The notes under the pieces were generated by a model, which was not told where the DNA came from, made no database searches, and saw only the letters and a program-made list of their open reading frames with translations. Positions 1 to 14,202 of a stretch of DNA of 14,202 bases are shown here, piece by piece. The stretch comes from Candidatus Hermodarchaeota archaeon (GTDB taxonomy: Archaea > Asgardarchaeota > Lokiarchaeia > Sigyniarchaeales > SOKP01). Both the position numbers and the translations under genes were made by a program. Numbering within the stretch: position 1 is the stretch's first letter; every line of letters begins with the position of its first letter. The DNA lies in assembly GCA_048885925.1 (NCBI GenBank), contig JBHLLG010000070.1, forward strand, positions 1 to 14,202. Reading direction: 5' to 3'.

Positions 1-563
1 CAATAATTTATAAGGGAAAAGAAGATTTAGTACTGAAAAAAGCAAAAGAAGTATATGAAATTTTGAAAGATAAATATTCGGTTAAAATTGATTATTCAGA
101 TGAATCTGTTGGAAATAAATTTTATTTTTGGGAATTAAAGGGTGTGCCTATTAGAATTGAAGTTGGACCAAAAGAGATTGAGAACCACAAAATAAAAATT
201 GTAAAAAGACATGATGGTAAAAACTTTGAGATAAAAGAAGAACTTTTAGAAAAAAAAATTGATGAAATTTCCCAAAATTATACGAAAGAAATCAAAAAAA
301 AATCATTAATCGATTTTGAATCTCAAATTGAGTGTGTTTATGAAAAAGATGCGGCAATTGAAGCAATTAATAATGGAAAAATTGTGTGCTGTGGCTTTTG
401 TTCAATTGATATGGACGCTTATCGATGTGCAGAAGTGGTTGAAAAAGAAATTGGAGGTTTTGTTCGTGGAAAAAGAGTTGAAGAGGAAAAGCATGAATTC
501 GCAACTTGTTTAATATGTGGTAAACCTGCTGGATGTACGGTATATATAGCAAAAAGTTATTAG
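1..563 (+). CDS. proS: Prolyl-tRNA synthetase, archaeal/eukaryote type (5'-truncated by window edge; anticodon-binding and C-terminal Zn domains)
   Basis: Frame is open from position 3 (IIYKGKEDLVLKKAKEVYEILKDKY...), so the TTG at 63 is not the start. Motifs GNKFYFWELKGVPIRIEVGPKE, C-terminal CLICGKPA and terminal YIAKSY are typical of archaeal ProRS. Confidence 0.96.
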   Translation, partial: IIYKGKEDLVLKKAKEVYEILKDKYSVKIDYSDESVGNKFYFWELKGVPIRIEVGPKEIENHKIKIVKRHDGKNFEIKEELLEKKIDEISQNYTKEIKKKSLIDFESQIECVYEKDAAIEAINNGKIVCCGFCSIDMDAYRCAEVVEKEIGGFVRGKRVEEEKHEFATCLICGKPAGCTVYIAKSY

Positions 564-663
564 TTCATAATAAGATAAATATATATTTTTATTTGGATTT
601 TTTTAAGAATTAAAAAAATAAATATTTTAACATATAATTCATATAATTTAGCTGTGATAAATT

Positions 664-840
664 ATGGCAGCAAAAGATAAAGTTTTAGAGGTATTTAAAA
701 GTACAAGCAAACCTTTACGCCCTGGTGAAATAGCTGAACAAACAGGTATCGAATCCAAAGATGTTTCTAAAATAATAAAAGAATTACGTGAAGAAGGGAA
801 AGTTTTTTCACCTAAACGTTGTTATTATGCCTTAAAATAA
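664..840 (+). CDS. Small (58 aa) stand-alone winged helix-turn-helix protein
   Basis: Manual translation, not in ORF track: MAAKDKVLEVFKSTSKPLRPGEIAEQTGIESKDVSKIIKELREEGKVFSPKRCYYALK*. Clear wHTH pattern (EIAEQTGI...VSKIIKEL..EGKV) with an SPKRCYY wing. Confidence 0.88.
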   Translation: MAAKDKVLEVFKSTSKPLRPGEIAEQTGIESKDVSKIIKELREEGKVFSPKRCYYALK

Positions 841-962
841 CCCTAGATAGCAGTAATTTGTTTAATTTTAAATATACTCTCTAATTAATTAGTTGATTAT
901 TTAGGTTTAATACTTTCATAGCTATTTAAATAATATAGGAAAAAAATAAAAATATAGAACCT

Positions 963-1127
963 TCAATGAATGTAATGAACTGATGGAGACTTTTGTTTAT
1001 GTTCTTTTATAAATTTGGATTCATTACTCATAAATCCGCAATTTAAACATTTTACAGTTTTTGGGGGTAAATAATTCATAACTTTTGGTATTTTCATTGA
1101 AGTGCAATTAGGACAATAATAATACAT
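963..1127 (-). CDS. Small (54 aa) zinc-ribbon protein with two CxxC motifs
   Basis: Manual translation, not in ORF track: MYYYCPNCTSMKIPKVMNYLPPKTVKCLNCGFMSNESKFIKEHKQKSPSVHYIH*. AGGAG Shine-Dalgarno at 1140-1136, 8 nt before the ATG. Confidence 0.8.
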   Translation of the reverse strand: MYYYCPNCTSMKIPKVMNYLPPKTVKCLNCGFMSNESKFIKEHKQKSPSVHYIH

Positions 1128-1374
1128 TTTTAATACTCCTTCGAGATAAATTATTATTATCTTAACATTTTATTTTCAAGTGTAATTAAAAAGTACCCTT
1201 ATTTTATTAGAAAATAAAAGTATTAGCTTTTATTCTTGTTTGAGTAATTTTGTATTAAAACGACCGTATTTTATTAATTGAACTTTAAGTTTTTAAGTTT
1301 TTGATAAGAACAATTCCAAAAATTTAAGATTTTTAAAGCTTTAATTTTCTCATATCATAAAAAGGAAGTTAGGA

Positions 1375-2277
1375 ATGAATAATATTTTAAAGTCTATTTC
1401 AGATGAGTTTAATAAAATTTATTATATAGAAGGAGCTAGAGAAGGAAAATACCCCTATTCAAATTCTTTACTTATTGAAAATTATTTGATTGATACTGGT
1501 ATTTCTAGTGCAATTTTAAGAAAGCTTAAAAGAGGTCGTCAGATAAATTATGTTTTATTATCTCATTGGCATGAAGATCATACTTCAGGAAATAGATTAT
1601 TACCTAATGTTAAATTTTCTATTCATTTAAAAGACAAATATTTGATAGAGAACGTTGATAAATTCAATGAGTATTATGGGACGTTGAATTCTCCTGCAGA
1701 AAAAGAATTTGAATGGCTTATGGAGAGTTTGAAATTAATAAATATAAAAATTGATAAAACGATAGAAGATAATGAAGTTATTAATGTTGGAAATGATTAT
1801 AATATAAAAGTAATTCATACTCCCGGGCATACAGCAGGTCATTGCGCTTTTTTAGAATTAAATTCTCAAATAGCGTTTTTAGCAGATATAGATTTAACTA
1901 ATTTTGTCTTTTATGCGGGTATTGACTCAAATTTAACCGATTTTGAAGAATCAATAGAAAAAATGCTGAAATTTAATATTAAATTTGCTGTTACAGGGCA
2001 TAGAGGAATAATTGAAGGTGAAAAAAAAATAAAAGAAGAGCTTATTAAATATAAATCTATAATCTTTAAACGAGATGAACGAATTTTATCCCATTTTTCT
2101 GAAACTAATCCAATTAGAATAATTGATTTTAAAAATAAAAATCTTATTTATAAATATTATAGTCAATTTAAGGAATATGAGTTAATTGCTGAAATGATTA
2201 TGATCCAAAAACATTTTGATAAATTTATTAAAAATGGTCTAATAGAACAAAAAGGAAATGGTTATATCTTAAGATAG
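1375..2277 (+). CDS. MBL-fold metallo-hydrolase with probable C-terminal winged-helix-like domain
   Basis: LIDTG, SHWHEDH (HxHxDH), HTPGHTAGH, FLADID and VTGH motifs; purine-rich AGGA upstream of the ATG. Confidence 0.9.
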   Translation: MNNILKSISDEFNKIYYIEGAREGKYPYSNSLLIENYLIDTGISSAILRKLKRGRQINYVLLSHWHEDHTSGNRLLPNVKFSIHLKDKYLIENVDKFNEYYGTLNSPAEKEFEWLMESLKLINIKIDKTIEDNEVINVGNDYNIKVIHTPGHTAGHCAFLELNSQIAFLADIDLTNFVFYAGIDSNLTDFEESIEKMLKFNIKFAVTGHRGIIEGEKKIKEELIKYKSIIFKRDERILSHFSETNPIRIIDFKNKNLIYKYYSQFKEYELIAEMIMIQKHFDKFIKNGLIEQKGNGYILR

Positions 2278-2280
2278 AAT

Positions 2281-3579
2281 ATGGAAAGAATTGAACCACT
2301 TTTATTCAAAATATATCCCCATTTGAAGAAAAAAGTACCCTGGATATCTTTAATTACTAATTTACCTACTCCTATAGATAGATTATATAAATTAGAAAAA
2401 TATCTTAACTTAGAAAAAGGTCAAATCTATATTAAAAGAGATGACAAGAATCATAAAATTTATGGAGGAAATAAACTAAGAAAGCTTGAGTTTATTTTAG
2501 GAAACACAATTTTAAACAAAAAGAAAAAAGCGATTGTTACTTATGGTGGCATTGGTTCAAATCATGGTTTAGCATGCGCTATTATATGTAAAATGTTAAA
2601 TACTCCTATACAATGTGACCTGTTTCTTTATCATCAACCATTAACTTGGTATGTGCAGCGTTCATTATTGTTAAGTTATTATTTCGGATCAAGGTTACAT
2701 CTTGGGAAAAATGATATTAGCACATTCATTAAAGCTTTATTTTTTTGGATTTTTCATTATAAAAATGATTTTATACTTCCAGGAGGAAGCCTTATATTTG
2801 GAAGAGGAACCCCTTTAGGAATGTTGGGATTTATTGATGCAATTCTTGAATTAAATGAACAAATTAAAGAGAGAGTGATCCCTGAACCCGATGTGATCTA
2901 TTTAGCATGTGGTACTACTGGAACCGCTGCAGGATTAGTGGTGGGATGTAAATTATTAGGATTAAAAACAAAAGTCCATGCTGTAGCTGTGTATAAGGAT
3001 TTTCTAGCTAACGCTTCTAATTTAGCCAGAAATGCAAATAAAGCAATTAAATATTTACGGAAAAGAGATAAGAGTTTTCCAAAAATTAAAATTACCAAGA
3101 ATAATTTTGAATTAATAAAAGGTTATCTAGGGTCTGGATATGGTGCTAAAACAATGAAGGGGCAAAATGCAGTTGATATAGTATTTGATTTAGAAGGAAA
3201 GGAAAAAGGATTTATCCTAGACACAACTTATACCGGAAAAGCAATGGCTGGAATGTTCGATTTTCTTAAAAAGGATGAAAATAAGGATAAAATTGTATTA
3301 TTCTGGAACACATATAATTCAAATAATTTAGATAACTATATCAAGGAGACTAAGTTTGATTATAAGAAATTACCAAGAAAATTTCATAAATTTTTTGAAA
3401 CCACTGATTTTCAATGTTGGCGAATCGCAGATTGTCCAAAAGGGATAAGAGAAAACTGCGTTGCTTATTTAAATTCTGAATATAGATATTGGAAAATTAC
3501 TAAATGCAAACTTGATAATAAAAAACAAAAAGAAATTTTTGAAAAATTAGAAAAGGTAATAACATTAGAAGATACTTAA
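2281..3579 (+). CDS. PLP-dependent D-cysteine desulfhydrase / ACC deaminase family enzyme with Cys/Trp-containing C-terminal extension
   Basis: PTP, IKRDD, GGNKLRKLEF (PLP Lys), GSNH, ACGTTGTAAGL and LDTTYTGKA (Thr where true ACC deaminases have YEGK). Starts 3 nt after the MBL gene. Confidence 0.88.
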   Translation: MERIEPLLFKIYPHLKKKVPWISLITNLPTPIDRLYKLEKYLNLEKGQIYIKRDDKNHKIYGGNKLRKLEFILGNTILNKKKKAIVTYGGIGSNHGLACAIICKMLNTPIQCDLFLYHQPLTWYVQRSLLLSYYFGSRLHLGKNDISTFIKALFFWIFHYKNDFILPGGSLIFGRGTPLGMLGFIDAILELNEQIKERVIPEPDVIYLACGTTGTAAGLVVGCKLLGLKTKVHAVAVYKDFLANASNLARNANKAIKYLRKRDKSFPKIKITKNNFELIKGYLGSGYGAKTMKGQNAVDIVFDLEGKEKGFILDTTYTGKAMAGMFDFLKKDENKDKIVLFWNTYNSNNLDNYIKETKFDYKKLPRKFHKFFETTDFQCWRIADCPKGIRENCVAYLNSEYRYWKITKCKLDNKKQKEIFEKLEKVITLEDT

Positions 3580-3602
3580 TTAATTAATTCCAAAATTTTA
3601 AA

Positions 3603-4592
3603 TTATATAATTTTCAGTCGCTGAAATAATCCAGTTATCAAAAAAGGCAAAGCAATTGTTGCATCACACCATACACTTACATGTTTTGATTCTAATGAGT
3701 ATTTCCCCCATGATCTTGCTTCTGAAAATGTACTCCCTGAAAGACCTCCATCATATTCCATTGCAGTATGAATACGAACTGAATAATTATATCCCATATT
3801 CGTTATTTTATCAAACTGGTCTAACATTGGAAAAATCTGTTGAGCCCAATTTCGTGGAACGCCACCACCTATTATTATAGTACCATATTCTTTATAACCT
3901 CTTACAATATCCCCAAATTTCTTAACATCTCCCAATACATCAAATTGAAAATCATAATCCTCATAAAAAGTATATTTTATAAGCTTCAATGCCAATTCTG
4001 AATCAGAGAAAGCTGGTACAAACAAGGGAATATCATTTTTAGCTGCTACTGATAATATACAATCTGATGATAATTTGCTTCCTATTCTTTTTAAAAATTC
4101 TGAAGGAGTTATATGAATTTTTTTATCTTCAAATGATGATTGAATAATTCTTAATAATTCTTTATCTGCTTTTATATAATTATCCTCTGGAAGGAAAACA
4201 TCATATATTCTATTTATTCTATATTTAAATAAATCATTATCATCTACATTATGACTTCCTAAGTAATGACCTACATTACTAGCAGCATCTACTAAATCAT
4301 GTGTTATATTTGCCCCTGTACTGATTAAAACATCAATTAATTTATATTCCATGAGCACTGAAATTAATTTACCCATTCCAGCAGGAACCATCGCACCACT
4401 CAATGTTAAAACGGTTAAACAGTTTTTATTAGAAACCATTTTTTCCAAAATATCAAGAGCTAAGCCGAGATTTCTACCTTGGAATCCACATTCTTTGAGG
4501 GATTTTAAAATTTCATCTACATTTTTTGCCTTTTTAACATCGAAAGGGTGAACTTTTTTTATTAAATAATCTTCTTTTTGATGAGTTTTCAT
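3603..4592 (-). CDS. dhs: Deoxyhypusine synthase family protein (DHS or DHS-like homospermidine synthase)
   Basis: GFQGRNL, SGAMVPAGM, ISTGANITHD, INRIYDV, GGGVP, DGGLSGSTFSEARSWGK (catalytic Lys), DATIALP. Confidence 0.93.
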   Translation of the reverse strand: MKTHQKEDYLIKKVHPFDVKKAKNVDEILKSLKECGFQGRNLGLALDILEKMVSNKNCLTVLTLSGAMVPAGMGKLISVLMEYKLIDVLISTGANITHDLVDAASNVGHYLGSHNVDDNDLFKYRINRIYDVFLPEDNYIKADKELLRIIQSSFEDKKIHITPSEFLKRIGSKLSSDCILSVAAKNDIPLFVPAFSDSELALKLIKYTFYEDYDFQFDVLGDVKKFGDIVRGYKEYGTIIIGGGVPRNWAQQIFPMLDQFDKITNMGYNYSVRIHTAMEYDGGLSGSTFSEARSWGKYSLESKHVSVWCDATIALPFLITGLFQRLKII

Positions 4593-4923
4593 AAGTAAAA
4601 TTAAATTATTTAAACATTTTAAATTGATCTATTTCACTTTTTTTAGAGAGTCTTAAAAATGGATTACTTTAACATGATAAGAGTCACAAATTATATACAT
4701 TTAATATAAATCTTCTTATAATTTCTTAAACAATTAAGTTGAACAATTAGTTTTATTCCTCTTTATAATAAAAGGAAAACAAAGGCATAGAATAATAAAT
4801 TAGGTAAAATTATGGCAATATAATCATCAAAAATATTATTATATCATTAATATTTCAAATAAATTTAAATAAAAGCTATTATATTAAATTCTTAATCAAA
4901 TAATATCAAAGATTTATGAATAA

Positions 4924-5475
4924 ATGACATCTTCGGTCCCAGAGAAAGTATTCTTTGTTAAGGGTAAGGGTTTTCATAAATCTAAGCTGGCAGCCTTTGA
5001 AGAAGCCCTTAGAGACGCTGGAATTGAAAAGTACAATTTGGTAAATGTTTCCTCTATTTTACCACCTTATTGTATTGAAGTTAATAAAGAAGAAGGCTTG
5101 AATGAATTAGTTCCGGGTCAAGTTGTTTTTGCAGTTATAGCAAAAGCCAACTCTAATGAATATAATCGATTAATTTGTTCCTCTATTGGTGTTGCTAAAC
5201 CAGCTGACAAGGGACAATATGGATATTTGAGTGAACATCATTCTTTTGGCATAAAGCCCGAAAATGTTGGTGAATTTGCAGAAGATTTAGCAGCAGAAAT
5301 GTTAGCTACTACTCTTGGTATTCCTTTTGACCCAGATGCTAATTATGATGAAAAAAAGGAAGTATTTAAAATGGGTGGAAAAATTGTTGAAACCAAAAAT
5401 GTCACTTCATATGCCACAGTAAGAGAAGAGAATGAATGGGCTGCTGTAGTGGCAGCAGCTATTTTTATCTTATAA
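4924..5475 (+). CDS. pdaD: Pyruvoyl-dependent arginine decarboxylase
   Basis: AFEEALRDAGIEKYNLVNVSSILPP with the Ser-Ser autocleavage site, GYLSEHH, AEDLAAEMLATTLG, C-terminal W-AAVVAAA. Confidence 0.94.
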   Translation: MTSSVPEKVFFVKGKGFHKSKLAAFEEALRDAGIEKYNLVNVSSILPPYCIEVNKEEGLNELVPGQVVFAVIAKANSNEYNRLICSSIGVAKPADKGQYGYLSEHHSFGIKPENVGEFAEDLAAEMLATTLGIPFDPDANYDEKKEVFKMGGKIVETKNVTSYATVREENEWAAVVAAAIFIL

Positions 5476-7060
5476 TTTTTTTAAAATAATTTATATTAAT
5501 ATCTTGAAAACAAGAATCTATTGATTCGATTTCTTCTAACTCTCTAACAGCTAGCCGATTTAGATCATTAAAATCCTTAGCTGCCCATATTAACTTATTA
5601 AATCTCTGGTGATGATGATGAAATCGTTGATTGGCATAATTTTTAGCTTGTTTAGTGTAAAGAAGAAATGGCCAATCACTACCCTCCATTAATAATAATT
5701 CTCGAGCCGTCTGTTGAAGGATCCTTTCTTCACTTTCAATAGGATTTGGATTTGATTTTAATACAGTTTCGAATTCTTTCATTGATCCATTAATATAGGG
5801 CCAAATCCATCCGTGTTCTGGATTTTTCCAAACTCTAAAATCACCACCTTCTCCCCAACTACTTTCTTTCATTCTAATTAAAGAAAAATTATCTTTATAT
5901 TGAGATATAAAATCAGAAATTTTTATCATTTGAATTAGAGATTGTTGATTAATTATTTCAAAAATAATTTTTAACCAATTTACACCTTCCATCCACCAAT
6001 GACCGTACAATTCAAAATCATAAGGAGAAATAATAATTCCCTTTGTTTTGAATCGTTCTGAAAATTGATCTAATTCTTCAGAAACTATTGAAACAAAGTG
6101 ATTAGCATGGGAACTAATTATTTCTTTTGCTTTTTCAACATCATATAATTCTTTTTCACTTTTTCCAAATTCTTTGCTGGTAATTCTCCAATAATGCAAA
6201 CCTGATTCATGATCTTTTTTATGAAATTCTCTGTAATATTCATTTCCGGGGTATCCTATCGTTGAATCCCAGACTTGTCTACTGGTTCTTTTATTTCTAC
6301 CAAATACTGAAATCCCTGTTTCTAACCTATATCCAAAATTTGTATTTAATCCAATATTGTTCTTTTGTTCAATCAATTCTGCATCTAAAATTCCATGAGA
6401 ATCTACAATAAAGTATTTTATACCTGAATTATTTAACCAATAATCAAGAGGTTCTCTAACTTTGCCATCTTTAAATTCTTTAGGCCTATAAGCACATTCA
6501 GGAAGCCAAATACCTTTAGGTAAACTGTGAAAATATCTTTTATGGGTGTCAATAGCAACCTGAATTTGAGAATGTATTCCAGAATCACTCTCCATTAGAG
6601 GTAGGAAACCATGTGTTGCTGCACACGTTATAATTTCTATCATTCCTTCATTTTGAAGCCATCTAAAACTACCAAGAATATCTCTATAAAAATAATGATA
6701 AAATGTTTCTAGTACATGCTCAAAATTTTTTAAATGGAACTCTGCAATTTTTTTTCTTTGAGGATGATTTTCGAACTTTTTAATATCCTTTTTTGATCGT
6801 GAAATCCATTCTTCCATATATTCCGTAAACTTTTGTTTCATATATTCATCTGCTAATTGTTCAGCTAATATTGGTGTAATATTTATAGTAATAGCAGTTT
6901 TTAATCCATTTTCTTTTAATTCTCTTAAAACGTTGAGAATGGGAATATATGTCTCGCTCATAGCTTCCATGAGCCATTCCTCACCTGCAGGCCAAGTTCC
7001 CGACTTTTTACACCATGGAATATGTCCATGTAGAACCAAACCAAAATATCCTATAACCAT
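5465..7060 (-). CDS. GH57 1,4-alpha-glucan branching enzyme (DUF1957-type C-terminus)
   Basis: LHGHIP, ETYIP, ATHGFLPL, GIWLPECAY (nucleophile Glu), YREFH, PYDFELYGHWW (acid/base Asp), SSWGEGG, ARELLL..SDWPF. Overlaps pdaD 3' end by 11 bp (convergent). Confidence 0.93.
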   Translation of the reverse strand: MVIGYFGLVLHGHIPWCKKSGTWPAGEEWLMEAMSETYIPILNVLRELKENGLKTAITINITPILAEQLADEYMKQKFTEYMEEWISRSKKDIKKFENHPQRKKIAEFHLKNFEHVLETFYHYFYRDILGSFRWLQNEGMIEIITCAATHGFLPLMESDSGIHSQIQVAIDTHKRYFHSLPKGIWLPECAYRPKEFKDGKVREPLDYWLNNSGIKYFIVDSHGILDAELIEQKNNIGLNTNFGYRLETGISVFGRNKRTSRQVWDSTIGYPGNEYYREFHKKDHESGLHYWRITSKEFGKSEKELYDVEKAKEIISSHANHFVSIVSEELDQFSERFKTKGIIISPYDFELYGHWWMEGVNWLKIIFEIINQQSLIQMIKISDFISQYKDNFSLIRMKESSWGEGGDFRVWKNPEHGWIWPYINGSMKEFETVLKSNPNPIESEERILQQTARELLLMEGSDWPFLLYTKQAKNYANQRFHHHHQRFNKLIWAAKDFNDLNRLAVRELEEIESIDSCFQDININYFKKIIR

Positions 7061-7137
7061 TTCTAAAAAAAATAATGTTTTATTTATTAATTAGTCTTAT
7101 ATGATTATATTATTCTAATTAAGTATTGATATTTAAT

Positions 7138-8304
7138 ATGAGTATGAAGCTAAAAGCCATTAAAAGTCCACCAAATCGCGATGAATTATCTAATCGTCTT
7201 AAAAAAGTAAGATTATTAATGAGAGAACAAAATTTGGATTATTATGTATCATTTAACCCAATAAATATCTATTATTTAACCAATTTTGCTTTTTATCTTC
7301 ACGAACGTCCTTTCATACTTATAATAGAAAAAGAAGAGCTACCAAAAATGTTGATCCCTCAATTAGAAAAGGGTCATTTTGAATCTCGAGCTAAAATAGA
7401 GCTTGATTTTGTTATTTATTATGAATTTCCAGCCCGAAGTGGTGAAAATTGGTATGATAAATATAAAAAACTTATTAAATCAAATTCTAATGTAGGAATA
7501 GAATCAGAAATGCCAATTGGAATTGCTAACAAAACTCCTGGCAACAAAATAGTAAGTGATATTATCGATGAAATCCGGATTAGTAAGAGTGACTATGAAA
7601 TTGGGAGAATATATCATGCATGCAGAATAGTAAATAAAGGACATAAAATTTTGTTAAAAAAATGTCGTCCAAAAGTCCTTGAGTTTGCTTTATATAAAGA
7701 AGTTACCGATGCTATGACATCTAAAATAGTACAAGATATCCCTAATGCTAATTTCAGAGCTATACAGACTACAGGAGTTGTTTGGCCGCCATCTATTTCA
7801 CATGATCCTCACCTCATACCACACATTTTTGCTGAAATGGAAGAGGGTGGACCACACGTTTCGATAGTATCTGCTCAAGTAGACGGTTATGGAGTAGAAC
7901 TAGAAAGAACATTTTTTCTAGGGTATGTACCAGAGAAAGCAGTAAAACCTTTTGAAGTAATGTTTGGAGCCAGAGAGCTAGCATATAATATGTTAAAACC
8001 AAACACAATTATGAGTGAAATAGATAAAAAGGTAAGAAACTATATAATTGAAAAGGGATATGAGGAATATATTATACATCGTACTGGACATGGTCTTGGT
8101 ATTACTGGACATGAAGCTCCATTTTTAGCAGAAGGGTATGATAAACCATTAGAAAAAAATATGGTCATAAGTGTCGAGCCAGGTATTTACATTCCCGGGA
8201 TAGGTGGATTTCGTCATTCTGATACAGTTTTAATAACAGATAGGGGATATCAAAAGTTAACTAAAGCACCTGAAACACTTGAAGAAGTTACTATTTCGTT
8301 GTAA
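7138..8304 (+). CDS. M24 (creatinase/prolidase) family hydrolase, creatinase-like, lacking canonical metal ligands
   Basis: Creatinase/prolidase N-domain (NIYYLTNF...ERP) and pita-bread domain (HRTGHGLG..GHEAPF, SVEPGIY, GGFRHSDTVLIT). ATG at 7138 or 7144 preferred over TTG at 7126. Confidence 0.88.
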   Translation: MSMKLKAIKSPPNRDELSNRLKKVRLLMREQNLDYYVSFNPINIYYLTNFAFYLHERPFILIIEKEELPKMLIPQLEKGHFESRAKIELDFVIYYEFPARSGENWYDKYKKLIKSNSNVGIESEMPIGIANKTPGNKIVSDIIDEIRISKSDYEIGRIYHACRIVNKGHKILLKKCRPKVLEFALYKEVTDAMTSKIVQDIPNANFRAIQTTGVVWPPSISHDPHLIPHIFAEMEEGGPHVSIVSAQVDGYGVELERTFFLGYVPEKAVKPFEVMFGARELAYNMLKPNTIMSEIDKKVRNYIIEKGYEEYIIHRTGHGLGITGHEAPFLAEGYDKPLEKNMVISVEPGIYIPGIGGFRHSDTVLITDRGYQKLTKAPETLEEVTISL

Positions 8305-8313
8305 TTACATGAA

Positions 8314-8817
8314 TCAAAATGTTTTTACTATTTCATTTAAAGGTTTTCTTGGTTTAGGTTCTGGAATTGTTCCTTTAATATAACCAAATGGTAAAACTGT
8401 AAGAAGATAATCATTTTCTCCTAATTGTAGAATTAATTTTACTTTTTCTCTGTTCATAGCTCCAATCCAGCAAGTTCCAATTCCTAAAGACCAAGCCATT
8501 AAGATCATACTCATTGAAACTAAGGATGTATCAATCAAATGCCATTTAGGACTAGTTTTAGTTTTAGCAACAATTGCAATTGCAATTGGAGCTTCTTTAA
8601 TGAATTTACCATAAAATGCATTTCTTGAGATATTCTCTAAAATTTTTTTATTTCTAATAACAATAAATTCCCATGGTTGTCGGTGCGAAGCACTAGGAGT
8701 CCATCTTCCTGCCTCTAAGATCATTTCAATTTCTTTTTCTGATATCGATTTATCTTGAAAAGTTCTAATACTTCTTCTTTCTTTAAGAAAATTCAAAAAG
8801 TCTTCTGGATCTATCAT
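8314..8817 (-). CDS. Nitroreductase family protein (FMN-binding)
   Basis: RRSIRTF, AGRWTPSASHRQPWEFIVI, AWSLGIGTCWIG, FGY, PRKPL. Confidence 0.93.
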   Translation of the reverse strand: MIDPEDFLNFLKERRSIRTFQDKSISEKEIEMILEAGRWTPSASHRQPWEFIVIRNKKILENISRNAFYGKFIKEAPIAIAIVAKTKTSPKWHLIDTSLVSMSMILMAWSLGIGTCWIGAMNREKVKLILQLGENDYLLTVLPFGYIKGTIPEPKPRKPLNEIVKTF

Positions 8818-9082
8818 TTCTTATCAACTTTAATAATCATTCATATAGCTTTATAATTGAAAAATTTAAAAACTTACTATATTTTGGATATTACATAAAT
8901 ACTTTTTTTTAAATTAAAAAACCATCAATGAATAAAAAATTATGAGGGTTCTACATAAAAAGATTTCTTTTATTATAATTTTAACAATTACCTTAATTTC
9001 TACTACATATATTGAATTAAAACGAAAAAGAATAATCAATACCTAAATGAAAATTTAATTTTATTTATCTTAATATTTTATT

Positions 9083-10339
9083 TTATTCCGCTTGATTGAA
9101 GTAATCTGCTTCAAGATTCGGAAAAATTTTCTTCTTTCTTCCGTCTTTTTTAAATTTAATGAGTCCCAATTCATTCAATTTATCTAAATGATATTGTATT
9201 GTCTTGTGATCCACTTTATATTTTTTAGTAATCAAGTTATTCCATATACCGGGATTTTTTTCAATTATTTCTAAAATCTCTAAAGTTAATTTACTTTTTT
9301 GTAACTTTAAATCTATGTTAGATACTGGATTTTTTTGATAATATGGAAAGTAAGCAATAAAATTACCTATTCGTTTTTTTCCAATAACTTTGTAGGTTAG
9401 TAAAATATCAAGATGCCAAACTAAATTACCTGCTGCTAACCCTGTTTTACGTAGTAGCTCATTAAAGTGTATTCCTGGCTCATTCAAGATTAAATCAATT
9501 ATTTTATTCCTATTCTCATTTTCTAAAACCTCATCTAAGCTTAAACGGTGTGCTCCTTTCTCAATTGGCACAGTTCTTTTTCTTAAGTATTGGAAGTAAT
9601 CCTTTTTGGAAATTAAAATTACTAGAGCAACGATTGCAATTGCAATTACAGTGATTGTAACAATTAACCATGTCCAATCTTCTTGAATAACCTGGATTTC
9701 AAAAATTGTGATATAATAATCTGTGTCTGGCTGAATACTAGTAAGTGTACTTTCTAAATGTTCTTCAGTGGTAGTTTCATTGAATCTTACAGTAGTATCA
9801 ATTAATTGCCATTCTTCTTCATTAGATTTCAATATGCCGATAGAATATGAACGTTCTGGATCTAATCCAAATTGCTCATTTTCTTTAAATCTTATAGTCA
9901 ATTCTTCGATTGATGTATTTGAATTTATCCTAAAAATACACTCATATCTATATTTTAGACTATAATTACTTTTTTGTGGCTGTCTTGGAGATTGTGATAC
10001 ACCAAAATTCTGTAAATTTGATTTTGTCGAAATATTCAATGAAAGGGGTTCACTATTGCTGAGGATAAAAAGAGTCTGACGGTATGTAATTGTATTTTCA
10101 TATTCAATAAAAAGATCAATTGGAGTGTCAGTAGCAATTTCAAATGTAATATTATTTAAAAAGTTATAAGAGACTCTTTCATTTGTGTTAACTTTATCTT
10201 GAGTTGAAAATCCAGGAATAGTTTCTTTTCTCGCATTAATATTACCGAATAATAAATTGATCTCAAGGAAAATTATTAATAGAAATAGAACTACAATGTA
10301 CTTATAATTTTTACTATTGGTTATGTTAATATTCTTCAA
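9083..10339 (-). CDS. Membrane-anchored transcriptional regulator: signal/TM, ~185-aa beta-rich ectodomain, TM, tandem winged-helix domains
   Basis: N-terminal hydrophobic YIVVLFLLIIFLEINLLFG; TM WTWLIVTITVIAIAIVALVILIS followed by KK; wHTH1 RNKIIDLILNEPGIHFNELLRKTGLAAGNLVWHLDIL; wHTH2 ILEIIEKNPGIWNNLI...TIQYHLDKLNELGLI...GRKKKIF. AAGGA precedes the TTG start. Confidence 0.85.
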   Translation of the reverse strand: MKNINITNSKNYKYIVVLFLLIIFLEINLLFGNINARKETIPGFSTQDKVNTNERVSYNFLNNITFEIATDTPIDLFIEYENTITYRQTLFILSNSEPLSLNISTKSNLQNFGVSQSPRQPQKSNYSLKYRYECIFRINSNTSIEELTIRFKENEQFGLDPERSYSIGILKSNEEEWQLIDTTVRFNETTTEEHLESTLTSIQPDTDYYITIFEIQVIQEDWTWLIVTITVIAIAIVALVILISKKDYFQYLRKRTVPIEKGAHRLSLDEVLENENRNKIIDLILNEPGIHFNELLRKTGLAAGNLVWHLDILLTYKVIGKKRIGNFIAYFPYYQKNPVSNIDLKLQKSKLTLEILEIIEKNPGIWNNLITKKYKVDHKTIQYHLDKLNELGLIKFKKDGRKKKIFPNLEADYFNQAE

Positions 10340-10367
10340 CTAATTTCCTTCAAATATACTTAATTAT

Positions 10368-10375
10368 TATATAAA
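10368..10375 (-). promoter_or_regulatory. Candidate archaeal TATA box (TTTATATA) for the membrane wHTH gene
   Basis: TTTATATA on the minus strand, ending 28 nt upstream of the TTG at 10339. Weak evidence in AT-rich DNA. Confidence 0.3.
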
Positions 10376-10379
10376 TATT

Positions 10380-10391
10380 AAAAAAAAAAAA
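10380..10391 (-). terminator. Oligo-T (T12) archaeal-type terminator candidate
   Basis: A12 run on the + strand (T12 on minus), 13 nt after the stop of the 235-aa gene. Confidence 0.45.
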
Positions 10392-10404
10392 TTTTTGAAT
10401 ACAT

Positions 10405-11112
10405 TTACTTTCTTTTCTTAAGATATATTACTAATACAACAGCTACAACTACAGATCCAATAAAAACTGCTTCAATACCTACAAAACCCCAGATTGCATC
10501 ATCAGTTTCAGGTATAAGTATTGTCCAAGTGGAGAAGTGGTTAGTCTCGCAAATTAAATATCCATTCTGTTCCATTGTTGTAACCGCTTCCCATTGTTCT
10601 GCTGTTTCATTATAAAAAGCCCACGTTCCCTCACGATTTCTATTATTCGCTTGGATTTTAAGTTGTGCATGAATTTGATTTTGAATTGATGCATTAGTCT
10701 GAATTCTAATACAAAATCCTTCTTGATATAGTAAATTGCGATTTCGATTTCTTACTGTATATCTATTTCCTAGTAATAATCCTAATTCTTCTTGTTCTTC
10801 TGTACAAGTCATATTCATTTGGAGATCATATTGCGCTTCTATCTCAATTTCAAAATGCTTATCTCCGATTTTTGGAGCTTCACTACAATTTATATATCCT
10901 TGAATAGATATATTTGTTTGTACCGTTAATCTTGTCTGTAATTGAAATCGCCACGTTAAGCTATAATTAGCTTGCACCTGATATTGATATAATTCGGTAC
11001 TATTAACAGGAATAGGCGTTTCTGGAGTAGCTAATACTGTATTTATGTTAATCACTGTGAATAACATAGCGAAAGTAAATATGCCTATTAAAATTTTATT
11101 TATTTTATTCAT
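10405..11112 (-). CDS. Single-pass cell-surface protein with juxtamembrane HFS (GPS/GAIN-like autoproteolysis) motif
   Basis: Signal peptide (KILIGIFTFAMLFTVININTVLA), beta-rich ectodomain with 7 N-x-S/T sequons, WAFYNETAEQW...CETNHFSTWTIL, C-terminal TM and KKRK tail. AGGTG Shine-Dalgarno upstream. Confidence 0.82.
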   Translation of the reverse strand: MNKINKILIGIFTFAMLFTVININTVLATPETPIPVNSTELYQYQVQANYSLTWRFQLQTRLTVQTNISIQGYINCSEAPKIGDKHFEIEIEAQYDLQMNMTCTEEQEELGLLLGNRYTVRNRNRNLLYQEGFCIRIQTNASIQNQIHAQLKIQANNRNREGTWAFYNETAEQWEAVTTMEQNGYLICETNHFSTWTILIPETDDAIWGFVGIEAVFIGSVVVAVVLVIYLKKRK

Positions 11113-11324
11113 TCTTTTTTAACACCTAAATTGGTCTAAGTTAATAAACGTGGGTGATATAAAAAGGATTGAGGAATAAATATTCCCAATTAATTTGACA
11201 TACAATTATGGAAGTTCAACTCTGTAAAAAATAGTCGTATTACAAAAAATTTTGAAATTTACTCACTTTAAAATCAGTTTTGGTATTAGTAATTCCCTCC
11301 TAGCTTAACTTTTAATATAATGAT

Positions 11325-11368
11325 TTTGAAAATATTATTAAAGATTTTCAAATTAAAATATTTATATG
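11325..11368 (+). promoter_or_regulatory. 9-bp inverted repeat (TTTGAAAAT-N10-ATTTTCAAA) next to a candidate TATA box (TTTATATG) of the 751-aa gene
   Basis: Arms at 11325-11333 and 11344-11352; TTTATA at 11361; GGAGA Shine-Dalgarno at 11422-11426 before the ATG at 11434. Confidence 0.3.
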
Positions 11369-11433
11369 AAATTCATCTTAAATTTATTTTAAGATAGAAG
11401 ATCAAATTTTATGTTATTTATGGAGATAAATTT

Positions 11434-13689
11434 ATGTCATTAAAAGATTTTACTAAAGAAATATTCACTCGATATGGGTTCACGGAAGAACATATCAATA
11501 TCTATTTAGTATATTTAAGAATCCCCCGTGCGACAACATCTGAAGTTTATATGACTTTAGTTGATGAAAATGAATCTCTACAATATGAGACTGTGATAGA
11601 AATAACGAATTGGCTAGTAGAGAAAGGATTCCTTAAAAGAGTTGAGGGTATTATAGATAGATATATTCCACTTCAACCATATTTTGAATTGTTTATTAAT
11701 GAATCAGAAAATTTTAGGAATGAAATTGCAAAAATTAAAGATAAAATTTTAGCAGATCAATCTGATCGGTTCGAGAAACTTGAAGCAATTCAAGATAAAA
11801 GTATCGGTGAAGTTGAAAAAGCAGTTGATACCCAAATTAAAGTTTTCTTTGAAGATTCTGATTCAAAAAATACAACTAAAAAAAATCGAATTGATAACGC
11901 TACTAAACGTTTCACTGAAACTTCTAAGACTTTAGAAAGTAATCTTCATTCTATTATGGACAATTTGAATTCAAAATTAAAAAGTATATCAGAAGCAATT
12001 GTCAATAAAAATGAAAGTGAAGTTGCTAAATTTAGAGATAACCTCACAGAGATAATCTCAAAATTATTGGAAGATTTTTCTACTAGGGTCGATAATTTAG
12101 AAAAAGAGCTGAAAATGGAATTGGATGAACATGTTGAAAGGCATAAAAGCACAGCAAACCAACTTAAACCAAAGATGGAGCAAATTTTAGAGAAATACTT
12201 GGAACGTATGGATAAGGTTATTGCTGATTTGAAAGCAAAAATTTCTAATCTATTAAAAGAACATATAATTCACGTTAAGAATACTACTGATACACTCCAG
12301 ACAAATTTGAAAGCCAGTGTTGATGAGAGGCACAGAATTTTAACAGATCAAACAAATAACTTTAAAAGTATGACACTTACTTTAATCGATAATTTACTTG
12401 AACATGCAAATAGGTTTACTGATTTTTCTGAAGATATGGCTAAAAAAGGATTCTTCTGGATGGGAAAAAAGAAAAAATACAAAGCTAGGCATCAAACGAC
12501 TATTGAAAATGTATTAAAATATTCTGAGCCAATGAAACCTGATTTTATTAAAACATGTGATGATTATATTGTAAATACCCGAAAAACAACCGATCAGATA
12601 AAAACTGATGTTACAGATATAATGGTTAAAGAAAATGAAGGCATAGAAACTGAAACTACAGATCTTGACTATAAAGCTCAAGAAACAGTAGATGCACAGT
12701 TACAAAACCTCGCAACGGATTTAGCTGGAGAAGTTGATGATACATTACAAACAGGTGTAAAAGATTGTTCTGATACAAGAATTAAACTAAAAGATTCCTT
12801 AGAAAACTCATTTAAGACGCATCATCGCCAATATGATGACGCTTTAAATACTCATAAAGAGAATTCTTTAAAGCATTATACTGGTTTTGATACTGAAATT
12901 AAAAGAACAAGTGCCGATTGGACTCGAGATGTTGATACTAATTTTGCGAATGGTAAAAGAGAAAGTTCAGAAAAAATTGATGGTGAGATTAGATTATGGG
13001 ATGCTGAAGCAAAAGATATGAATAATAATTTATCAGATATGCTTGCAGATCACAAATCCAAATATCAGCAAAACGCAAAAACACTACAAAGTAGTCTATC
13101 AAATACTACAAGAGATACAATTCAAAATGTTAAAGATGCAATCGCGGATTTCACATTACAATTCATGAACTCTATTGATGATGGTACAGAACTTGCTGAA
13201 AGTAATGAAAGTAAACTAGGTGACATTCATAATGCTTCTAGCGCAATTCCTGAAATATCTAAAGTTACGACTTGGCCAATAGTTGGAAAAGATGCTTTAG
13301 TTGCTGCTGTGAAGGATGCTGTATATCGCACAAAATCTTCAATTATTATTGTAACTCCATATGTTGTGCCTGAAATCTTACAAATTGTATCTGAATACGC
13401 ATTTCAGAAAAAAGCAGCGAGATTTATGCTTACATCGTTTTGGGATTTAAATCAGTATGGAGGAATAATAAATAAGATGAAACAACTTGGAAATATCCAG
13501 TTTCGCCAATTACAAACAGCTGGAGAGTTTTTCGCAGTTACACGAGATGCTGAAGAAGTTATTCTGGCACCTGCTACTGAAAAGGAGGCAGAAATGATTG
13601 CTGTGGTTTCAGATCAAGAGGGTTATGCAAAACTATATTCTCAGTTTATCGGGCCCATATTCCAAGCGCAGAGCCGTCCAATTCAATGA
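11434..13689 (+). CDS. TrmB-like protein: N-terminal wHTH, ~520-aa hendecad coiled coil, C-terminal TrmB effector/PLD-like fold
   Basis: aa 1-82 resemble TrmB wHTH (YGFTEEHINIYLVYL...ATTSEV...LVEKGFL...RYIPLQP). aa 83-605 are helical with 11-residue periodicity. aa ~612-751 resemble the TrmB C-domain (WPIVGKD...TKSSIIIVTPY...AVTRDAEEVILAP), with no HKD motif. Confidence 0.8.
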   Translation: MSLKDFTKEIFTRYGFTEEHINIYLVYLRIPRATTSEVYMTLVDENESLQYETVIEITNWLVEKGFLKRVEGIIDRYIPLQPYFELFINESENFRNEIAKIKDKILADQSDRFEKLEAIQDKSIGEVEKAVDTQIKVFFEDSDSKNTTKKNRIDNATKRFTETSKTLESNLHSIMDNLNSKLKSISEAIVNKNESEVAKFRDNLTEIISKLLEDFSTRVDNLEKELKMELDEHVERHKSTANQLKPKMEQILEKYLERMDKVIADLKAKISNLLKEHIIHVKNTTDTLQTNLKASVDERHRILTDQTNNFKSMTLTLIDNLLEHANRFTDFSEDMAKKGFFWMGKKKKYKARHQTTIENVLKYSEPMKPDFIKTCDDYIVNTRKTTDQIKTDVTDIMVKENEGIETETTDLDYKAQETVDAQLQNLATDLAGEVDDTLQTGVKDCSDTRIKLKDSLENSFKTHHRQYDDALNTHKENSLKHYTGFDTEIKRTSADWTRDVDTNFANGKRESSEKIDGEIRLWDAEAKDMNNNLSDMLADHKSKYQQNAKTLQSSLSNTTRDTIQNVKDAIADFTLQFMNSIDDGTELAESNESKLGDIHNASSAIPEISKVTTWPIVGKDALVAAVKDAVYRTKSSIIIVTPYVVPEILQIVSEYAFQKKAARFMLTSFWDLNQYGGIINKMKQLGNIQFRQLQTAGEFFAVTRDAEEVILAPATEKEAEMIAVVSDQEGYAKLYSQFIGPIFQAQSRPIQ

Positions 13690-14046
13690 TTTTGAGAGAT
13701 TGGAACAATTAAATACCGAAACTGGTAGAATAGTTTAAAGTAAATAATAAATTTTTTTATATATATTCTTTTTTAATATCATCTAGACATATATTAACTT
13801 GAATTCTTTCTGAGTAAATTTCAAATATTTTTATTATGTTAAACCACTGAACTTAAATCCTGGTTTACGGTTAATTATGTTTTTTCTAAAATCATCCAAA
13901 AAAAACTTTCTCTGTTCAATACGATCTTTAGACCATCCTTGTCGCTTGTCAAACCTTAGAGGGGCAAATATGCACAATTAAAGGAACACAATATATAATC
14001 AAGTTCTTCGAAGATAGATCCCTATATTTTCTTCAGGTTTATTCTT

Positions 14047-14202
14047 CTATAATAAAAGAAAACCACATATTTCGCAATTTTTCTTATCACCACTATTGAT
14101 ATTATTACAAATGGGGCAAATATTGACTGTTACAATCTCGTCTTTTCGAATACTTTCTGAATTACTCTTTTTTGACTCAATTATAGTTCTAACTTCTGTA
14201 AC
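14047..14202 (-). CDS. 3' end of a gene ending in a zinc ribbon (RanBP2-like spacing); 5' part outside window
   Basis: Manual translation: ...VTEVRTIIESKKSNSESIRKDEIVTVNICPICNNINSGDKKNCEICGFLLL* (C-x2-C-x3-N-x6-C-x2-C). Confidence 0.75.
   Translation of the reverse strand, partial: VTEVRTIIESKKSNSESIRKDEIVTVNICPICNNINSGDKKNCEICGFLLL

Follow-up and report, generated by a model that had tools for sequence, protein, structure and literature searches.

The gene and its surroundings

The window, by which we mean the whole 14,202-nucleotide stretch of DNA analysed, carries on its forward strand a gene at 11,434–13,689 that encodes a protein of 751 amino acids plus the stop codon. The open reading frame claimed there by the first-pass annotation is real according to the ORF list and its translation. 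It starts with ATG, and a GGAG lies 9–12 nt 5' of the start codon, at 11,422–11,425. The N-terminus, MSLK, is conserved, and the length is exactly 751 residues in 117 of the 120 best database matches listed (70–93% identity). The proposed layout, with a winged helix in residues 1–82, some 520 helical residues and a C-terminal domain in residues 612–751, was borne out by an AlphaFold (AF2) model and by VIA; the reading frame, the domains and the helical region are confirmed. The protein is acidic overall along its length, with the exception of the tip described below, and no transmembrane segment was found in its 751 residues. An NCBIfam scan of the protein returned nothing above the cut-offs, and a whole-protein sequence search against the PDB gave nothing significant (the best match was apolipoprotein A-IV, E 0.19). 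A literature search found no paper describing this TrmB-like coiled-coil protein. An Asgard chromatin preprint (10.64898/2026.07.02.735847) includes a count of 'TrmBL' proteins in its proteome tables. The TrmB-family members in Table 1 of PMC4158304 measure 264–360 aa, with MreA at 139.

We aligned 340 nt of upstream sequence from ten loci of the genus. A block at 11,304–11,383 (forward strand) and the GGAG are nearly invariant among them, and the remaining spacer has diverged. The block holds the repeat pair GATTTTGAAAAT / GATTTTCAAATT together with a TATA-like TTTATAT and, judging from this conservation, is probably the promoter. No neighbouring gene is conserved beyond the genus. Neighbours are kept only within it, and outside it the gene is flanked by unrelated genes of the housekeeping type (aIF5B-like GTPase, PAP2, PHO4, PfkB, Fae-Hps and MFS); no sugar or sugar-transport genes lie adjacent to the gene. 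Strong orthologues turned up only in the window's own order, with weaker relatives across the phylum. The gene was present in 35 of the 40 relatives' genomes searched and, within its own family, in 62 of 67 genomes; it is a conserved and apparently single-copy gene, present in most of this Lokiarchaeia-type order. There are also paralogues with rods of other lengths, in proteins of 640 to ~1800 aa.

Two end domains of the TrmB type

The N-terminal 82 residues (11,434–11,679, forward strand) form a winged helix-turn-helix of the TrmB/MarR type. AF2 places helices at residues 18–29, 35–43 and 51–63 and strands at 67–70 and 76–79, and VIA matches this region to winged-helix repressors at Z 9–11 (Fur, MecI, MarR and TFIIE-alpha), the best example being Fur 2fu4_B with Z 11.2 and an rmsd of 1.9 over 75 residues. 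Together, AF2 and VIA confirm the fold. The Pfam TrmB family (PF01978) scores this protein at 14.1 bits (E 0.045), which is below its cut-off of 25.6. At least 25.6 bits are reached in five of seven long-rod relatives (P0149 44.6, P0164 30.5, P0160 28.1, P0208 26.2 and P0165 25.6); of the other two, P0146 falls below the cut-off at 23.1 and P0123 has no match. When a profile of 11 orthologues was searched against the PDB, the winged helix matched MgrA with an E of 0.019 and TrmB 3qph with an E of 0.13, the latter aligned in register with residues 9–82 on 9–82. In this genus the domain is acidic, with a net charge of −4 (9 K+R versus 13 D+E), and the recognition helix, residues 51–63 (YETVIEITNWLVE), contains no Lys or Arg. 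The Y51–E52 pair coincides with the Tyr-Asp/Glu DNA-contact positions of the TrmB family as tabulated in PMC4158304 (Table 1); four orthologues from another family have a different residue in place of the Tyr that is important in TrmB.

Residues 612–751 (13,267–13,686, forward strand) adopt a TrmB-type PLD fold without the HKD motif. Their best structural match is TrmB: VIA superposes them on 2f5t_X with Z 18.5 and an rmsd of 1.8 Å over 131 residues (chain 110–242) and on 3qph_A with Z 17.6 and an rmsd of 2.2 Å (TrmB residues 108/110–242). TrmBL2 5bpd_A follows at Z 15.4 and NucT at Z 15.2 (rmsd 3.1), and the PLD-fold matches include Nuc, NucT, FAM83 and Zucchini at Z 12–15. Foldseek likewise ranked TrmBL2 and TrmB as the best matches (E 3.7e-8 to 5e-7), and Atlas structure rows bearing PF11495 appeared at TM 0.76–0.80, a value to be taken as a lead only. 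Catalytic members of the phospholipase D superfamily have the same fold; their HxK(x)4D motif is missing here, a regular expression (H.K....D) finding it nowhere in the entire protein. At the sequence level no link of the C-domain to TrmB was found by Pfam or by a 22-sequence profile searched against the PDB, which had no relevant match, and hhalign of the C-domain profile with two classic TrmB-like proteins encoded by this genome fell short of significance (E 0.063 and 0.53). TrmB has a second effector (sugar) subdomain that is missing here: the chain stops at residue 751, which matches residue 242 of the TrmB chain, just before that subdomain would start. The TrmB sugar contacts G320 and E326, listed in Table 1 of PMC4158304, belong to that subdomain. 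The earlier suggestion that this is not a sugar regulator fits both the missing subdomain and the lack of adjacent sugar genes.

The domain order is that of TrmBL2 (TK0471 / PF0496; 5bpd, 5bpi, 5bqt, 5box), the archaeal chromatin protein of Thermococcales: a winged helix is followed by an amphipathic helix and then by a PLD-like C-domain, as PMC4877046 sets out for TrmB/TrmBL2. Neither TrmBL2 nor this protein has the sugar-binding subdomain. In 5bpd_A, chain residues 40–264 align to model residues 532–750, so that the C-terminal arm of the rod enters the C-domain as the TrmBL2 helix does. However, TrmBL2 has 264 aa and one short dimerisation helix, whereas a fold-back rod of ~520 residues separates the two domains here; the connecting helix starts at residue 83, is about 15 times the TrmBL2 length and is folded back. 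The two proteins differ further in that this C-domain has no detectable sequence similarity to that of TrmBL2 and this winged helix is acidic.

A rod of two hendecad arms

Between the end domains lie two helical arms. The N-arm, residues 83–335 (11,680–12,438, forward strand), is a single unbroken helix in the AF2 model, and the C-arm, residues 346–603 (12,469–13,242, forward strand), comprises helices 346–422 and 426–603 going back to the head. At 0.15 nm per residue the 253 and 258 residues correspond to ~38 nm, close to the two arms of ~260 residues (~39 nm) put forward previously. Of the helix-breaking residues named at the same time, G339 and G344 are confirmed, both falling in the AF2 loop, but P366 and P369 do not interrupt the helix in the model.

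Both arms have a hydrophobic period of 11/3 (hendecad) rather than a heptad period. The period is 3.66 in the N-arm (power 329.6, against a maximum of 122.2 in 200 shuffles) and 3.68 in the C-arm (197.1 against 101.0, again the maximum of 200 shuffles), and it lies at 3.65–3.68 in each half of the rod in all ten proteins tested. The hydrophobic seam of residues 167–335 is wide, ~3.5 of every 11 residues being hydrophobic. The rod carries a net acidic charge and has just three prolines in 521 residues. It may be comparable to the hendecad-rich coiled coils of Scy and FilP, which have 51-residue repeats. When compared with another species of the genus, the rod segments are 83–88% identical, the tip 100% and the two end domains 84–85%; neighbouring housekeeping genes show comparable identity, at 77–86%. 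These comparisons indicate purifying selection over the whole rod.

The two arms change length together

Symmetry of arm length among orthologues had been set beforehand as a criterion on which a fold-back would stand or fall, and equal changes in the N- and C-arms were found in 27 of 27 rows. These ortholog rows (751–1050 aa) were anchored at P82, G339, G344 and F573; they are non-independent, several being close kin or the same protein twice. The change in the N-arm equals that in the C-arm exactly in 23 rows and is off by one residue in four. Arm increments were 0, +11, +40, +44, +51, +62, +84, +95, +106 and +150 residues, that is, nine distinct non-zero values, and the length steps are n × 11 or n × 11 + 7 residues, 51 included. 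A separate count based on regular-expression anchors covered the 14 rows in which all three anchors matched, an anchor match being missing from the other 13, and gave a constant N-minus-C difference of 27, or of 23 where the tip carries the +4 insertion. The length changes occur at mirrored sites: position 166 goes with 502/512, 183–193 with 485–495 and 291–301 with 384–394. Mirrored indels of this kind require the arms to pair with each other. In a paralogue group of 999–1140 aa, all six longer members carry a single insertion of 85–114 aa at position 470, where the rod midpoint is ~476.

The AF2 monomer model (51-row alignment, mean pLDDT 76.8, with a low pTM of 0.37) is a hairpin, with helices at 83–335 and 346–603 and a loop at 336–345, and its pLDDT profile is mirrored. 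VIA places model residues 239–439 on the hairpin of the Maxi antifreeze protein 4ke2_A (190 of 196 residues, rmsd 4.3), although the Z of 9.4 is in a range common for long helices, and residues 160–517 on the helical bundle 4tql_B (162 residues, rmsd 3.1). Several VIA matches to winged-helix and two-lobed PLD structures cover ranges such as 3–605 or 33–751, which implies a closed head in which the N-domain adjoins both the C-domain and the last part of the C-arm. We also folded the chain as two pieces, residues 1–335 and 346–751. The pair scored 0.42 against 0.00 for the best of three controls, which is graded as weak support: of 80 solved complexes 58 pass the mark and of 110 mismatched pairs 2 do, and those that pass with a score of 0.60 or below are only 7 of the 80 complexes and both of these mismatches. 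In these runs contacts agreed to at least 66% and the partner pLDDT was at least 72. Residue covariation at i + j of ~680–690 was modest, with 2.0–2.5-fold enrichment among the top 200–1000 pairs in gap-free sequences versus 1.2–2.05-fold in a parallel-register control.

Two other measures were set aside. Mutual information in which a gap was treated as a further residue state was dropped as confounded by the mirrored deletions. Correlation of N-arm hydrophobicity with the reversed C-arm produced many equal peaks, with parallel offsets scoring as high, and the register could not be set from it.

The antiparallel fold-back that had been proposed, uniting two TrmB-type domains as a head, is supported by the mirrored indels, the AF2 hairpin and the VIA matches. 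We regard it as shown, or at least strongly supported, that the arms pair together, residue i with ~677 to 689 minus i, and that the chain turns at residues 336–345 with the winged helix and C-domain forming a head at the opposite end. The same strength attaches to rod length being lineage-specific, from 253 to ~403 residues per arm (~38 to 60 nm), and to its shifting only in steps that preserve arm equality and coiled-coil register. Taken by themselves, equal arm changes would fit an intramolecular hairpin and an intermolecular antiparallel dimer equally well, and a monomer prediction would have no power to separate the two.

A conserved basic tip

The hairpin tip, residues 336–345 (12,439–12,468, forward strand), is the turn of the AF2 hairpin and lies inside the motif AKKGFFWMGKKKKYK, where conserved glycines accompany a conserved aromatic and polybasic loop, GFFWMGKKKKYK. 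AF2 confidence is low here (pLDDT 42–46). Among the 27 ortholog rows G339 is kept in 26 and G344 in 21, and the tip tolerates a +4 insertion. The net charge of residues 336–348 is +6, and in 19 of the 27 rows the tip exceeds every other 7-mer of the rod in interfacial hydrophobicity. In all four paralogues of ~755 aa, Gly/Pro occurs together with aromatic and basic residues no more than 13 positions from the midpoint. A rough scan of 46 family members for midpoint breaks (Gly/Pro/aromatic) gave no information on most of the long paralogues. The aromatic and polybasic tip is the sole hint of membrane contact in the protein, and was not part of the first-pass annotation.

Alternative explanations

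The protein could be a TrmB-family transcription factor of the usual kind, such as an autoregulator, whose outsized rod would serve only for dimerisation, oligomerisation or sensing, with neither tether nor membrane contact. The head does keep the TrmB/TrmBL2 domain order, a strongly conserved repeat-bearing block lies just upstream of the gene's own promoter, and Y51–E52 occupies the DNA-contact positions given for the family in PMC4158304 (Table 1). Nevertheless, rod length (~38 to 60 nm) and register are kept at high cost, conservation of the rod sequence equals that of the end domains, the sugar subdomain is gone, the recognition helix has no basic residues, and a conserved hydrophobic and basic tip would be left without a role. 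We consider this explanation unlikely. It is rather unlikely, too, that there is no fold-back and that two extended chains instead lie antiparallel, N-arm to C-arm, in a ~76-nm rod with a head at each end, possibly as a filament or cytoskeletal block. Such a dimer likewise requires equal changes in both arms, and the wide seam of residues 167–335 suggests that more than two helices touch; the TrmB dimer is moreover domain-swapped around a coiled-coil helix, as described in PMC4158304. What it does not account for is the midpoint itself, where G339 persists in 26 of 27 rows, the loop accepts a +4 insertion, AF2 places a loop, and the ~755-aa paralogues, four out of four, have Gly/Pro with aromatic and basic residues nearby.

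The period of exactly 11/3 is common to this rod and the 11-mers of apolipoprotein A-I/A-IV/E, and with the aromatic and basic tip it could point to apolipoprotein- or perilipin-like amphipathic helices, the rod opening flat on lipid to coat or shape membranes. The Pfam Apolipoprotein A1/A4/E family (PF01442) scores P0208 at 115, above the gathering cut-off of 90, and P0165 at 88.6, but residues 170–322 of this protein at 32.9 bits, far under it. We hold this reading to be very improbable: the helices are continuous without proline punctuation, the rod is net acidic, and the mirrored indels require arm-to-arm pairing. In SMC, Rad50 and MukB, too, a long coiled coil folds back and brings the N- and C-terminal portions together in a head, and the two arms of SMC proteins stay matched in length. 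An antiparallel coiled coil with matched arms is found here as well, compatible with both intra- and intermolecular pairing, and cohesin 7ogt_A matches model residues 84–605 at Z 11.0, with an rmsd of 98. However, the SMC/Rad50/MukB period is mainly heptad, in contrast to the hendecad of this ~38-nm arm, and the ABC ATPase head and the hinge or CxxC zinc hook of SMC/Rad50 are all absent from this protein. Walker A (G....GK[ST]) was not found by regular expression and no Pfam or NCBIfam ATPase family matched, in agreement with the earlier statement that there is no ATPase motif, and a zinc hook is precluded by cysteines occurring only at 375 and 445. PADLOC models of ZorA, from the Zorya defence system, match residues 96–313 (E 6.6e-10), but only through the helical tail of ZorA (positions ~180–700) and not its channel domain; no MotA/ExbB channel domain, transmembrane segment, ZorB-like neighbour or defence neighbour was found. 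An SMC/Rad50-like or Zorya-like machine is scarcely credible on these grounds.

A proposed two-ended tether or spacer

On balance we favour a TrmBL2-type protein with a ~38-nm antiparallel hendecad hairpin that would act as a structural tether or spacer, with a DNA-bound head and a surface-binding tip. The architecture, a hairpin rod with a closed head, is well supported. With regard to function, the head would sit on DNA and the tip, 38 nm away, possibly at the membrane. Against this count the acidic winged helix, whose recognition helix has no basic residue in this genus, the acidity of the whole protein apart from the tip, and the absence of a conserved neighbour that would point to a role. 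The short connecting and dimerising helix of TrmB/TrmBL2 would have grown into an antiparallel coiled-coil hairpin with 11/3 periodicity; with that helix stretched into a ~38-nm rod, the protein appears to be a structural, two-ended tether or spacer rather than a metabolite-sensing (sugar) regulator. Its TrmBL2-like head may bind either DNA or a partner protein; like TrmBL2 it would probably do so as a dimer or a larger oligomer, in which case the rod would be a four-helix bundle. The exposed aromatic and polybasic tip would bind a second surface, for which an anionic membrane is the leading candidate, with another DNA duplex or a second tip as alternatives.

A more specific and, in our estimation, quite unlikely extension of the tether reading is a molecular ruler of fixed length that spaces chromatin from membrane in the prokaryotes most closely related to eukaryotes. 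The DNA would be coated or gripped by TrmBL2-like heads, and rods of 38–60 nm would end in membrane-inserting aromatic and polybasic tips. Such a spacer, akin to a lamina or LINC complex but lacking an ATPase, would hold nucleoid and membrane apart by a distance particular to each lineage. If so, the paralogues of other lengths (640 to ~1800 aa) would make up a family of rulers, each with its own size.

Known TrmB-family proteins are small regulators or chromatin proteins of ~260–340 aa; here a TrmB head is joined to an SMC-like fold-back arm but lacks a motor. The arm consists of a hendecad repeat that runs without interruption, which is rare. Its length has been altered many times in evolution, always equally on the two sides, and this provides a clean natural case of arm-length co-variation outside the SMC family. 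Cultured relatives exist, which makes direct testing possible. Should one end bind DNA and the other the membrane, or each a DNA segment, the protein would represent a novel type of nucleoid organiser in archaea. The lineage in which it occurs is the one that bears most on how eukaryotic cell architecture arose.

Terminal domains of the rod protein resemble TrmB and TrmBL2

The gene at 11434-13689 (+) opens with an ATG and encodes a protein of 751 aa, here called the rod protein. Sequence methods by themselves are weak for assigning its domains. It scored 14.1 bits (E 0.045) against Pfam TrmB (cut-off 25.6), 20.4 bits against Penicillinase_R (cut-off 22.6) and 32.9 bits against Apolipoprotein A1/A4/E (cut-off 90), and no significant match was found in NCBIfam or among PDB sequences. 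An AlphaFold2 model (51-row alignment, mean pLDDT 76.8, pTM 0.37) comprises a winged helix (aa 8-79), an N-arm helix (aa 83-335), a loop at the tip (aa 336-345, pLDDT 42-46), C-arm helices (aa 346-422 and 426-603) and an alpha/beta C-domain (aa 613-749). The best Foldseek matches in the PDB were TrmBL2 (5bpd_C, E 3.7e-8) and TrmB (2f5t_X, 7.1e-8; 3qph_A, 5e-7), with PLD-fold proteins next. An independent structure search with VIA aligned aa 612-751 with TrmB residues 110-242 in 2f5t_X (Z 18.5, rmsd 1.8 Å, 131 residues), with TrmB 3qph_A (Z 17.6, 2.2 Å, 133 residues), with TrmBL2 5bpd_A (Z 15.4, 14.1 Å, 202 residues) and with NucT, FAM83B and Nuc (Z 14-15, about 3.1 Å, 137-138 residues). These values suggest that the modelled C-domain resembles TrmB more closely than it does generic PLD proteins; an HKD motif was not found in the rod protein.

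The N-domain matched winged-helix repressors (VIA, Z 9-11), and of seven scanned distant paralogues that share the architecture, five clear the Pfam cut-off for TrmB. The structural matches of both domains, together with these paralogues, confirm the layout described in the first-pass annotation, in which a TrmB-type winged helix and a C-terminal effector/PLD-like domain are separated by a long helical region. The C-domain match stops at TrmB residue 242, which is also where the rod protein ends, and the TrmB sugar-binding subdomain is therefore absent, as it likewise is in TrmBL2. This agrees with the earlier suggestion that the protein may not be a sugar regulator, and the absence of an ATPase motif also held, as no Walker A was found in the rod protein. 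The domain order of TrmB and TrmBL2 follows excerpts of PMC4877046; family sizes and contact residues follow Table 1 in the excerpted PMC4158304.

The two arms change length together

The rod had been proposed to fold back as an antiparallel hairpin, with orthologue indels symmetric about its midpoint, and this symmetry is what we observed. Orthologues were drawn from further genera and families within the order and from a library of 50%-identity representatives, and their arm lengths were taken as the residues between the invariant anchors P82, the tip glycines G339/G344 and F573. The change in the N-arm equalled that in the C-arm in 27/27 rows (exactly in 23, off by 1 in four); the rows are interdependent, several being close kin or one protein from two sources, and despite this kinship they hold nine distinct non-zero increments. 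The increments were 0, +11(12), +40(41), +44, +51, +62, +84, +95, +106 and +150, all congruent modulo 11 to 0 (11, 44) or 7 (40, 51, 62, 84, 95, 106, 150). The insertions are therefore whole hendecads, alone or with one added heptad, always in both arms, and because each amounts to n x 11 residues, or to 7 more than that, the coiled-coil register is preserved. In a 14-sequence alignment, the indel sites were mirrored, pairing 166 with 502/512, 183-193 with 485-495 and 291-301 with 384-394. A paralogue group of 999-1140 aa has its rod midpoint at about 476; relative to the reference, each of its six longer members has 85-114 residues inserted at a single site, position 470. The closest relatives are essentially indel-free, as 117 of the 120 best matches listed (70-93% identity) are exactly 751 aa long.

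The AlphaFold2 monomer also agrees with a hairpin. The pLDDT curve of one arm mirrors that of the other, dipping at 241-270 and 411-430. VIA matched model residues 239..439 to the Maxi antifreeze helix hairpin 4ke2_A (190 residues, rmsd 4.3, Z 9.4) and 160..517 to the helical bundle 4tql_B (162 residues, rmsd 3.1); long helices often give Z values under about 13, and these rows are read for model topology, not homology. Winged-helix and two-lobed PLD chains span model ranges such as 3..605 or 33..751, which would place the N-domain beside the C-arm end and the C-domain. Folded as separate chains, aa 1-335 and 346-751 received 'weak support' with a score of 0.42 (best of three controls 0.00), a mark reached by 58/80 solved complexes and 2/110 mismatches, and at 0.60 or under by only 7 of the 80 complexes and both passing mismatches. 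Contact agreement in these runs was at least 66% and partner pLDDT at least 72. In 137 gap-free sequences (Neff 64.5), the 200-1000 highest-ranked covarying pairs were enriched 2.0-2.5x along i + j ~680-690, which contributes little, since the parallel control reaches 1.2-2.05x.

An antiparallel dimer of extended chains would fit these fold-back data too. The intramolecular hairpin is favoured over such a dimer because G339 is nearly invariant at the turn (26/27 rows), the tip accommodates a +4 insertion and a loop is predicted there.

A hendecad rod with a conserved tip

Both arms showed a single sharp hydrophobicity period of 3.66-3.68 residues (11/3), with power of 329.6 and 197.1 (maxima of 200 shuffles, 122.2 and 101.0); at 3.5 the power was far lower (3.9 and 14.0). 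Nine other orthologues showed this 11/3 period in both rod halves. PADLOC ZorA models matched aa 96-435 with E down to 6.6e-10, through the long tail region of those models only. The 11/3 period accounts for these matches and for the sub-threshold apolipoprotein match, and suggests that the Zorya tail and the rod have the same unusual periodicity. The rod is net acidic, contains 3 prolines in 521 residues and is conserved on a par with the terminal domains. Residues 167-335 hold about 3.5 hydrophobic positions per 11, from which we infer a seam wide enough for two hairpins to dimerise as a four-helix bundle.

The turn reads AKKGFFWMGKKKKYK, with a net charge of +6 over aa 336-348, and the equivalent site in other families reads RGSA[FW]KAL[FL]xGKHK[KE][FWY]. 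In 19/27 rows the tip has the highest interfacial hydrophobicity of any 7-mer in the rod; in the remaining eight the top 7-mer lies elsewhere, most often in a core motif close to the head, the conserved FTLxFMN. Peripheral membrane anchors typically combine exposed aromatics with an adjacent polybasic run. The tip is a possible membrane anchor, and could equally be a dimerisation or DNA contact.

Distribution and genomic context

Matches were found in 35/40 relatives' genomes, including 20/23 other genomes of the genus, and in 188/300 genomes of a phylum-wide sample (E 1e-10 or better). Strong orthologues (E < 1e-100) are confined to the window's order (62/67 and 6/7 genomes in its families f1 and f2), with genome G309 the sole exception; outside it, matches in the phylum-wide sample are weak (E 1e-11 to 1e-39). 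Near-identical proteins from Promethearchaeota, Lokiarchaeota and other Asgard archaea carry the NCBI name 'hypothetical protein', and a main-text literature search found no paper describing the protein. The orthologue at L015/L028 (G032:C1), from a GC-richer genome, has a repetitive GFWLRLWL-like stretch where the N-terminal half of the winged helix should be; this may reflect a frame or assembly error, or the replacement may be genuine.

The representative library yielded 195 relatives at E 1e-3 or better, including rod proteins whose length ranges from 700 to about 1800 aa and C-domains that stand alone (about 140-230 aa, no Pfam family), are TPR-fused or, in one protein, are joined to HHH and a zinc ribbon. 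Among the stand-alone and fused forms are P0172, P0181, P0189, P0204 and P0147, and P0142, P0145, P0154 and others. Since stand-alone and fused forms occur, the C-domain is a mobile module; its invariant residues are N687, R691, S747 and P749 (alignment A4). The same genome encodes classic TrmB-like proteins (281-334 aa) and two mid-size proteins, of 640 aa (L035 702-2624 (+), G000:C29; Pfam TrmB 31.4 bits) and 729 aa (L037 1006-3195 (+), G000:C83; no family match). Both run from a TrmB-like helix-turn-helix through a predicted helical stretch and a segment like the C-domain start to a Pro-rich C-terminal extension, and a weak match to the C-domain (E 0.0095) was obtained for L037 alone. The two proteins resemble paralogues with shorter rods, encoded in the same cell.

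The window is AT-rich (GC 0.23-0.34) and carries archaeal housekeeping genes for deoxyhypusine synthase, pyruvoyl arginine decarboxylase, GH57 branching enzyme, M24 peptidase and nitroreductase. Neighbours of the rod gene are kept only within the genus. Among them is a 418-aa protein (9083-10339, -) that has an HVO_0163-type HTH and an HTH_24 domain C-terminally, and weak PADLOC matches to Csa3- and CARF-associated winged helices (E 9e-11). A divergently transcribed 235-aa ORF (10405-11112, -), with no Pfam or PADLOC family, is a conserved neighbour of the rod gene within the genus (52-62% identity, two genomes) and not in other families. Just downstream, a partial ORF (14047-14202, -, running past the window end) carries a CPIC...CEIC zinc-ribbon-like motif. 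The otherwise diverged spacer of the divergent promoter contains a block of about 80 bp (11304-11383) that is nearly invariant across 10 loci of the genus. Within this block lie the repeat pair GATTTTGAAAAT / GATTTTCAAATT and, roughly 70 nt ahead of the ATG, a TATA-like TTTATAT; a GGAG ribosome-binding site comes further downstream (11422-11425). The block may be an autoregulatory operator.

Implications for function

The architecture is well supported: a TrmBL2-type head sits on a hendecad rod that folds back on itself, spans about 38 nm, lacks an ATPase and ends in a conserved, sticky tip. The main doubt concerns a DNA-bound head, because in the genus the winged helix is acidic, with no basic residue in its recognition helix. 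On balance we lean slightly towards the rod protein acting as a two-ended structural tether or spacer, with its head on DNA.
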